Shown: positions 1 through 64,000 of the stretch, piece after piece
How the letters are laid out: the number at the start of each line of letters is the position of its first letter
Numbering within the stretch: position 1 is the first letter of the stretch
Virus record (IMG/VR): IMGVR_UViG_3300027418_000370
Reading direction: 5' to 3' (one strand)
Origin: a virus
DNA: 64,000 nt
The notes under the pieces: generated by a model
Databases searched by the model: none
Seen by the model: only the letters and a program-made list of their open reading frames with translations
Told to the model about the DNA's origin: nothing
Position numbers and translations under genes: made by a program

Positions 1-3000
1 TCTAGGGCATTATCCATCTTAAATTCCGGTCTAGCTGATGCATCTACGTATGCTATCACGCTAGGATACGGAGCAAGCAATAACAACCAGGCAGAATTAG
101 GATTTTACTTAGCAGGAACAGGATCTGCTAACAATAGATTAAGCTTAGGTCTGTATAACAGCTCAGATACTGTTAATATCTTAGGAAGCGGTAAGGTAGG
201 TATAGGAATCACCAACCCTACCGGTAAAGTAGACATCAATGGATCTTCAGATTATAATCAACTCTGGATTAGAAGTACCGGAGGCAATGCAGCCATTACA
301 TTTGATGTTGAAACAGGTGCTTCTACCTATTATAACTGGAGAATTGATGCCCAAGGTCAAGTAGCAAACGGTATGACCTTTGCTGCTTCTACAACAGCAG
401 GCGGCACAACCTTTGGTACTCCGGTACTAACACTGCTTCAGACAGGTATAGTTAAAATTAACGACTACGGCTCAGGAACTAACACAGGTACACCCGCCTA
501 CGGTCTTGCTGTAGATTCTAGCGGTAACGTTATTGAGACTACACTAGCTACCATCAACGGTTCAGGTACAGCTAACTACGTACCAAAATGGAGTGATAGT
601 GATACGTTAACAGACTCTGTAATTTACCAGAACGGAACTAATGTAGGCATTAACACTACAGCACCATCAGGGTCATTACACATTAAGCAAAGCACTGCAA
701 GTGATCAGGATAAAGGATACGAAGCATCAAACTTCCCAGATCTAAGCACTCAAACAGCCTCAGTGCTTACTTTAGACGGTAACTATACTACCGGAGCATA
801 TAGATCTAGGTTCATAAAGGTAGATAGAGGAGGAAACCTTTCAGTTTACTATCAGGAAACGTCTGGTACCCCTCATGCTTATACAAGTAAGGTAAGATTT
901 GGTGCAAACAGCCATCATCCGGCTGTAATGCAGGTATTTGGACCATTTGAAGCTACTAATCAGATAAGAATCTCTAATGGCTCCGGCGGTCAAAGGCTTA
1001 TTATGGGTAACCGCGATAGCTCTGGTACAGATAACCCGTCAATCATTGAGGCATCCAACGGTAATTTGTATTTTGGTGGTGGAGACACCTGGAACCCATC
1101 TGGTTCTATAGCAGGCGGTACTATGGACTACACCATGACCTTAACCGATAGCGGTAACGTAGGTGTTGGTACTACAGCCCCATCTTATAAACTACAGGTC
1201 TCTGAAACTGACTATGCAAGATTATCCCTCCATCAAACAACAACAGGAGGAATTTGGCAATGGGGTAACGACGGAAGTAATTTATATGCATATTACAGTA
1301 ATACAGGTGTAAGAGCATTAGATATCACAAATAGTGGCAGAGTAGGTATCGGAACTAATAACCCAAGTGCTAAATTAGACATTGGAGGTGCTATACAAAT
1401 CGGAGTAGGCTCAACAACACCAAACATCGCTTACGGCTTATTTGCATACACGAATGTAGGATTAGGTATATACTCAGCAGCTTCAGGCGCTGGGCAAGGT
1501 ATAGGATTTTGGTTAAGTAATGGATCTGCTTACGAAGCCGGTAGATGGCTCTCAGACGGTAATTTAGGTATCGGAACTACTAGTCCTAAATCAAAACTGC
1601 ATGTAGCAGGAGCAGGTAATTCAGCCGGAGGCAACATCATAATAGGTAACGTTAGTGATGGCGTAGGAAAATGGTCCTATATTACGAGTACTCATTATAG
1701 CTCCTCTGCCGAACCAGAAGGATTTGCATTAATTGGCGGTCTATCCTCAGCTACAGCTAATGCTGTGGTTATTGGAGGTAACATTTACGAAAGTAACCCT
1801 TCTACAGAAATACAATTCTGGACTCATACTGCTACTACTCATAATCTAGGCGGTAGTCAGAAGATGGGAATTAGTGGTAATGGAAGCATCAGATTCCATA
1901 GCTACGGTTCAGGTACATTCACAGGTACAGCTGCCTACAACCTTTCGGTAGATTCATCTGGTAATATCATCGAGACTGCTAACCCTTCTTTAACAGGAAC
2001 AGGAACGGCGAACTATGTTACTAAGTGGAGCGGCACTAACACCCTTACTAACTCCGTTATGTACGATGACGGAACTAATATCGGTGTAGGAGAAACATCA
2101 CCGTCTTATAAGTTACATATAGGAGGAACATTTAGAGCATCAAGCCTAGGTTCTTTTGGAGGTAGTGTAGGTATTGGTACTACTAGCCCAACATCAAAAC
2201 TTCAAGTAGAAGGAGGCGATATTTACCTAAACAAAGATAATGCAAGCGCTAATTATTACTTACATTTAAATAAAAAATCAAATCAAGACGGTGGTATTGT
2301 TTTTTATAACAATAATGTTGCCGATTTTCAATTAGTAAATATCTCCTCAGGAGATTTACAATTTTATGCTTACGGATTAGGAGGTCCTGCTCTTAATATA
2401 TTGCGAGCTACAGGTAACGTAGGTATTGGTTCTACAGCACCATCAGCCAGACTAGACGTTTATCAATCCGGCTCTACAGCCTTAAACATAGCTGGTAGCC
2501 AAGGTCAATTATTTAGCGTTACTGATTCACTATCCGGTTCATTAATGTCTGTTAATGATATCTCGGGTATTCCTATTCTAGAAGTGTTCTCTGACGACAG
2601 AGTCGTAGCAGGAACCTTTGGATCTAATGCTCTAGTGGTAAATGGAGCAAATGTGGGAGTAGGAACTTCTAGTCCGCAGGAAAAGCTTCATGTTAGGCAA
2701 ATTAATATAGCCGATAATACCGCTACAACTCTTCTACTACTTGACGGACAATTTAGCGACTCTAGCATTGAAGAAGCCGATATGGTTTCTATTGGATTTA
2801 GGGTAGAAAACTCTAGCGGAGGCTCTCAAACGACCCAGGCTATTTCGTTTGCATACAATAATTACCTCTCTTTAATGAAGGATGGCGGTAATGTTGGTGT
2901 AGGTTCAACAGCGCCTGCTTATAAACTAGACGTTGCAGGTACTGTACAAATTCAAGATTCCCTATACTTAGGCAAAGCTGATACAGCATCAGGTCATATT

Positions 3001-6000
3001 AACGCTTACGAGTTAATGACCTTCAATATCGATACCGATAACGATGATGCTGACACAAGGTATTTTGGATGGTTTAAAAACGGAGCAGCCGGATCAGGTA
3101 CTGCTTTAATGCGTTTAACTGAGACCGGTAATTTAGGTATCGGTACTACCTCACCAGCTACTAAACTACAGGTAGACGGACAGGTTACTATACTTTCAAA
3201 TGCTACAGCAGAATCACCTAAAATACCTAACGCTTTAATTATTGCTAACTCAGACGATGCTACTCAAGCTCTAAGATTAGGATACGATTCAGGATCAGAT
3301 ATAGGTGTAATTGCTGCATCTGATGCAGGTACTGGATGGAAAGGTATTGCTATAGCACCAACCGGAGGTTCAGTAGGGATTGGTTCTTTCTCTCCAGGAT
3401 ACAAACTAGATGTTAACGGTACGGCAGGATTTAGAAGCACAATCTACGCTGCCAATATTGGAACAGGAGAAGATAACTCTGTAGTAGTTTTAGATTCGGA
3501 CGGTACTTTAAGAACCGACGAGATTGATTCAAGAGTCTGGGGATCTACTTTAGTAGATGGATCGGGAGCTGCTAACAGAGTAGCTTACTGGTCGGATGCT
3601 GATACCTTAACCTCTGATGCTGATTTTACTTTTGATGGAACAAGTGTTGGTATTGGGACCACAGCTCCAGCTGACACACTAGATATAAACGGAAACCTCT
3701 ACTTCTCAAAAGGATCAGATCCTAAGATATACGCCGGTTCTGGAGTTGGATTAAATATTGACGGAGAAGCTTTATACTTAAATAGATACACTACCTCTAA
3801 TACTGTTATAGCACTAGGAGGCGGTAATGTAGGTATCGGAACAATCAGCCCTGGGTACAAACTAGACGTATCAGGATCTGTAAGATTAGGAGGTATAGAA
3901 GCCAATAACCTACCTATAAGAATGGGCCACGATAGTACCGCCATCTATATGGGCGGGCTAAATACCAACACCCTAAACGTAGCGTACGATTACAACGGTA
4001 CCTACAATATGCACATTAACTATAATGGCTATTTAGGAGCAGATACCCAGTATAGAAATTTAGTAATCAATGACGGAAGAAGAGGTTTAATTGCTCATTT
4101 TGATGGTGCTTCTAGGTACGTAGGTATTGGTACATACTCACCGGCTGCTACTTTACATGTTGCTGGGGATGCGTTATACGAAGGTAACATGACCGTAGAC
4201 GGTATTATTACCGCTAAAGAATTTCATACTACGTTTGTATCAGCATCTATTATATTCCAATCAGGATCTACACAGTTCGGTAATAGTATAGATGATGTAC
4301 ATACATTTACCGGCAAAACCGAGCTTGCTAGCTACGGAGTAGGAGCTACTGAAATATACACCTACCAGGTTATCACCAGTACATCAACTACCAGCAATGA
4401 GACCTTTGATCTATATTTAGGTAGATTTGGTAACGGATACCATAAGGTAGTACTATGGGCTAGCGGGTACGGTACTGATGTAGGTAACTACTTTGATATA
4501 ACCAGAAGTTGGGGTACATCTAGTGCTCCTAGGATAATTTCAAGTGGAGGATTCCGCGTAGGAGCAGCAACATACACTATTCACTGGTCCCAGGTTAGTA
4601 ATAGTGCTTACGACCTGTATATTAAATGGACTGCAGGTATGCCTAGCGGCTATACCAACACAATTAACTACTCTATACAGTCTAATACAGGAGGCAGCTA
4701 CGTTCAATTTGAATATCCGAGTGTAACTGTACCAACCCTTAACGCATCAAATCAGGTAGCTGTTGTCACTACAATGGACTACGGTAATGCTAAAGTGGGT
4801 ATCGGTATCACCAACCCAGCTTATGCAAACTTGACTGTATCAGCTGGTAGCCACCAAGGATTTGCTGTAACAAGAGCCGGAAACAATGTCCCTGCTTTAT
4901 TCTTAGGTAATGACGGCGGTAGTACAGCACGTATTGCTGCAAATAATGCAAATCTACAAATTGGTAGAGATTTAAGTGATACCTTTACTCCCTACGTAAC
5001 TGTAGAAAACGATAGCGGTAACGTAGGAATAGGTATAACAACCCCAGTAGTCAAACTTGATATTGTAGATAACTCTGCAAAAGCAAGCGGAGTCGACGAA
5101 GCCGTAATAAGAATCAAAAGTACAGATCAATACGGAGCTTCTATACACATGTCCGGTTCTTCAAACTGGAGACTTATATCTACTGGTGCTTCAAGCACAC
5201 CAGGCGGCGGTGATTTTGGATTCTACAACGACGCCGGCAGCAGCTATAGAATGGTAATCCAAGGAGCAGACGGTAACGTAGGTATTGGAGTAACAAACCC
5301 AGGCGATAAGCTTCAAGTAGTAGGTAATGGAGGATTTGCCTTAGGATTATCAACCACAGGTGAAAGCTACTCTTTAAGTTCTTCAGCTCGAGGTTCAGTA
5401 TACGAAGTAGCCGGAACTGTTGCTAGAATTGTATCTTCTCCAGACAGTGTAAATTCTGCAGCGTTAATAAACTTTAATGCTTACAATTCATCAAACGGTG
5501 CTACTGGAGCATTTTTAGGAGCACTAGCTGGTGATACAGGTAATGGTCCTGCAAGTTTAGTATTTGGAAGAAGAACCGGAACTACTGCCTGGGGAGAAAC
5601 GATGCGTATTGCTTCTAACGGTAACGTAGGTATCGGTACCTCATCTCCTTCTAACAAACTTGAGGTAGCTGGAGGAGTAACCGCGACATCGTTTACTGGG
5701 TCCCTACAGGGTAACATCACCGGAACAGCAGGTAGTGAAACTCTAGCAACAGTAACCGGAAGAGGTAATACAACCACTCAGAATATTGAGATAGTACATA
5801 GCACAGGTCAAGGATTCTACTCAGGTCCAGGTTCATTCCAATCTTTCGGTTCAGGTGTATCTACCATTCTACTGCAAGGAACTGCAACAAACGGTAGAGC
5901 AGGTGCTATATGGTTTAAAGGAGTAGCTGGTGATGATGTAGCATCACTATATGTAACTGACGATGTTCAAGACGATTACGGAACAACATTAGTAGCGTAT

Positions 6001-8397
6001 TCAGGAAGCATTAGATTTGCCACTGAGACATTAGCATCTGAGAAGATGACTATTACCCCAGCCGGTAACGTCGGTATAGGAAGTGACAGCCCAGCGTATA
6101 AGTTAGATGTAAACGGAGGATCAAATGCATCTGTTGCTAGATTCTATAATTCCTCAGCAACTACAACCGTACTCTACTACGGTGATACTGGAAATACTCA
6201 GTATACTGAAACACAGTACCTTGCCAATGGCGGAGGAGTAGGATCGATATTCAAAGCCGGTACCGGATATACAAACTACGGAGGAGCAAGAGCATTTAAC
6301 ATCTACAACAGCGATGGCGGTATTTCACTTCTTCCAGACAACGCTACATCACCTATCTTATTTGCAACAGGAAGTAATGTCGGTATTGGTACTACTACTC
6401 CAAACAAACAATTAACTTTTTCTCAAAGGACAGACGATGCCATTCAAATACGAAGATTAACAACAAGTGAGGGTAATCCATCAATAGGAACCGGTATATC
6501 TTGGACCTGGACCAGCGCTACAACAGACAATGAAACTTGGGCTGCTATTAGAGTCATAATGCCAGGTAACGGCAATAGTAATATGACATTTAGCACCACG
6601 CCAAGTTCAGGCGCATCTGGATTAACGGAAAGAATGCGAATTACTGATGCAGGTAACGTAGGTATTGGTAATACAAACGCAATCACTAAACTGCACGTAG
6701 CTACTGCCGGTCGTCCATTTACCTCTACTGCCGATAAGAGTAACGGAGATATGGTTGGTATAGTATTAACAGCTAATACCAACGAAAATACCATGAATGG
6801 TATCTGGTTCTCTTCAGGAACCGATCACTCAGGTACTCACTGGTCCGGTATTGCCGGTAGTAGAAGTGACTACGCTACCAACTGGTCAACACATCTAGCA
6901 TTCTTCACTCACGTTAATGCAACAACTAATATCACTCAGGCAACTGAGAAGATGAGAATTACCGGTGAAGGCAGCGTAGGTATTGGTACTACCAGTCCTG
7001 GAGCTAAGTTACAGGTTCATTCTCCTGCTCTTGGTACTACCGCAGGAGATCAGGTATATCAATCTATGTTCTATGGGAGTAATGGAAATGGTTCCTACTT
7101 AGAAATAAAAGATGTAAGAGATATCAACGGCACAGACTGGACAAGTGCCGGTAAACGTATTCAGCTGCGAATTGATAGTACCTATATGGGTTACATTCAA
7201 TTTAATGGATATAATAACAACTACGGAATATCGTTCGGTACCGGAGGTACAACATCTGCCCCAGGTGATGTCAGCCAGAGAATGGTAATTACTAGCGCCG
7301 GTCAAGTAACTATAAATAATAATGCTGCAGCTAGTACTGCTGCTACAAACTTTAGAGTCTACGGTTACGATAGTGATTCGTACTTTAGACTTGGAAATAA
7401 TACAAGTAACTCTCTTGACATTGAGCTTACACGCAGCGATGCTGCTACCATGTTTAGTGTTGATGGACATAGCGGTATTGCGTACTTTGCAGGTAGCGTA
7501 GGTATTGGAAATACTAGCCCAACAGCTAAACTGCAAGTGGGTGCTGAAGCTCACGGTAGTGCAACCGGTATTGAAGTGGCTGCCGGAACAAGCGGTGCAA
7601 ACCTACTTGCTATAGACGACACATACAACCACAACTGGTTCCCTTATACGGATGGAAACAACTACTACTCAGCAGGAGGACATACTTTCAGAGACCAGAC
7701 ACATTCAACAGTCTGGATGTTTATTAGCTCTAGCGGCTGTATAGGTATTGGAACAGTTACTCCAAGTTTTAAACTTGATGTAACAGGCGACTTAAGAGCT
7801 ACATCAAATATTATAGCAAACGGATATACCGTTACAGATGGTGTAATACACCACGCCAGTAATATTAATGTACTTAATAAGGCAAGTAGCGGGTGGCTAA
7901 CCTGGGCTACTAGAAATACATCAGGAGCAGAAGTAGTAGTTGATTTAGACTATATAGGAAGTGTAAGTACATCCGGGAATATAACAGCAGGAGGTACAGT
8001 AAGTACCTCTAGAGTTAGCGTTGATAGTACAATAGTATTCGATACTAAGACTATGACTATGACTGATTCATTCTCTGATGCATTAACCGTTACTATGAAT
8101 AATCATACCGGATGTTATGTTAAGATAACAGCATTTGGTGACTGGGGCAGCCACTCCTCTATTTCCTACCTCGGAGAATTCTTCCTACAGAATGGAGCAG
8201 GAAGCTACAACGAACCAGGTAGAATCATAAGACAGGTGGACAACACGTATACCGATCACATTGAAGCTCAGATTGTAGATCCAGGCGGTACATCAGGAGC
8301 TAGGGACTTTGTAATACAGTTAAAAGCTACGGCAGCAGCATCATTTACTGCGTACCTGCAGTATGAAGTAAGAGGTATGTTTAACTCCGTTTCATAA
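1..8397 (+). CDS. Giant modular fibre/adhesin protein (5'-truncated, >2790 aa) with GNVGIGT repeats
   Basis: Frame is open from base 1 (SRALSILNSG...KVGIGITNP), so the gene starts before the window. Dozens of GNVGIGTxxPxxKLxV beta-repeats separated by variable spacers. Confidence 0.85.
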   Translation, partial: SRALSILNSGLADASTYAITLGYGASNNNQAELGFYLAGTGSANNRLSLGLYNSSDTVNILGSGKVGIGITNPTGKVDINGSSDYNQLWIRSTGGNAAITFDVETGASTYYNWRIDAQGQVANGMTFAASTTAGGTTFGTPVLTLLQTGIVKINDYGSGTNTGTPAYGLAVDSSGNVIETTLATINGSGTANYVPKWSDSDTLTDSVIYQNGTNVGINTTAPSGSLHIKQSTASDQDKGYEASNFPDLSTQTASVLTLDGNYTTGAYRSRFIKVDRGGNLSVYYQETSGTPHAYTSKVRFGANSHHPAVMQVFGPFEATNQIRISNGSGGQRLIMGNRDSSGTDNPSIIEASNGNLYFGGGDTWNPSGSIAGGTMDYTMTLTDSGNVGVGTTAPSYKLQVSETDYARLSLHQTTTGGIWQWGNDGSNLYAYYSNTGVRALDITNSGRVGIGTNNPSAKLDIGGAIQIGVGSTTPNIAYGLFAYTNVGLGIYSAASGAGQGIGFWLSNGSAYEAGRWLSDGNLGIGTTSPKSKLHVAGAGNSAGGNIIIGNVSDGVGKWSYITSTHYSSSAEPEGFALIGGLSSATANAVVIGGNIYESNPSTEIQFWTHTATTHNLGGSQKMGISGNGSIRFHSYGSGTFTGTAAYNLSVDSSGNIIETANPSLTGTGTANYVTKWSGTNTLTNSVMYDDGTNIGVGETSPSYKLHIGGTFRASSLGSFGGSVGIGTTSPTSKLQVEGGDIYLNKDNASANYYLHLNKKSNQDGGIVFYNNNVADFQLVNISSGDLQFYAYGLGGPALNILRATGNVGIGSTAPSARLDVYQSGSTALNIAGSQGQLFSVTDSLSGSLMSVNDISGIPILEVFSDDRVVAGTFGSNALVVNGANVGVGTSSPQEKLHVRQINIADNTATTLLLLDGQFSDSSIEEADMVSIGFRVENSSGGSQTTQAISFAYNNYLSLMKDGGNVGVGSTAPAYKLDVAGTVQIQDSLYLGKADTASGHINAYELMTFNIDTDNDDADTRYFGWFKNGAAGSGTALMRLTETGNLGIGTTSPATKLQVDGQVTILSNATAESPKIPNALIIANSDDATQALRLGYDSGSDIGVIAASDAGTGWKGIAIAPTGGSVGIGSFSPGYKLDVNGTAGFRSTIYAANIGTGEDNSVVVLDSDGTLRTDEIDSRVWGSTLVDGSGAANRVAYWSDADTLTSDADFTFDGTSVGIGTTAPADTLDINGNLYFSKGSDPKIYAGSGVGLNIDGEALYLNRYTTSNTVIALGGGNVGIGTISPGYKLDVSGSVRLGGIEANNLPIRMGHDSTAIYMGGLNTNTLNVAYDYNGTYNMHINYNGYLGADTQYRNLVINDGRRGLIAHFDGASRYVGIGTYSPAATLHVAGDALYEGNMTVDGIITAKEFHTTFVSASIIFQSGSTQFGNSIDDVHTFTGKTELASYGVGATEIYTYQVITSTSTTSNETFDLYLGRFGNGYHKVVLWASGYGTDVGNYFDITRSWGTSSAPRIISSGGFRVGAATYTIHWSQVSNSAYDLYIKWTAGMPSGYTNTINYSIQSNTGGSYVQFEYPSVTVPTLNASNQVAVVTTMDYGNAKVGIGITNPAYANLTVSAGSHQGFAVTRAGNNVPALFLGNDGGSTARIAANNANLQIGRDLSDTFTPYVTVENDSGNVGIGITTPVVKLDIVDNSAKASGVDEAVIRIKSTDQYGASIHMSGSSNWRLISTGASSTPGGGDFGFYNDAGSSYRMVIQGADGNVGIGVTNPGDKLQVVGNGGFALGLSTTGESYSLSSSARGSVYEVAGTVARIVSSPDSVNSAALINFNAYNSSNGATGAFLGALAGDTGNGPASLVFGRRTGTTAWGETMRIASNGNVGIGTSSPSNKLEVAGGVTATSFTGSLQGNITGTAGSETLATVTGRGNTTTQNIEIVHSTGQGFYSGPGSFQSFGSGVSTILLQGTATNGRAGAIWFKGVAGDDVASLYVTDDVQDDYGTTLVAYSGSIRFATETLASEKMTITPAGNVGIGSDSPAYKLDVNGGSNASVARFYNSSATTTVLYYGDTGNTQYTETQYLANGGGVGSIFKAGTGYTNYGGARAFNIYNSDGGISLLPDNATSPILFATGSNVGIGTTTPNKQLTFSQRTDDAIQIRRLTTSEGNPSIGTGISWTWTSATTDNETWAAIRVIMPGNGNSNMTFSTTPSSGASGLTERMRITDAGNVGIGNTNAITKLHVATAGRPFTSTADKSNGDMVGIVLTANTNENTMNGIWFSSGTDHSGTHWSGIAGSRSDYATNWSTHLAFFTHVNATTNITQATEKMRITGEGSVGIGTTSPGAKLQVHSPALGTTAGDQVYQSMFYGSNGNGSYLEIKDVRDINGTDWTSAGKRIQLRIDSTYMGYIQFNGYNNNYGISFGTGGTTSAPGDVSQRMVITSAGQVTINNNAAASTAATNFRVYGYDSDSYFRLGNNTSNSLDIELTRSDAATMFSVDGHSGIAYFAGSVGIGNTSPTAKLQVGAEAHGSATGIEVAAGTSGANLLAIDDTYNHNWFPYTDGNNYYSAGGHTFRDQTHSTVWMFISSSGCIGIGTVTPSFKLDVTGDLRATSNIIANGYTVTDGVIHHASNINVLNKASSGWLTWATRNTSGAEVVVDLDYIGSVSTSGNITAGGTVSTSRVSVDSTIVFDTKTMTMTDSFSDALTVTMNNHTGCYVKITAFGDWGSHSSISYLGEFFLQNGAGSYNEPGRIIRQVDNTYTDHIEAQIVDPGGTSGARDFVIQLKATAAASFTAYLQYEVRGMFNSVS

Positions 8398-8406
8398 TTA
8401 TAAGAT

Positions 8407-10092
8407 ATGGCTAATCAAACTATAGCAGGATTTCACGACAGGGACGGTAATATAGGCGTCGGTACAACAGCACCAGAAAACCGTCTACACCTAGGACCAA
8501 ACTCAGGTAATGTTAAGCTAGCACTTGAATGGAGTGATAGTCATTCAGCAACCTCAGGAGAAGCTTACTCAACAATCTACACCTCAGGCCAAGGAGGTAC
8601 TTATCCATTTAGCGGCAGAGGTAACCTAGTCTTACAACCAAGAAATACTGACGGCAATGGTTCAGGTGATTTAGTTGTAATGACAGGAGCAACAGCTACA
8701 CCAAAGTTAGTTGTTCAAGCAGGAGGTAACGTAGGTATTGGAACTGTTTCACCAACAGCCCAGCTTCATGTAACAGCTTCTAAATCTACTGCCTGGTTAG
8801 CAGTACTGGATAATAGCTCAGACAGCGGCCACGGACTATACATTAAAGCAGGCGGCACCTCAGGTACCCGTTACATAACCCAATGGAGAGATGCAGCAGG
8901 AACAGAAAGATTCCACATGCAAGATACCGGAGAGATGTATGCCCCTAGTATCGGAACAGGTACTGATAATTCTGTTGTTGTCTTAAATTCATCCGGTTAC
9001 TTTAAGACCGACGAGATTGACTCTAGAGTTTGGGGATCTACTTTAGTAGACGGATCAGGAACAGCTAACTATATTACTAAATGGTCTGATGCTGATACGC
9101 TTACTAATTCCGTTATGTATGATGACGGTACAAATATCGGTATTGGCATTACTACACCATCAGCAAAAGTAGACGTATATCAATCCGGTTCTACAGCCTT
9201 TAACGTAGCCGGTTCACAAGGACAGCTCTTTAGCGTTACTGATTCTCTATCAGGATCACTAATGTCTGTAAATGATATTTCGGGTATTCCAATCCTAGAG
9301 GTGTTCTCGGATGATAGAGTTGTGATGGGGCAGTACGGCACAAATGCTCTAGTAGTCAATGGAACGAGTGTAGGTGTAGGCACATCAGCACCTGTATTAC
9401 CATTACATGTTAGAGGTCAAGCTCAAATAGGAAGCAACGGTAACCAGCTTGCACACGCTGCACTACAGGTATCAGCCGGAGAAGGAGGTGCTACTCTTTA
9501 TAGAGACATTGATATTAAAGGGGCTTGGTCTTCAAACGAAGGTCACGCTATTACAGCAACCCATTCTTCTACCGCCAGTAACATTGTAGGGCAGATGGTG
9601 TTTGAATATAACAGCCCAGGATCTAGAATTAAGTGGGGTAGATTATATCATAGCGGTGACCAGTCTACCTATCCAATGCAGCTGGTGAGTAACGGTTCTA
9701 ATGCTAATTTAGGTATCGGTACCGGTTCACCTGCCTACCAATTAGACGTTACAGGTACCATCCGTGCTACTGGTGACGTTATTGCATACTCTGACCGTAG
9801 AGTCAAGCAAGATATTGTAACGTTAGAGAACTCAGTAGACTTAGTTAAGAAGTTAAGAGGTGTATCTTACAAGAAGATCGGTGAAGACGATCAGAAGATC
9901 GGGGTAATTGCACAAGAAATCTTAGAAGTACTACCGCAAGTAGTATCAAAAGATGAGAATGGTATGTATTCGGTAGCGTACGGCAACATGGCCGGCCTAT
10001 TTATAGAAGCGATCAAGGAGCAACAACAGCATATTGAGACCTTAGAAGAGCGCATACAAAAGCTTGAGCAGTTACTAACCCAAAAGCCTTAA
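8407..10092 (+). CDS. Tail fibre protein with C-terminal peptidase S74 intramolecular chaperone
   Basis: GNVGIG repeats; ends SDRRVKQDI...LRGVSY...GVIAQE...VAYG...EAIKEQQ coiled coil (SDxRxK autocleavage motif). Confidence 0.88.
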   Translation: MANQTIAGFHDRDGNIGVGTTAPENRLHLGPNSGNVKLALEWSDSHSATSGEAYSTIYTSGQGGTYPFSGRGNLVLQPRNTDGNGSGDLVVMTGATATPKLVVQAGGNVGIGTVSPTAQLHVTASKSTAWLAVLDNSSDSGHGLYIKAGGTSGTRYITQWRDAAGTERFHMQDTGEMYAPSIGTGTDNSVVVLNSSGYFKTDEIDSRVWGSTLVDGSGTANYITKWSDADTLTNSVMYDDGTNIGIGITTPSAKVDVYQSGSTAFNVAGSQGQLFSVTDSLSGSLMSVNDISGIPILEVFSDDRVVMGQYGTNALVVNGTSVGVGTSAPVLPLHVRGQAQIGSNGNQLAHAALQVSAGEGGATLYRDIDIKGAWSSNEGHAITATHSSTASNIVGQMVFEYNSPGSRIKWGRLYHSGDQSTYPMQLVSNGSNANLGIGTGSPAYQLDVTGTIRATGDVIAYSDRRVKQDIVTLENSVDLVKKLRGVSYKKIGEDDQKIGVIAQEILEVLPQVVSKDENGMYSVAYGNMAGLFIEAIKEQQQHIETLEERIQKLEQLLTQKP

Positions 10093-10096
10093 GAGC

Positions 10097-10104
10097 TATT
10101 TATA
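10097..10104 (+). promoter_or_regulatory. Putative late promoter TATTTATA (giant fibre gene)
   Basis: Located in the 26-nt intergenic gap. Confidence 0.7.
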
Positions 10105-10118
10105 CTTAAAGAGAGTTC

Positions 10119-13100
10119 ATGGCCGACATCCGTATTATACCCTCCATAGGGGCGATCAACGTTACAGGTAGTGCAGAATTTAGAGGGACGGCAGGTACGT
10201 CCTTGCTATACCTATCAGGATCCGGGCTAATCGGCGTAGGAACTACTGATCCACAGTCAGAATTACACGTTGTAAGCAGTGGAACACGTTTTGTTACACT
10301 AGATCGCAGTGGAACACGCAGTTATGACCTAGGAGTCAACAGTTCTGGTACGTTTTTACTGACAGACAACACAGAAGCCGCCGACAGAATAGCTATTTCC
10401 CTGTCTGGATCAGTGGGTATAGGTACAACACAGCCTGTAGAGCAGTTAAACGTTGTAGGTGACGTAAGATTTGGTAATAGCTCAGACTATGTAAGATTTA
10501 GCACAGAAAATAGCAATGCTAAGATTGAACTAGTAGATAATAACCAGTCAAATCCTCCTACGATCTACGGTAACGGTCCGTATATGGAGTTTCATAACGG
10601 AGGAGCTCAAAGAATAAGGTTAAATTCTAATGGAACGGTACAGTTTAATGCTTATGGATCTGGTACTAACACCGGATCGGCTGCTTACAGCTTAACAGTA
10701 GATTCATCTGGCAACATTATCGAGTCTACCTTAGCAACTGTTAACGGCTCAGGTACAGCCAACTACATCCCTAAATGGAGCGACAGCGACACGCTTACTA
10801 ATTCTGTAATTTACGAGACAGGTGGTGTTATCGGTATCGGAATAACCACTCCGGCCACAAGACTTGCACTAGGCTCTACTCAAGGCTCTGGTATTGATTT
10901 CTTATACGATACTACAAACAACTATAAGAACCAAATAAAGAACTACTGGAATTCTAGTACAGATACTAGAATGGACTTTAATATCGGCAGAAACTCAGGA
11001 GTAACTCCGGTAACAGTTATGTCGGTAGGCTACGGAGGTAACGTAGGCATCGGTTCTACAGCACCCGAAGGTAAGCTTAACGTAGTCGGATCCGCCGACG
11101 TATTGATAGTAGAAGGGTCCGGGTCAACAGCCAATACAACCATCATGGCTGTCGATGGAAATAACGGACGTCTATTTGAGGTCTCTGATGATCTATCTGA
11201 CTCTTTGTTCTCGGTTAATACTATAGCTGGTCTACCGGTTATGGAGGCGTTTGCCGATAATAGAGTAGTCTTAGGAGCTTACAATCAGTACGATTTATAT
11301 ATTACTGGCAGTAGAGTTGGCATTGGAACATCAGCTCCAGAAGCACCTTTACATATTTTAGGTAATTTTGATGCTAACAACCCTAAGCAGCTTGTTATCG
11401 CTAGCCGAGAAGATGCAGGATCAGTATACAGCGGTATTCAATTTGAAAGAGCAGGAGGAGGTACCTTCTTTGGGTTAGGAAACGATTCTAGAACTGATAG
11501 AGACGAAATCTTTGTTGGTGGAGGTTTTGGAAGCGTAACTAATGCTACAGCATTCAGAGTATTTACCGGAGCATACGGAAGCACAGTAGGCACAGAAAGA
11601 CTATCTATTCTCTCAAACGGATACGTAGGTATTGGTACTACTAGTCCTGGATTTAAACTAGATGTAAGAACCGGAAATCAAGGAGATATAGCAAGCTTTA
11701 GAGGAACAGGTTATCCTATTACTTTTGCTACCACAGGTAGTGCCGGTAACTACTACGGCACCCAGATGATGATGGCAGCTGACTCAGGATCAACTCAGGC
11801 AGCATTTAGATTAAATACCCGCTATAACTCAGCAGTAGGCTCAGGAGTAGCATTTACTATTGAATCTTCAACTAACGATCAGAGCTACGGACAAAATCCA
11901 TCAGCACTTACTTATTCTGAGAAATTTAGAATTACTCAAGATGGTAACGTAGGTATCGGCACAGCATCACCGGGATACAAACTACAAGTCAACGGCAACG
12001 CTAAATTTGACAGCGATGTTTACTTCTACAACACCGTACTAGATCCTGCATCTAACTTTGCCACTCAAAGAGGGGCAGGATTTAAAGCATCCACAGGTAA
12101 GTTCGAAGTAGCATCTTCAGAAACAGCCCTAGAACTAAGCAGATTTAGCACTACCGGACCTGTCTTATCCATCAGACATTCAGGCTCTCAGGTATCTCAT
12201 TTAGACACAGACGGTGGAGCAACATTTACCGGGGATGTATCAATAGGAGGAGACTTAACTGTAGACGGTATTATAACCGCTAAAGAATTTCACACAACGT
12301 TTGTCTCTGCTTCTATTATCTATCAATCAGGCTCTACTCAATTTGGTGATAGCTTTGATGATACTCACACCTTCAGAGGAGGAGTAGAGATTATAGAAAG
12401 TAATACTGTACCTACTCTAACCCTTACTAGAGACGTAAGCGGCACTACCTACACATACGGGCAATTTACAAACGCTGGATCTGATTTTTATGTTAACAGT
12501 CTAGCAGCAATTTTTATTAACGCTGATTCAAACTCAGATTCAACTTCTACCGATAGAATAATTAAATTCGGTAATAGAGGTTCTGAGCTCATGCAATTAG
12601 ATGCTAGCGGTAACTTAGGTATTGGTACTACTAGTCCAGCAGATTTACTGCACATTGACGAAGGTGATATTCGAATAAACGACGGTAATAACGGAACTGT
12701 AAGAGGTTTATATATAAGACATGCTGGTATAACCGGTAATGTTACATCATTAGTCCAAGATACATCAGGCTCTCCTAGAGCACATCTAAAATCTTCTGAA
12801 AGATCTTTATGGATCTCTGCACAGTCAGACGGAGGTGGTGTTTCTACTGAGACACTAAGACTCTATAACAACCAGAATCTAGGTCTCGCAGTAGATTATA
12901 GCGGTAGTGTCGGTATAGGTACCACAAACCCTAGTACCATACTTCATGTATATAGAGGAGGTACAGGTACAGTTTATGATTTAACTTTACAAAGCGGTGA
13001 TGATTCAACAGGAGCAAGACACGGTATCTTATTTAGAGGCGGTGCTGCTAACTATGAAGCATTAATCAGAACAGGTAACTACGGATCCTACAGAAGTAAT

Positions 13101-16100
13101 CTAGAGTTCTGGGTGAGTAATCAAACCTCAGGAGGTTCAACATTAGTGCAAGCTCTTTCTATATTAAGTGCCGGTGATGTAAGACTTAATGAATACGGCT
13201 CAGGTACTGTCACAGGCACAGCCGCCTACAACCTTTCGGTAGATTCTACAGGTAAGATTATCGAAACTGCCAATCCTTCCTTAACAGGAACAGGAACAGC
13301 AAACTATGTTACCAAATGGAGCGGTACTAACTCGCTCACTAACTCCGTTATATATGATACCGGAACTAACGTAGGTATTGGTAACACTTCTCCATATACT
13401 AAGTTTGAAGTAAGAGGAACTATACACTCAGAAGTTGGCGCTTCTACAATTCCTCAGATACTACTAGGATCCCCAGGTTTAAATTATGGTCAAATTCAGA
13501 ACGACGGTACCGGTATATGGTCATTAGGATATGGAGCTACAAATGCAGCTCTCGGTACACCAGTCTTAGCTTGGAACTCCTCAGGTAACGTAGGTATAGG
13601 TATTACTACTCCAGGAGCTAAACTACATGTCGTCGGTGACATCTCAGGATCTAGCGAAATTAGAGCACAAAGAGGATTCTTTAATCCTCAATATGACGAC
13701 ATCTACGGATTAAGAGTAGAGCCGCCTAACTCAGGTGATAAAGCTGTTATATATGTAAATAGAGGATATGGATCTCACAAAGGATCCGGTATATACATTG
13801 TAGGTGCAAACTATACAAACAACAATAATCAAGCATTTGTAGAACTTAACGCAGGTTCCTACTCAGGTATTGATACTAGGTATATACACGCTTACGATTC
13901 AGCAGGAACAGACTTTGTAGTATACGGAGACGGTACAGTAGTAGCAGGTAAGTATCAGCTTACAGATAATGCTGCTAAGCACCCTTCTTCATCTTTCCAA
14001 TCACCGCAAGAAATCATCGCAGCAGGACTAGATGAAGGCAACGGACTGTACTATATCAACCCAGGAGGAAAGCTAGCTGCTCCAATTCAGGTGTACGTAG
14101 ACTTTACTACTCCTGATGCTCAAGGAGAGACAGGATGGATGCTTGTAGCATCGTTTACTACCGACTACACATGGGGTCTTGATTCTACTTCTACAGCAGC
14201 CGTATTAGGATCTACTGCAGTAAATGCATTCTCTGCTAACTTCGGTAACTACGTAGTAAACGACTTTAGAGTTCATGCCGCTCCAAGTGTAGATTCAGGC
14301 GGTACAAACTCATCAGGAGACTGGTACTACCACAGAAAAGAAGGAGTAGAGTGGAAAAAATGGTGGTCTGAAGCTAACTCAGGTCTTTACCCTAGGAGTA
14401 CTGCTATTAACCCATCTGTTAGAGACGGTTTAATTGGATTTGATTATTCACATAACATCAAGTTTAATTACACCAATACCGCTCATAAATCGAACGGTTT
14501 AAGTGATGCACCAGGATCGGTAGCGTACTGGGATGTACTTACTACAGCCGGTAACACTATGTCCATTCAATCACTAGCATCAGACGGTACATTAGGATGG
14601 TCTCATAATTTAACAAACACCGGTCAAGATATAGTAAGTCAGCATTCTATTGTCGGTTACGATGATGGGAATATTGTAGCGCGTTACGGTGACGCATTTG
14701 ATACTGCTGACGTAGGTAACGGATCAGGAGGTACAAGCGAGACTACCAAACTCTGGCTTTGGGTAAAAGGAAAGACGGTACGCGGAGGCTGGACCGACGG
14801 TGATGGATATGTTTATACAGAAGATACAGGAAGCAATGTTGGTATTGGTACTAGAGCTCCTGCAGATAAGCTTCATGTACAAGCAACATCGGGCAATGGT
14901 TTAACCATCATTACAAACGATGTATCCACAATAAAAATGAAGTCGTCTACCGGCGGTACTAAGAGCTGGGGATTTGCGACTACAAATTTAGCTGCCAGTG
15001 ATTTTGGAATATACCAGAGTGATTCTAATGGCGGTGATCCAATCAGTGCAGGCACAGCAAAACTTTACTTCAAATCAGATGGTAATGTAGGTATTGGGAC
15101 AACTTCTCCTGACGCTACAATACACGTATATTCTACTGCCGACACCTCAGGAATGGTCGGTAACTTTAGAAGAGGTATAAACGGACTAAACGAATACACT
15201 TACATTAAAGTAGGAAACAGTGCTCCGGCTTACTTCGGTAACATGCTACTATCGGACGATGTAGCATATATCTCTAGAGCAGCAGATCCAACCGGAGGAA
15301 ACGGATTATTTGTACAAGGAAGCGGTAACGTAGGTATTGGTACTAAAAGCCCTTCTCAAAGACTTCATGTATACGGAGGCTACATTAAAGCTTCAGATGA
15401 CGGAACTACTACTGCATTTATGCAAGGTGGAGGATCAAATGGATACGCTTACTTTGGAGCATTAGGCAATGGGCCAGCAGCGTTTGGTAACTCTGAAAAC
15501 TGGACAACGCTTGTTGCTGATGGCGGTAATGTAGGTATTGGTTCTACAGCACCTAACAAGAAGTTTGTAGTAACAGGAGCTGCCAATGATGAATGGATAG
15601 CAACGTTTACAAACAGTGGAACTACTCCATACGGTGTTTACGTTGACACATCAGCAAATAGCGGCACAGCGTATTCATTTGCTGTCTACACAAACGCCGG
15701 TAATGGTTTATTTGTACGTAATAACGGTAACGTAGGTGTAGGAACTTCATCACCAGCTTCTGGAATTAAACTAGACGTAAGCGGATCAGTATCTGTAGCA
15801 GGAGATGAAGGCTTAAGATTAGGTTACGTAGGAGATCACGGAGCATACGACAACGTTAAAATAACATACTCAGGATACAATGGAGGATCACCAGAGGTAA
15901 TATTTACTCCTAGAACAACACCAGGATCCGGTGAACTCACTACATTCTTCCGATTTAAGAATAGTAACGGAACTGCTTCAAACAACAACCTAGCAAGCGT
16001 TAGTGTTGATAACGATTTAGAAGTAGGAGGAGATCTTACCGTAGATGGAATCATTACAGCTAAAGAATTCCATACTACGTTTGTATCAGCTTCTATTATA

Positions 16101-19100
16101 TACCAATCAGGCTCAACCAAGTTCGGTAATAGCTCAGACGATATACATTATTTTACAGGTAACATAGGAGTTAACGTTTCAGATCCTCAGGCACCTTTAG
16201 AAGTAAAAGGAGCAAGTAATACCCCAGCCGACGGTAATGAAGTTATTTCGGTAACAAATACAACCGGGAACACTAAACTTCTTTTAGGTGTAGCAGAAAA
16301 CAGCTACGGATGGATTCAAGCAGCTGAAGGCTCTTCAGACAGAAACATCTTATTAAATCCAAACGGAGGACATACAATAGTTGGAGCTACATCAAAGCTC
16401 TCTGCCTACGGTGCAGACTTTACTACTCTTTCTGTACAGACACAGACCGGAGACAATGCTGCCATCATAGAATTAGGAGGTAACAGAACAGCCAATCCTG
16501 GTAATCAGAACGGTATGATTCAGTTCTTCAATAAGACTGGAACAGCTACTGAGGTAAACAGAATATCTTCTATACAAGGATCTGATGTAACATCAGGAAG
16601 TATCTCCTTCCATACCAACTACGGAGGAACCTTTAGCGAGAAAGTACGCATAAGTGACAACGGTGACGTAGGTATTGGAACTGATTCACCAAAAACAAAA
16701 TTAGCAGTAGCAGATGATGCTCCAAACAGCACCCTAACAGCAGGTAATGCGGTATTAGATGTATACGGAACAGCTGCAACAGCTAGGACAGATAATAGTA
16801 GCTTAGATATCCTAAGACTACATAGAAATAATGATGCTACTCCATCAAAGGCATCTACCTTTGCAATAGGGTTATCTTTCCACGAAGATCCAGGAAACAA
16901 CTACCCAAGAACTAGAGCAGACTTTAAAACTACAGGTAGAACAACAGATGATTCTGATGTAGCCTTAACAGTAATGTCTGTAGTGGATACTGGTAGAATT
17001 GGTGTTGGTACAACTGATCCTACTAACAGAATAACTGCATATCAAGGCGGTGGTGTTAGAGTATCGGGAATTGCTAGTGGTGGTTATATTGAGATGAGTG
17101 GTGATCTACCAGGATACTCAGCAAACCAATACCCAGTAATTAAATCGGGAGGTACTATTCATTTTGCAAATAATAATAAGTATTCTGCATACATTGAAGG
17201 TGCTAACACATACTTTGGACTTCTAGATAGCACTACTACAACTAAGGTATTACTTAGAACAAGTGGTAACTCTTACCTGAATGGTGGTAACGTAGGGATC
17301 GGTATAGCAGCCCCAGGCTACAAACTAGAAGTAGCAGGAGATGCAAGAGTACAGAGTAATACCTTCCTAGCAACTGATGCAAACAGCTATGTTAATATCG
17401 GTGCATCATATGTAAGTACAACTACAGCCTCTGATACAAAACTTATCTTACAGGGTAAGAACGTAACAGATGCCGGTACAAACTACTACGGAGACTTTGG
17501 TCAGATTTTATTATGGTCAAACTCAAACTATTCTGCTAGCTCTAGAAGATTCTTAATCACCAACGCACATAAGATTAATCAATTTGCGATAATTAGATCT
17601 GATGACGCAACTACAACACCTACCATCGGACAAGGAGGACTTGTGTCAAACGGTACTGCTGATTTTATAATTGATTACTATAGCGGTGCTGTGGGTATCG
17701 GACAAACTAACCCGGCCTACAAACTTCACGTAGAAGGAGATACCGGTATTGGAGCTAACTATGCATTTAAAGCTAGATATACCACCAGTGATAATTACCA
17801 CGGTTCATTTAGATGGGCAGGGTTACAATTAGGTAATAACGGAACTAACAGAATCGTAGCCGGTAGAACAGGCGTAGGAGGATCTTTAGATTTCTGGGTA
17901 AACAACACAAACGATGCTTCTGACTACTCAGTAACACCAGACGGTACTAGAGTATTGACTTTATATTCTACCGGTACAGCAGGATTTACCGGAGGAGTAT
18001 CTGCTGCTTCATTTACTGGATCTTTACAGGGTAATATCACCGGCACAGCAGCCAGTGAAACTCTAGCAACCGTTGTTGCAAGAGGTAACTCTACGTCAAC
18101 TAATATACGTGTACAGAGACCTTCTAATAAAGTAGACAACAACGGAAACCCTACCGAATTTGGTAGCCGCGTAGAATTTAACAACGCGTTTGCTACCAAC
18201 GAATCCGGGTATATGATATTCAGATTCCCTACCTATAATAACTTCCTAATCTCAGGAGATTACGATGGTAATATAGGTGGTGCTATACCAAACATTCAGT
18301 TTGGTAGACAGTCAACTGTTTACATGCACATCAATAGTAGCGATGGTAACGTAGGTATTGGCACTACAGCACCAGATAGTACACTACACGTACATTCTTC
18401 TTCACCGATCATCACCGTATCGAACTCAGATACAAGTATTATAGACGGACAGGTGATAGGTCAGGTTGACTTCAAGTCTTTTGACGGTAGTACAAATATG
18501 ACAAACGTCTTCGGCTCTATTAGAACAGAAGCTCAAGGAACTCTTGACAACGGAGTTGACGATGGCGGTAAAATGGTGTTTAGCACCTTTAAGCAATCCA
18601 CTACTCTTGTTGACCAAATGGTTATTGATAGAGAAGGTAACGTAGGTATTGGTAATACTACTCCTACTAGTACTTTAGAAGTTGGTGGTCAAGTTTTAAT
18701 AAGTGCTACAGCTCCTCTTTTGGACTTTGTAGATACAAATAGCTTTACAGATACTAACGATAGATTTAGAGTAAGAGCTGGCGGTAATGAAGGATTGATT
18801 CAGTGGTATGATAATTCAGCAAGCAGTTTATTAAGTATAATGACATTCCAACCAAACGGGGATGTTATAGTACCTAATGGTAACGTAGGTATTGGAGTCA
18901 CAGATCCTGAGAGAAAATTAGAAGTTAAAAGTGATACTACCTACGACGGTATACTAATCGATACCTTATCGGCACCTGAGATCGTACTTAGAGATAGAGG
19001 AAACTCAGACACATTAATAGGAACAGGTAGGCACGGTCTTGACGATTTTCACATTGATACCTACGCAGGTAATGCTTTCTTTATTAAGGGTAGTAGCAGA

Positions 19101-21761
19101 AATGTAGGAGTTGGAACTATTTCTCCTCAAGCTAGATTCCATGTATCCGGCAGCATACTTGCCGGTGATATTACAGGAGCACAGACTTCAAACAATATCA
19201 CCATTTACCACGGCGGCGGTAACCTTACCGACGGAACAGTTCGTTCTTACTTTGAACTCACTAATCCTTCTGCTCCGTATACAAACACCGGCGATGCCTG
19301 GAACTGGAAACTAGCAACAGTTGCAAGACCGGGTAATAGCGGTAACTATAACAGCCAACTTGAAATTCTCAGATCTACTAGAGATACTGTTACTAACGAC
19401 CCTACAGTAGTATTTAATAGAAACGGTAATGTAGGTATTGGAACTACTGATCCTAAACGGATGTTACACGTAGAAAGCGGATCTATGCTCTTCTCTAGAG
19501 CACTAGGAGATGCAGACTACGATGCTATTAATATCGCTTACAGAGGATCTTGGAGTAGTTATACAAACAAGTTAGCTGGTATTAACGTTACCGATAGCAA
19601 TGCACTAAACCAGACAGTAGGTAGATTCGGTGTAACATACAACGGAAGCGTCGGAGTATTCACTGTTACGGACCTCTATAATGGAGGGTATGCAGCATCA
19701 GGAGACGTATTTAGAGCGGGAGGAAACGGAGTAATCAGCTTCCCTCAATACGGAGCAGGATATTTAAAAACAGATGCTAACGGAGCAATTTCAACAACAA
19801 CCCAGTTTACTGGATCTTTCCTAGGAAACGTAGACGGTAACGTAACCGGAACAGCCGGAAGTGAAACTCTAGCAACAGTAACCGGCAGAGGTAATATCAC
19901 TACCAGTAATATAGGCATCGGAGTAACTACTGCTCCGGTTAATCTCACTATTGGAAAGAATACAGCTGGTTCGACCGGATTCTTAGACTATATCAAAATT
20001 GGTTCGGATCTTCCTAGCTTTGGTGCTCAAGGAGGGTACCCGTCTTTACTAATCGGTACATTCGGTGTATATGATGCTTCAATAGCTACACAAGGTAATG
20101 ATTTAAGAATTCTAGCAGGTCGCGGTGTTAATACTGAAGACCATAACATACGATTCTATACTAGCTTTAACGGTACTGGAGGAGCCGCCGAAGACAATGA
20201 GCGGATGCGCATTACCCATACTGGTAACATAGGTATTGGAGTCACTAGCCCAGCTGCTAAGCTGGATGTAAGAGCAGGATCAGGCTTTATAAGACTTGGT
20301 TCCTACAATGATAATTATCATGTAAAAATCGAAGGAGGAGATCAGCTAAACTTCCGTAATGGAGCTTCCGCTGCTGTAGCGTATATTCAATACGCCGGTC
20401 CTGCAGATACCCTACTGGGACGTAACCTTTATGTAGAAGGAAATTCAAGCGGCGGTACAACAGGTGCTGTAAGAGTACAATCAGATGGTAACGTAGGTAT
20501 TGGTAATACTAGTCCGGGTTATAAATTAGATGTAAATGGAACAGGTAGGATTGTTAGTCAATTTATTCAAGGAGGTGGTACCGCTAGAGCTACAAGCGGA
20601 ACAACAATCGCATTTACACATAATACGGCTTATTCGGCAAATACAGACCTTCTTGATGCAGGTAGGTTCTTGTCAATAGTAAATGAATCAACTGTAACAA
20701 ACGCATATTCTGCTCTATCGTTTAGAGTTAACCCAAACAGCTCTGGCGGAGGAACCAATGCAATGCTTGATATGAAATTCGTGAATGCGAATAATGGTTC
20801 AAGCAACTTAATTTGGAGCTTCACATCAGGTGGTGGTTGGGCTGATAGAATGACTCTAACAAGTAATGGAAACTTAGGCATCGGTTCAACAGCTCCTGAA
20901 GGTAAACTCAACGTAGTTGGTGGAGCCGATGTTCTAATAGTAGAAGGATCAGGCTCTACAGCCAACACTACTATCATGGCCGTTGATGGAAATAACGGTA
21001 GATTATTTGAGGTAAGCGATGATCTAAGTGATTCCTTATTCAGTGTAAATACTATAGCCGGTCTACCGGTTATGGAAGCGTTTGCTGATAATACAGTAGT
21101 ATTAGGAGCTTATAATCAATGTGATTTAGTAATCTCAGGAAGTAAAGTAGGTATCGGTACTTGCAGTCCAGCAACTAAGCTTCATGTTCAAGGAGGTGCT
21201 GCAATGACCGGCGGATGGAATAAAAATATTACTCTAGCAGCTACATACCCTGTAGCTATATTTAACAGTAATAATAGCAAATACGCAGGTATAGGCTACG
21301 ATTACTCAGTAGACGGTATCCGCATCTGGACAAACGCTACAAGTAACGACGTTAACGGCACAGGATCTGAAAGATTATCAATAATAGCCGGTAATGTAGG
21401 TATCGGCTCAGGCACACCAGCCTACAAACTAGACGTAACCGGAACCATCCGTGCAACCGGTGATGTAATCGCCTATTCAGATGCTAGAGTAAAAGAAAAC
21501 GTAGTAACGCTAGAAAATTCTCTAGAAAAAGTACAGAATCTACGAGGAGTTTCGTATAATAAGATAGGAGAGTCTGAGAAGAAGATCGGTGTTATAGCAC
21601 AGGAAGTACTAGAAGTACTACCAGAAGTAGTATCTCAGGACTCTGAAGGAACTTATTCAGTTGCTTACGGTAACATTACAGCTATATTGATTGAAGCAAT
21701 CAAAGAACAGCAAAAGCAGATCGATGAATTGAAAGAAGAAATTAAAAAACTCAAAGGTTAA
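10119..21761 (+). CDS. Giant (3880 aa) fibre protein with internal fibrinogen-like domain and C-terminal S74 chaperone
   Basis: Many GNVGIG repeats; GLYYINP...VYVDFTT...GWMLVA segment; C-terminal SDARVKENV...EAIKEQQKQI. Confidence 0.88.
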   Translation: MADIRIIPSIGAINVTGSAEFRGTAGTSLLYLSGSGLIGVGTTDPQSELHVVSSGTRFVTLDRSGTRSYDLGVNSSGTFLLTDNTEAADRIAISLSGSVGIGTTQPVEQLNVVGDVRFGNSSDYVRFSTENSNAKIELVDNNQSNPPTIYGNGPYMEFHNGGAQRIRLNSNGTVQFNAYGSGTNTGSAAYSLTVDSSGNIIESTLATVNGSGTANYIPKWSDSDTLTNSVIYETGGVIGIGITTPATRLALGSTQGSGIDFLYDTTNNYKNQIKNYWNSSTDTRMDFNIGRNSGVTPVTVMSVGYGGNVGIGSTAPEGKLNVVGSADVLIVEGSGSTANTTIMAVDGNNGRLFEVSDDLSDSLFSVNTIAGLPVMEAFADNRVVLGAYNQYDLYITGSRVGIGTSAPEAPLHILGNFDANNPKQLVIASREDAGSVYSGIQFERAGGGTFFGLGNDSRTDRDEIFVGGGFGSVTNATAFRVFTGAYGSTVGTERLSILSNGYVGIGTTSPGFKLDVRTGNQGDIASFRGTGYPITFATTGSAGNYYGTQMMMAADSGSTQAAFRLNTRYNSAVGSGVAFTIESSTNDQSYGQNPSALTYSEKFRITQDGNVGIGTASPGYKLQVNGNAKFDSDVYFYNTVLDPASNFATQRGAGFKASTGKFEVASSETALELSRFSTTGPVLSIRHSGSQVSHLDTDGGATFTGDVSIGGDLTVDGIITAKEFHTTFVSASIIYQSGSTQFGDSFDDTHTFRGGVEIIESNTVPTLTLTRDVSGTTYTYGQFTNAGSDFYVNSLAAIFINADSNSDSTSTDRIIKFGNRGSELMQLDASGNLGIGTTSPADLLHIDEGDIRINDGNNGTVRGLYIRHAGITGNVTSLVQDTSGSPRAHLKSSERSLWISAQSDGGGVSTETLRLYNNQNLGLAVDYSGSVGIGTTNPSTILHVYRGGTGTVYDLTLQSGDDSTGARHGILFRGGAANYEALIRTGNYGSYRSNLEFWVSNQTSGGSTLVQALSILSAGDVRLNEYGSGTVTGTAAYNLSVDSTGKIIETANPSLTGTGTANYVTKWSGTNSLTNSVIYDTGTNVGIGNTSPYTKFEVRGTIHSEVGASTIPQILLGSPGLNYGQIQNDGTGIWSLGYGATNAALGTPVLAWNSSGNVGIGITTPGAKLHVVGDISGSSEIRAQRGFFNPQYDDIYGLRVEPPNSGDKAVIYVNRGYGSHKGSGIYIVGANYTNNNNQAFVELNAGSYSGIDTRYIHAYDSAGTDFVVYGDGTVVAGKYQLTDNAAKHPSSSFQSPQEIIAAGLDEGNGLYYINPGGKLAAPIQVYVDFTTPDAQGETGWMLVASFTTDYTWGLDSTSTAAVLGSTAVNAFSANFGNYVVNDFRVHAAPSVDSGGTNSSGDWYYHRKEGVEWKKWWSEANSGLYPRSTAINPSVRDGLIGFDYSHNIKFNYTNTAHKSNGLSDAPGSVAYWDVLTTAGNTMSIQSLASDGTLGWSHNLTNTGQDIVSQHSIVGYDDGNIVARYGDAFDTADVGNGSGGTSETTKLWLWVKGKTVRGGWTDGDGYVYTEDTGSNVGIGTRAPADKLHVQATSGNGLTIITNDVSTIKMKSSTGGTKSWGFATTNLAASDFGIYQSDSNGGDPISAGTAKLYFKSDGNVGIGTTSPDATIHVYSTADTSGMVGNFRRGINGLNEYTYIKVGNSAPAYFGNMLLSDDVAYISRAADPTGGNGLFVQGSGNVGIGTKSPSQRLHVYGGYIKASDDGTTTAFMQGGGSNGYAYFGALGNGPAAFGNSENWTTLVADGGNVGIGSTAPNKKFVVTGAANDEWIATFTNSGTTPYGVYVDTSANSGTAYSFAVYTNAGNGLFVRNNGNVGVGTSSPASGIKLDVSGSVSVAGDEGLRLGYVGDHGAYDNVKITYSGYNGGSPEVIFTPRTTPGSGELTTFFRFKNSNGTASNNNLASVSVDNDLEVGGDLTVDGIITAKEFHTTFVSASIIYQSGSTKFGNSSDDIHYFTGNIGVNVSDPQAPLEVKGASNTPADGNEVISVTNTTGNTKLLLGVAENSYGWIQAAEGSSDRNILLNPNGGHTIVGATSKLSAYGADFTTLSVQTQTGDNAAIIELGGNRTANPGNQNGMIQFFNKTGTATEVNRISSIQGSDVTSGSISFHTNYGGTFSEKVRISDNGDVGIGTDSPKTKLAVADDAPNSTLTAGNAVLDVYGTAATARTDNSSLDILRLHRNNDATPSKASTFAIGLSFHEDPGNNYPRTRADFKTTGRTTDDSDVALTVMSVVDTGRIGVGTTDPTNRITAYQGGGVRVSGIASGGYIEMSGDLPGYSANQYPVIKSGGTIHFANNNKYSAYIEGANTYFGLLDSTTTTKVLLRTSGNSYLNGGNVGIGIAAPGYKLEVAGDARVQSNTFLATDANSYVNIGASYVSTTTASDTKLILQGKNVTDAGTNYYGDFGQILLWSNSNYSASSRRFLITNAHKINQFAIIRSDDATTTPTIGQGGLVSNGTADFIIDYYSGAVGIGQTNPAYKLHVEGDTGIGANYAFKARYTTSDNYHGSFRWAGLQLGNNGTNRIVAGRTGVGGSLDFWVNNTNDASDYSVTPDGTRVLTLYSTGTAGFTGGVSAASFTGSLQGNITGTAASETLATVVARGNSTSTNIRVQRPSNKVDNNGNPTEFGSRVEFNNAFATNESGYMIFRFPTYNNFLISGDYDGNIGGAIPNIQFGRQSTVYMHINSSDGNVGIGTTAPDSTLHVHSSSPIITVSNSDTSIIDGQVIGQVDFKSFDGSTNMTNVFGSIRTEAQGTLDNGVDDGGKMVFSTFKQSTTLVDQMVIDREGNVGIGNTTPTSTLEVGGQVLISATAPLLDFVDTNSFTDTNDRFRVRAGGNEGLIQWYDNSASSLLSIMTFQPNGDVIVPNGNVGIGVTDPERKLEVKSDTTYDGILIDTLSAPEIVLRDRGNSDTLIGTGRHGLDDFHIDTYAGNAFFIKGSSRNVGVGTISPQARFHVSGSILAGDITGAQTSNNITIYHGGGNLTDGTVRSYFELTNPSAPYTNTGDAWNWKLATVARPGNSGNYNSQLEILRSTRDTVTNDPTVVFNRNGNVGIGTTDPKRMLHVESGSMLFSRALGDADYDAINIAYRGSWSSYTNKLAGINVTDSNALNQTVGRFGVTYNGSVGVFTVTDLYNGGYAASGDVFRAGGNGVISFPQYGAGYLKTDANGAISTTTQFTGSFLGNVDGNVTGTAGSETLATVTGRGNITTSNIGIGVTTAPVNLTIGKNTAGSTGFLDYIKIGSDLPSFGAQGGYPSLLIGTFGVYDASIATQGNDLRILAGRGVNTEDHNIRFYTSFNGTGGAAEDNERMRITHTGNIGIGVTSPAAKLDVRAGSGFIRLGSYNDNYHVKIEGGDQLNFRNGASAAVAYIQYAGPADTLLGRNLYVEGNSSGGTTGAVRVQSDGNVGIGNTSPGYKLDVNGTGRIVSQFIQGGGTARATSGTTIAFTHNTAYSANTDLLDAGRFLSIVNESTVTNAYSALSFRVNPNSSGGGTNAMLDMKFVNANNGSSNLIWSFTSGGGWADRMTLTSNGNLGIGSTAPEGKLNVVGGADVLIVEGSGSTANTTIMAVDGNNGRLFEVSDDLSDSLFSVNTIAGLPVMEAFADNTVVLGAYNQCDLVISGSKVGIGTCSPATKLHVQGGAAMTGGWNKNITLAATYPVAIFNSNNSKYAGIGYDYSVDGIRIWTNATSNDVNGTGSERLSIIAGNVGIGSGTPAYKLDVTGTIRATGDVIAYSDARVKENVVTLENSLEKVQNLRGVSYNKIGESEKKIGVIAQEVLEVLPEVVSQDSEGTYSVAYGNITAILIEAIKEQQKQIDELKEEIKKLKG
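11045..11290 (+). repeat. Duplicated ~80-aa fibre module (second copy ~20875-21125)
   Basis: APEGKLNVVG.ADVLIVEGSGSTANTTIMAVDGNNGRLFEVSDDLSDSLFSVNTIAGLPVMEAFADN occurs twice. Confidence 0.9.
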
Positions 21762-22420
21762 TGTCACTCCACCACAATCCTAGAATAGTAACAAGCGGAT
21801 TACAGCTAGCCTTAGATGCTGCTGATACTAATTCATACCCAGGTACAGGTACTACGTGGTATGACTTAACTGAGAATGGATATCAAGCTACGATGTCTAA
21901 TATGACAGCAGGTAACTGGGTGACTTATAACGGAGTTAAAGCTTTTGAAACTACCGATACAGGTAACCAGGGATTTAGAATAACAAGCTTTCCTTTCCCT
22001 CAGAATGGAAGAACATATGAGATATGGCTTAACTCTAAAAGCTTTGCTATAGGATGGCAGACATGGTTTGACGACGGAGGAGGAGAAAGAGTGTTATTTG
22101 GAACATATGCCAATGATATATTTGTATACCCGTCAGCTAACTTTACAGGAGGATTGGTCGCCGGAGAATGGTATCAGCTATCATATACAATGACAGGAGG
22201 TAACGGCTCTCTTATTACAGGATATAAAAACGGATCTTCTGTCGGTACAGGAACATACGGCGATACAATAGCAACATCCGGTACTTTATACCTTTTAGGA
22301 GACGCCGGTAGTGAGATTACCTCATGCTACTGTGCTATTGCTAGGGTATACAACAGAGTACTATCCGCAGATGAAATTGCTCAAAACTACGAAGCTACTA
22401 AAACACGATTTGGATTATGA
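21761..22420 (+). CDS. LamG/concanavalin A-like lectin-domain virion protein
   Basis: IVTSGLQLALDAA..SYPGTGTTWYDL start; RVYNRVLSADEIAQNYEA.K.RFGL end. Confidence 0.8.
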   Translation: MSLHHNPRIVTSGLQLALDAADTNSYPGTGTTWYDLTENGYQATMSNMTAGNWVTYNGVKAFETTDTGNQGFRITSFPFPQNGRTYEIWLNSKSFAIGWQTWFDDGGGERVLFGTYANDIFVYPSANFTGGLVAGEWYQLSYTMTGGNGSLITGYKNGSSVGTGTYGDTIATSGTLYLLGDAGSEITSCYCAIARVYNRVLSADEIAQNYEATKTRFGL

Positions 22421-22554
22421 GAACAGTAGTACATGAAACAGATAAGGATGGAAATGAATGCTGGACTATCTATTTAGATAATCATCAGTTAAGTATCTAC
22501 TATACTGAAGAAGAAGCACAGGCTAACATTAATAATGTTCAGTTAAAAGACTAG
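22417..22554 (+). CDS. Small hypothetical protein (45 aa, MRTVVHETDKDG...)
   Basis: ATGA overlap with the upstream stop; fills the gap exactly; below the ORF-track cutoff. Confidence 0.55.
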   Translation: MRTVVHETDKDGNECWTIYLDNHQLSIYYTEEEAQANINNVQLKD

Positions 22555-22558
22555 TATC

Positions 22559-23764
22559 ATGCCAACAGCAGTAGGACCAAATACAAAAGGAGAAGAGAAT
22601 CTAGTCTTTGGCTATGATTTAGGAGATGCTAGGAATTCTTATAAAGGAGAGCCTACTACTAACTACATCACAACGATGGCAGCAAATTTAGGAGGTAATG
22701 TAAGTTTATCGTACCCCTTAAATGTCTATATCTGTACTGCACAAGAAACCAATGTAGCAGACCCAACTGCTCCTGGAGGACAGTACTCTAGATTTACAGG
22801 AAACACAGACAGCGACAATAACCAGCTCTTTACATCGTTTGTAGATGGTAGTGTAAACGCCCGCAACACAACTGTAGCATATAGCGTGTACCTTAAAGGA
22901 ACTGGCACATGTCACCTTACAGTCTATTCTGATATAGCTGGGTATAGCACCACACCTACAATCACTCTTACCAGTAAATGGACTAGATACTCTATCGTTC
23001 AAGCAGTAGGTAATTACACAACACATGCTTGGGTAGCTGTTAGAGGTATACTGACTAGCACAAATGTCTACGTGGCTGCCCAGCAAATAGAGTTTAACTC
23101 ACATATTACTCCTTTTGTAAACGGAACCCGATCAGCCACCCAAGGCTTAATAGATCTCACAGGCAATTCAACAATCGATCTAACAAACGTATCATTTGAC
23201 AGTAATGCACAAATGACTTTTGATGGTTCAAATGATATTATTAATTTAGGAAGTAGTTTAAATAGTTACAATACGCCTACTATTGAAGCAGTATTTAAAT
23301 CAAACTCTGCAAGCGGGACTGACTTTAAGGTAATTATAGGATGGGGAGCTTTCTCTTCAGGGAACTACTCAGGAATACATTTAGGAGCCGGCACTAGTGC
23401 ATATCCTGATGAATCCTTAACAGTTTGGATAAACGGGCAGACTCTACAAATGGCTGTAAGAAAAGGACATGGATATTATCACGATAATAAATACCATCAC
23501 GTGGTAGTTACACTTGCTCCCGGAGCTAACAAGATTTATATCGACGGGGTAGAAGAAACTGTTGATTTTGATTATGGATCGGTTAATACAAATAGTGGAG
23601 GATTTAGTCAAACAAACAACGTTACTTACATAGGAAGACGTTCATATAGTAGTGGTTACTTTTTCAATGGTCCAATACCTTTACTAAAAGTATATAACCG
23701 AGCACTCACAGCCTCAGAAGTCAAATCAAACTATAACGCCATCAAAGGCAGATTTAATATTTAG
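22559..23764 (+). CDS. LamG protein with inserted carbohydrate-binding-like module
   Basis: SYKGEPTTN...TPFVNGTRSATQG flank a beta-sandwich-like insert; C-terminal KVYNRALTASEV. Confidence 0.75.
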   Translation: MPTAVGPNTKGEENLVFGYDLGDARNSYKGEPTTNYITTMAANLGGNVSLSYPLNVYICTAQETNVADPTAPGGQYSRFTGNTDSDNNQLFTSFVDGSVNARNTTVAYSVYLKGTGTCHLTVYSDIAGYSTTPTITLTSKWTRYSIVQAVGNYTTHAWVAVRGILTSTNVYVAAQQIEFNSHITPFVNGTRSATQGLIDLTGNSTIDLTNVSFDSNAQMTFDGSNDIINLGSSLNSYNTPTIEAVFKSNSASGTDFKVIIGWGAFSSGNYSGIHLGAGTSAYPDESLTVWINGQTLQMAVRKGHGYYHDNKYHHVVVTLAPGANKIYIDGVEETVDFDYGSVNTNSGGFSQTNNVTYIGRRSYSSGYFFNGPIPLLKVYNRALTASEVKSNYNAIKGRFNI

Positions 23765-23770
23765 TAAGTT

Positions 23771-24841
23771 ATGGCAGTAAGACACGGATACGGAAAGATA
23801 GCAGGTACTGATGCATTAGTATTTGCATACGATACTGGAGATACTAGAAATAGTTATAGGGGAGAGCCTACAACTAACCTGTATGGAAACTGGAATGCTT
23901 ATACCGGAGGAAGTTACGAAGTACTAGACAACAATACGAACTACATAAAGTTACTAGCTTCAGCCGGAACTCCATGGGCAGGTCAGTTTACAGCTGCAGT
24001 ATCTGCAGGAACTTACACAGTATCTTTCCAGCATAGAACTGATGATGGCGGAAGTAATAACTTTAATATTGACAATGACTCCCAGGATGATAACATCTGG
24101 AACGCCAATATAACCACAACAACTGAATGGCAAACCTACACCAGTACCAAAACCCATACTGGAAGTGGTAACCACCTATTATACTTCAGACGTAACGGTG
24201 GAGCTGGAAATATCTATATTAGAAATGTACAGATTGAATTAAAATCTCACGCTACGCCATTCATTAAGGGTACTCGCTCGGCAACACAAGGTTTATTGGA
24301 CCTGACAGGCAATTATCCTATTGATTTAGCAAACGTATCATTTGACAGTAATGCACAAATATACTTTGACGGCTCAAACGACTATATTGATATACTAAAT
24401 AGTACAACCCTACTCTCAGGTACTCAAGATCTAACAGTAGAAGCTGCTTATAATATGCAAGGACAAGGCGGAGGAGAGATCCTTGGAAATTATGGATCGG
24501 GCTATACTACAGACCATTTATGGTTTTCCGGTATGTACGGTATTTGGCTAAATGGCGGAGTTTATGCTCCAGGCTATCCGCTTGCCAACGGGAGATACCA
24601 TATGGTAGGTACTAGAGAGAGCGGAGTAATGAAACTGTACCTTAATGGAGTACTTGTAAACTCCGGAACTAGAGCAGCTTCTATTGCAACAGATATTGAT
24701 TATAGAATAGGAGCTGATGTTAATGGAGCAGCTGAAGATTTTACCGGAGAGATATACGTAGTAAAAGCTTATAGTAGAGCACTCTCAGCCGCTGAAGTAC
24801 TTAATAACTACAACTTCTATAAATCCCGCTTTAACCTCTAA
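23771..24841 (+). CDS. LamG protein, paralogue of the previous gene
   Basis: Same conserved flanks (SYRGEPTTN, TPFIKGTRSATQGLLDLTGN, NVSFDSNAQ); YSRALSAAEV. Confidence 0.75.
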   Translation: MAVRHGYGKIAGTDALVFAYDTGDTRNSYRGEPTTNLYGNWNAYTGGSYEVLDNNTNYIKLLASAGTPWAGQFTAAVSAGTYTVSFQHRTDDGGSNNFNIDNDSQDDNIWNANITTTTEWQTYTSTKTHTGSGNHLLYFRRNGGAGNIYIRNVQIELKSHATPFIKGTRSATQGLLDLTGNYPIDLANVSFDSNAQIYFDGSNDYIDILNSTTLLSGTQDLTVEAAYNMQGQGGGEILGNYGSGYTTDHLWFSGMYGIWLNGGVYAPGYPLANGRYHMVGTRESGVMKLYLNGVLVNSGTRAASIATDIDYRIGADVNGAAEDFTGEIYVVKAYSRALSAAEVLNNYNFYKSRFNL

Positions 24842-24861
24842 TCTATTTATATAAAAAAGCT

Positions 24862-25200
24862 ATGAGCAGATTTCCTAACAGACGCTGGTTAGTCATACCA
24901 GCTACCGAAGTAGAGAACGTAGACTTTAATCAGGTTCTAGAATCTTCAGCAGATACTTTAAGATATTCTGTAGACGGAAGTGAAACTTTCGTTAAATACG
25001 AAGTATCAGTATTAGAAGAGCCTTATTCATATACCTATACTGACCTTGAAACCGAAGAAGAAGTAACTACTACAGTAGAAGCCGGAGTGTACGGAAGACC
25101 TTCTATCTACTCAGAATCATTTACCGAGTATGATCATGAGGGTATCTTAGCATTGCTAGCAACCGAGGCTTGGACAGCACCAATTCAAGATCTAGTATAA
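24862..25200 (+). CDS. Acidic hypothetical protein, possible fibre-assembly factor
   Basis: ORF behind a TATTTATA motif within the fibre cluster. Confidence 0.5.
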   Translation: MSRFPNRRWLVIPATEVENVDFNQVLESSADTLRYSVDGSETFVKYEVSVLEEPYSYTYTDLETEEEVTTTVEAGVYGRPSIYSESFTEYDHEGILALLATEAWTAPIQDLV

Positions 25201-25204
25201 GATT

Positions 25205-26296
25205 ATGGCAGTACCGGGAACAGGAGAGATATCATTAGGTAAGATCAGACAGGAGTTACAGGCAGCTAATTATACTAGCGGCCCGTATACTGCTGCAGCT
25301 ACTGGATTAGATCCGGCCGAGAATGGTACGTACGCTACTATCAATACATGTTCTCCTTATTATCCGCTATCAGCCAATCCGGCTAAGATGTCTGAATGGT
25401 ACGGATACGATCATGATGCTCCGTGTCCGGCTTCTCTCTATGCACTAGATGATGGAGGAGATCCATCACAGCAGAATATGCTGTACGATGGAGGCGATTA
25501 TTATGATGCTAACGTAAGTACAGCAGCCCCTAATGCTCTAGGTACATGGAGTATTAACGTATGGGTGAAAGTATATTCTTCATCTGCTACTCAAGGGTAC
25601 TGGTTTGGATTAAGAGATACATTAAGCGGAGGCGATCAGTTAGTAATCTATCATACTGGAGATGTTGACTCTACTGGTAAACCAATGATCTTCTGTGCAA
25701 TACAAGACGGAGCTGGAAATCAGGCAGCAATTGACGTAGTACTTAACGATACCGCTAATACAAGCATTACAGGTATAGGTCCAAGTAAAGCATGGACAAA
25801 TACTACGTCTGGAAACCAAGGATATACTAATAGTAACGGCTATACTATGATTACTGTTGTATATGACTACAATGCATTTAATACCGATGACTTTATACAG
25901 ATGTATTGGAATGGAGATAGATTAAATGCACCCTTTACAACCTCCCCAGGTACACACACATCTCAGTGTTACGGTGACGTGTATACAGACAATAGATGGG
26001 GAAATACAGAATGTATGGTAGGCGGATTTGTACCATCAGAACTATCCTCGGGTTTATACATAGATGAACTATCTCTCTTTTACAGCAAAGCCCTATCTAG
26101 TACAGAGGTGTCTCAATTATGGAACACCGGCACAGTACTTACATACGGTGAAGTAACCGGATCAGGAGGAGCTAATACATCTAACCTGCTTCATTATGCT
26201 TTTGAAGAGGACGGAAATAAGGGTAAAGACTCAGGACCAAATAGTTATAACTTACAGGAATATAATACTCCAGCCCTAACAAGCGATCACGCCTAA
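25205..26296 (+). CDS. Adhesin-like virion protein (GEISLGKI...SEWYGY N-terminal module plus LamG)
   Basis: N-terminal module typical of fibre-tip proteins; IDELSLFYSKALSSTEVSQLWN LamG signature. Confidence 0.65.
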   Translation: MAVPGTGEISLGKIRQELQAANYTSGPYTAAATGLDPAENGTYATINTCSPYYPLSANPAKMSEWYGYDHDAPCPASLYALDDGGDPSQQNMLYDGGDYYDANVSTAAPNALGTWSINVWVKVYSSSATQGYWFGLRDTLSGGDQLVIYHTGDVDSTGKPMIFCAIQDGAGNQAAIDVVLNDTANTSITGIGPSKAWTNTTSGNQGYTNSNGYTMITVVYDYNAFNTDDFIQMYWNGDRLNAPFTTSPGTHTSQCYGDVYTDNRWGNTECMVGGFVPSELSSGLYIDELSLFYSKALSSTEVSQLWNTGTVLTYGEVTGSGGANTSNLLHYAFEEDGNKGKDSGPNSYNLQEYNTPALTSDHA

Positions 26297-26312
26297 TTAT
26301 AATAAAAGGACT

Positions 26313-26477
26313 ATGGAAGATAAGGGTTTAGGAGATACTATTGCTAGAGTCACTCATGCTACCGGCATAGATCGATTAGCACAAAAGATAGCAGAAGCAA
26401 GAGGAAAGTCTGACTGCGGATGCAAGAAAAGACAAGAATATATCAACCAATTGATTCCATATAAAAAGAAAGACTAA
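26313..26477 (+). CDS. Small protein (54 aa) with GLGD...CGC..RQE motif
   Basis: Manual translation MEDKGLGDTIARVTHATG...DCGCKKRQEYINQLIPY; TAATG coupling to the next gene. Confidence 0.65.
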   Translation: MEDKGLGDTIARVTHATGIDRLAQKIAEARGKSDCGCKKRQEYINQLIPYKKKD

Positions 26478-26695
26478 TGGCAACAAAATACAGAGTTTAC
26501 AAACAGCTCATCCCTGTACCTTTAAACACAGACGATCCTACATGGGCAAAACGCCAGATCTGGGTACAGAAACTTAACTCAGAAGATACTATTGATGAGT
26601 TTGATACCTTAGCAGAAGCTGAAGCTAAAAGAGATGAATTAACAGCTGCTGACGAGACTGGAAGAATCTACAAAGTAGAAGAGATTACAGAATAA
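26477..26695 (+). CDS. Hypothetical protein
   Basis: Translationally coupled ORF. Confidence 0.55.
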   Translation: MATKYRVYKQLIPVPLNTDDPTWAKRQIWVQKLNSEDTIDEFDTLAEAEAKRDELTAADETGRIYKVEEITE

Positions 26696-26715
26696 CATAT
26701 TTATACTAAAACACC

Positions 26716-27069
26716 ATGGCATTAGAGCAAGCTTACACTAGATTTGGCCACGAATTCGCCAACGCTTATCACAAAATTAACTCTCTTAGTTATAATATTA
26801 ACGAGAGGATGGAAACTACTTACAGCGAAGAAGTAGCAGAAGACGGTACTATTACTAGAACCCCTACTACAGCTATCAAACAAGATGTAAGAGCCAACGT
26901 AAACGTTACTATCTATCCTTCTGCTGCTGAAAGAGAGAAACTAGGAGAAGTTCTAGGAGGAACTAGCTACAACTTTGAAATCGACTTAGATTCTGAGTTA
27001 AACTGGATCGAGCAAGCCTACGAACATTTAAAAACTTTAGATAATTACGCTACAGCGTTGGATATTTAA
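26716..27069 (+). CDS. Hypothetical virion/fibre-associated protein
   Basis: ORF behind a TATTTATA motif; ends QAYEHLKTL. Confidence 0.55.
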   Translation: MALEQAYTRFGHEFANAYHKINSLSYNINERMETTYSEEVAEDGTITRTPTTAIKQDVRANVNVTIYPSAAEREKLGEVLGGTSYNFEIDLDSELNWIEQAYEHLKTLDNYATALDI

Positions 27070-27123
27070 GGAAAAATACATATATTTATATATAACTAAC
27101 CGGTTAAATTAAAATAACGTTAC

Positions 27124-27411
27124 ATGGAAAACCAAAAGTTGACTCAAGAAGAGTTACAGCAGATCGCTGACCTTCAAAACAAAAATCGTGCTGTCGTAAG
27201 CGAGTTCGGCGAAATCGAGCTTATCAAGCTTAGTATCGAAGCACGTGTTGAAAATGCTAAGAAATTCTTAGCTGAACTTCGCGAAGCCGAGCAGACGTTC
27301 GGTAAAGAGCTTTCTGAAAAGTACGGTGATGGAACTGTAGACTTACAATCTGGTGAGTTTGTTCCTGCTCCTGCTCAAGAGGAAGCTACTGAAGAGCCAG
27401 CTGCAGAATAA
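27124..27411 (+). CDS. Small acidic coiled-coil protein, possible fibre-trimerisation chaperone
   Basis: Heptad pattern, KYGDGTVDLQSGE end; has its own promoters and terminator. Confidence 0.5.
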   Translation: MENQKLTQEELQQIADLQNKNRAVVSEFGEIELIKLSIEARVENAKKFLAELREAEQTFGKELSEKYGDGTVDLQSGEFVPAPAQEEATEEPAAE

Positions 27412-27437
27412 GCGCACAACGCACTCCAGGGAAGATT

Positions 27438-27460
27438 AAGAGGGTTTCGGCCCTCTTTTT
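27438..27460 (+). terminator. Rho-independent terminator
   Basis: AAGAGGGT-TTCG-GCCCTCTT stem-loop followed by T run. Confidence 0.85.
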
Positions 27461-27487
27461 CTATTTATATAAAAATCTCACATACAC

Positions 27488-28444
27488 ATGGCTTTAGAAG
27501 ATAAAAAATCGTTATTACAGCCTAGCTCTGTACAATCCCAGCAGTATAGATTACAATACTCTGGTCTACAGGATAGAGCTAACGAAGCTGTTAAGTATAC
27601 CGCTCCTGCTGCTAATACTCCTAGAGTATCTCAGTTTGTAGGCACAGTACCATCTGTAGCATTAGCAGCACCAACACCTCAACCTGTTGGATCCTCTACT
27701 ATAGCTAAGAACTATCGAGCATCAGCTGCAGTATTAGACGGAGATACGTATCTTACTGCTTCTATTGGAAGTGATGTAGATCTTAATACGGTAACCAGCG
27801 GTTCATTAAGCCTAGTGTTTATGATTAAGCCGGATACAGTACCTACAGCACAGAAGCAGTACCTATTCCATGCTTATACCGGATCATTTGCCAGCCACTC
27901 TTTAGAAGTAACATTAAGTGGTTATAATCTAGAGATTAGAGGCACAAACGACGGTAAGTACTCAAGATACTACGCAACTATCCCTGCAACAGCCTGGGGT
28001 ACTCAAGAAAACGGGTATACTATTATTGAGATCGGTAAAAATGCTCAAACAGCTGACAGACCATCAGTACCGTTAGGCTTTGCAAGATATTACGCTAAGG
28101 TAGGTAATACTTCTTATAGCTTAATCGCAAGAGGTAACGGAATAGTTACTTCTCATGACCTATCACTAATAGACCACCTAAGCATCGGCGGTACAGCTGC
28201 AGTTGCTAACTCTAACTTCTCAGGATCGATTGCATTTGCAATGATTAAAGGAGACACTCGCTTAACAGCCGACCAATACATTGATCTAAAAGACGGAAAG
28301 AAGTTAGTAGGTTCAATTATTCCACAAGTAAGAGCTTATACTTTCGATAGTAACGGAGCTGTAGAAGATCCAGGTACATTAGCTGATGTTAACGTAACTT
28401 TAGGAGTAACTGGAAGCTATTCCACAACTACAGGATACTATTAA
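27488..28444 (+). CDS. Putative virion protein with LamG-like fold
   Basis: LDGDTYL...LSIGG...NFSGSIA pattern; late motif upstream. Confidence 0.5.
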   Translation: MALEDKKSLLQPSSVQSQQYRLQYSGLQDRANEAVKYTAPAANTPRVSQFVGTVPSVALAAPTPQPVGSSTIAKNYRASAAVLDGDTYLTASIGSDVDLNTVTSGSLSLVFMIKPDTVPTAQKQYLFHAYTGSFASHSLEVTLSGYNLEIRGTNDGKYSRYYATIPATAWGTQENGYTIIEIGKNAQTADRPSVPLGFARYYAKVGNTSYSLIARGNGIVTSHDLSLIDHLSIGGTAAVANSNFSGSIAFAMIKGDTRLTADQYIDLKDGKKLVGSIIPQVRAYTFDSNGAVEDPGTLADVNVTLGVTGSYSTTTGYY

Positions 28445-28466
28445 TTGTTTTTGCACTTCATTAACA

Positions 28467-28474
28467 TATTTATA
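28467..28474 (+). promoter_or_regulatory. Putative late promoter TATTTATA (sheath gene)
   Basis: Same 8-mer 9-33 nt upstream of starts at 10097, 24844, 26698, 27083, 27462, 30237, 30809, 31846 (TATTTATT), 40968, 48601. Confidence 0.75.
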
Positions 28475-28501
28475 TAAAGAATAATATAACCCTTCATAAA
28501 G

Positions 28502-30235
28502 ATGGCAGAGAGAATTTTATCACCAGGTGTATTTTCAAGAGAAAATGACCTATCTTTCATCACCCCAGCTGCTGGCGAGATCTCTACGGCTTTAGTAGGA
28601 CCTACAACTAAAGGTCCTGTTAATATTCCTACTGTAGTTAGATCTTTAGGCGAGTACCTAAATGTATTTGGCGGCACTTTCAAATCAGGTAGTGACTACT
28701 ACAACCACTTTACTACAATCGCAGCTGAAAAGTACTTCGAACAAGGAGGTTCTTCTCTCTTAGTTACTAGAGTATCTGATGATACTTTCTCTAGTGCTAC
28801 TGCTACAGTATATAGTGCTTCTGCTGCATGGTTTACCTTAAAGACTCTAAGTCAAGGTGAGATCATGAACAACAGCGGTAGCGGTACATTAGCAGGAGCT
28901 GACAATGCTCTTGTTTCTGGTTCAGCCGACAACGTAAGATGGGAAATTACTAACGTAGATGCAGCACAGGGTACTGTTTCTCTTGTTATCAGAAGAGGTG
29001 ACGACAACGAAAAGAACAAAATCGTTCTAGAGTCTTATTCTAACCTTTCTTTAGATCCTAAATCTGCTAACTACATCGCCAAAGTAATCGGCGATCAATA
29101 TAAGACAGTTAGCGGTGTTGATGGAGCTGTAACAGTAAACGGTGAGTATGCAAACTCTTCTAAATTCGTTTATGTAGATGCAGTAACATTCAAAACCCCG
29201 GACTACTTCGACAACACTGGAGCTGCTAAAGGAGCTTACTCTGCTTCATTTGAAGCGTTTGTAATCGGTAGCGGATCTGCTCACGGTACATTCGGTTCAG
29301 CAGAAGGAGTTTTATTCCAAGCCGGAGTTGCTGCAACATTTAATCAGAATATTGCTAGCGCAACAGACTCACAAGGTATCGATCCTTCTACTGCTTACGC
29401 TACAGCATTACTATCTCTTGCTAACAAAGACGAATATAAATTCAACGTACTGGTAACACCAGGTCTTACAAAAGATCTTAACTCTTCAGTAGTATCAAGC
29501 TTTATCAGCTTAGTAGAAGGAAGAGGAGATGCAATCTACGTTGTAGATGCTTATAAGTACGGAGGTTCAGTAGCCAATGCAGTATCTAGTGCTGCTGGTA
29601 TGAATAGCTCTTATGCAGCTGCTTACTGGCCATGGGTTAAAGTATCTGACAACCAGTTAGGAAAGAATACATGGGCTCCAGCTTCTGCAGTAATCGGAGG
29701 TGTTTATGCCTTCACTGATAGAGTAGGTGCTGAATGGTTCGCTCCTGCAGGTCTATTAAGAGGCGGTATTCCAGGTGTAGTAACAGCTGAAAGAAAGCTT
29801 TCTCAATCAGACAGAGACACATTATACGGAGGTAAAGTTAACCCACTTGCTACCTTCCCAGGTTCAGGTGTTGTAGCTTACGGTCAGAAGACATTACAGA
29901 CTAAAGCTTCTGCATTAGACAGAGTAAATGTTCGTAGACTTCTTATCAACCTTAAGAACTTCATCGGTGATCAAGCTAACAACTTAGTATTCGAGCAGAA
30001 CACAATCGCTACTCGTAACAGATTCTTAGCCGCCACTAACCCATATCTTGAGACTGTAGTACAGCGTCAAGGACTTTACGCTTACAGAGTTGTAATGGAT
30101 GACACCAACAACACTGCTGACGTTATCGATAGAAACCAATTAGTAGGTCAGATCTTTATCCAACCAACTAAGACTGCGGAATTCATCGTACTCGACTTCG
30201 TTGTTCAGCCAACAGGTGCAACATTTGGAGCGTAA
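28502..30235 (+). CDS. Contractile tail sheath protein
   Basis: SPGVFSRE start; YAAAYWPW, WFAPAG..RG, YGQKTL, RVNVRRL, FEQN, IQPTKTAEFI sheath motifs. Confidence 0.96.
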   Translation: MAERILSPGVFSRENDLSFITPAAGEISTALVGPTTKGPVNIPTVVRSLGEYLNVFGGTFKSGSDYYNHFTTIAAEKYFEQGGSSLLVTRVSDDTFSSATATVYSASAAWFTLKTLSQGEIMNNSGSGTLAGADNALVSGSADNVRWEITNVDAAQGTVSLVIRRGDDNEKNKIVLESYSNLSLDPKSANYIAKVIGDQYKTVSGVDGAVTVNGEYANSSKFVYVDAVTFKTPDYFDNTGAAKGAYSASFEAFVIGSGSAHGTFGSAEGVLFQAGVAATFNQNIASATDSQGIDPSTAYATALLSLANKDEYKFNVLVTPGLTKDLNSSVVSSFISLVEGRGDAIYVVDAYKYGGSVANAVSSAAGMNSSYAAAYWPWVKVSDNQLGKNTWAPASAVIGGVYAFTDRVGAEWFAPAGLLRGGIPGVVTAERKLSQSDRDTLYGGKVNPLATFPGSGVVAYGQKTLQTKASALDRVNVRRLLINLKNFIGDQANNLVFEQNTIATRNRFLAATNPYLETVVQRQGLYAYRVVMDDTNNTADVIDRNQLVGQIFIQPTKTAEFIVLDFVVQPTGATFGA

Positions 30236-30236
30236 C

Positions 30237-30244
30237 TATTTATA
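30237..30244 (+). promoter_or_regulatory. Putative late promoter TATTTATA (tube gene)
   Basis: Located in the sheath-tube gap. Confidence 0.7.
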
Positions 30245-30264
30245 ATAAAGTAAACTAAAGTAAC

Positions 30265-30750
30265 ATGCCAGTACTAGATCCAAACGAAATCATGTTTACC
30301 GCCTTCGAACCGAAGGTATCAAACAGATTTATCATGTACATCGATGGAATTCCATCATATATGGTTAAGAGCGTAACTTCACCTTCTTTTACTGACGGTG
30401 TTATCAAGCTTGACCACATCAACACTTACAGAAAGATCCGCGGTAAGAGAGAATGGCAGAACATGACTCTCTCATTATACGATCCAATCACACCTTCTGG
30501 TGCACAGGCTGTAATGGAGTGGGCTCGTTTAGGATATGAATCAGTAACTGGTAGAGCTGGATACTCTGATTTCTATAAGAAAGACGTAACTTTAAATATG
30601 CTAGGTCCTGTTGGAGATATCGTAGGAGAATGGATCGTTAAAGGTGCATTCGTACAATCTTCTAACTTCGGTACTTACAACTGGTCTACAGATGAAGCCA
30701 TCTCAGTTGAACTAGTATTATCAATGGACTACTGTGTATTAAACTTCTAA
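30265..30750 (+). CDS. Tail tube protein (T4 gp19-like)
   Basis: Follows the sheath gene; EPKVSNRF...W..MTL.LYD...YKKD...EW...GAF. Confidence 0.9.
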   Translation: MPVLDPNEIMFTAFEPKVSNRFIMYIDGIPSYMVKSVTSPSFTDGVIKLDHINTYRKIRGKREWQNMTLSLYDPITPSGAQAVMEWARLGYESVTGRAGYSDFYKKDVTLNMLGPVGDIVGEWIVKGAFVQSSNFGTYNWSTDEAISVELVLSMDYCVLNF

Positions 30751-30772
30751 TACCCCGCCTTGTCAACAAAGG

Positions 30773-30801
30773 AAAGCCCGGTCTTTATGGCCGGGTTTTT
30801 T
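30773..30801 (+). terminator. Rho-independent terminator
   Basis: AAAGCCCGGTC-TTTAT-GGCCGGGTTTT followed by Ts, after the tube gene. Confidence 0.85.
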
Positions 30802-30837
30802 ATTTTCATATATTTATATATAAAGTAATACAGTTAT

Positions 30838-31578
30838 ATGGAATCAAAATTTAAGTTACCTACTGAAACGGTTGAGCTACCGTCAAAAGGCTTACTCTAC
30901 CCAGAAGGGCACCCTTTATCCGCCGGTACAATTGAGATGAAATACATGACCGCACGGGAAGAAGACATCTTAACCAATCAGAACTATATTAGACAAGGCA
31001 CTGTCATCGATAAGCTACTACAGTCTTTAATTGTAACGGAAGTACCTTATGACGAGATCTTGATTGGAGATAAGAATGCTATTATGGTAGCAGCTAGAAT
31101 CTTATCTTACGGTAAAGACTATGATTTTGATCTAGGAAACGGTAAGCAGACTATTGACCTTACAACCTTCAATAATAAAGAGATTCAAGAAGACTTATAT
31201 AAGAGAGGTCAAAATGAATTCGAGTTTACTCTACCTCATACAGACAATACTGTAACCTTTAAGCTTTTAACTCACGGTGATGAAACTAAGATCGAACAAG
31301 AGATTAAAGGCCTTCAGAAGATCAATAAAGATAATATTGCCGAAGCTACTACTCGATTAAAGTATATTATCACATCTATCAACGGATCAAGAGAGAAGAA
31401 GGATGTTAGAGAGTTTGTTGACTACGGACTATTAGCTCGTGATGCTAGAGCATTAAGAGAATACTACACTAAAGTATCTCCAGATCTAGATATGACTTAT
31501 AACTACACAGACTTAGACGGTGCAGAGAGGGAGGCTGCCCTTCCAATTACTGTTAGCTTTTTTTGGCCTGACGCCTGA
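30838..31578 (+). CDS. Tail/baseplate-hub assembly chaperone (T4 gp26-like)
   Basis: LPSKGLLYP...MTAREEDIL...GDKNAIMVAARILSYG; ends FFWP; lies between tube and tape measure. Confidence 0.75.
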   Translation: MESKFKLPTETVELPSKGLLYPEGHPLSAGTIEMKYMTAREEDILTNQNYIRQGTVIDKLLQSLIVTEVPYDEILIGDKNAIMVAARILSYGKDYDFDLGNGKQTIDLTTFNNKEIQEDLYKRGQNEFEFTLPHTDNTVTFKLLTHGDETKIEQEIKGLQKINKDNIAEATTRLKYIITSINGSREKKDVREFVDYGLLARDARALREYYTKVSPDLDMTYNYTDLDGAEREAALPITVSFFWPDA

Positions 31579-31840
31579 GTATAGAACTCTACTGTATCAA
31601 CAGATACACGACATAGTCTTTCACGGTAAAGGAGGGTATGATTGGCAGACAGTCTACAATATGCCAATATGGCTACGTAGATTCACCTTTCAATCAATCA
31701 GAGACTTCTACGAGAAAGAAGCAGAAGCACAAAAAGAAGCTATGGATAAAGCAACCGGAGTACAGCAAGCAGCACCAAGCAATACTGTACAGATTCCGGA
31801 TGCAGTAAAAAAAGCAACATACACTACTAAAAAACAGTAG
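31520..31840 (+). CDS. Second tail-assembly chaperone frame (gp51-like), probably reached by frameshift
   Basis: YNMPIWLRRF motif; overlaps the previous ORF across a T7 run (31558-31564); only a weak GTG start. Confidence 0.65.
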   Translation: MQRGRLPFQLLLAFFGLTPEYRTLLYQQIHDIVFHGKGGYDWQTVYNMPIWLRRFTFQSIRDFYEKEAEAQKEAMDKATGVQQAAPSNTVQIPDAVKKATYTTKKQ

Positions 31841-31869
31841 TAATCTATTTATTAGTATAGCACTACTGT

Positions 31870-34164
31870 ATGGCAGAAGATAATTTAAACTTAGAAGGTA
31901 ATATTGAGAGAGCCGAGGAACTGAAAATGTCCTTTGGCTCTATTAATAATGCTGTTAATGAACTTAACAGAGCATTAAGACGTACCGGTGAAGATACTGC
32001 TGAAGTAGGTAGAGTGTTTGCTCAACTAAAAACCTCTGCAGATAACGTTGCTAAAGTACAACGAAGTATTCAAGAGAGTTCTGCCGGTACTGCTAATGCT
32101 ATTAAGGAACAAAAAGCTAACCAGGATAAAGCTACTCAGTTAGCAAAACAAGCTGGTGAGTTTTATATTCAAGCTCAGACAGCAACCGGTAAAACAAAAG
32201 ATAATCTTCTACAGCAATCAGAAAACCTTTATAGAGCTTCAGGAGAAGCTAGAGTACTTTCTGAATTATATAAAGAAATTGCAATACAGGCAGCTAAACT
32301 AGACTCCTCCACAAAGTTCTTTAGAGCAGCAAGCACATTTATATCCAGTATACCTGGATTTAAAGCATTCGCTGAACCTTTCCAGCAAGCAGAAAAAGCA
32401 GCCAGAGAAGCTGTAGCTAAGACAGGTAGTACTATATCAGGCTTTGGAGCAGGTTTAAAAGCTCTAGGTAAAGGTTTATTTGATATGCTATCTCTTCCTG
32501 CTTTAATTGCAGGTACATTACAGCTTTCAAAGAATACTAAGGACTTAAGTACTAACTTAGGTATTAGCATGAGTGCTGCAAGAGATATTGAAAGAAGTTT
32601 CGATAGGTTTGCACTAAGTACAGAAGATAGCAGAGTAACTACTCAGAAACTACTACAGGCACAGAATACATTATCCGGTCAATTAGGTTTAGCAGTACAG
32701 TTTAGTGGGGAGACTCTACAGAACTTTATCATGCTTACCGAGTATATGGGAGTAAGCACAGAAGCTGCTGCTAAACTCACCCTACTCACAGAAGGACTTG
32801 GAGATAACTCTAAGAAATTCACAGATAATATAGCTGAGTCTGTAACTCTAGCTGGACAGGCATTAGGAGTTAATATACCTCTAAAAGAAGCTTACGAGAC
32901 TATCGGTAAGATGTCTTCAACTACGCTAGTTAATCTACAGAGAAACCCAGAAGCATTAGCCAGAGCAGTAGCAGAAGCAAAAGCATTAGGAGCTACCTTT
33001 GAACAGTTAAGCAGTGTTTCAAGTAGCTTACTTAATTTTGAGACCTCTATCGAGAATGAGCTTCAAGCTGAACTTCTAGTAGGACGTCAGCTTAATCTAG
33101 AAAAAGCTAGAGCAGCAGCACTGACTGGTGATCAAGCAAGCTTAGCAAAAGAACTGAGAACTCAGATCGGCTCGATTAACGAGTTCGAAAAGATGAACGT
33201 AATTCAAAGAGAATCTCTAGCACAGGCCTTTGGATTAAACGTTGAGCAGTTGAGTGAGATGCTTCTAAAGCAAGAAGCATTAAATGCTAATGCTAAATCT
33301 GCCAGAGACCTAACAACAGAGCAGATCAGTCAAGCTAGAGCGTTAGCTAAAGAGAAGAACATAGGATTTGGAGATGCACTATCTCAGATTCAAGAAGAAA
33401 GAGATGCTGCTAAAGCTTTTGAAGATGCATCTAAAAAACTACTAGGTACATTCCAGAGATTATTTATCGAGCTATCTCCTGTACTAGAAAAGATTGCTAA
33501 TATTGCTGGTGATCTAGCTGCTAATCCATTCTTCAAAGGACTTACTCTTGTAGGAGCTGGAACAATGGCTTTATCCTCTATTGCTAAATCTCTAAACCTT
33601 ATGCCTCAAAAGGTGTTTGTTGTTAACCAAGCAGGTGGAACAGGAGCAAGCGGAGGAGGTATGCTAGGTACATACGGAGCCGGAAGCAACGCTTCAGCAC
33701 TATCGGCAGCTAGAGCAAAAGGACTTTCAAATAAGCAAATTGCTGCAGGCTTTGGAGGTAAAGGAGCTATGCAAGGACTAAAGAGCAGTAGAATGGTTAC
33801 CAGAGGAGCAGGAATTGCTGCTATAGGAGGACTAGCTGGCGCTGCAATGATGCAATCTGAAAACGAAGGAATGCAGATCGGTGGAGCAGCTCTATCTGGA
33901 GCAAGTACCGGAGCGATGGTCGGTGGTATGTTCGGCCCAGCCGGTATGGCAGTAGGAGCAGGATTAGGAGCAGCTATTGGAGGTCTTACAGCCTACCTTA
34001 ATAAGAAGGATAAGGATGATGAGAAAGCAAAAGACACTGGTGCTGAAAAATACGATAAGATGATTAAGCTGCTCGAAGAGCAAGCTAAGAAAGATACTAA
34101 GATATTCATGGATGCCAATCAGGTCGGTATCTCTATGGCTTTAGGTAACCCAAGATTGAATTAA
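31870..34164 (+). CDS. Tape measure protein
   Basis: Ala/Leu-rich helical protein with Gly-rich hydrophobic C-terminus, in the canonical position. Confidence 0.85.
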   Translation: MAEDNLNLEGNIERAEELKMSFGSINNAVNELNRALRRTGEDTAEVGRVFAQLKTSADNVAKVQRSIQESSAGTANAIKEQKANQDKATQLAKQAGEFYIQAQTATGKTKDNLLQQSENLYRASGEARVLSELYKEIAIQAAKLDSSTKFFRAASTFISSIPGFKAFAEPFQQAEKAAREAVAKTGSTISGFGAGLKALGKGLFDMLSLPALIAGTLQLSKNTKDLSTNLGISMSAARDIERSFDRFALSTEDSRVTTQKLLQAQNTLSGQLGLAVQFSGETLQNFIMLTEYMGVSTEAAAKLTLLTEGLGDNSKKFTDNIAESVTLAGQALGVNIPLKEAYETIGKMSSTTLVNLQRNPEALARAVAEAKALGATFEQLSSVSSSLLNFETSIENELQAELLVGRQLNLEKARAAALTGDQASLAKELRTQIGSINEFEKMNVIQRESLAQAFGLNVEQLSEMLLKQEALNANAKSARDLTTEQISQARALAKEKNIGFGDALSQIQEERDAAKAFEDASKKLLGTFQRLFIELSPVLEKIANIAGDLAANPFFKGLTLVGAGTMALSSIAKSLNLMPQKVFVVNQAGGTGASGGGMLGTYGAGSNASALSAARAKGLSNKQIAAGFGGKGAMQGLKSSRMVTRGAGIAAIGGLAGAAMMQSENEGMQIGGAALSGASTGAMVGGMFGPAGMAVGAGLGAAIGGLTAYLNKKDKDDEKAKDTGAEKYDKMIKLLEEQAKKDTKIFMDANQVGISMALGNPRLN

Positions 34165-34165
34165 G

Positions 34166-35581
34166 ATGCCTTTACTAGACTTAAAAACTAAATTAAAAGA
34201 TCTAAAGTTTGGTACTTTAGCACCTTATATCCAAAAAGATATAAACAATCCGGGTGTACCTTCCTCTAATCAGATTCAAGCCAGAGCCGAAGATCTAGAA
34301 CGTCTTACTAAAATGCTAGCCGATAGACCGGGTGTAGAATTTGCTACTAAACAAGTAGTACTTGAGGCCAGTAAAGCAGATACTTTAATAGATATCTTTA
34401 ATAAGAATACTGTCGTAAACCCGGCCTTAAGAATCGGTAACATACTTCTACAGATTCCTGTTAATAGAACAGGTACGCATTTCTCTGCATTAGGAGGAGG
34501 ACCTCTCACTAACTACTATACTAGAAATAATAATGCTGCTAGTGAAGCGCTTGCCGGTAAGACAATACGTATTGAGAAACGCTCTCAATTACGTACTAAA
34601 ATAAGTGAGTTAGGTAAGCCTGAGAGATTTAGCACAGTATTAACTAGAACTCAAGCTAGTGCTCAAGCTAAAAACAATAAAAAGGTTGTTCTTGGAGTTA
34701 AGCCCGACTTAGTAGACACACGGTCAACTGATTCTGTTAACCTACTAGACGTAGGAGGAACTCTTAAAGACGATTTACTGATGGGAGTAACCTTCAACGT
34801 ATTTGGAAAAGCAACTACTACGATGAATACCTTCAGGGGCTTTGTTCAGAACATCTCAGATAACTATACAGGTAACTGGCAATCAGTTAACTACGTAGGT
34901 AGAATGGAACAATTCTTTACATATACAGGGTTTACTCGAACGTTTAACTTTCAATTAGTTATTCCAATATTTTCTGCTGCCGAGCAACCAAGAGTCTTTA
35001 ATAAAATTAACTCTCTAGTATCCTATACTGCTCCTACTTATGTGGATAACTTACCTCAAGGTACTATTGTCTATATGACAATGGGTAACTACCTACGTAC
35101 TGCCGGAATAATAAACTCAGTATCTATTACTGTCGCCAACGATGTACCATGGTCTTACAGTCAGAAGAGTGCATACGGAGATAATAAAGCAAGACTACTG
35201 CCTCAAGTTATTACCGCTAATATCCAATTTACTCCAATCCACAGCACAGTACCTCAGCTCTTTACATCCCCATTCAGCAAAGCTACACCAGACGGACAGT
35301 ACATCAATCAAGGAAGTAAGGTAGTTGACAGAGATTTTGCAAGAGAAGAGACATTAGCTACTCTAGGAGATATGGAAGCTCTACAGTTAGATGAAATTGA
35401 CCTTCTTCAAGGCGAATTAGTGCCGTTAATTGATAAATTAACTTCTGCTATTTCAACTGAAGCAGAAGATTTCGCTGCTCTATTTGCTAATAGGTCAAGC
35501 AGATTTGGTGGTTTAACGCCGTCAATTGAAGTAGGAGAAGGATTCTTTAGTGATATTGAAGATCAAGACACTTACTTATGA
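34166..35581 (+). CDS. Baseplate/tail-tube initiator protein
   Basis: FRGFV..ISDNY...W..V.YVGR.E.F..Y.GF.R domain; position after the tape measure gene. Confidence 0.65.
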   Translation: MPLLDLKTKLKDLKFGTLAPYIQKDINNPGVPSSNQIQARAEDLERLTKMLADRPGVEFATKQVVLEASKADTLIDIFNKNTVVNPALRIGNILLQIPVNRTGTHFSALGGGPLTNYYTRNNNAASEALAGKTIRIEKRSQLRTKISELGKPERFSTVLTRTQASAQAKNNKKVVLGVKPDLVDTRSTDSVNLLDVGGTLKDDLLMGVTFNVFGKATTTMNTFRGFVQNISDNYTGNWQSVNYVGRMEQFFTYTGFTRTFNFQLVIPIFSAAEQPRVFNKINSLVSYTAPTYVDNLPQGTIVYMTMGNYLRTAGIINSVSITVANDVPWSYSQKSAYGDNKARLLPQVITANIQFTPIHSTVPQLFTSPFSKATPDGQYINQGSKVVDRDFAREETLATLGDMEALQLDEIDLLQGELVPLIDKLTSAISTEAEDFAALFANRSSRFGGLTPSIEVGEGFFSDIEDQDTYL

Positions 35582-35877
35582 AAAGATACGAAGACATACC
35601 GGTACGTAATGTAGGAGCTAAACCTTACAGGGGAGCAACTATCTATCCAGAAGTACCAGCTTCAGAGCAAGACTACTATGTAGTTACTTCTGTAGGCGAT
35701 AGGTTTGATATTTTATCTAAGCAATTCTACGGCGATCAACAGTACTGGTGGGTAATTGCTTCTGCTAATCCCAATGTTAGAAGAGATACTATGTACATTG
35801 AACCAGGGTTACAGTTGCGTATTCCACCTCTAAGAGCTATATTAAACAGTTACGAACAGTTAAATGCTTCTAGATGA
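35578..35877 (+). CDS. LysM/tail-X-like baseplate wedge protein
   Basis: GDRFDILSKQFYGDQQYWWVIASAN...PGLQLRIP. Confidence 0.85.
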   Translation: MKRYEDIPVRNVGAKPYRGATIYPEVPASEQDYYVVTSVGDRFDILSKQFYGDQQYWWVIASANPNVRRDTMYIEPGLQLRIPPLRAILNSYEQLNASR

Positions 35878-37112
35878 ATTATCTTGTAGGTACACCTATA
35901 GCAGGATCCGTTGCTAAAAGCATCGAAGATCGTCAAAACATCTTTGAAGCTAACGATGGTTCTTTACGTCAAGCTTATATACAGTACCAGTCCCTAGCAC
36001 CTTGGGTAAGACTAAGCTCAGCCGTTAAAATTAAAGCAGGTACTAAGACAGCTGAAAAGTTTGGTACCGGTACTGAACTAGCTAAGAATAACGTACTCTT
36101 TACTCTCTTTAATAAAGAGACAGATGGACTTCCAGGCTATGAAAGAACACAGCTCGGATACAGACCTGCTCCCGGTATACAGGACATGCAGATTCATTCC
36201 CATAATAGATTTGGATCTTTAAGAACAGCTGTAGTAAAGTACCAATGCTGGAGTAGAGAGCAACTAGATGTATTAGAACTCCTTTATATGAGACCCGGGT
36301 TTAACGTGTTCTTAGAATGGGGATGGTCAGGCTACTTAGCTAACGATAACGGCAACTATAACGTTGATACGTTGGTAGAACCTATTGATTTTACAGCCTA
36401 TAACACCAGAGAAGCTGCACAAGCAGCTATGGTTACCAAACGCAATAAGTATACGTACCATTATGATGGTATAGCAGGAGTAGTAAAAAACTTTACCTGG
36501 TCTCTAAGAAACGATGGCGGTTATGATTGCTCTACATATATTGTAACAGCAGGCGATGTAGCAGAGTCCTTAAAAATTAACTTCTATGTCTCTAATGCGG
36601 ACATTAAAAAAGCAATAACAAAAGCAACCAATGCTGTAGATACCGCTGCCCTCGCAGTAACTTCTAAAACAGTTACAGTTCAAGGGATAGACAAACCTGT
36701 AACACTCACAGACATTCAAGCAAAAGCTAAGATTACCCCGCAATTCCCCGACGTTAACGAAATACGGTATAAAAGCGCTATCGCACCACCAGACTTTAAT
36801 AGTGCAGCAGATCCTGAAGCCGGTCAAACATTATCTAAACTTTACGAAGAATATAAAGCAAGAGTGAATGACGCGTTAAAAGTTACTAGACAGACAAGTA
36901 TTGTTAAAGACCCGAAAGACAAGGGCCTCTATATAAATCTAAAAGAAGGTACATTTGGCTTTGAAGGAAGCTACTACCAGCTTAACAATGTCAACGGTCT
37001 TATTGCTCAAGCAGAAAAGTTCGTACAGGATAATCCTGCAGTTGAAATCTTAGTCCGACCAACCCGAATAAATGAAATGGTAGTAATGCGATTTAAAGAT
37101 TATACAATCTAA
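35874..37112 (+). CDS. Baseplate hub protein, N-terminal part
   Basis: RPAPGI...GSLRTA...LYMRPG..V.LEWGW...NF.W...DGGYDC. Confidence 0.6.
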   Translation: MNYLVGTPIAGSVAKSIEDRQNIFEANDGSLRQAYIQYQSLAPWVRLSSAVKIKAGTKTAEKFGTGTELAKNNVLFTLFNKETDGLPGYERTQLGYRPAPGIQDMQIHSHNRFGSLRTAVVKYQCWSREQLDVLELLYMRPGFNVFLEWGWSGYLANDNGNYNVDTLVEPIDFTAYNTREAAQAAMVTKRNKYTYHYDGIAGVVKNFTWSLRNDGGYDCSTYIVTAGDVAESLKINFYVSNADIKKAITKATNAVDTAALAVTSKTVTVQGIDKPVTLTDIQAKAKITPQFPDVNEIRYKSAIAPPDFNSAADPEAGQTLSKLYEEYKARVNDALKVTRQTSIVKDPKDKGLYINLKEGTFGFEGSYYQLNNVNGLIAQAEKFVQDNPAVEILVRPTRINEMVVMRFKDYTI

Positions 37113-37118
37113 TTAACT

Positions 37119-39017
37119 ATGGCGTTTACTCAAGAATATAAGACAAAGATCCACGAAGCGCTGCTGGTAAAGGTATGGTCAGAAAATACTACAGCCCCAG
37201 GCACCGGCTATATAATTCTTCCTGATGATACGCTTGATGATATTATTTCATCTAAAGATAAGGAAACAGTAAAAAGCAAACTATACCACCAGACATTCGT
37301 ATACAAAGCCAGTACTGTTGAGCAGACTCAAAACGGAAACTCTGCTCAAGATGCTACTCAGGTATTTGTAAAACTTGGATTATTTCTAGCTATACTTAAT
37401 AAGCAGTTAAAAAAAGCTACCGCTCCTTACATATCTTTTGAAATAGACTCAGGTGATAACTTCTACAGAACTATTGATGGACACATCTCTATAGATCCTC
37501 AAGTATGTTTACTACCAAGCACACTACAGTCACTACTAGACGGACAGGAAGGTTTTGATCCTCCTCTTGTCTACGATGTATTACTTAACATTAATGCTAT
37601 AACTCGTATACTTGATGAACATACCAGCAGAGATGCCTCAGTAGCCTTATTAGACTTCTTTGAAAGCTTATTTAGTGAGGTTGAAAGAGTAACTGGAGTA
37701 ATAAACAAATATGAATTACAGTACTACGAAGAGTCTTCAACGTTTACAGTTGTAGATCGAAATCATTTAAGTACAGTACCTAAGTCAAAGCTCCCACAAA
37801 TAAACATTTTTGGTCTAAACAGTATTGTTAAAAACGTAGGGCTTGTAAGCAAGATATCTCCAAAGATTTCGAGCATGATAGCCATCTCAGCTCAAGATTC
37901 ACCGTTCACTACCAATATGGAAGGAACAGGTTTTAATGCCTTAAGTAAAGATTTAGAACAAAGTATTACTAACACTATAGAAGACGACAGCGGTACTATT
38001 GACTCTGTTAAAATTGAAGCTGCTACTACCACATATGAGCAGATGTTAGAAGCTTTTGAAAAAGATATGATTGTAATCTTCGCTCACGTAAACGCAATCT
38101 ACGGAGTAGCAAAAGTACTAAACCTAACAGACGCTTATACAGTATCTAGTTTGTACCAAAACTACTGTAATATGGTTATAGGTAAGAAGCAGGATCCTGC
38201 ATATTCTTTTATTATTCCTTTTGAGCTTAACTTAGCTCTCCATGGAATGTCAGGATTTAGAGTACTAGAGAGCTTTAGAATTGATAAAAGAGTGTTACCT
38301 AGTACATACGGCGGTACTCGAGGTACAGATATTGCTTTTGTAATCACAGGAGTAGAACATCAGGTAAACAGAGGTCAATGGGTAACAAATATAAAAACTC
38401 AGATCTATAATGTAAACGACGCAGGCACTATTAACGATGGTAAAAATTACCAAAAGTTCTGGAAGCTAGGAGTTGATATTGGAGCTACTGGAGCTTCCTC
38501 TAGCCCCGGTTCTGGTGCAGATGTTATTTCAGGAGCCTACTCTACATCAACCGATAATAACCCCTACAATATACGTCCGATAGGAACATCAGTTAATTTT
38601 AACGGAGTGACCGGACAAAAAGAGGGCTTTAGAGGAAATACTTCGATAGGGTACTTCTTAGTCTTTGATACCCTAGATAATGGAGTACGAGCAGGAATGA
38701 AGAACCTTCTCAACGGATACTTTAAAGCAAACATAAACACAGTCTCTAAAATTATTAATAAGTACGCTCCAGCATCAGACGGAAACGATACAGCAAACTA
38801 TATTGCCAACGTTACATCTCGAATGAAGACAAATTTGAGTGGTACATTCTATTCTAATATTACCAAAGATACTGTACTAGCATTTGCAGGCGCTGCAGAA
38901 ACTAAACCAGATAACATAAAGATGTTTAAAGAACTCAATAAAGCAATACTTATATCAGAAGGAGGAAGCTTTGCTACAGCAACAGTAGATTCTTTCCAAA
39001 TATCTAATTTAGCTTAA
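37119..39017 (+). CDS. Baseplate hub C-terminal part with lysozyme-like (NNPxNIR) domain
   Basis: GMSG...FVITGVEHQV...W.T hub motif; C-terminal NNPYNIR...G.RA...TVSKIINKYAP..DGNDT..YI. Confidence 0.65.
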   Translation: MAFTQEYKTKIHEALLVKVWSENTTAPGTGYIILPDDTLDDIISSKDKETVKSKLYHQTFVYKASTVEQTQNGNSAQDATQVFVKLGLFLAILNKQLKKATAPYISFEIDSGDNFYRTIDGHISIDPQVCLLPSTLQSLLDGQEGFDPPLVYDVLLNINAITRILDEHTSRDASVALLDFFESLFSEVERVTGVINKYELQYYEESSTFTVVDRNHLSTVPKSKLPQINIFGLNSIVKNVGLVSKISPKISSMIAISAQDSPFTTNMEGTGFNALSKDLEQSITNTIEDDSGTIDSVKIEAATTTYEQMLEAFEKDMIVIFAHVNAIYGVAKVLNLTDAYTVSSLYQNYCNMVIGKKQDPAYSFIIPFELNLALHGMSGFRVLESFRIDKRVLPSTYGGTRGTDIAFVITGVEHQVNRGQWVTNIKTQIYNVNDAGTINDGKNYQKFWKLGVDIGATGASSSPGSGADVISGAYSTSTDNNPYNIRPIGTSVNFNGVTGQKEGFRGNTSIGYFLVFDTLDNGVRAGMKNLLNGYFKANINTVSKIINKYAPASDGNDTANYIANVTSRMKTNLSGTFYSNITKDTVLAFAGAAETKPDNIKMFKELNKAILISEGGSFATATVDSFQISNLA

Positions 39018-39018
39018 T

Positions 39019-39609
39019 ATGTATCTGCCTAAGTTTAAACATACTGCTGCTCTGTATACTTTTGGAGAAGAATTTGCAATTGCTAGTACCGGAGAACTAT
39101 ATACAGGTTTCTACATTAGAACTTCAAAAGGAACATTCTACACAGGTACGGAGTTTAAAAAAAATCAAAGCCAGGAACTTATTAAAACCTCGGCACTCTC
39201 TACATCTACCTACCGAAATGTAGGAAGAGAGAAGTACGACGATGCTGCTAAAGTTACAATTAACCAACTACTGCTTAAAGAAACTCAACCAGTACCTTCC
39301 TACACTTATATACCAGACTACGAATTAAAAATTAATCGAAGATTCTTTGCTAAGAGTAAGATCACTGGAAGTATTATTGAGATAGACAGAGACACGTATA
39401 AAGAACTTTACAGTAAGTCTAATAAATACCACCACCCTTCCTATGAAGTTATTCTGATAGACTGGGATTTATCATCTCCAGTTGACGATTCGGTAAATGG
39501 TTCGTATATTGTAGAAGGAAGTAAGACTAAGAATAAAAAGCAGGTTTTGAAATTAGATAAGACCCTCCCTGGGTTACACGATTACCTAACTCAAACCAGC
39601 CAGTTATGA
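39019..39609 (+). CDS. Hypothetical virion protein
   Basis: Last gene of the tail module; YT.GEEF...YTG. Confidence 0.5.
   Translation: MYLPKFKHTAALYTFGEEFAIASTGELYTGFYIRTSKGTFYTGTEFKKNQSQELIKTSALSTSTYRNVGREKYDDAAKVTINQLLLKETQPVPSYTYIPDYELKINRRFFAKSKITGSIIEIDRDTYKELYSKSNKYHHPSYEVILIDWDLSSPVDDSVNGSYIVEGSKTKNKKQVLKLDKTLPGLHDYLTQTSQL
39482..39510 (+). promoter_or_regulatory. TTG-N20-TATATT promoter upstream of polA
   Basis: Same motif and spacing at 27058, 40745, 41430, 44261, 49238, 50272, 52647, 54825. Confidence 0.7.
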
Positions 39610-39619
39610 TAAATGAGTT

Positions 39620-40960
39620 ATGTTTTATATCGTTGAAAGCGACGAACAGTTAAATTATCTTTGTGCACTAGGACGAAATGAAGCGTACGTTGAAATTATT
39701 TCGGGTAATGACCGTTTCCATAGTCTACTTACTGGGACTGTTGCTGCTTATGTACGCCCTATCGGCCACCGTGAAGGATACATTATTCCAGTAAATCACT
39801 CGGAAGGACTTAATGTCTCAAAGGATCGCATACAAGACCTCTTAAAATGTTACGATACACTGTATACGTTTAATAAGAAGGCGTTCTTATATCATTTCTC
39901 TCACGGTAATATCAACGATATTAACCTGATGTACTCTATGAAAGAGTACGAAAGCTTACAGCTTCCTGACCCTCCTCATAGTATTCAATGGTTTTATAAT
40001 AGGTTAAACGAGAAAGAAGATCTAAACACGATCATTCCTCTACCTAAGCTCTTCGAAAAATGTGAACGTAACTACAGAGCTCTAGTAGAGACTATTGAGG
40101 AATATAGGTTTATGACTGAAGATCCTAGCTGGAAGTTCTATAATAACTTAGCAGTAGGAGTTTTCTATTTATCTGAACAATCAGGAATAAGAGTAGTATA
40201 TGATCAGTTTGTCGAAAAGTTTACCCCTACAAATCCTCGCTTTAGTATTGCGAATAATATTGCTTATACTAATTACAATCTTTATAATCCCACTAGTCGC
40301 CCTACTAGTGCCTTTAATGCTGTCAACTTCGCTGCAATCCCCAAGAAAGAAGAATATCGAAAGTGTTTCATCCCGCAAGGAGACAAATTTATAGAGTTTG
40401 ACTTCGATGGCTACCATATTCGCTTGATTGGCGAGGTAGTTGGCTATGAGTTTACGCCTGAAAGCGTGCATACACAGCTAGGAAGGATGTATTTTAGCAA
40501 GAATGAACTTACAGAAGAAGAATATAAGCTATCTAAACAGACTACCTTCCAGATTATGTACGGAGGAGTGCCGGATAAGTACCGCCACATCGAATTCTTT
40601 GATAAAGTAGCAGGGTTTATCAATAAACTGTGGAAAGAGTTTGCTGAAACCGGTATTGTACGTGCTCCTATCTCAAATAAGCCGTTTTTCTCTAACTTAA
40701 GAGATATGAACCCACAGAAATTGTTTAATTATGTGATTCAGTCGTTGGAAACCTCAAGAAACGTTCTTATATTAAGAGAAGTACTGAGCTACCTCAGAGA
40801 TAAGAAATCAAAGGTTACGTTATACACTTACGATGCTATCCTATTTGACTTCTATTTGGAGGACGGCAAAGATACCCTGGAAAATTTAGTAAAAATCCTT
40901 GATCAGGGAGGAAAATACCCTGTAAAATATAAACACAGTAATAATCTAGTTTTAGACTAA
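39620..40960 (+). CDS. polA: Miniature family-A DNA polymerase
   Basis: TSRPTS..NFAAIP; motif A FDFDGYHIR; motif B SKQTTFQIMYG; NYVIQ; motif C YTYDAILFD. Confidence 0.85.
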   Translation: MFYIVESDEQLNYLCALGRNEAYVEIISGNDRFHSLLTGTVAAYVRPIGHREGYIIPVNHSEGLNVSKDRIQDLLKCYDTLYTFNKKAFLYHFSHGNINDINLMYSMKEYESLQLPDPPHSIQWFYNRLNEKEDLNTIIPLPKLFEKCERNYRALVETIEEYRFMTEDPSWKFYNNLAVGVFYLSEQSGIRVVYDQFVEKFTPTNPRFSIANNIAYTNYNLYNPTSRPTSAFNAVNFAAIPKKEEYRKCFIPQGDKFIEFDFDGYHIRLIGEVVGYEFTPESVHTQLGRMYFSKNELTEEEYKLSKQTTFQIMYGGVPDKYRHIEFFDKVAGFINKLWKEFAETGIVRAPISNKPFFSNLRDMNPQKLFNYVIQSLETSRNVLILREVLSYLRDKKSKVTLYTYDAILFDFYLEDGKDTLENLVKILDQGGKYPVKYKHSNNLVLD

Positions 40961-40984
40961 TAAATTCTATTTATAATGGAAGTA

Positions 40985-41428
40985 ATGGAACCACAATTTG
41001 GTTACGACTTTGTCACAGATACGGCAATTTGGAACGACGATATGAGTAATAAACTATTCTGTACATTCACCACAGAAGAGAATATAGATAACTTAGTAGA
41101 GACGATCAAAGGTAAGTACGACATCATGTACAATAAAATCTTTGTCCTCCATGCTAAAAGTAATGACGAGTACGTATGCACGTATAACGTTGACTTTGGC
41201 AATGTCGCTAACTTCCTAGATAATACTATTCTTGTACATCGCAAGAAAGAATCTAATACGCTTTATACAATTAATGCTCTTAATACACTCATCAAAGAGC
41301 TAAATGGCGGAGTAGCTGATTCAAGCTACCGGGTAGACTGGAATGACTACCGTAATTGTATTCTCCTCACTCGAGGAAACGAACTCAAGCGTATCAATAC
41401 CCGCCTTCACAAAATTATCGAGCTCTAA
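40985..41428 (+). CDS. Hypothetical protein (LFCTF...HRKKESNTLYTINALN)
   Basis: ORF between pol and SSB; start shifted from 40976 because TATTTATA abuts that ATG. Confidence 0.6.
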   Translation: MEPQFGYDFVTDTAIWNDDMSNKLFCTFTTEENIDNLVETIKGKYDIMYNKIFVLHAKSNDEYVCTYNVDFGNVANFLDNTILVHRKKESNTLYTINALNTLIKELNGGVADSSYRVDWNDYRNCILLTRGNELKRINTRLHKIIEL

Positions 41429-41429
41429 G

Positions 41430-41458
41430 TTGGAGCAATGAAAACTTTTTCGTATATT
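41430..41458 (+). promoter_or_regulatory. TTG-N20-TATATT promoter upstream of SSB
   Basis: GTTGGAGCAATGAAAACTTTTTCGTATATT, intergenic. Confidence 0.75.
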
Positions 41459-41505
41459 GTATACGGAAACATATTCTATTAATCAGTTATTTAATCAGTT
41501 GTAGT

Positions 41506-42318
41506 ATGGATTTATCCGCTATTAAGCAAAAGCTCGCCTCCATGCAGAGTAATGGACGTGAGGAACGAGAGAAGATCGACTATGAAGCGGTGTTCTGGAA
41601 GCCAAGTATTGGCAAACACCAAATTCGTATCGTACCTTCAGCACTCAACCCTGAATACCCTTTCAGTGAGTTGTATTTTCACTACGGTATTGGAAAATAC
41701 CCTATGATCGCTCTAACCAATTTTGGTGAGCAAGATCCTGTTGTTGACTTTGTCAATGAGCTTCGTAAGACTTCCGATCGTGACAATTGGTCATTGTCTG
41801 GAAAGCTTGCACCTAAGATGCGAGTATTCGCACCTGTAGTAGTTCGTGGTGAGGAAGATAGAGGAGTACGTTTGTGGGGCTTTGGTAAGCAGGTTTACAA
41901 CACCTTGCTTCAATTAGCCGCTGATGAGGATGTCGGTGATTTTACTGACGTAATGAATGGCTTCGATATCGTTGTCGAGATGGTACAGGGTAATCCTTAT
42001 CCACAGACTTCGGTTCGTATCAAGCCTAAGCAGTCTACTTTGAGTGATAATAATACTCATGTAGATACTTGGTTGAAGACTCAACCAGATCCTTTGAAGT
42101 GCTTTACTAAGTACGACTTTAACTTCGTTAAGAAGCAATTAGAAGGTTGGCTTTCTGGTAATGAAGAAGGTGATGAAGCTCCTGCACCTGTTGCAGCTGC
42201 TCCTGCCGCTGTTCAAGCACCTAAGCAGTCGTTTACTTTGGAGACTCAAGCTCCTAAAGCAGCCGATACTGTTAGCCAATTCGACGATTTGTTTAAGGAC
42301 GACGATCTACCCTTCTAA
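41506..42318 (+). CDS. Single-stranded DNA-binding protein (T4 gp32-like)
   Basis: FWKP..GKHQIRIVP, LWGFGK, DFTD...GFDI, acidic C-terminus DDDLPF; true start MDLSAIKQKL at 41506. Confidence 0.85.
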   Translation: MDLSAIKQKLASMQSNGREEREKIDYEAVFWKPSIGKHQIRIVPSALNPEYPFSELYFHYGIGKYPMIALTNFGEQDPVVDFVNELRKTSDRDNWSLSGKLAPKMRVFAPVVVRGEEDRGVRLWGFGKQVYNTLLQLAADEDVGDFTDVMNGFDIVVEMVQGNPYPQTSVRIKPKQSTLSDNNTHVDTWLKTQPDPLKCFTKYDFNFVKKQLEGWLSGNEEGDEAPAPVAAAPAAVQAPKQSFTLETQAPKAADTVSQFDDLFKDDDLPF

Positions 42319-42320
42319 GT

Positions 42321-43412
42321 ATGGCCAAAAGAAAAGGAGTTTCTGAGAGCGCTCAAGTAGCGATCAAGAAGAGTTTTAGCCTGGATAAGTTTAAGAAGAA
42401 TAAAGGGCTTGCTAACACGAGCATTAAGTTCAAGGAGCAACGCTGGATTCCACTATCCAAAGCCTTCCAGGAGATTACTTCTATCCCAGGTATTCCCGAA
42501 GGTCATATTACACTACTACGAGGTCATAGTGACACTGGTAAGACCACCGCTCTATTAGAGGCAGCAGTCTCTGCACAGAAGATGGGAATCTTGCCGGTGT
42601 TCATTATCACCGAGATGAAATGGTCTTGGGAACACGCCCGTGAGATGGGTCTAGACTTCCAAGAGGTTGTAGACGAGAGTACAGGTGAGATTGTAGACTA
42701 CGAAGGCTTCTTTATCTACACAGATAGAGGTCAGATGAATACCATCGAAGACGTAGCTGCATTTATCCTCGATCTTATCGACGATCAAAAGAAAGGCGAT
42801 CTACCTTATAACCTTTGTTTCTTCTGGGATTCTATCGGTTCAGTACCATGCGACCTATCAGTACGTTCTAATAAGAACAACAACGAATGGAATGCAGGTG
42901 CTATGTCTACACAGTTTGGTAATAACGTGAATCAGAAGATTCTTCTTTCTCGTAAGGAAGGTTCTCCGTACACCAACACGTTAGTATGTATCAACAAGGT
43001 ATGGACTATGAAGCCTGAATCACCAATGGGTATGGCTAAGTTGCAGAACAAAGGCGGTATGTCGATGTGGTATGATGCAACGTTAGTAGTAACGTTCGGT
43101 AATATTACTAACCCAGGTACCTCTAAGATCAAAGCGATCAAGAGCGGTCTGCAAGTAGAGTTTGCTAAACGTACTAATATTCAGATTGAGAAGAATCACA
43201 TCAACGGTATTCAGTCACGAGGTCGTATCGTCATGACTCCTCACGGATTCATCTTCGACGATAAAAAGGCAATTGACAAGTATAAGGATGAGCATAAGGA
43301 TCGCTGGTTAACCCTCTTAGGTACAGTAGACTTTGACCTTGTCGAAGAAGGAAGCATGGAAGAAGATATCCGAGACATCGGAGTAGACTTCGACCTTAAT
43401 ATGGATATGTAA
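42321..43412 (+). CDS. uvsX: RecA/UvsX-like recombinase
   Basis: GIPEGHIT, Walker A GHSDTGKT, Walker B FFWDSIG, KGG..., EKNH. Confidence 0.85.
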   Translation: MAKRKGVSESAQVAIKKSFSLDKFKKNKGLANTSIKFKEQRWIPLSKAFQEITSIPGIPEGHITLLRGHSDTGKTTALLEAAVSAQKMGILPVFIITEMKWSWEHAREMGLDFQEVVDESTGEIVDYEGFFIYTDRGQMNTIEDVAAFILDLIDDQKKGDLPYNLCFFWDSIGSVPCDLSVRSNKNNNEWNAGAMSTQFGNNVNQKILLSRKEGSPYTNTLVCINKVWTMKPESPMGMAKLQNKGGMSMWYDATLVVTFGNITNPGTSKIKAIKSGLQVEFAKRTNIQIEKNHINGIQSRGRIVMTPHGFIFDDKKAIDKYKDEHKDRWLTLLGTVDFDLVEEGSMEEDIRDIGVDFDLNMDM

Positions 43413-44434
43413 TGGGCAAATACGACGACTTACTAAATAAAGTACAGCCGTCGGCACCCCGCAAAGTTAACGATCACATTCTGGTTATAGATGCGCTGAA
43501 TACGTTCATTCGCAGCTTTACCATGATTAATATGATGAACCCTCAAGGGGCTCACGTAGGCGGCATGGTCGGATTTTTAAAGTCATTAGGTTTCTTAACC
43601 CGTACTTTTAATCCAACCAGAGTAGTGATCGTCTTTGACGGACCAGGGTCGTCGGCAGCAAGAAAGAATATCAATTCGGATTACAAAGCTAACCGAGATA
43701 TTACTAGAATCACCAACTGGGAGATCTTTGATAAGAAGGACGATGAGTACGCTTCTATGTCAGCACAGATTGAACGTCTGGTTGAATACCTTCAGATGCT
43801 ACCGGTAGATATGATCTCTATGCCTAAAGTAGAGGCTGATGATGTTATTGCATATATCGGTCAACAGTTTGGAGATAACAACAAAGTAACTATAGTATCA
43901 TCAGATAAGGACTTTCTTCAGATTGTCGATGAAAATGTAGAGGTATACTCTCCTATTAAGAAGAAAATATACGGACCTGCACAAGTAAAAGAAGAAGTAG
44001 GTGTTCTTGCAGAGAACTATTTAGTAATGAAGTCGCTTTTGGGAGATAATTCAGACAACCTCCCAGGTGTTAAGGGCCTCGGACCGAAAGGAATCTTCAA
44101 ACACTTCCCGGACTTGATAGACAAGCCTGGTACTGATTTGGAGTATGTTTTTGAGATCTGTGAAGCAGGTGTTGAGAAGACTAAGATCTTTCAGAAGATA
44201 CTTACAAACTACGACCGAGTGTGGCAGAACCATGATTTAATGAATTTAATGGAGCCAAGGTTGTCTGATACCCAAAAAGTTCTTATATTGGATTTAATGG
44301 ATAACTGCCCATCACAGTTAAATGTAATGGCGTTCCTCTTAATGCTCAAGCAAGATAACATCGAGCACGGCATTACAAAGAACACAGAAAGTTGGCTAGA
44401 AAATTTTAGATATTTACTTACAGTTAAAAAATAG
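43412..44434 (+). CDS. 5'-3' exonuclease/flap endonuclease (T4 RNase H-like)
   Basis: VFDG, YKANR, EADDVIA, SSDKD, GDNSDNLPGVKGLGPK. Confidence 0.93.
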   Translation: MGKYDDLLNKVQPSAPRKVNDHILVIDALNTFIRSFTMINMMNPQGAHVGGMVGFLKSLGFLTRTFNPTRVVIVFDGPGSSAARKNINSDYKANRDITRITNWEIFDKKDDEYASMSAQIERLVEYLQMLPVDMISMPKVEADDVIAYIGQQFGDNNKVTIVSSDKDFLQIVDENVEVYSPIKKKIYGPAQVKEEVGVLAENYLVMKSLLGDNSDNLPGVKGLGPKGIFKHFPDLIDKPGTDLEYVFEICEAGVEKTKIFQKILTNYDRVWQNHDLMNLMEPRLSDTQKVLILDLMDNCPSQLNVMAFLLMLKQDNIEHGITKNTESWLENFRYLLTVKK

Positions 44435-44439
44435 GTTAT

Positions 44440-45804
44440 ATGACGCTTACAAAGCTATCGCAGTACGGCAAGCCCTTCCAAGTTAAGGTACTAGGCTCTC
44501 TACTTACAGACAAGGCATTTCTACTTAACGTACGTGATACTATACAAGAAGATTACTTTGATGCTGATTCACATAAGTGGATCTTAAAGAACATCGTTCA
44601 ATACTTTGATAAGTACCATACCGTCATTACGATGGACGTACTTAAGATCGAGCTTGTAAAGATCGAGAACGAGGTACTAAAGACTGCAATTAAAGAAGAG
44701 CTTCGTAACTCTTATCAAGCTTCCCAGCAAGATCTAGAGTACGTACAGGAAGAGTTTACTACCTTCTGTAAGAACCAAAAGCTTAAACAAGCTTTGATGG
44801 ACTCTGCTGATCTGCTTAACGCCGGTGATTATGATTCTATTCGAGGTATGATCGAAGCAGCTCTAAAAGCCGGTATGGATAAGAATATCGGTCACGAGTA
44901 TCTCAAGGATATTGAAAGTCGTTACCGAGAGAACTACCGCCCTACTATTCCTACACCCTGGCCAGTACTTAATGAAGGCTTCCAGGGAGGCTTTGGACCT
45001 GGTGATCTAGGAATTGTATTCGGTAATCCTGGAGGTGGCAAATCTTGGATGATGGTAGCTATTGCAGCTCATGCGGTACAGCAAGGCTTTAACGTTATCT
45101 ACTATACTCTTGAATTAGGAGAGGATTATGTAGGAAAACGCTTTGACTGCTACTTTACAGGCTACTCTATCGACGAAGTTAATAAGCATCGTGCTAAGGT
45201 AGAAGATATTGTAACTAAGCTACCCGGTAAATTAATTGTAAAAGAGTATCCTCCTAAGGCAGCTACTGTAACGACTATTAAGTCTCATATTCAGAAGTGT
45301 GAAGATATGGAGTTTAAGGCTGATCTAGTTGTCATCGACTATGTTGATTACTTGCGAGGACCTTCAAGGAAATTCGCTGAGCGTAAGGACGAGATTGATG
45401 ATGTATTCGTAGCTGTGAAAGGATTGGCTAAGGAGCTGAAAATTCCTATCCTAACACCTTCTCAGGTTAACCGAATGGGTGCTAAAGATCAAGTCATTGA
45501 AGGAGATAAAGCAGCAGGCTCGTATGATAAGTTGATGGTAGCAGACGTAGCAATCTCTCTGTCACGTCAGAAAGAAGACAAGGTAAATGGTACTGGACGT
45601 ATTCACATCATGAAGAATCGATATGGAATGGACGGTATGACTTATAATGCTAAGGTAGATACCAATAACGGACACATCGAAGTCTCAAATGATATCATGC
45701 TCGAAGATATGTCACCAGTACAGCCTACTAATGTAGCTGGAGTTGATACGCATGATCGAGCACTTTTAGCAAAAAAATTCTTTGAATTACAGCAAGGAAG
45801 TTAA
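44440..45804 (+). CDS. dnaB: DnaB-family replicative helicase
   Basis: GNPGGGKS, TLE, VIDY, SQVNR, KNRYG. Confidence 0.92.
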   Translation: MTLTKLSQYGKPFQVKVLGSLLTDKAFLLNVRDTIQEDYFDADSHKWILKNIVQYFDKYHTVITMDVLKIELVKIENEVLKTAIKEELRNSYQASQQDLEYVQEEFTTFCKNQKLKQALMDSADLLNAGDYDSIRGMIEAALKAGMDKNIGHEYLKDIESRYRENYRPTIPTPWPVLNEGFQGGFGPGDLGIVFGNPGGGKSWMMVAIAAHAVQQGFNVIYYTLELGEDYVGKRFDCYFTGYSIDEVNKHRAKVEDIVTKLPGKLIVKEYPPKAATVTTIKSHIQKCEDMEFKADLVVIDYVDYLRGPSRKFAERKDEIDDVFVAVKGLAKELKIPILTPSQVNRMGAKDQVIEGDKAAGSYDKLMVADVAISLSRQKEDKVNGTGRIHIMKNRYGMDGMTYNAKVDTNNGHIEVSNDIMLEDMSPVQPTNVAGVDTHDRALLAKKFFELQQGS

Positions 45805-45813
45805 CGCTGGCCG

Positions 45814-45860
45814 TATTTATAAAACACGGCCCGAGAGTACAAAACTCAAGGGCTGTTTTT
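45814..45860 (+). promoter_or_regulatory. TATTTATA motif followed by a stem-loop with U-tract (terminator or attenuator) before nrdB
   Basis: ACGGCCC(45826-32)/GGGCTGT(45850-56) and GAGT/ACTC stems, then TTTT. Confidence 0.55.
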
Positions 45861-45889
45861 GTCTAACATATTAAGGATTATATAAAGAT

Positions 45890-46873
45890 ATGAGTATATT
45901 ACAAGAAAGAGTGGTTTACAAGCCATTTGAGTACCCTAAAGCTCACGAGTATTGGTTAAAGCAGCAGCAAGCACACTGGTTACATACCGAAGTGCCGATG
46001 GCAAATGACATCACGGACTGGAAATCAAACTTAAAAGATCACGAAAAGAACGTTATAGGGGGTATCTTAAAAGGCTTCGCTCAGACAGAAACAGTAGTAA
46101 ATGATTACTGGACTGGTCTTGTAACAAAATGGTTCCGTAAGCCAGAAATTATTATGATGGCCACTACGTTTGGTGCCTTTGAAACTATTCACGCCGAAGC
46201 TTATTCTTTATTGAATGAGCAATTAGGTCTGGATAACTTCGCAGAGTTCTTAGAAGATGAAGCTACTCACGCTAAGATTGAATCTCTTATGAATGTAAGA
46301 GACGGTCACAACGGAGAACTCGATTACCAAGAAGTTGCTCGTAGCCTTGCGATCTTCTCTGCCTTTACAGAAGGTGTTAACCTATTCAGTTCCTTTGCTG
46401 TACTCCTTTCATTTAAAATGAGAAACAAGTTAAAGGGCGTAGGTCAGATCGTAGAATGGTCCGTTAGAGATGAATCTCTTCACTCTGAGGCAGGCTGCTG
46501 GTTATTCAAACAGTTAATGAAAGAACATCCAGAACTTAAGACAGATAAGCTTGTTGCTGATATTGAAGAGGCAGCTAGAATGGCTTTGAAGTTAGAGTTC
46601 GATTTCATCGATAAAATCTTTGAGATGGGTGATCTAGAGAACTTAGGTAAGGAAGAGCTTAAGAATTTTATTAAGCACCGTGTAAATACTAAGATGGGTG
46701 ACCTAGGTCTTAAGCCTTTGATCCCTTCCTCAGAGATTGACAAGGGCGCAATCAAGACTATGAAGTGGTTTGATATGGTAATTGCAGGTAAGCAGCATAC
46801 TGACTTCTTCGCAAACAGAGTAACTAACTATAGTAAAGGTCATATGGAGTGGGATTCCGCTTCAATCTTCTAA
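45890..46873 (+). CDS. nrdB: Ribonucleotide reductase class I beta subunit
   Basis: HW...E, ETIHAEAY, EGVNLFSSF, RDESLH, DFF..RVTNY. Confidence 0.95.
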   Translation: MSILQERVVYKPFEYPKAHEYWLKQQQAHWLHTEVPMANDITDWKSNLKDHEKNVIGGILKGFAQTETVVNDYWTGLVTKWFRKPEIIMMATTFGAFETIHAEAYSLLNEQLGLDNFAEFLEDEATHAKIESLMNVRDGHNGELDYQEVARSLAIFSAFTEGVNLFSSFAVLLSFKMRNKLKGVGQIVEWSVRDESLHSEAGCWLFKQLMKEHPELKTDKLVADIEEAARMALKLEFDFIDKIFEMGDLENLGKEELKNFIKHRVNTKMGDLGLKPLIPSSEIDKGAIKTMKWFDMVIAGKQHTDFFANRVTNYSKGHMEWDSASIF

Positions 46874-46884
46874 AATAAACTAAA

Positions 46885-48600
46885 ATGAATAACAGTATCT
46901 ATGTAGATACCTCCTTATGGGAGGCAGGAAAGGATTTTCCTGAATGGATGAACGAGTTATCCTTAGCAACTATCTCAAAAGGTTATTTGCTTCCAGGAGA
47001 AACTCCTAAGAAAGCTTACCAGCGAGTGTCCACTGCTGTTGCTAACAGGTTAAAGCGCCCTGAATTAGCTGCTAAATTTTATAAGTACATGTGGAAAGGC
47101 TGGTTAAACTTAGCTTCTCCTGTACTATCTAACACAGGTACTGATAGAGGTTTACCTATCTCATGCTTTGGCATCGATACACCTGATAGCATTAGAGGAA
47201 TAGGTCTAACAAATGCAGAGCTGATGAGACTCTCTTCATTAGGTGGTGGTGTAGGTATTAGCTTATCCCGTGTTAGAGAAAGAGGAACAGCTATCACCGG
47301 TAACGGTAACTCAGAAGGTGTAGTGCCATGGGCTAAGATTTACGATTCAACTATTATTGCAACCAACCAGGGTGCTGTACGTAGAGGAGCAGCCTCTGTT
47401 AACTTAGATATCAATCATGGAGACATCAAAGAATTCCTCCAAATCAGACGTCCAAAAGGAGACCCAAATAGACAGTGTCTCAACCTACACCAATGCGTTG
47501 TGGTGGATGATGAGTTCATGCGCAAGCTTGAACGACGAGATCAAGAAGCGGTCGAACTCTGGGTTGAAATCCTCAAATCAAGAGTAGAGACTGGAGAGCC
47601 TTATCTTATGTTTAAGGACAACGTTAACAACGATAATCCTCAGGCATACGTTAAGAACAACCTAGACGTTAGTATGACTAACATCTGTACTGAGATTACT
47701 CTACATACAGACGAAGAGCATTCATTTATCTGCTGCTTAAGTTCAGTAAACTTAGCTAAGTATGATGAATGGAAAGACTCAGACTTGATTGAAACTGCTG
47801 TTTACTTCCTAGACGGAGTAATGGAAGAGTTTTTATATAAGACCGACGGTAAGGATTCACTTGCCCGCTCACATCGTTCAGCTAAAAAAGGTCGTGCAAT
47901 CGGACTAGGAGTTCTAGGATGGCATACTTTCTTACAGCAAAAAGGATTGCCATTCGTATCTGTTGCTTCTACGGCATGGACAAACCGAATCTTCTCACAG
48001 ATCAGAACACAAGCCGAAGCTGCTTCAAGAAAATTAGCTGAAGAATATGGAGAACCAGAATGGTGTAAAGGCACGGGAATGCGCAACACGCATTTGCTCG
48101 CGATTGCTCCGACTGTTAGCAATAGTTCTATTTCCGGAGGTGTATCTGCTGGTATCGAGCCGTTACCTGCTAACATCTATACGTTCAATAGCGGTAAGGG
48201 TACGTTCATTCGTAAGAACCCGGTGCTCGAACAATACTTAGAAGACAAAGGTCACAATACTGATGAGGTATGGGACATCATTATGAAGGATAGAGGTTCA
48301 GTTATCAACGTACCTGAAGCTGTTATGCCCGCAGCTGACAAAGAGATCTTCTACACCTTTACCGAGATCAATCAGCTAGCATTAGTAGAGCAGGCTGCCG
48401 TACGTCAGAAATATATCGACCAGACTCAGTCATTAAACTTAGCTTTTGATCCTACAGACAGTCCTAAGTTCATCAACTTAGTTCATCAGACAGCTTGGAA
48501 GTTAGGTATCAAGACCCTTTACTACCTACGTACCGACTCAGTAATTAACGGCGATATTGGCTCTAGAACTAACGAGGATTGCTTAAGCTGTGATGGGTAA
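46885..48600 (+). CDS. nrdA: Ribonucleotide reductase class I alpha subunit (no ATP cone)
   Basis: ISCF, GGGVG, NICTEI, AIAPT, KTLYY, C-terminal CLSCDG. Confidence 0.95.
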   Translation: MNNSIYVDTSLWEAGKDFPEWMNELSLATISKGYLLPGETPKKAYQRVSTAVANRLKRPELAAKFYKYMWKGWLNLASPVLSNTGTDRGLPISCFGIDTPDSIRGIGLTNAELMRLSSLGGGVGISLSRVRERGTAITGNGNSEGVVPWAKIYDSTIIATNQGAVRRGAASVNLDINHGDIKEFLQIRRPKGDPNRQCLNLHQCVVVDDEFMRKLERRDQEAVELWVEILKSRVETGEPYLMFKDNVNNDNPQAYVKNNLDVSMTNICTEITLHTDEEHSFICCLSSVNLAKYDEWKDSDLIETAVYFLDGVMEEFLYKTDGKDSLARSHRSAKKGRAIGLGVLGWHTFLQQKGLPFVSVASTAWTNRIFSQIRTQAEAASRKLAEEYGEPEWCKGTGMRNTHLLAIAPTVSNSSISGGVSAGIEPLPANIYTFNSGKGTFIRKNPVLEQYLEDKGHNTDEVWDIIMKDRGSVINVPEAVMPAADKEIFYTFTEINQLALVEQAAVRQKYIDQTQSLNLAFDPTDSPKFINLVHQTAWKLGIKTLYYLRTDSVINGDIGSRTNEDCLSCDG

Positions 48601-48622
48601 TATTTATAATAAATCTTTGAAT

Positions 48623-48934
48623 ATGAAATTATCTGATATTATCCTAGAAGGAACCTACGACGTTGAAGGAATTACAGCTGACAACGTAGAAAAAGTAGAT
48701 ATTACTTTTGTAGACGGCAAGACCATGTTATACGGAGTATACGTCTACCTAAAAGACGGAAGCGGTACAAACTGGGATAAGAAACTTCATAGTAAAGAAG
48801 CTCAAAGGATGCTAGACATCTTAGGAATTGACATTGACTTTCAGTCAGATCCTTATGAAGCTCACGGTGCAGTAATTAAAGCACTAAAAGAAAAAGGAAT
48901 TAAAGCAGATACATCAGAGTTCGATGTAAGTTAA
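48623..48934 (+). CDS. Late-expressed small protein, possibly an internal head protein
   Basis: TATTTATA at 48601; starts MKLSDIILE. Confidence 0.55.
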   Translation: MKLSDIILEGTYDVEGITADNVEKVDITFVDGKTMLYGVYVYLKDGSGTNWDKKLHSKEAQRMLDILGIDIDFQSDPYEAHGAVIKALKEKGIKADTSEFDVS

Positions 48935-48963
48935 AAAAGAAAGGGCCTAACGGCCCTTTTTTT
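48933..48963. terminator. Bidirectional rho-independent terminator
   Basis: AAAAAAGAAAGGGCC-TAAC-GGCCCTTTTTTT between convergent genes. Confidence 0.85.
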
Positions 48964-49183
48964 ATTTGTTTAAGTCTCGATTGTTTCGAGTCTTTTCTAA
49001 CATTAACGCATACTCCATTGGAGTCAGTGTGGTTCGAGTTACGATTACTACCTTATCTTCGTAGATAAGAGCCTGTCTTTCTCGATTTAGCTCTTTAGAG
49101 ATGTGCTCTGTAGCTAAAGCCTGAGGGGCTGAACATGATGCCATCAAGATCAACCCTGAAATGAATAAGAGTGCTTTTTTCAT
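48962..49183 (-). CDS. Small lipoprotein
   Basis: MKK + hydrophobic stretch + MASC lipobox; own minus-strand promoter at 49224-49251. Confidence 0.7.
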   Translation of the reverse strand: MKKALLFISGLILMASCSAPQALATEHISKELNRERQALIYEDKVVIVTRTTLTPMEYALMLEKTRNNRDLNK

Positions 49184-49223
49184 GGGTCTTAATATTATAT
49201 TAATACATAGTTAAACTTCTCTT

Positions 49224-49270
49224 AATATACGAAAAAGTTGTTTAAATGCAAACTAGTTCTTATATTTATA
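49224..49270. promoter_or_regulatory. Overlapping divergent promoters
   Basis: + strand TTG(49238)-N20-TATATT(49261); - strand TTG(49251)-N19-TATATT(49229-49224). Confidence 0.7.
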
Positions 49271-49285
49271 GAAACGAAAGAGGTT

Positions 49286-49480
49286 ATGAAAAGAAAAGAG
49301 TTATTAGAACACAAACGAGCCGAACTGCTCAACGAACTATTTGATGTCGTTGACCAACTGCACTCTTCTATCTTTGAGACAGTAGAGCAGATGACCGGAC
49401 TGGCCGAGCGCCAGGTATCTTTAGAGAGAAACCTCTCGAAGATTAACGAAAGTATTGCTAGACTTAATTCTGAAAAATAA
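49286..49480 (+). CDS. Small coiled-coil protein
   Basis: ATG at 49286 downstream of the promoter at 49238-49270. Confidence 0.55.
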   Translation: MKRKELLEHKRAELLNELFDVVDQLHSSIFETVEQMTGLAERQVSLERNLSKINESIARLNSEK

Positions 49481-49481
49481 T

Positions 49482-50048
49482 ATGCTTTATACTTACGACA
49501 AAAAGAACTTGCAGTTTAAGAAGTTAGATCGCAAGAAAGCTCTAATGCTTATAGGAGGAATCTTTGCGATACTAGCCTTTAGTACAAGCATTACCCCGGG
49601 TATACGTACATCCAAAGAAACTATCACAATAGTTGAACACGATACTGTATATACTCAGAAATTCTCAGAAGAGAACTTAATTCGTTATATGAAGGAACTA
49701 AACATTAAGTATCCTCATATTGTATTAGCTCAAGCACGAATTGAATCAGGAACGTATACTTCGAACATTTTCAAAGAGAATAACAACCTCTTTGGTATGA
49801 AGAAAGCTTATCAACGAGCTACTACAGCCATAGGACGTAATCGAGGTCATGCTCAATACGATCATTGGACTCATTCGGTAATCGATTATGCTTTGTGGCA
49901 GAATAAGTACCTAAGTAGAGCTAGAAACGAAACTGAATACTACCAGTACCTAGGTAAGCACTATGCAGAAGCAGGTCATTACATTGCTTCTTTAAAAGCA
50001 AAGATAAAGAAAGAAGGTTTGGAAGATTTAGTAGAATATACTCATTAA
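49482..50048 (+). CDS. GH73 glucosaminidase-like peptidoglycan hydrolase with N-terminal membrane anchor
   Basis: AQARIESG...NNLFGMK...YA....Y motifs; TM segment ALMLIGGIFAILAF. Confidence 0.8.
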   Translation: MLYTYDKKNLQFKKLDRKKALMLIGGIFAILAFSTSITPGIRTSKETITIVEHDTVYTQKFSEENLIRYMKELNIKYPHIVLAQARIESGTYTSNIFKENNNLFGMKKAYQRATTAIGRNRGHAQYDHWTHSVIDYALWQNKYLSRARNETEYYQYLGKHYAEAGHYIASLKAKIKKEGLEDLVEYTH

Positions 50049-50269
50049 TGAGATTCAGATCAGGTAAATATAAGGATTACACATACCAAGAGGTATGGGA
50101 GATTGATCCGGGTTATATGTATTGGGTGCAGGAGAACAGACCTGAGATGTTTCGCACTCCTAAACCTAAAGCAGTACCTCAAAAAGCTCCTCAAATGTCT
50201 GAGGAAGATCTAGAGAGCTACAACTACAATAAAAATATTCGTCCGGCAACTTTAGATGAAGCATTTTAA
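50048..50269 (+). CDS. Hypothetical protein (FxSGKYK...YxxW)
   Basis: Coupled ORF with a GKY motif. Confidence 0.55.
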   Translation: MRFRSGKYKDYTYQEVWEIDPGYMYWVQENRPEMFRTPKPKAVPQKAPQMSEEDLESYNYNKNIRPATLDEAF

Positions 50270-50271
50270 AG

Positions 50272-50300
50272 TTGTAGATCTGAAAGATAGTTCTTATATT
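50272..50300 (+). promoter_or_regulatory. TTG-N20-TATATT promoter
   Basis: GTTGTAGATCTGAAAGATAGTTCTTATATT, intergenic. Confidence 0.75.
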
Positions 50301-50324
50301 TAGGTATAAAGTGATTAAGGTTAT

Positions 50325-50777
50325 ATGAAGTACACAAACAGATACGGAGACGTTTATACATTTACCAAACAGGAAGATGGTAATGTATTGTGGGAAGGTA
50401 GTTTTAAATGGTGCCGATATGGTTGGCCTAACGTCTATAAAGACGCTTATCAGCAATACCGCAAGGACGGAGGTGATATGCATATTCAGGACTTTGAGAA
50501 GGAAGTACACAGGTATGACGATGTCACATTTGAGTATTCTGAAATCTCTAAGAAGTACCAATCACTAGTATATTCAGATACAAAAAACATCAGTATGGTT
50601 GATCCATCTGGCGGTCCTTATTTGACCAGAGGTATTGATCTTGGAGAGTATTTAGGTAAAGAATTTGAAAACAGAATTGTAAGTTCATTTGAACCCGTAA
50701 AAACTGGTTATTTGATTAAGACTTATGGTAAGTTTGATCATTTACAAGACAGAGATATTATAGGAGGTATTATATGA
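50325..50777 (+). CDS. Hypothetical protein
   Basis: NRYG...MVDPSGGPY; promoter at 50272-50300. Confidence 0.6.
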   Translation: MKYTNRYGDVYTFTKQEDGNVLWEGSFKWCRYGWPNVYKDAYQQYRKDGGDMHIQDFEKEVHRYDDVTFEYSEISKKYQSLVYSDTKNISMVDPSGGPYLTRGIDLGEYLGKEFENRIVSSFEPVKTGYLIKTYGKFDHLQDRDIIGGII

Positions 50778-51292
50778 GGACTAAATTTAAAATAAAAGAA
50801 AATAAAACATTTAGCCAAAAAGCTAAATCGTTCGGTCAATCTATGTTATTCTGGAAAGGTCGTAAGAAAGGTATGATTCATACTCGTGACTTAGAATGGG
50901 ATGATTTACGTTACATTTTCTTTCCTAAAGGATATGAAAAATATGGCTACTTAGGTATGATACCTTACGATAAAGATAGTGATATTGGTAAAGCAATGTT
51001 CCCTCTAATACTAGCAATGGATTATGAAGCGAAACCGAAATGGTGTCCAAGATGGTTTCTACGTTTTTTAGAAGTGTTTGGAAATGATAAAAGTATTGTG
51101 AGGGTTCGTAATCGTAAATTATCAAACCTACATCGTAAACTAACTAAAGGTATACTGATGTGGGATTATAAAACTAAATGGTATCACTATGATTTAAGAA
51201 TCTCAATATCAGCACCAAAACATTTACAAAATCTTGCGTCGGACATTGAGCACGGATTTTACAGACGAGGACAAAAACAAGAAGAGGAATGA
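50774..51292 (+). CDS. Hypothetical basic protein
   Basis: Coupled ORF (ATGA overlap). Confidence 0.55.
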   Translation: MRTKFKIKENKTFSQKAKSFGQSMLFWKGRKKGMIHTRDLEWDDLRYIFFPKGYEKYGYLGMIPYDKDSDIGKAMFPLILAMDYEAKPKWCPRWFLRFLEVFGNDKSIVRVRNRKLSNLHRKLTKGILMWDYKTKWYHYDLRISISAPKHLQNLASDIEHGFYRRGQKQEEE

Positions 51293-51471
51293 ATAAAGCA
51301 GAAATAGTTCAAAGATTATTGGAGAATAATCATATTACAGCAGAAGAAGCAGTAATACTCCTTGTAGAAAACCAAGTAACACAAGTAACGCTACCACCTT
51401 ATTCTCCAAATAGTACCAAGAATCCATACGAACCACCATTTGAAATAACTTGTAACACCAAAGAGAAATGA
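51289..51471 (+). CDS. Small hypothetical protein
   Basis: Coupled ORF; ITAEEA..LL short helical motif. Confidence 0.5.
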   Translation: MNKAEIVQRLLENNHITAEEAVILLVENQVTQVTLPPYSPNSTKNPYEPPFEITCNTKEK

Positions 51472-51815
51472 GCAAGTTAAAACAAACCAAAATCCCAATG
51501 ACATTAGAAGATAATGTCTTGAAGGTTGCTCTTGAACAAAATGTAATTGAAAACGAATTCAATTGGAAACTGGTTCGTGAACGAGACGGACTAACCAATG
51601 AATCTAAGGAAGTAATGTGGGTTGAATGGAATGAAGAAGGTAAGTTTAAATCCAAACACGATGAACCAGCAGTAGAACGTTCATTGATTATGTCTCCATT
51701 CAATCAGTTTTTTACTTGGCAAACAACTCCTATTACAGAGGTGTTGGAAAAACGAGAAAATTTTCTTAAATTTAAGACTAAGAACTCAGTATACGAATTA
51801 TGGAAGCTATCTTAA
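51468..51815 (+). CDS. Hypothetical protein
   Basis: Coupled ORF; WQTT...FKTKNSVYEL. Confidence 0.55.
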   Translation: MSKLKQTKIPMTLEDNVLKVALEQNVIENEFNWKLVRERDGLTNESKEVMWVEWNEEGKFKSKHDEPAVERSLIMSPFNQFFTWQTTPITEVLEKRENFLKFKTKNSVYELWKLS

Positions 51816-52036
51816 AATTTAATCTGCCTGAAGACAATCAAGAGTTTGAACTTGCAACTAAAGCTCAAGATTGGTGGAATGTTTGTTGGGATATGGATCA
51901 ATGGCTAAGAGCTCAGTATAAGTATATGCCTGATGAAGGATTTAGCAAAGATAAGTACGATGCTTATGTTCAAGCTAGAGAAAAGTTATTTGAGTTTATG
52001 AGTGAGCATGGTGTAAGTTTAGATGATGTATCGTAG
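51800..52036 (+). CDS. Hypothetical protein
   Basis: MEAILKFNLPED start; overlapping ORF. Confidence 0.55.
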   Translation: MEAILKFNLPEDNQEFELATKAQDWWNVCWDMDQWLRAQYKYMPDEGFSKDKYDAYVQAREKLFEFMSEHGVSLDDVS

Positions 52037-52289
52037 TGTTATGACAGAAGAAATTTTTAAAGAGCTAGGCTTTCAGCGTAACGAAGTCACTCCAGAAGAA
52101 TCAGGTTACGAATACACCTTTTACTACTACACCGCTGATATCGGGGATATCTGTATAATGTCTAACTCAGATGATGAAGCGGCAAAGAACGGCTGGGAAG
52201 CTATGATCTTTGACTCTAGAACCCTAAGTATCAAAGGAGAAGGAGATCTAAAAGATTTAGTTCGAATTCTAAAAAATAATACGTTATGA
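52023..52289 (+). CDS. Hypothetical protein (start may be 52041)
   Basis: MTEEIFKELGF motif. Confidence 0.5.
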   Translation: MMYRSVMTEEIFKELGFQRNEVTPEESGYEYTFYYYTADIGDICIMSNSDDEAAKNGWEAMIFDSRTLSIKGEGDLKDLVRILKNNTL

Positions 52290-52414
52290 AAAAAGCTGAA
52301 CGAATAATGAAGTCGGAAGCTGCTCGTAAGCGCCGTCGATCTATTAAAGAACTGCGTCAGGCAGTTCAAGAGCGGTTATTTAGTATATTACGTAAAAAAC
52401 GCAAAAAGAAGTGA
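52286..52414 (+). CDS. Very basic 42-aa peptide
   Basis: MKKAERIMKSEAARKRRRSIKELRQAVQERLFSILRKKRKKK; ATGA/GTGA overlaps on both sides. Confidence 0.55.
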   Translation: MKKAERIMKSEAARKRRRSIKELRQAVQERLFSILRKKRKKK

Positions 52415-52572
52415 AGCGAGGACACCATATGTCAAGAGATAGAAAAGTAGAGATCGTTAGAACTGTACTGGGTAGAGCTAAAGGATTGACTATGCTTCAT
52501 GGAGAGAAGCTAGTACAGCACGTAGCAAATTCAATTACACTATACGAAAAACACATACCAGAAAATGATTGA
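52411..52572 (+). CDS. Small hypothetical protein
   Basis: Manual translation; fills the gap, coupled to both neighbours. Confidence 0.45.
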   Translation: MKRGHHMSRDRKVEIVRTVLGRAKGLTMLHGEKLVQHVANSITLYEKHIPEND

Positions 52573-52702
52573 GCTTATTAAGCACTCGTTAGGTTTTTGT
52601 GGAGAGCACTGGCATCCAAATCTTTTTACAATTTCAGCATCAGGAGTTGGAATCCTGCCAGCTTTTTCATATATTAAGTATAAATTAAAAAGAACAAAGT
52701 AA
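52565..52702 (+). CDS. Small membrane peptide with CGEHWHP motif
   Basis: MIELIKHSLGFCGEHWHPNLFTISASGVGILPAFSYIKYKL. Confidence 0.5.
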   Translation: MIELIKHSLGFCGEHWHPNLFTISASGVGILPAFSYIKYKLKRTK

Positions 52703-52812
52703 TGGACAGTTTTATGGCTATTGTGCCTTTTATTGCAATCGGAACTATGGCGTTCCTATTCTTGCAGTTTATTGTGGATGTAATCCGCGGTAAGTACCGT
52801 ACCGAAAAATGA
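52702..52812 (+). CDS. 36-aa single-TM peptide
   Basis: TAATG and ATGA coupling; hydrophobic core. Confidence 0.45.
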   Translation: MDSFMAIVPFIAIGTMAFLFLQFIVDVIRGKYRTEK

Positions 52813-53258
52813 AAAAATTAATCTTAGGTCTATTTGTTACCTTAACCGCTCTTAGCGCTTACGGTCAAAAGCCTACTGAGGAACCGAGTGTACTAATCAC
52901 TCGCAATACTTCCACCCAGCGTATGGTTTGGAGTGATGTAGAAGACGAATGGATGTTCTTCGATTTAGTCGATCGTCATTCAGATAATAATGTTTGGCTT
53001 TCGTACTTCAACGATAACGGAAGCGGTTACATGAAAATGGTCCGAGTATCAACCGGTGAAGAGTTTGCATTTACTATTTACGATTATGAGATGCGAGAAA
53101 ATGACCAAGGCCAGTACCTCTGGATTGATGCTCTTCAAGTACACGATGGACAAAAGGTTACTATCCTGGTACAGGAATACGGTCAGGGAATAAAGATGGT
53201 TACTATCTTTATGCCTACTAGTAAAGTAGTTTTATATTTTGATACTGAAAAGCTTTAA
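52809..53258 (+). CDS. Secreted/periplasmic hypothetical protein
   Basis: Bacteroidota-style signal peptide MKKLILGLFVTLTALSAYGQ. Confidence 0.6.
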   Translation: MKKLILGLFVTLTALSAYGQKPTEEPSVLITRNTSTQRMVWSDVEDEWMFFDLVDRHSDNNVWLSYFNDNGSGYMKMVRVSTGEEFAFTIYDYEMRENDQGQYLWIDALQVHDGQKVTILVQEYGQGIKMVTIFMPTSKVVLYFDTEKL

Positions 53259-53260
53259 TT

Positions 53261-53446
53261 ATGGCTAAATTAATTAGAGTAGAAACAGACTACCGTTACT
53301 ACGCAGTAGAGCTAACTGAAGAACAGTTACAGCGGTATAACTCAGGCGACGATGATCTCGTAGATGAGGTAATGGATGAAGTTTACGATGAAATGGAAAA
53401 TGTTCGTACTAAAGATGGTGGAACTGAATATTATATTGAAGAATAA
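53261..53446 (+). CDS. Small acidic protein
   Basis: ORF in operon. Confidence 0.5.
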   Translation: MAKLIRVETDYRYYAVELTEEQLQRYNSGDDDLVDEVMDEVYDEMENVRTKDGGTEYYIEE

Positions 53447-53943
53447 TGGCAAATACTTGTAGAACAGATGTAAAAATTGTTGCTTCAAAAGAAGCAGTTG
53501 ACTTTTTGTATGGAAAGTTTGAAAATATGAATGATGGGAAGTATCCAAATGAAAAGGAAACTCCACATATTGTAGATGTATTTGGTGCTGATGCTGAATT
53601 ATTTATTGATAAAGTAGGTTCAAAGTGGATTACAATTTACGATTATAGCACCTATGAGAATGAATTTGAAGTTAGCTTTGAATCAGCTTGGTATCCACCA
53701 TCAGATCTATTGAAAGAAATGCATCGACAGTTGATGGCTATTGATCCGGATGCTACATTTACAGCACGTTATTGGGATGAAGCATACGATCCTATTGGAG
53801 TAATTAAGATTACAGATGCCGGCCAGTACCTAACTGTTGAGACCGAACCTGAGCCTGAAGACGAATTCGAAGGTGAGTACTACTGGGATGATGTAATCGA
53901 TCCAGAGTTTGCTCGACTAGAAAGAAAATTAGGAATAGCGTAA
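53446..53943 (+). CDS. YubB/DUF1281-like ferredoxin-fold protein
   Basis: MANTC start, G.KW, FESAWYPP, Y.DE motifs. Confidence 0.6.
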   Translation: MANTCRTDVKIVASKEAVDFLYGKFENMNDGKYPNEKETPHIVDVFGADAELFIDKVGSKWITIYDYSTYENEFEVSFESAWYPPSDLLKEMHRQLMAIDPDATFTARYWDEAYDPIGVIKITDAGQYLTVETEPEPEDEFEGEYYWDDVIDPEFARLERKLGIA

Positions 53944-53967
53944 GCCTATACGCTTAAAATACCTGGC
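53937..53967 (+). ncRNA. Candidate H-type pseudoknot leader upstream of queC
   Basis: AGCGTA/TACGCT stem, loop GCC complementary to downstream GGC, A-rich linker TAAAATA. Confidence 0.4.
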
Positions 53968-53987
53968 AGTTATAAATTATATTTAAA

Positions 53988-54812
53988 ATGGCAAAACACG
54001 TTGTTGTTAGTCTTTCAGGAGGGATGGACTCCTCTACGTTACTTCTAAAAGCTCTTAAAGAGTTTGATACAGTAACAGCAATGTCTTTTGATTACGGTCA
54101 AAAGCACAGAGTAGAGCTTGAAAGAGCTCAAGAGTTGGTAAAGTACTTGAGTGATAACGGTCACTCTGTTAATTACCGAGTAATCAAACTAGACGGCTTG
54201 GTTGACCTGCTCAACTCGGCTCTAGTAACAGGTGGTGCTGAAGTACCTGAAGGTCATTACGCAGAAGAGAATATGAAAGCTACTGTTGTACCGAACCGAA
54301 ACAAAATCTTCAGTTCAATTTCTCAAGCTGTAGCACTTTCTATTGCAAATGAAACTCAGGAAGAAACTTCCATTGCGTTGGGCATTCATGCTGGTGATCA
54401 TGCGATCTATCCGGACTGCCGACAGGAATTTCGGGATGCAGATGACGCTGCTTTCCGCACTGGTAACTGGGACGCTGAGCGCGTATCTTATTGGACTCCT
54501 TATCTTGAAGGCGATAAGTTTACTATTCTAGAAGACGGACTGGTATTATGTGAGAAGCTAGGAATAGACTTTGATGAAGTTTATAAGCGTACTAACACCT
54601 CTTATAAGCCAATCAAGTACTATCACCGTCCAGAGACTAATGCCTGGACTTGGTACTCAGACTACAAATCAGCTTCTTCAGTAGAGCGTATTGAAGCTTT
54701 TATTAAGCTAGGACGACCTGATCCTGTAGCGTACGCTGATGAGACCGGCCCAGTGAGCTGGGAGGTAGCACGTGAGCATGTTGAAAAAGTTTTAGCAGCA
54801 CACGCAAATTAA
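53988..54812 (+). CDS. queC: 7-cyano-7-deazaguanine (preQ0) synthase
   Basis: SGGMDS, FDYGQKH..E, VPNRN, YPDCR. Confidence 0.95.
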   Translation: MAKHVVVSLSGGMDSSTLLLKALKEFDTVTAMSFDYGQKHRVELERAQELVKYLSDNGHSVNYRVIKLDGLVDLLNSALVTGGAEVPEGHYAEENMKATVVPNRNKIFSSISQAVALSIANETQEETSIALGIHAGDHAIYPDCRQEFRDADDAAFRTGNWDAERVSYWTPYLEGDKFTILEDGLVLCEKLGIDFDEVYKRTNTSYKPIKYYHRPETNAWTWYSDYKSASSVERIEAFIKLGRPDPVAYADETGPVSWEVAREHVEKVLAAHAN

Positions 54813-54813
54813 T

Positions 54814-54845
54814 TAGGGGGGAGCTTGTCTCCCTCCCTATTTATT
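54814..54845 (+). terminator. Hairpin after queC (likely terminator) overlapping the next promoter
   Basis: TAGGGGGGAG-CTTGT-CTCCCTCCCTA followed by TTTATT. Confidence 0.6.
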
Positions 54846-54853
54846 CTTATATT
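54825..54853 (+). promoter_or_regulatory. TTG-N20-TATATT promoter for the lipoprotein-trx-queD-queE unit
   Basis: Motif match directly before aptamer copy 1. Confidence 0.65.
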
Positions 54854-54854
54854 A

Positions 54855-54886
54855 AGAGTGTCGGAGCACCACTATAAAAACACCGG
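54855..54886 (+). ncRNA. preQ1 class I-like riboswitch aptamer, copy 1
   Basis: P1 AGUG/CACU, loop UCGGAGCAC, tail AUAAAAAC-ACCGG; loop CGG.G pairs with tail C.CCG, ending at the ATG. Confidence 0.65.
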
Positions 54887-55480
54887 ATGAAAAAGTTACT
54901 ACTATTATTACCTCTGCTCTGGGCTTGTGAAACGATTGAGCCCTATGTTCCTGAACCTTGTCAGGAATGTACTACTATTCATAGAGTAGATACTATTCAA
55001 CATCCTGGAACTTATTATCAAGACGGATACTGGCATTTACAATATTCAGGTATAAATTACTTCCAGGTTATCGGTCAGTTAGATTCCCTACATCCTCAAT
55101 ATGTTATAAATGGAGTACCGCTACTTCAAGTAGTATATGATAGCGATACCTGGTATGTATTTGATACCATTGCTATGCAAATACCTCTGTACTCTCCATT
55201 TACTTCCCAATATACTTCCCCAAGCTTTAATTACCCTATCTCAACAGGAGATACTACAATCTATATTACAAATCCTAACTACATTATAAATGCAGTAGGT
55301 TATACGTTTGGAAGTACAAACTTTGTGAATGCTATGCACACATACCAGCCCCGGTGTGAAGTACTGGTGTTTGAAGAGATGGTGGGAGATACGATTAATG
55401 TCTTCACAAGAACGCGTTATAACTACGATCTAGGTACTCAGATAATAGTAAACGATACAATTAAAGTTATAGTAGAATGA
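54887..55480 (+). CDS. Lipoprotein
   Basis: MKKLLLLLPLLWAC lipobox. Confidence 0.7.
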   Translation: MKKLLLLLPLLWACETIEPYVPEPCQECTTIHRVDTIQHPGTYYQDGYWHLQYSGINYFQVIGQLDSLHPQYVINGVPLLQVVYDSDTWYVFDTIAMQIPLYSPFTSQYTSPSFNYPISTGDTTIYITNPNYIINAVGYTFGSTNFVNAMHTYQPRCEVLVFEEMVGDTINVFTRTRYNYDLGTQIIVNDTIKVIVE

Positions 55481-55683
55481 AAAAACAGTTATTAGTAGAG
55501 CCTGTTCTTCCGAAAAGTAAGAACATTGAAAAGATGCCTGATCAGAAATGGCATCAAATTATCTCATTTATTAAATCCGGAGTCCGTATTCTTGGTTACG
55601 CACTGCTTATTGTTGATATCCCAACAGCAATGGTGGTACTGGTCTTGAGTGAGGCAGTCGGCATAATCGAAGAATTAGTATGA
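55477..55683 (+). CDS. Small two-TM membrane protein
   Basis: H..ISFIKSGVRILGY...SEAVGIIEELV; start may be the internal MPDQKWH. Confidence 0.6.
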   Translation: MKKQLLVEPVLPKSKNIEKMPDQKWHQIISFIKSGVRILGYALLIVDIPTAMVVLVLSEAVGIIEELV

Positions 55684-55940
55684 AGTATTTGTATTTCTCA
55701 GCACCTTGGTGCGGTCCTTGTAGAATGTTAGGTCCAACAATGGAAAAAGTAGCAGCAGAAGGAATTGCTGTAGAAAAAATTAACATCGATACGGAAGAGC
55801 TCCTAACGATGGAATACACAGTCCGCAGTGTACCTACTGTAGTACTGATTGATGATTCTGGAAAAGAATTTGCTCGTACAGTTGGCGCTAAGCCATTAAG
55901 TCACTATATTGAACAATATAATAATTTTACAAATGTATAA
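55680..55940 (+). CDS. trxA: Thioredoxin
   Basis: FSAPWCGPC, VRSVPT. Confidence 0.93.
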   Translation: MKYLYFSAPWCGPCRMLGPTMEKVAAEGIAVEKINIDTEELLTMEYTVRSVPTVVLIDDSGKEFARTVGAKPLSHYIEQYNNFTNV

Positions 55941-56391
55941 GTCAAGAAAGAAGTTTGATGGCTTTAGTACTTGCTTCCGTCAATGGAAAGCGAATACTAC
56001 ACACTGTCAGTACCTACACGGCTATGATGTAGAGTTTGAAGTAACGTTTGAAGGAGATCTCGATCACCGTAACTGGGTATGGGACTTCGGAGGTATGAAG
56101 CGAGCTAAGAACCTGATCGACGGTATGCAACCTAAAGAATGGATGGAGCATATGTTCGATCATACTGTAGTTGTAGCAGAAGACGATCCTGAACTAGATA
56201 ACTTCAGAGATATGGCCGACAGAGGCGTTATTCAGTTACGAGTAGTAGAGGCAGTAGGTGCAGAGAAATTTGCTGAATTTCTTTACCACAAGCTAAATGA
56301 CTTCGTACAGACAGAGACAGACGGCCGAGTTAAGGTCATTAAAGTTAAATTTATGGAGAACCACAAAAACTCAGCAATCTATGGCGCTTAA
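55933..56391 (+). CDS. queD: 6-carboxytetrahydropterin synthase
   Basis: HCQYLHGY, WVWDFG, FDH, AE, terminal E...NSA; start MYKS at 55933. Confidence 0.9.
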   Translation: MYKSRKKFDGFSTCFRQWKANTTHCQYLHGYDVEFEVTFEGDLDHRNWVWDFGGMKRAKNLIDGMQPKEWMEHMFDHTVVVAEDDPELDNFRDMADRGVIQLRVVEAVGAEKFAEFLYHKLNDFVQTETDGRVKVIKVKFMENHKNSAIYGA

Positions 56392-57157
56392 GAGAATTGA
56401 AGATTATAATAAGGTACTGCCGATTGTAGAGCTTTACCGATGTGTACAATCAGAGGGTAGTCGTTTTGGACGTCCTACTATCGCTGTACGTACTACAGGA
56501 TGTACTCACCGCTGCTACTTCGGTGAAGGAGGTTGGTGTGATAGCTGGTATACCTCTATCCATCCAGAGAAAGGTGGTTATTCATTTAACGATATTATTA
56601 AGATTTACGATGAGAATCCTCACGTAAAGGAGATGATGCTAACAGGAGGTAGCCCAACAATGCACCCAGCCTTAGTAAATGAGATTACTCACTTTGCTAA
56701 AGAAAGAGGTATTATTGTTACTATTGAGACTGAAGGTTCTCACTTCCTTGAGACGGACTATCCTCTTGATCTTATCTCTCTATCTCCTAAGTTCTCTAAT
56801 AGCGTACCCGTAGTAGGAGCTGTTACACCTCAAGGCGCTATTGCAGATGAGAAGATGATTAAGCAACATAACAAGTTCCGTATCAACAAAGATGCTATCC
56901 GTCAGACTTTGGACTATCATACTGATTACCACTTTAAGCCGGTATGGGACGGTAGCGCAGCGAATCTAGTAGAGATTGAAGCATTTAGGGTTGAGATGAA
57001 TATTCCTAAAGACAAGACTTTTGTTATGCCTGCAGGTGATACTCGTGAGACTTTAATTGAAATGTACCCAATCGTATTTGAGATGTGTGCCGAGCACGGT
57101 TACAATATGACCGGACGTGATCACATCATTGCCTACGATACTAAGAGAGAAGTATAA
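56381..57157 (+). CDS. queE: 7-carboxy-7-deazaguanine synthase (radical SAM)
   Basis: VQSEG...RTTGCTHRC..WCDS, TGGSP, IETEG, SLSPK, R.H; start MALKRI at 56381. Confidence 0.92.
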   Translation: MALKRIEDYNKVLPIVELYRCVQSEGSRFGRPTIAVRTTGCTHRCYFGEGGWCDSWYTSIHPEKGGYSFNDIIKIYDENPHVKEMMLTGGSPTMHPALVNEITHFAKERGIIVTIETEGSHFLETDYPLDLISLSPKFSNSVPVVGAVTPQGAIADEKMIKQHNKFRINKDAIRQTLDYHTDYHFKPVWDGSAANLVEIEAFRVEMNIPKDKTFVMPAGDTRETLIEMYPIVFEMCAEHGYNMTGRDHIIAYDTKREV

Positions 57158-57339
57158 TGCCAAACGGATACTTAGGAGCTTTATGGTTGATGTGGAGTAA
57201 TAGCGCTATCGAACCAGCACACGTTATTAAAGCCCTAAGTATCTACGGCTATAAATTAGATGCATTAACCAAACAGGGCTTAGTAGCCTCAAATGAAAAT
57301 ACACGTTTTGAATATAAAGAGTATACTTCTTGGAGCTAG
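57157..57339 (+). CDS. Small hypothetical protein
   Basis: TAATG coupling to queE. Confidence 0.4.
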   Translation: MPNGYLGALWLMWSNSAIEPAHVIKALSIYGYKLDALTKQGLVASNENTRFEYKEYTSWS

Positions 57340-57655
57340 TCTGTTCTTTCTAGGACAAGTAATAACCTTCTACCAGCTTAACGGACAGTTTATCTGGAGC
57401 TGGTTTAAAAAGTACGAATGGGCTGTTGCTCTATTTGGTATACCTATTTCGTTCATTTTTATCTGGGCTACCAGAACAGCAGTCGCTGGCTTTGACGGTT
57501 TACTATGGCCTGCTCGTTTTATAGGATTCGGTACAGGAATGATAGTTTATGCCTTCTGCGTATGGTACTATATGGGAGAGCCGATATCCACTAAGACTGC
57601 TATTAGTCTCCTTCTAGCTCTAGTATTAATCTGTGTTCAAGTACTCTGGAAATGA
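57293..57655 (+). CDS. Four-TM membrane protein, SMR/DMT-like
   Basis: Four hydrophobic segments; C-terminal GEPISTKTAISLLLALV resembles the DMT/SMR GE motif. Confidence 0.55.
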   Translation: MKIHVLNIKSILLGASLFFLGQVITFYQLNGQFIWSWFKKYEWAVALFGIPISFIFIWATRTAVAGFDGLLWPARFIGFGTGMIVYAFCVWYYMGEPISTKTAISLLLALVLICVQVLWK

Positions 57656-57903
57656 GTTATATTATAGGTTCTAAGTGTATAGATGTTAAAGACAGTGGAT
57701 GTATGGATGTATGTCCTGTTGACTGTATATACGAGGACCTACAGCAAATGTTCATTAACCCAGATGAATGTATTGATTGCGGAGCTTGCATTCCAGCTTG
57801 CCCAGTAGAAGCTATTTGGGACAGTGAAGAATGGGCTATTAGGATGGGTGATCAAGCATCTGTACATGCTAACTATAAGCATTTCGGATTAGAATATAAA
57901 TGA
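57652..57903 (+). CDS. fdxA: 7Fe-type ferredoxin
   Basis: CIDVKDSGCMDVCPVDC and INPDECIDCGACIPACPVEAI. Confidence 0.9.
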   Translation: MSYIIGSKCIDVKDSGCMDVCPVDCIYEDLQQMFINPDECIDCGACIPACPVEAIWDSEEWAIRMGDQASVHANYKHFGLEYK

Positions 57904-58085
57904 GAAGAAAAGATATAATAACATTAAATGATGACTGGTATGAAGTTCAGAGAGTACTTAGAGAGGATCGTCAATGGGATGTTGAAATTCTTAAACAGTA
58001 CTGGTCTTGTACACATACCTTCCGTAAAGACGGTCTACTCTATTTTTGTAGAGAGATCCCAAAAATTGAATATCAACAAATATGA
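57900..58085 (+). CDS. Small hypothetical protein
   Basis: ATGA overlaps on both sides. Confidence 0.5.
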   Translation: MRRKDIITLNDDWYEVQRVLREDRQWDVEILKQYWSCTHTFRKDGLLYFCREIPKIEYQQI

Positions 58086-58729
58086 AAGTAACCCTAAATC
58101 ATGTAACTCCGGACGCGGAGAATGCAATTGTAAAAATTGCTAGAGTATCCTCTAAACGTACCGACAAGGTAGAGAAGCCTGAAAGGCTACTACACTACCT
58201 TATCAAGCATAAGCATTGGTCTCCATTCGAGCACGGATATATGTCTGTAGAGATTGAGACTTCTAAAGCTATTGGTATTCAGTTAATTCGTCACCGCTCT
58301 TTTACCTACCAAGAGTTCTCACAACGTTACCAGGATGTAAGCTTAATTGACGGTATGTTTGAGAGTGTAGAGCTAAGAAAACAAGCTGAAGATAATAGAC
58401 AAAGCTCCACTGAAGTATTTAACCCAGACGTATTCTATGCCGGATACAGTACTGCAGCTTCAGCTCAGATCGGTAAACACTTTAGAGCTTCCCAAGATCT
58501 TTATAAGCGACTCCTTGATGAAGGTGTAGCAAGAGAAGTAGCTCGAATGGTATTGCCACTATCTACTAAAACTAAGATTCACATGACCGGTTCTATTCGT
58601 TCATGGATCCACTTCTTAGATCTCAGAGATGATGCTCATGCTCAGAAAGAGATTCAAGATGTAGCAAAAGAGATCAAGAAGATCTTTATCGAACAATTCC
58701 CAGTAATCTCAAAATCACTAAACTATTAA
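58082..58729 (+). CDS. thyX: Flavin-dependent thymidylate synthase
   Basis: HWSPFEH, RHRSFTYQEFSQRY, AREVARMVLP, AQKEI. Confidence 0.96.
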   Translation: MKVTLNHVTPDAENAIVKIARVSSKRTDKVEKPERLLHYLIKHKHWSPFEHGYMSVEIETSKAIGIQLIRHRSFTYQEFSQRYQDVSLIDGMFESVELRKQAEDNRQSSTEVFNPDVFYAGYSTAASAQIGKHFRASQDLYKRLLDEGVAREVARMVLPLSTKTKIHMTGSIRSWIHFLDLRDDAHAQKEIQDVAKEIKKIFIEQFPVISKSLNY

Positions 58730-58731
58730 TT

Positions 58732-59355
58732 ATGAAAAAATGGCAGCACTTTACTTTCTTGTTATGGGTGGCATTCTCGGTTTACTCCTTTACAGCCTCT
58801 GGTCAGAAATCTTTAAGAGACAGCGTTGAATGGAACACTCCTTACTTTAGAATCTGGTATTCAGAACCTCTAGAGAATCCTTTATCAGTACGTTACGGTG
58901 TAGCTTGTCCTACAGGTACTGCTTCTAGATCAGGAATGGACTTCCACAAAGAAAAAGGAATTCATACTTCCGATAACGATGACTATGTAGCCAACGAATG
59001 GGACAAAGGTCATATGGCTCCTGCCGCAGACTTTAACTGTACCCGTGAAATGCTATTGGAGACATTTACATACGTTAACTCTTCCTTGCAGCACCAATCT
59101 CTCAATAGAGGTGTATGGAAGAAGCTAGAGACTCGAGAAAGAGAATTAGCATTAGGACACGAAGTACAAGTCTTTATCCGAGTAGAATTCTCAACTAATC
59201 CTGAAAGAGTACCTGGCGGTGCTGCTATCCCTTCCGGATACTATAAGGAACTAAAAGTTGCAAATCGCCGAGAATGTTACTATTTTAAGAACGAGAAACC
59301 TGTAACATCAGAGCTCTCAGATTATAAATGTCCTTGCAGAAATGCAATTAATTAG
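58732..59355 (+). CDS. DNA/RNA non-specific endonuclease with signal peptide
   Basis: DKGHMAPA, N...Q...LNRGVWKKLE, IPSGYYK; hydrophobic N-terminus ending ASG-Q. Confidence 0.9.
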   Translation: MKKWQHFTFLLWVAFSVYSFTASGQKSLRDSVEWNTPYFRIWYSEPLENPLSVRYGVACPTGTASRSGMDFHKEKGIHTSDNDDYVANEWDKGHMAPAADFNCTREMLLETFTYVNSSLQHQSLNRGVWKKLETRERELALGHEVQVFIRVEFSTNPERVPGGAAIPSGYYKELKVANRRECYYFKNEKPVTSELSDYKCPCRNAIN

Positions 59356-59734
59356 TACGCATCCTATTAAGAAATCTGACCTCGGCTTTCATGCTAACCT
59401 CTTTGGAGGTAAGCTGTTAGCCTGGTTGGATGCTGCTGGAGCAGCTATGGCAATGGAGGTAGCTGATACTCCTAGAATGGTTACTATCAAGATAGACGAA
59501 TGTCTTTTTAAGAAACCAGCCAAAGAAGGTCAGTTGTTAAAAATTTATGGAAAGGTAGCAGAAGTTGGAAATACGTCTTTAACTCTCTATCTTGAAGCTA
59601 GAGCACATAACGTATACTCAGGAAGTCAGTCGGTAATACTCTCCACTAAGATTAAGTTTGTACGTATTGATGAAAATAATGAACCAATTCCAATCTCAGA
59701 TAGAATTAGATTAAAGTATGCAACAGTTAATTGA
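59342..59734 (+). CDS. Hotdog-fold acyl-CoA thioesterase (YciA-like)
   Basis: NLFGGKLLAWLDAAG, VT, F.KP...G, VGNTS, FV.ID...P.P. Confidence 0.85.
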   Translation: MQLISTHPIKKSDLGFHANLFGGKLLAWLDAAGAAMAMEVADTPRMVTIKIDECLFKKPAKEGQLLKIYGKVAEVGNTSLTLYLEARAHNVYSGSQSVILSTKIKFVRIDENNEPIPISDRIRLKYATVN

Positions 59735-60224
59735 CGCAAAGGATATTGATATCCAAACTAAGATCATCGCTAAGAAGATCTCAGCAGAGCACAATGGAGA
59801 TAAAACTCCAATCGTTATGGTAGGGTTATTGAATGGAGCATTTATGTTCTATGCAGACCTAGTACGCAACATTACAGTAGACGTAGAATGTGATTTTATG
59901 AGAATAAGATCATACGTCAGTAAAAAGAAACAAGGTGATATTCAGATCACCAAAGACTTAGAGACGCCTGTTAAAGGAAAGCACGTCTATATCGTAGACG
60001 ACATTTACGATTCGGGTAATACAATGGATGCTGTGATTGAATACCTTCAGGTCAAACACCCAGCCTCGATTAATATTGTTACTCTACTGACTAGAGAAAC
60101 TTCTAGGATACCCCCAGTACCTTCCTATCATGCATTCACTATCAAGGATGAATGGGTAGTAGGCTTTGGAATGGATAACGATAAAGGTTATGCAAGAAAT
60201 TACAGAAGTGTGTTTGCACTCTGA
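59718..60224 (+). CDS. hpt: Purine phosphoribosyltransferase (HPRT-like)
   Basis: LNGAFMFYADL, SY, PRPP loop IVDDIYDSGNT, WVVGFGMD. Confidence 0.9.
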   Translation: MQQLIDAKDIDIQTKIIAKKISAEHNGDKTPIVMVGLLNGAFMFYADLVRNITVDVECDFMRIRSYVSKKKQGDIQITKDLETPVKGKHVYIVDDIYDSGNTMDAVIEYLQVKHPASINIVTLLTRETSRIPPVPSYHAFTIKDEWVVGFGMDNDKGYARNYRSVFAL

Positions 60225-60241
60225 AATAGTTTTCGTATATT
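60214..60241 (+). promoter_or_regulatory. TTTG-N19-TATATT promoter for folE-dpdA-dpdN-queF
   Basis: Motif match directly before aptamer copy 2. Confidence 0.7.
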
Positions 60242-60245
60242 AATA

Positions 60246-60281
60246 AGAGGTGTCGAAGCACCACCTAAAAAAACAAATTAT
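60246..60281 (+). ncRNA. preQ1 class I-like riboswitch aptamer, copy 2, in the folE leader
   Basis: P1 AGGUG/CACCU, loop UCGAAGCAC, tail AAAAAAAC; fills the space between the promoter and the folE ATG. Confidence 0.65.
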
Positions 60282-60992
60282 ATGGCAGATAAAAAACGTT
60301 ATGATGTAGAACTCGCTCAAGCCGGGTTCGCTAATGGTGTCTCTTCTCAACTGGCTGAGAAGTTTAAAGTTCATTCTATGAACTCTATGCACTTAACAGA
60401 TCAAGAGAAGCATACTATTATTGAGAATGCTGCAAAGGCATTCGGAGAATTCCTAGATGCTCTAGGATGTGACTGGCGTGATGACCCTAACTCATCTGAT
60501 ACTCCTCGTCGAGTAGCTAAGGCTTATGTAAACGACTTATGGGCAGGACGATTCAATCCTATGCCTGAGATCACAGCCTTCCCTGCTGATGGTTATGATG
60601 GTATTGTATTTGAGGGTAATATTCCTTTGACCTCGATGTGTTCGCATCACCACCAGACTATTCAAGGTCGAGTTCATATTGCTTACATTCCAGGTCCTGG
60701 AGGTAAGGTAATCGGTCTATCTAAGCTCAATCGTATTGTAGAGCATTTCGGACGTAGAGGTGCTATTCAAGAGCAGCTTACTGTTGCTATTCATAATGCA
60801 GTTCATACTGTTTGTGAAGGTAATGTAGGTGTAGCAGTTATGGTAGAAGCTACTCACAATTGTGTATCATGCCGCGGTACTAAACACGCTGGTGCGTCAA
60901 TGAAGACTTCTAAGCTATCAGGTAGCTTTATGTACGAAGACTCAGCACGAGCAGAATTTTATGAATTTGTTAAAGGTTACGCATGCAAATGA
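60282..60992 (+). CDS. folE: GTP cyclohydrolase I
   Basis: DTPRRVAK, SMCSHHH, GLSKLNR, IQEQLT, HNCVSCRG. Confidence 0.96.
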   Translation: MADKKRYDVELAQAGFANGVSSQLAEKFKVHSMNSMHLTDQEKHTIIENAAKAFGEFLDALGCDWRDDPNSSDTPRRVAKAYVNDLWAGRFNPMPEITAFPADGYDGIVFEGNIPLTSMCSHHHQTIQGRVHIAYIPGPGGKVIGLSKLNRIVEHFGRRGAIQEQLTVAIHNAVHTVCEGNVGVAVMVEATHNCVSCRGTKHAGASMKTSKLSGSFMYEDSARAEFYEFVKGYACK

Positions 60993-61495
60993 AACGAGCA
61001 AAAAGTGTCCCATTTATCGACGAAGTAGAGATCTTCAACGATACGTTCGGTAAGCCGAACAATTACACTCCTATTATTCCTAATGATAAGAAACTTACTA
61101 ACTTCGTAGTAGATTTTATTAAAGAAGAGACTGACGAACTAGCACACGCTATTGAAGAGAAAGATATTGTAGAAGTACTAGATGCTATCTGCGATCTACT
61201 TTACGTAGCTATTGGAAATGCTACCATGGTGTTTGGATTGAAGAATAAGATCGTACCAGCTTACCGAGAGGTACAGGCATCGAATATGTCTAAGAGCTGT
61301 GCGACTGTAGAAGAAGCAGAAGAGACTATTGCTCTCCGTTCTCAACAGCACGGCGAGTGTTACTTCCGTAAGGTGGGAAACCGTTATGTTGTTTATCGCA
61401 AAGCGGACGATAAGGTTATGAAATCTATTAACTACTTCGCTCCTAATCTTGAGCAGTTCTTTACTCCAGAAGAAATCGAAAACGCTAAGCAATGA
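60983..61495 (+). CDS. All-alpha NTP pyrophosphatase (MazG/PRA-PH-like)
   Basis: IKEETDEL...EVLDAICDLLYV...EVQASNMSK...KVMKS. Confidence 0.85.
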   Translation: MQMKRAKSVPFIDEVEIFNDTFGKPNNYTPIIPNDKKLTNFVVDFIKEETDELAHAIEEKDIVEVLDAICDLLYVAIGNATMVFGLKNKIVPAYREVQASNMSKSCATVEEAEETIALRSQQHGECYFRKVGNRYVVYRKADDKVMKSINYFAPNLEQFFTPEEIENAKQ

Positions 61496-61689
61496 GTCCA
61501 AAAGAACTGGTAGAACAAAATAGTATCTTCTTAGAAGACCTACAACGCTGGGTTGTACCTTTAGAAGTAGTAGAGGAAGCCTTGCAGATCAAGAGCGCTA
61601 AAGAGCTTGAAGATAATTTAGGTAAACTTCAAGATAGTATGTTAGAATTAAACAAGTTATTTAACGATTTAGGAAACGCCAATGGTTAA
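61492..61689 (+). CDS. Small hypothetical protein
   Basis: Coupled ORF. Confidence 0.5.
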   Translation: MSPKELVEQNSIFLEDLQRWVVPLEVVEEALQIKSAKELEDNLGKLQDSMLELNKLFNDLGNANG

Positions 61690-62509
61690 GATTGCACACG
61701 AGAGTCCTATTGCTAGCTTTGACACTATTCAGCAGTATACGGATTATGATTACGCTTTAGTACATCTCTTTGAAGAGAACGAAACTTATTTAGATAAGTT
61801 TGTAGAAGCACGAGATAAAGGACGAGAGATTATTCTCGATAACTCTATCTTTGAATTAGGAAAAGCTTTTGATTCAGAACGCTTTGCTTTCTGGATTGAT
61901 TATTTAAAGCCTACCTGGTACATCGTACCTGATGCATTAGAGAATGTAAAGCGTACTTGTGCTAATATGGCTGAGTGGAACTTTAAGTATGCAGATCATC
62001 TAGCAGCACCTAGTAAAAAGATTGGAGTACTACAGGGAAAGACTTACTCTGAGCTTATCAATTGCTATGACTACATGATTAATATAGCAAAGGTAGATAT
62101 GGTGGCTATCTCTTTCGATTACAGTTATTACGAACAGCTCGTACCACACCCTAACAAGTATGTTAGCTGGATGCTAGGCAGAGTTGTGCTCTTAGGTAAG
62201 ATGTTACGTGATGGAGTAATCAACCCAGATATCCCTCACCACCTACTAGGCTGTGGACTTCCTCAAGAGTTTGCTTTCTATAAAGACTACGATTGGATCT
62301 ACTCACTAGATACTTCTAACCCAGTAGTACACGGTTTGTTGGGAATCGAGTATAAAGATCAAGGGTTGTGGGATAAGGCATCAATCAAGTTATTTGAGAT
62401 GATTAATATGACTCCTACCTCTGAGCAGGTTACTTCAGCAGTTTATAATGTTCAACGCTTTAGATGGTTCGCACATGGTAGCAACTCGTCCGTGGATAGC
62501 ATTCTTTAG
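61682..62509 (+). CDS. dpdA: TGT-fold 7-deazaguanine transglycosylase (DpdA3-like)
   Basis: IILDNSIFE, IVPD, GVLQG, HHLLG, SLDTS motifs; context among que genes. Confidence 0.8.
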   Translation: MVKIAHESPIASFDTIQQYTDYDYALVHLFEENETYLDKFVEARDKGREIILDNSIFELGKAFDSERFAFWIDYLKPTWYIVPDALENVKRTCANMAEWNFKYADHLAAPSKKIGVLQGKTYSELINCYDYMINIAKVDMVAISFDYSYYEQLVPHPNKYVSWMLGRVVLLGKMLRDGVINPDIPHHLLGCGLPQEFAFYKDYDWIYSLDTSNPVVHGLLGIEYKDQGLWDKASIKLFEMINMTPTSEQVTSAVYNVQRFRWFAHGSNSSVDSIL

Positions 62510-63035
62510 TCAGACTGGATCTGAGATTGTTCAGGTTAGTAAGCAGTTAGGTCGCTGGCCTGACCTTATTATTACTAATATCAGGCCTTCTCATTTACGT
62601 ACTATACATCCTGAGATTCCTACAGACCTATTAAAGTATACTCAGAATAGACCTGAGGAGCATGAGCTTGTATGGCTGATGAGTGCAATAAGTGATAACC
62701 CTGTTGTAACTTTACACGGATGGTTAAGAGTAATGCCTGCTTCTATCTGTAATCGCTATGAAATCTATAACGGACATCCAGGATTGATTACTAAATATCC
62801 AGACCTAAAAGGAAAAGATCCTCAATATAGAGCCTGGGAAGGTAACTATAAGACTGCTGGCTGTGTTATTCACAAAGTAACTGCCGGAGTAGATGAAGGA
62901 GAAGTTCTAGTGGAGCGAGAAAGTATACATAAGATGTTGCCTAAGAACGATATTTTTCGTATCTTACATGACACATCAGTAGAGATGTGGATAGAATTTT
63001 TACATAATAAACTATGGTTAGACGAATTGCATTAG
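62475..63035 (+). CDS. dpdN: PurN-like formyltransferase (DpdN-like, preQ1 N-formylation)
   Basis: FFSQTGSE, LHGWLRVM, NGHPGL, GCVIHKV..GVDEG; overlaps dpdA. Confidence 0.8.
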   Translation: MVATRPWIAFFSQTGSEIVQVSKQLGRWPDLIITNIRPSHLRTIHPEIPTDLLKYTQNRPEEHELVWLMSAISDNPVVTLHGWLRVMPASICNRYEIYNGHPGLITKYPDLKGKDPQYRAWEGNYKTAGCVIHKVTAGVDEGEVLVERESIHKMLPKNDIFRILHDTSVEMWIEFLHNKLWLDELH

Positions 63036-63532
63036 TAGGAGCTAGTAGTACTGGTAAGACTACTGTGTATGAGTTATTGAAAGCTAAACTACCTAAGTAT
63101 GAGTTTATTAACGAAAGTACTCGTACGGTAGCTAAGTTTGGCTTTCCTATTAACGAAGCAGGTACTACTGAGACTCAGTTAGCTATTTCTTCTTTTCACT
63201 TAGAGGCTTTGCTTAAGCCTCATAGTTTGATTCTAGATCGTTGTTATCTAGACTTAGTTGTATACTCTAAGCATATGCCTGCTTTATCTTCTCAAGGCTT
63301 AGACTTTATTGAAGATACTTGGACTAGAGTGCAGGATGAGTATACGCACTATATTTATTTCCCTATTGAATTCGATGCTGTGGATGATGGTCAGCGCAGT
63401 GTAGATGAAGCTTGGAGAAAGATTATTGATGAAGAGTTTAAGTATCAACTCGATTTAACTGACCGTCATTATTTAACTGTTACTGGCTCACCATTGCAGC
63501 GAGTAGATCAAATTTTAAAATACATAAAGTAA
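63014..63532 (+). CDS. P-loop nucleotide (dNMP-type) kinase, AAA_28-like
   Basis: GASSTGKTT, E..R, ILDR...D, DDGQR, GSP.QR. Confidence 0.75.
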   Translation: MVRRIALVGASSTGKTTVYELLKAKLPKYEFINESTRTVAKFGFPINEAGTTETQLAISSFHLEALLKPHSLILDRCYLDLVVYSKHMPALSSQGLDFIEDTWTRVQDEYTHYIYFPIEFDAVDDGQRSVDEAWRKIIDEEFKYQLDLTDRHYLTVTGSPLQRVDQILKYIK

Positions 63533-64000
63533 ATGGAAGAAGTAAAGAACTACAATGCAGTCGTTGAGATTGCTGGTAAACACCTCGGTAAGGTAGGTGG
63601 AGAAGGTTACTCAGATCAGTACAATGCTGAGTTGCTAGTAGCAGTACCTCGTTATTTAAACCGAGAAGCTTACGGAATTGAGGAGAGTAATCTTCCATTC
63701 GTAGGAGTAGATGCTTGGAACGCTTATGAAGTTTCAGCTATTACTAAAAAAGGTCAGCCTGTAGCAGGTATGTTAAAGATTGTATGCCCAGCTAATACAG
63801 AGTTTCACGTTGAGTCAAAGTCTATCAAATTATACTTGAACTCTTTGAATATGACTCCGATGGGTCAGACAGCTAAGGAGTGTATCAAGGAGATTGAAAC
63901 AACAGTAGCTAAAGACCTAACTGACCTACTAGGAGGAAATGTAACCTGTACCTTCTTCGGCAATACATACACTCCAGAGTTTGAGTTTGATGGCTTTACA
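63533..64000 (+). CDS. queF: preQ0 reductase QueF, bimodular type (3'-truncated)
   Basis: Manual translation: LG...Y...Y...LL..VPR...GVDAWNAYEVS...GQP...VESKSIKLYLNS (QueF motif). Confidence 0.92.
   Translation, partial: MEEVKNYNAVVEIAGKHLGKVGGEGYSDQYNAELLVAVPRYLNREAYGIEESNLPFVGVDAWNAYEVSAITKKGQPVAGMLKIVCPANTEFHVESKSIKLYLNSLNMTPMGQTAKECIKEIETTVAKDLTDLLGGNVTCTFFGNTYTPEFEFDGFT

Follow-up and report, generated by a model that had tools for sequence, protein, structure and literature searches.

A predicted compact preQ1-I-like riboswitch aptamer in the leader of a deazaguanine operon of a Flavobacterium-type phage

The closest described relatives of the element reported here are the type II aptamers of class I preQ1 riboswitches, known from Thermoanaerobacter tengcongensis and Bacillus subtilis and represented in Rfam by RF00522. 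They have an H-type layout with a P1 helix, a loop and an A-rich L3 that ends in C. Their determinants are an AC before the 3' strand of P1, in which the C is the specificity base, a U6 in L1, a G5–C16 floor pair, an L3 adenine that reads N3 and N2, and a C7–G11–C30 ceiling; O6 of the floor pair reads the aminomethyl group of preQ1 (PMC11625349). Type I aptamers need a UC before the 3' strand of P1 and a UU atop its 5' strand (PMC11625349). Type III, represented by the yhhQ leader of E. coli (PDB 8FZA), resembles the present element in being a very small H-type pseudoknot; it needs a pyrimidine-rich loop and an AAGG tail in P2, and it controls translation by burying the ribosome-binding region (PMC10622847).

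The glutamine riboswitches of marine phages (Melnitz, pelagiphages and cyanophages) are also phage-encoded, and differ from our element in fold, ligand and associated genes. Streptococcus phage Dp-1 is associated with a preQ1 riboswitch on its que operon; we dropped it as a precedent after a search of its first 5 kb with Rfam at the gathering threshold returned no preQ1 riboswitch. Riboswitches have been described as rare in phages (PMC9004378). The literature searched yielded no account of a preQ1 riboswitch acting on a deazaguanine or DNA-modification pathway of a phage; the word 'riboswitch' is absent from the phage deazaguanine paper, and the word 'phage' from a 2024 review of preQ1 riboswitches (PMC11625349).

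We analyzed a stretch of 64,000 nucleotides (the window) from the virus record IMGVR_UViG_3300027418_000370. Based on conservation and covariation, we consider it likely that positions 54857–54881 form a compact, type II-like class I preQ1 riboswitch aptamer, in a Flavobacterium-type phage that makes a DNA base of the formyl-preQ1 type.

An aptamer-like leader before the lipoprotein gene

The element, hereafter copy 1, occupies 54857–54881 on the plus strand and consists of a 4-bp hairpin (AGUG/CACU), a 9-nt loop, a 7-nt A-rich tail and a final C. The AUG of a lipoprotein gene, at 54887, begins 5 nt after it. The first-pass annotation, made from the letters alone, had given the stem, loop, tail and AUG exactly as we find them. 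The 5' strand of P1, AGUG, lies at 54857–54860, and its G54860 is the conserved floor guanine equivalent to G5. The loop spans 54861–54869 and maps onto type II features (PMC11625349): U54861 is equivalent to U6, C54862 to C7 and G54866 to the ceiling guanine G11, while A54868–C54869 is the AC that carries the specificity cytosine. The 3' strand of P1, CACU, follows at 54870–54873. The L3 tail AUAAAAA, together with C54881, covers 54874–54881; the A-run and the C are at least 90% conserved, and C54881 is the partner of G54866.

Pairing and covariation of P1 were evaluated in an alignment of 68 distinct sequences (A2), which had been pre-filtered for a fully paired P1. In this pre-filtered set, P1 is paired in 68 of 68 sequences (100%), with covariation at three of the four pairs. 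The outer pair is AU in 26, CG in 19, GC in 12 and UA in 11; the second pair is GC in 49 and CG in 19; the third is UA in 51 and AU in 17. The closing pair, G54860–C54870, is G–C throughout (68/68). The covariation score of P1 is 0.445, compared with 0.085 in shuffled alignments, and any offset of the partner strand lowers it to 0.16 or less. Before filtering, P1 is paired at 4/4 positions in all but one of about 50 phage matches with the A-type loop. When the loop and tail were sought with a base other than C at the first position of the 3' strand, all 13 viral matches were unrelated chance occurrences; the closing pair is thus fixed. Judged by this covariation, P1 is a real RNA helix.

The resemblance to type II extends through the predicted ligand pocket. 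Copy 1 shares with type II the U after the 5' strand of P1, the C-G-N-A-G with the ceiling G, the AC with its specificity C before the 3' strand, the closing G–C pair and the A-rich L3 with its C. The spacing from the U to the ceiling G is the same, and the Rfam consensus aligns in the same register. The pocket columns (U54861, C54862, G54866, A54868–C54869, G54860–C54870, A54880 and C54881) are invariant or at least 90% conserved in A2, with the invariance of the loop columns partly built in because the patterns used to gather the sequences fix most of the loop. The element also lies in leaders of queuosine/7-deazaguanine synthesis genes, an association with genes of the folE and queCDE type that type II shares.

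Several features set the phage element apart from type II. Its P1 has four pairs instead of five, its L3 has 7 nt, and two, not three to five, nucleotides separate the ceiling G from the specificity C. In type II, P2 involves Shine–Dalgarno nucleotides; the phage element contains no Shine–Dalgarno-like purine tract, its P2 is conserved only as one G–C pair, and the AUG follows 5–12 nt from the knot. It is phage-encoded, lies on a DNA-modification pathway and scores far below the Rfam gathering threshold. At that threshold Rfam gave no match in the whole window, and around copy 1 a search at E up to 10 returned only noise. With the PreQ1 model RF00522 itself (gathering threshold 39 bits), copy 1 gave no match, a second copy before folE (copy 2, below) gave 9.8 bits, and the copy of the cultured phage vB_FspM_immuto_2-6A gave none. 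The current Rfam model therefore misses this phage group, along with a proteobacterial group that has the same pocket. We predict that the element is a variant that functions in the manner of type II within class I; Rfam's own criterion does not place it in RF00522.

The other preQ1-I types were considered and rejected. Type I is incompatible with the AC before the 3' strand and the UC atop the 5' strand (PMC11625349). For type III, which has UU after the 5' strand and the AAGG of a Shine–Dalgarno sequence in P2, the loop of our element contains G, A and G, P1 is followed by UC, and there is neither an AAGG nor a Shine–Dalgarno sequence (PMC10622847).

The first-pass annotation had proposed four P2 pairs that would extend the knot to the start codon. 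All four are possible in this sequence, and one of them, G54866–C54881, is conserved in 64 of 68 sequences, the four exceptions being length shifts in the alignment. The extension up to the AUG is not a family feature. Among 30 relatives, G54864–C54883 is matched by three G–C pairs and one U–A pair and G54863–C54884 by nine pairs, and for C54862–G54885 the base at position 85 varies. The tail ACCGG (54882–54886) thus offers lineage-specific extra pairing to G54863, G54864 and C54862 that has no conservation across the family. Position 54864 is U in most relatives; in the lipoprotein lineage, which comprises three distinct sequences, G54864 and the CC at 54883–54884 may strengthen P2. Two other arrangements, a shifted register of G63–C83 (49/68) with C62–G84 (12/68) and a pair N64–N84 like that of T. 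tengcongensis (44/68), are no better than loose composition allows.

Copies in phages and in marine Proteobacteria

Copy 2 lies at 60248–60274 on the plus strand, 7 nt 5' of folE (60282–60992) and about 5.4 kb downstream of copy 1. Its loop differs from that of copy 1 by one base, and its P1 has 5 bp. The annotation had read copy 1 as a second preQ1-I-like aptamer; conservation and model scores support this, and they support its kinship with the element in the folE leader.

Searching IMG/VR by pattern for the core of loop and stem gave many chance matches, and about 45 matches in which the full motif stands immediately 5' of a start codon. From 30 of these about 45 matches we built a covariance model (R1, from alignment A1). 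Over the whole genome of 124,656 bases, R1 recovers two copies, at 47.7 and 39.2 bits, both within the 7-deazaguanine cluster; the next match scores 14.6 bits (E about 1). This agrees with the annotation, which had seen only two copies, both in the deazaguanine cluster. Five related, near-complete phage genomes (116–191 kb) carry one or two copies each, all within a few kb of queF. The motif is therefore not scattered before unrelated genes in this genome or in its five relatives, and copy 1 is more than a chance match.

The R1 search also found divergent second copies in which P1 is UGUG/CACA, GGAG/CUCC or UGAG/CUCA. In the cultured phage vB_FspM_immuto_2-6A, which infects Flavobacterium sp. 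LMO8, a single copy at 32357–32397 lies immediately 5' of FolE; the DNA of this phage carries fdPreQ1 (formyl-preQ1) (PMC10516641). A 5.9-kb contig labelled as part of a Verrucomicrobiales MAG (L179, NYWG01000135.1) has two aptamers of the phage type, one before a small membrane protein gene and one before folE, and resembles a stretch of phage DNA assigned to a bacterial MAG by binning. A 23-bit match in Cellulophaga phage phiST is an unrelated hairpin with an A-run and does not belong to the family. A model search of 151 sampled Flavobacteriaceae genomes, one Zobellia and one Chitinophaga genome, which scored a fraction of the candidates, did not find the element.

In a scan of one genome per prokaryotic species for the same loop and tail, the identical 9-nt loop and tail, with P1 as CCUG/CAGG, appeared in the marine Proteobacteria Thalassospira, Vibrio, Marinomonas and Thaumasiovibrio (loci L147–L209, for example L147:1026–1076 and L173:3327–3365). 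The Thalassospira copies precede queC, and those of Vibrio, Marinomonas and Thaumasiovibrio precede a QueD-like gene, identified by its N-terminal motif only. The distance from aptamer to start codon is 3–18 nt for queC in Thalassospira and others, compared with about 60–80 nt for queD in Vibrio and Marinomonas. In at least some leaders of the Vibrio/Marinomonas type, the aptamer is separated from the QueD-like gene by hairpins or terminator-like stems. These proteobacterial hosts use Shine–Dalgarno sites, unlike the flavobacterial hosts of the phage element. In three of these proteobacterial genomes, the Rfam PreQ1 model gave nothing above the gathering threshold, with a best score of 22 bits.

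Transcription start and downstream genes

Upstream of copy 1 lies queC (53988–54812; Pfam QueC). A terminator scan places a strong terminator-like hairpin with a T-rich tail at 54816–54836 on the plus strand, where it would end the queC transcript; its folding energy is −16.7 kcal/mol (z −3.1), and it is conserved in two relatives (L255 and L268). Directly after it, at 54837–54844 and 12 nt 5' of P1, is the box CTATTTAT, a candidate phage promoter element. All 15 occurrences of this box in the genome are on the coding strand (15 on plus, 0 on minus). For 12 of them an ORF start is no more than 60 nt away, usually 11–27 nt downstream, and the box often comes just after a terminator-like hairpin; other sites in the window are at 9997, 10096, 24843, 27461, 30236, 31845, 40165 and 40967. 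In relatives the box is kept 12–14 nt before P1, including a contig (L290) that has no TATATT. We regard CTATTTAT as a candidate phage promoter class.

A second possible promoter is the TATATT at 54848–54853, found in a sigma-70-type scan as TTGTCT, a 17-nt spacer and TATATT, and ending 3 nt before P1. If TATATT served as a −10/−7 element, transcription would start inside P1 and truncate the stem. The annotation had raised this concern and had named the region of TATTTATT as an alternative promoter; the recurrence, strand bias and conservation of CTATTTAT make that alternative the better candidate. A start a few nucleotides downstream of CTATTTAT would place the whole aptamer in the transcript.

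Copy 1 heads a set of closely spaced plus-strand genes. The first (54887–55480) encodes a 197-aa lipoprotein with a signal peptide and lipobox, and the second (55477–55683) a small membrane protein of 68 aa from a large, uncharacterised phage family, homologous to the product of the second-commonest gene behind the aptamer. The Pfam and PHROG libraries contain no family for either protein. They are followed by a thioredoxin gene (55680–55940; Pfam PF00085, 4e-15), queD (55909–56391; PTPS fold, Pfam PF01242) and queE (56297–57157; radical SAM, Pfam PF04055). Judging from the N-termini of homologues, queD probably starts at an internal ATG near 55933, and queE (homologue L076) probably starts near 56381.

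The remaining genes of the cluster are a MazG-like gene, a 275-aa gene, a PurN-like formyltransferase gene, a kinase gene and that of QueF. The 275-aa gene (61682–62509) matches only PHROGs of unknown function and is placed where immuto has DpdA; the PurN-like (DpdN-like) formyltransferase gene (62448–63035; PHROG 9240) overlaps it. By analogy, the formyltransferase and the synteny with immuto suggest that the DNA base of this phage is formyl-preQ1, as in immuto_2-6A. QueF, which makes preQ1, is present in the window and in all five related genomes tested (6/6); folE encodes the entry enzyme of the pathway.

The annotation had asked which gene follows the element in related genomes. Across 55 distinct phage leaders, this is folE in 25, the small membrane protein gene in 23, queD in three, queE in one and the lipoprotein gene in three, that is, always a deazaguanine pathway gene, the small membrane protein gene or the lipoprotein gene. 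In a further locus (L226:8336–8358), the outer P1 pair of the aptamer copy is mismatched and the gene that follows encodes a FolE2-like (type IB) GTP cyclohydrolase, identified by motif only; here the putative switch would follow the first step of the pathway even when the enzyme type changes.

The lipoprotein gene itself is a late arrival on comparative grounds. In relatives L255 and L258–L260 the gene is absent, and the promoter box and aptamer stand directly 5' of the small membrane protein gene; L255 also shares the terminator hairpin of the window. The lipoprotein gene intervenes in four contigs, including the window. Only 14 homologue clusters of the lipoprotein exist, compared with at least 685 for the small membrane protein. 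The annotation had allowed for either a place in the system or a later insertion, and the gene order of relatives with the same terminator, box and aptamer points to the latter: the lipoprotein gene is, on this comparison, a lineage-specific insertion that inherited the putative riboswitch.

The small membrane protein has an invariant C-terminal module, MP.QKWH..SFIKS..R..GY ... SE..GI.EELV. Its gene is found within the deazaguanine clusters of phages, where it often comes first after the aptamer. When loci were fetched through this protein alone, only 9 of 71 had an aptamer within 3 kb; the gene usually lies inside operons without an aptamer of its own.

Proposed mechanism and rival readings

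The mRNAs of Flavobacterium johnsoniae have no Shine–Dalgarno sequences; their initiation depends on secondary structure and on adenines at −3, −6 and −14 to −11, and expression drops by 60–90% when those at −14 to −11 are replaced (PMC6847099). Counted from the AUG, the A-run of copy 1 (54876–54880) occupies −11 to −7, and the base at −3 is C, versus the favoured A. In all 55 phage leaders, 5–12 nt separate C81 from the AUG; position −11 falls within the A-run in 43 of them and position −12 in 36. With the aptamer 5 nt from the AUG, only a translational mechanism fits, which is the level of control that the first-pass annotation had predicted. The element probably turns off translation of an mRNA without a Shine–Dalgarno sequence by drawing its A-rich initiation region into the fold, with preQ1 as the presumed ligand and OFF as the presumed direction.

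In the mechanism that we propose, the mRNA of the operon (lipoprotein, small membrane protein, thioredoxin, queD and queE) would start a few nucleotides 5' of P1, probably at CTATTTAT. Accumulating preQ1 or, less well, preQ0 would pair with C54869 and stack between the G54860–C54870 floor and the G54866–C54881 ceiling, and the A-run at 54876–54880 would then dock into the minor groove of P1. The folded knot would end 5 nt before the AUG and hold positions −30 to −6, including the initiation adenines, so that loading of the 30S subunit would fall. Copy 2 would act in the same way on folE, and the two copies would together let the product feed back on steps one to three of the pathway. More broadly, we lean towards the view that these leaders are a phage subclass of preQ1-I riboswitches without a Shine–Dalgarno sequence, in which the ligand folds away the A-rich stretch at −14 to −7 that the Shine–Dalgarno-blind ribosomes of Bacteroidia need, as feedback by the base used for DNA hypermodification. 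Counting against the riboswitch reading are the absence of a flavobacterial host precedent in the partial search of 151 genomes and a P1 of only four pairs.

If this is correct, phages in which a deazaguanine derivative takes the place of guanine control the supply of its precursor through the smallest known kind of metabolite sensor. The element would also illustrate how translational control by a riboswitch is possible in a phylum with ribosomes that disregard Shine–Dalgarno sequences, and would be the first riboswitch expression platform that hides the A-rich initiation stretch of an mRNA without one. With an aptamer core of 25–28 nt, it would be an attractive minimal scaffold.

A reading that keeps the fold and changes the ligand would make the physiological effector another 7-deazaguanine, such as preQ0, CDG or the formylated preQ1 base, instead of preQ1. 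We think this unlikely, while noting what speaks for it. Type II aptamers accept preQ0 as well, the difference being only 17-fold for that of T. tengcongensis (PMC11625349); the predicted end product here is formyl-preQ1, not queuosine, given the DpdN-like formyltransferase (62448–63035) and the immuto synteny; and the loop from G66 to C69 has one nucleotide fewer than its T. tengcongensis counterpart. Against this, the floor guanine G60, the reader of the preQ1 aminomethyl group, is invariant, QueF is present in all 6 genomes examined, and in Proteobacteria, where no DNA-modification pathway is in view, an identical core stands before ordinary queC and queD genes.

It is very unlikely, in our judgement, that copy 1 is an inactive remnant, with transcription from TATATT starting inside P1 and an operon mRNA without a complete aptamer. 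The sigma-70-like arrangement 3 nt before P1 and the terminator after queC, which limits read-through, would both fit such a remnant. However, the aptamer is intact in 4 of 4 contigs of the lipoprotein lineage, P1 covaries (AGUG/CACU versus AGGUG/CACCU) in sister contigs that share the upstream region, and CTATTTAT, a recurrent, strand-specific box found before genes, is kept 12–14 nt upstream even where TATATT is lacking (L290). The least probable alternative, to which we attach hardly any weight, is a leader that binds a protein, for example a phage translational repressor, or only modulates mRNA stability, and senses no small molecule. The very small size of the element and its one or two copies per genome are compatible with that idea, whereas the conservation of every position that contacts preQ1 in solved aptamers argues for a ligand pocket. 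The element is, moreover, strictly tied to deazaguanine-pathway genes or to genes embedded in their clusters, and the same core recurs in distant bacteria with different expression platforms, a hallmark of riboswitch aptamers. We therefore retain the preQ1 aptamer as the preferred reading.

When copy 1 is folded alone with nearest-neighbour energies, a register-shifted hairpin, GUGU/GCAC, is preferred (−2.4 kcal/mol, z +0.8). A marginal P1 is expected of a knot that is stabilised by its ligand. The way in which the outer pair covaries does not fit the shifted register. The shifted hairpin (54858–54869, with a 4-nt loop) competes with P1 in leaders that have the GUG...CACCAC arrangement, and could be the ligand-free conformer.

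Follow-up and report, generated by a model that had tools for sequence, protein, structure and literature searches.

Genes and Leader Elements in the Window

The window analysed here, a stretch of 64,000 nucleotides, comprises bases 13418-77417 of a 124,656-base IMG/VR virus record. We searched the whole record and found two copies only of a small leader element, copy A before folE and copy B before the queD-queE operon. Judging from the content of the downstream genes, both copies lead operons of the 7-deazaguanine pathway. The genes and signals concerned are listed below.

53988-54812, + strand: queC (PF06508, E 2.6e-38), same pathway, upstream of copy B
54816-54836, + strand: strong terminator-like hairpin of 8 bp (6 G-C) followed by a U-rich tail, upstream of copy B
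54887-60224, + strand: operon behind copy B, holding queD and queE
54887-55480, + strand: first ORF behind copy B, lipoprotein-like, 197 aa (signal MKKLLLLLPLLWAC...)
55680-55940, + strand: thioredoxin, copy B operon
55909-56391, + strand: QueD, copy B operon
56297-57157, + strand: QueE, radical-SAM, copy B operon
57652-57903, + strand: ferredoxin, 2x[4Fe-4S], copy B operon
60213-60241, + strand: predicted promoter-like site of the folE operon (TTTGCA, 17 nt, TATATT)
60282-60992, + strand: folE, GTP cyclohydrolase I (PF01227, E 1.6e-43)
60983-64000, + strand: remainder of the folE operon
60983-61495, + strand: NTP pyrophosphohydrolase, second gene of the folE operon
61682-62509, + strand: DpdA, 65% identical to DpdA of immuto_2-6A
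62448-63035, + strand: DpdN formyltransferase, 59% identical to DpdN of immuto_2-6A
63014-63532, + strand: kinase, thymidylate-kinase-like ATPase, folE operon
63533 onwards, + strand: QueF, interrupted by the window end

The folE product is 75.5% identical to FolE of Flavobacterium phage immuto_2-6A. An earlier note on this DNA had listed folE, NTP-PPase, dpdA, dpdN, kinase and queF as genes of the 7-deazaguanine pathway, and this list proved right. A 65-aa ORF also belongs to the operon, and folE and the next ORF overlap (60983-60992).

The operon behind copy B begins with the lipoprotein-like ORF, a 68-aa ORF, thioredoxin, QueD, QueE, ferredoxin, ThyX and a nuclease, and it ends with a 4HBT thioesterase and then a phosphoribosyltransferase (59718-60224). 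The thioredoxin and the ferredoxin may be reductants that the phage supplies for QueE. The 197-aa lipoprotein-like ORF had no Pfam or PHROG match, and its relatives were found at three IMG/VR loci only; the first ORF of the queD-queE operon in other phages is an unrelated protein of 85-107 aa. Because the terminator-like hairpin lies directly after queC, queC is taken as a separate transcription unit outside both leaders.

The 7-deazaguanine clusters of many such phages contain a phosphoribosyltransferase, an NTP pyrophosphohydrolase and a thymidylate-kinase-like ATPase. The presence of these three genes hints that the base is handled at the nucleotide level, beside DpdA transglycosylation.

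Directly 5' of the folE ATG (60282), positions 60246-60281 read AGAGGUG-UCGAAGCAC-CACCU-AAAAAAAC-AAAUUAU, as noted before. The 9-nt loop beginning with U and ending with AC and the A-rich tail ending in C were likewise found in copy A, and C60261, G60258 and C60274 lie where they had been placed. A second element with a different stem that still pairs had been reported near 54855; it is present and starts at 54857 (AGUG/CACU). The parts of the two copies are as follows.

60249-60277, + strand: copy A, whole element, before folE
60249-60252, + strand: copy A, 5' strand of P1, GGUG, ending in G60252, the conserved closing G that corresponds to G5 of the Tte (Thermoanaerobacter tengcongensis) aptamer
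60253-60261, + strand: copy A, loop UCGAAGCAC, by comparison with the class I contacts (PMC11625349)
60253, + strand: copy A, U60253, the U6 equivalent of the loop
60256-60258, + strand: copy A, P2 5' strand, A60256-G60258
60261, + strand: copy A, C60261, equivalent to the specificity C and preceded by A (the type II 'AC')
60262-60265, + strand: copy A, P1 3' strand CACC, by covariation
60266-60273, + strand: copy A, A-rich L3 tail UAAAAAAA, -16 to -9 relative to AUG
60274-60277, + strand: copy A, 3' strand of P2, CAAA, canonical only at the pair C60274-G60258
54857-54884, + strand: copy B, putative aptamer; AUG at 54887
54857-54860 with 54870-54873, + strand: copy B, P1, AGUG with CACU
54861-54869, + strand: copy B, loop UCGGAGCAC, specificity C at C54869
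54874-54880, + strand: copy B, L3 AUAAAAA
54881-54884, + strand: copy B, P2 3' strand CACC, which can pair with loop GAG via CAC or CACC

The promoter claimed upstream of copy A was recovered as a sigma-70-like TTTGCA-17-TATATT, and it would put the +1 of the folE operon at about 60248, one base 5' of P1. For copy B, the nearest promoter-like site (54825-54853) would put the transcription start inside P1. Thus, copy B may be complete only through another start or through read-through from queC.

Covariation of the Stem

The earlier note named folE leaders of related phages as the place to look for conservation and covariation. Many related phages carry the element in this place, and their stems show compensatory changes. 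The 4-bp stem with its 9-10-nt loop was paired in 100% of cells of a 21-sequence alignment, where pair 1 was GC in 12 sequences, AU in 7 and UA in 2, and pair 3 was UA in 17 and AU in 4. The covariation score of P1 in this alignment was not reached by any of 500 shuffles.

IMG/VR was also scanned with the pattern GWGTCGNAGMACCWCNNNAAAAA, in which the outer pair and the complementarity of the two W positions are free, so that the scan avoids selecting for pairing. It matched at least 115 IMG/VR stretches, and 80 distinct elements were counted among the matches listed. Among these 80 elements, pair 1 was AU in 51, GC in 17, UA in 10 and mismatched in 2; pair 3 was UA in 65 and AU in 15, with no mismatches; the G-C closing P1 was invariant. 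A stem of 5 bp had been described for copy A, which is one pair too many: most relatives have a mismatch where copy A has its fifth pair, A60248-U60266 (UU in 39, AA in 11 and CU in 8 of the 80 listed). The conserved P1 therefore has 4 bp, formed by G60249-G60252 and C60262-C60265.

Stem types track clades on the FolE tree, where at least four independent double changes are needed. One of them separates the sister phages L176 (UGAG/CUCA) and L189 (UGUG/CACA).

The minimum-energy fold of the copy A leader is another hairpin, GGUGU-CGAA-GCACC. We rejected it, since it is broken in 5-9 of the 21 sequences, without covariation or compensatory change. Compared with shuffled sequence, the z-scores were -1.24 and +0.59, that is, hairpin stability is no greater than in the shuffles. 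Little can be learned here from thermodynamics by itself; the reality of the structure is decided by the comparative data, and they confirm that the element is a genuine conserved structure, beyond chance. A terminator reading was also discarded: the stem has just 4 bp and is followed by A's, and a U-tract is absent on both strands.

Distribution among Phages and Association with Pathway Genes

We collected FolE homologues at 80 IMG/VR loci (67-94% identity). At about 33 of the 80, the element is located 0-10 bp downstream of a TATATT(A) box and before the start of folE. About 45 folE loci (L135, L139-L143, L154 and others) have a TTTG..TATATTA box and a plain leader of ~17 nt without the element; the gene order at element-less folE loci is folE-queD-queE-PRT. 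According to the FolE tree, the element was gained or lost several times. Most element-bearing loci have dpdN, and some folE loci have dpdN without the element. Whole phage records hold one or two copies each. The cultured Flavobacterium phage immuto_2-6A has one copy, before folE, and its GenBank record annotates no RNA feature; in Cellulophaga phage phiST (dDG) the element was absent.

Every distinct element with enough flank stands before FolE, before FolE2, before a small ORF followed by QueD-QueE, or before QueD/QueE directly. The AUG of FolE-type loci lies 31-65 nt from the P1 start. At two loci (L370:3064-4062, minus strand; L335:8367-8942, plus strand), the gene behind the element is FolE2 (type IB GTP cyclohydrolase, PF02649, E about 1e-65) instead of FolE, and in L370 the usual pyrophosphatase and a DpdA-like ORF come after the FolE2 gene. 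FolE has thus been swapped for the non-homologous, isofunctional FolE2 while the element was kept, which indicates that the RNA tracks the enzymatic step and not a particular gene. At another locus (L322:865-1925, minus strand), a mannose-6-phosphate-isomerase-like cupin and a phosphomannomutase come after folE, where the usual pyrophosphatase/DpdA would stand.

The element might act as DNA, either as an inverted-repeat operator or as a promoter-proximal site for a transcription factor. Its place 0-10 bp downstream of the TATATT box and the inverted repeat GGTG..CACC would suit this explanation. However, the half-sites covary rather than stay conserved, the conserved spacer and the A-tract with its C are asymmetric, and every copy is on the coding strand of the downstream gene. 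We consider such a DNA-level role very improbable.

A chance resemblance, in which an ordinary A-rich leader of the Bacteroidota type happens to contain a small hairpin, would agree with the unremarkable z-scores. It would also agree with the relation between the two window copies, which share an exact 15-mer, because at least two matches at three or fewer mismatches arose in 30 of 100 shuffles. An exact scan of IMG/VR with the 15-mer gave mainly chance or coding matches and only 6 related loci. However, the 80 distinct conserved variants listed show covariation and an exclusive gene association, and these two facts effectively refute chance. Moreover, a covariance model made from the phage copies only (R1) found nothing besides the elements in 84 loci and in whole phage records. 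Chance is hardly a credible explanation.

For the hosts, we scanned one genome per species, 185,579 species in all, with an RGWG-stem version of the motif, and obtained 11 matches. Five of them fall in one coding stretch that is conserved across Ruminococcus, Clostridiales and related genomes, a sixth is repeat-like (Pedobacter), and another four stand alone without leader context; these ten were discarded. A 5.9-kb contig of a 'Verrucomicrobiales bacterium' MAG (L207, NYWG01000135.1) contains two copies with QueD, QueE and FolE downstream, and we take it, with near certainty, for phage DNA wrongly binned into a bacterial MAG. Among the 185,579 species genomes scanned, we saw no bacterial riboswitch with this form. 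RF00522 matched 0 of 151 sampled Bacteroidia genomes at E ≤ 0.01 (positive control, 38 of 121 Bacilli), so a host precedent is lacking in this sample, and R1 gave only chance-level matches in the same 151 genomes. Within the genomes searched, this form of the element is phage-specific.

Ligand-Pocket Positions and P2

The ligand contacts of class I preQ1 aptamers have been described (PMC11625349). The C directly before the P1 3' strand pairs with the ligand, and this specificity C is preceded by A in preQ1-I types II and III and by U in type I. The first uridine of L1 (U6) reads N9-H of preQ1, the last adenine of the A-rich L3 is also in contact, and the guanine of the P1-closing pair reads the 7-aminomethyl group by its O6.

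All four of these positions are invariant or nearly so among the 80 elements listed. The first loop U is invariant, with an L1 of UCG in 78, UUG in 1 and UUCG in 1. The specificity C is also invariant, and the base before it is A in 79 of 80 and U in one. All 80 have an L3 of UUAAAAA, AUAAAAA or alike followed by C, and the next base is A in 79. We checked the Tte and Bsu aptamer sequences in PMC10639078; the phage loop, UCG-N-AG-NA-C, equals the Tte loop, UCG-C-AG-UAA-C, less one L2 nucleotide.

The pairing of P2 had been called weak in copy A. It is: only G60258-C60274 is canonical, and the step after it is unpaired in the Tte-like register. The pair of loop G with tail C is invariant among the 80 elements listed. 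The next canonical step, in the Tte-like register with a tail A unpaired, is present in 61 of the 80, a number that A-rich composition could explain. In the 5 elements whose loop N is G, it always faces C or U, yet these come from two lineages only. P2 of Tte itself has two canonical steps out of four (PMC11625349).

A hairpin bound by an RNA-binding repressor of phage or host, or a stabilising hairpin at the 5' terminus, would need no small-molecule sensing. A covarying stem with a conserved loop is equally compatible with a protein operator, and the weak P2 and the sub-threshold Rfam score described below also fit it. However, the conserved positions match the preQ1 pocket one-to-one, including the single-stranded A-tract and the C after it, and the element follows the enzymatic step across the replacement of FolE by FolE2. 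We identified no candidate repressor gene, and for a stabilising hairpin the invariant loop would be needless. We give this explanation only a slight chance.

The same fold could be tuned to another ligand of the pathway, namely preQ0, 7-formamidomethyl-7-deazaguanine (formyl-preQ1 base) or CDG. In the cultured relative the pathway ends in fdPreQ1 and not dPreQ1 (PMC10516641), and the surroundings of the pocket differ from those of Tte, since L2 is one nucleotide shorter and P1 is shorter. The presence of dpdN at most element-bearing loci points the same way, though dpdN also occurs at some element-less folE loci. However, the four preQ1-contact positions are unchanged, including the P1-closing G that reads the 7-aminomethyl group (PMC11625349), and DpdN, in the authors' view, may take DNA instead of the free base as its substrate (PMC10516641). 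Another ligand thus keeps a small but real chance of being the right one.

Relationship to the preQ1-I Family

The earlier note proposed a search with RF00522, and this search did not place the element in the family: copy A scored 9.8 bits (E 2.7 per record) against a gathering cut-off of 39, and the copy B leader was unreported at E ≤ 10. The best scores among relatives were 21.8 and 17.9 bits, measured against the same cut-off. A second RF00522 match in a relative, at 19.8 bits, is a hairpin with a 4-nt loop and an A-tail and no aptamer, so we rejected it. Because such an unrelated A-tail hairpin reaches 19.8 bits, RF00522 scores do not discriminate in this range.

At the gathering cut-off, Rfam gave no match over the whole window. 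Permissive Rfam scans of the two leaders gave only noise, apart from the 9.8 bits of RF00522 for copy A. Full-library scans of the window and the leaders likewise returned no match to preQ1-II (RF01054) or preQ1-III (RF02680), either at the gathering cut-off or at E ≤ 10.

The reciprocal test used 30 Bacilli loci, each holding a genuine RF00522 riboswitch. Run without filters, R1 found 14 of these 30 sites at the exact position and on the exact strand, with scores of 11-19 bits that are singly weak. Across the 30 loci R1 gave 25 matches at E ≤ 10, of which 14 were on the riboswitch, whereas a chance match is expected on the riboswitch site about once per several hundred. Since the individual scores are weak, the evidence of this test is the coincidence of positions. 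Every element with enough flank is also a leader of preQ1/queuosine genes, as is expected of preQ1-I.

On account of the reciprocal recognition by R1, and despite the failed RF00522 cut-off, we treat the element as a preQ1-I-like variant. It appears to be built like a preQ1-I aptamer and to be a divergent variant that lies below the curated threshold for membership. Because its score is far below the Rfam cut-off, standard annotation misses it, and the preQ1-I models may need a phage subtype.

Proposed Mechanism

Our preferred reading, to which we give a probability of about 0.7, is a miniature, type-II-like preQ1-I switch that would turn translation off at the folE and queD-queE operons. The earlier note had suggested a preQ1-I-like aptamer in the folE leader that feeds back on 7-deazaguanine DNA modification, and as far as sequence comparison can tell this idea has stood up to the tests of covariation, pocket and gene context. 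The phage probably throttles the synthesis of the modified guanine for its DNA. All G in the DNA of immuto_2-6A is replaced by fdPreQ1 (PMC10516641), which implies a very high flux through the pathway.

Each element would be a class I preQ1 aptamer in miniature, type-II-like and placed at the very 5' terminus of a phage mRNA, with a 4-bp P1, a 9-nt loop U-C-G-N-A-G-N-A-C and an A-rich L3 of 7-9 nt. A short P2 would start from the pairing of the loop G with the C that follows the A-tract. The trigger would be the build-up of a free 7-deazaguanine base, most likely preQ1 and possibly preQ0. The ligand would be stacked between the P1-closing G-C and the P2 G-C and paired with the loop-final C, while the A-tract would dock along P1.

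The distance from tail C to AUG is mostly 5-8 nt among the 80 elements listed (7 nt in copy A, 5 nt in copy B), and this spacer is too short to hold a terminator between aptamer and AUG. The folded knot would end about 1-9 nt from the AUG and block the 30S binding site. Bacteroidia ribosomes make no use of Shine-Dalgarno (SD) sequences. In F. johnsoniae, initiation depends on the structure of the leader and on adenines at -3, -6 and above all -11 to -14 (PMC6847099). Relative to the AUG, the A-tract spans about -9 to -16 in copy A and -7 to -11 in copy B, so that L3 of copy A overlaps the adenine enhancer at -14 to -11 and may have a dual role. The knot would hide the adenines at -11 to -14 that are used by the SD-less Flavobacterium ribosomes. 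With the knot near the AUG and the enhancer adenines tied up, translation of folE or of the first ORF of the queD-queE operon would be blocked, the switch presumably having OFF polarity. The downstream genes, which are tightly packed or overlapping, would be expected to follow.

The earlier note was not aware of riboswitch control of a phage DNA-modification pathway, and no paper linking a riboswitch to 7-deazaguanine modification of phage DNA was found in the literature we searched. We also looked there for preQ1 riboswitches in phages, Dp-1 included, and found none, an earlier mention for Dp-1 being possible. If the preQ1 reading is confirmed, this would be the first demonstrated case of riboswitch control over a viral DNA hypermodification pathway. 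It would lower the minimum size for a natural ligand-sensing RNA and would show a translational riboswitch operating where ribosomes ignore the Shine-Dalgarno sequence.

Comparison with Known Systems

The closest characterised relative is preQ1-I type II (Tte; the B. subtilis queC leader; RF00522). There, too, P1, loop, P1', A-rich tail and C follow each other in an H-type layout, a G-C closes P1, and the loop starts with U and ends with AC, in which C is the specificity base. The loop core is shared with Tte (UCG-N-AG in the phages, UCG-C-AG in Tte), and by our own mapping the phage loop AG faces tail CA in the way that Tte A10-G11 faces C30-A31. The preQ1-I riboswitches are likewise associated with preQ1 biosynthesis genes, and in the translational Tte switch the aptamer likewise abuts the start codon.

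The phage element is smaller than type II, with a P1 of 4 bp against 5, a loop of 9 nt, or 10 in one variant, where Tte has 10 and Bsu 12, and a total of about 29 nt against 33-34. To our knowledge, no characterised aptamer that can be cited has a P1 (4 bp) or a loop (9 nt) so short. In contrast to type II, the phage element has no SD to sequester, its hosts being SD-blind Bacteroidia. Bacterial preQ1-I serves tRNA modification, whereas the phage element belongs to a DNA-modification pathway.

The preQ1-I type III riboswitch (the E. coli / Shigella yhhQ leader) is likewise small and stringent, carries the AC specificity motif, and controls translation with its expression platform inside the knot (PMC11625349). 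However, it has a UU motif after the P1 5' strand and a pyrimidine-rich stem-loop, while the phage L1 is UCG, and it has an AAGG SD inside P2, while the phage element is without an SD. Type III is nearly confined to Pseudomonadota, and the phage element comes from Flavobacterium-type phages. The phage element might be a distinct fourth subtype of class I preQ1 riboswitch, found essentially only in Flavobacteriia-type phages, which at ~29 nt would be the smallest natural riboswitch aptamer and whose L3 would double as the SD-independent translation enhancer of Bacteroidota. Binding of the ligand would then turn translation off by hiding this enhancer, and the virus would gain feedback by a metabolite over the pathway that exchanges all G in its DNA. 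We put this forward tentatively, at slightly less than even odds.

The closest system as a whole is immuto_2-6A. The paper on this phage (PMC10516641) and its GenBank record describe no regulation, and neither 'riboswitch' nor 'regulat' appears in the paper. It has the same gene set in the same order as the window (DpdA 65%, DpdN 59% and FolE 75.5% identical) and the same leader element before folE. A cultured phage-host pair, vB_FspM_immuto_2-6A on Flavobacterium sp. LMO8, thus carries the element and makes the proposed switch directly testable.
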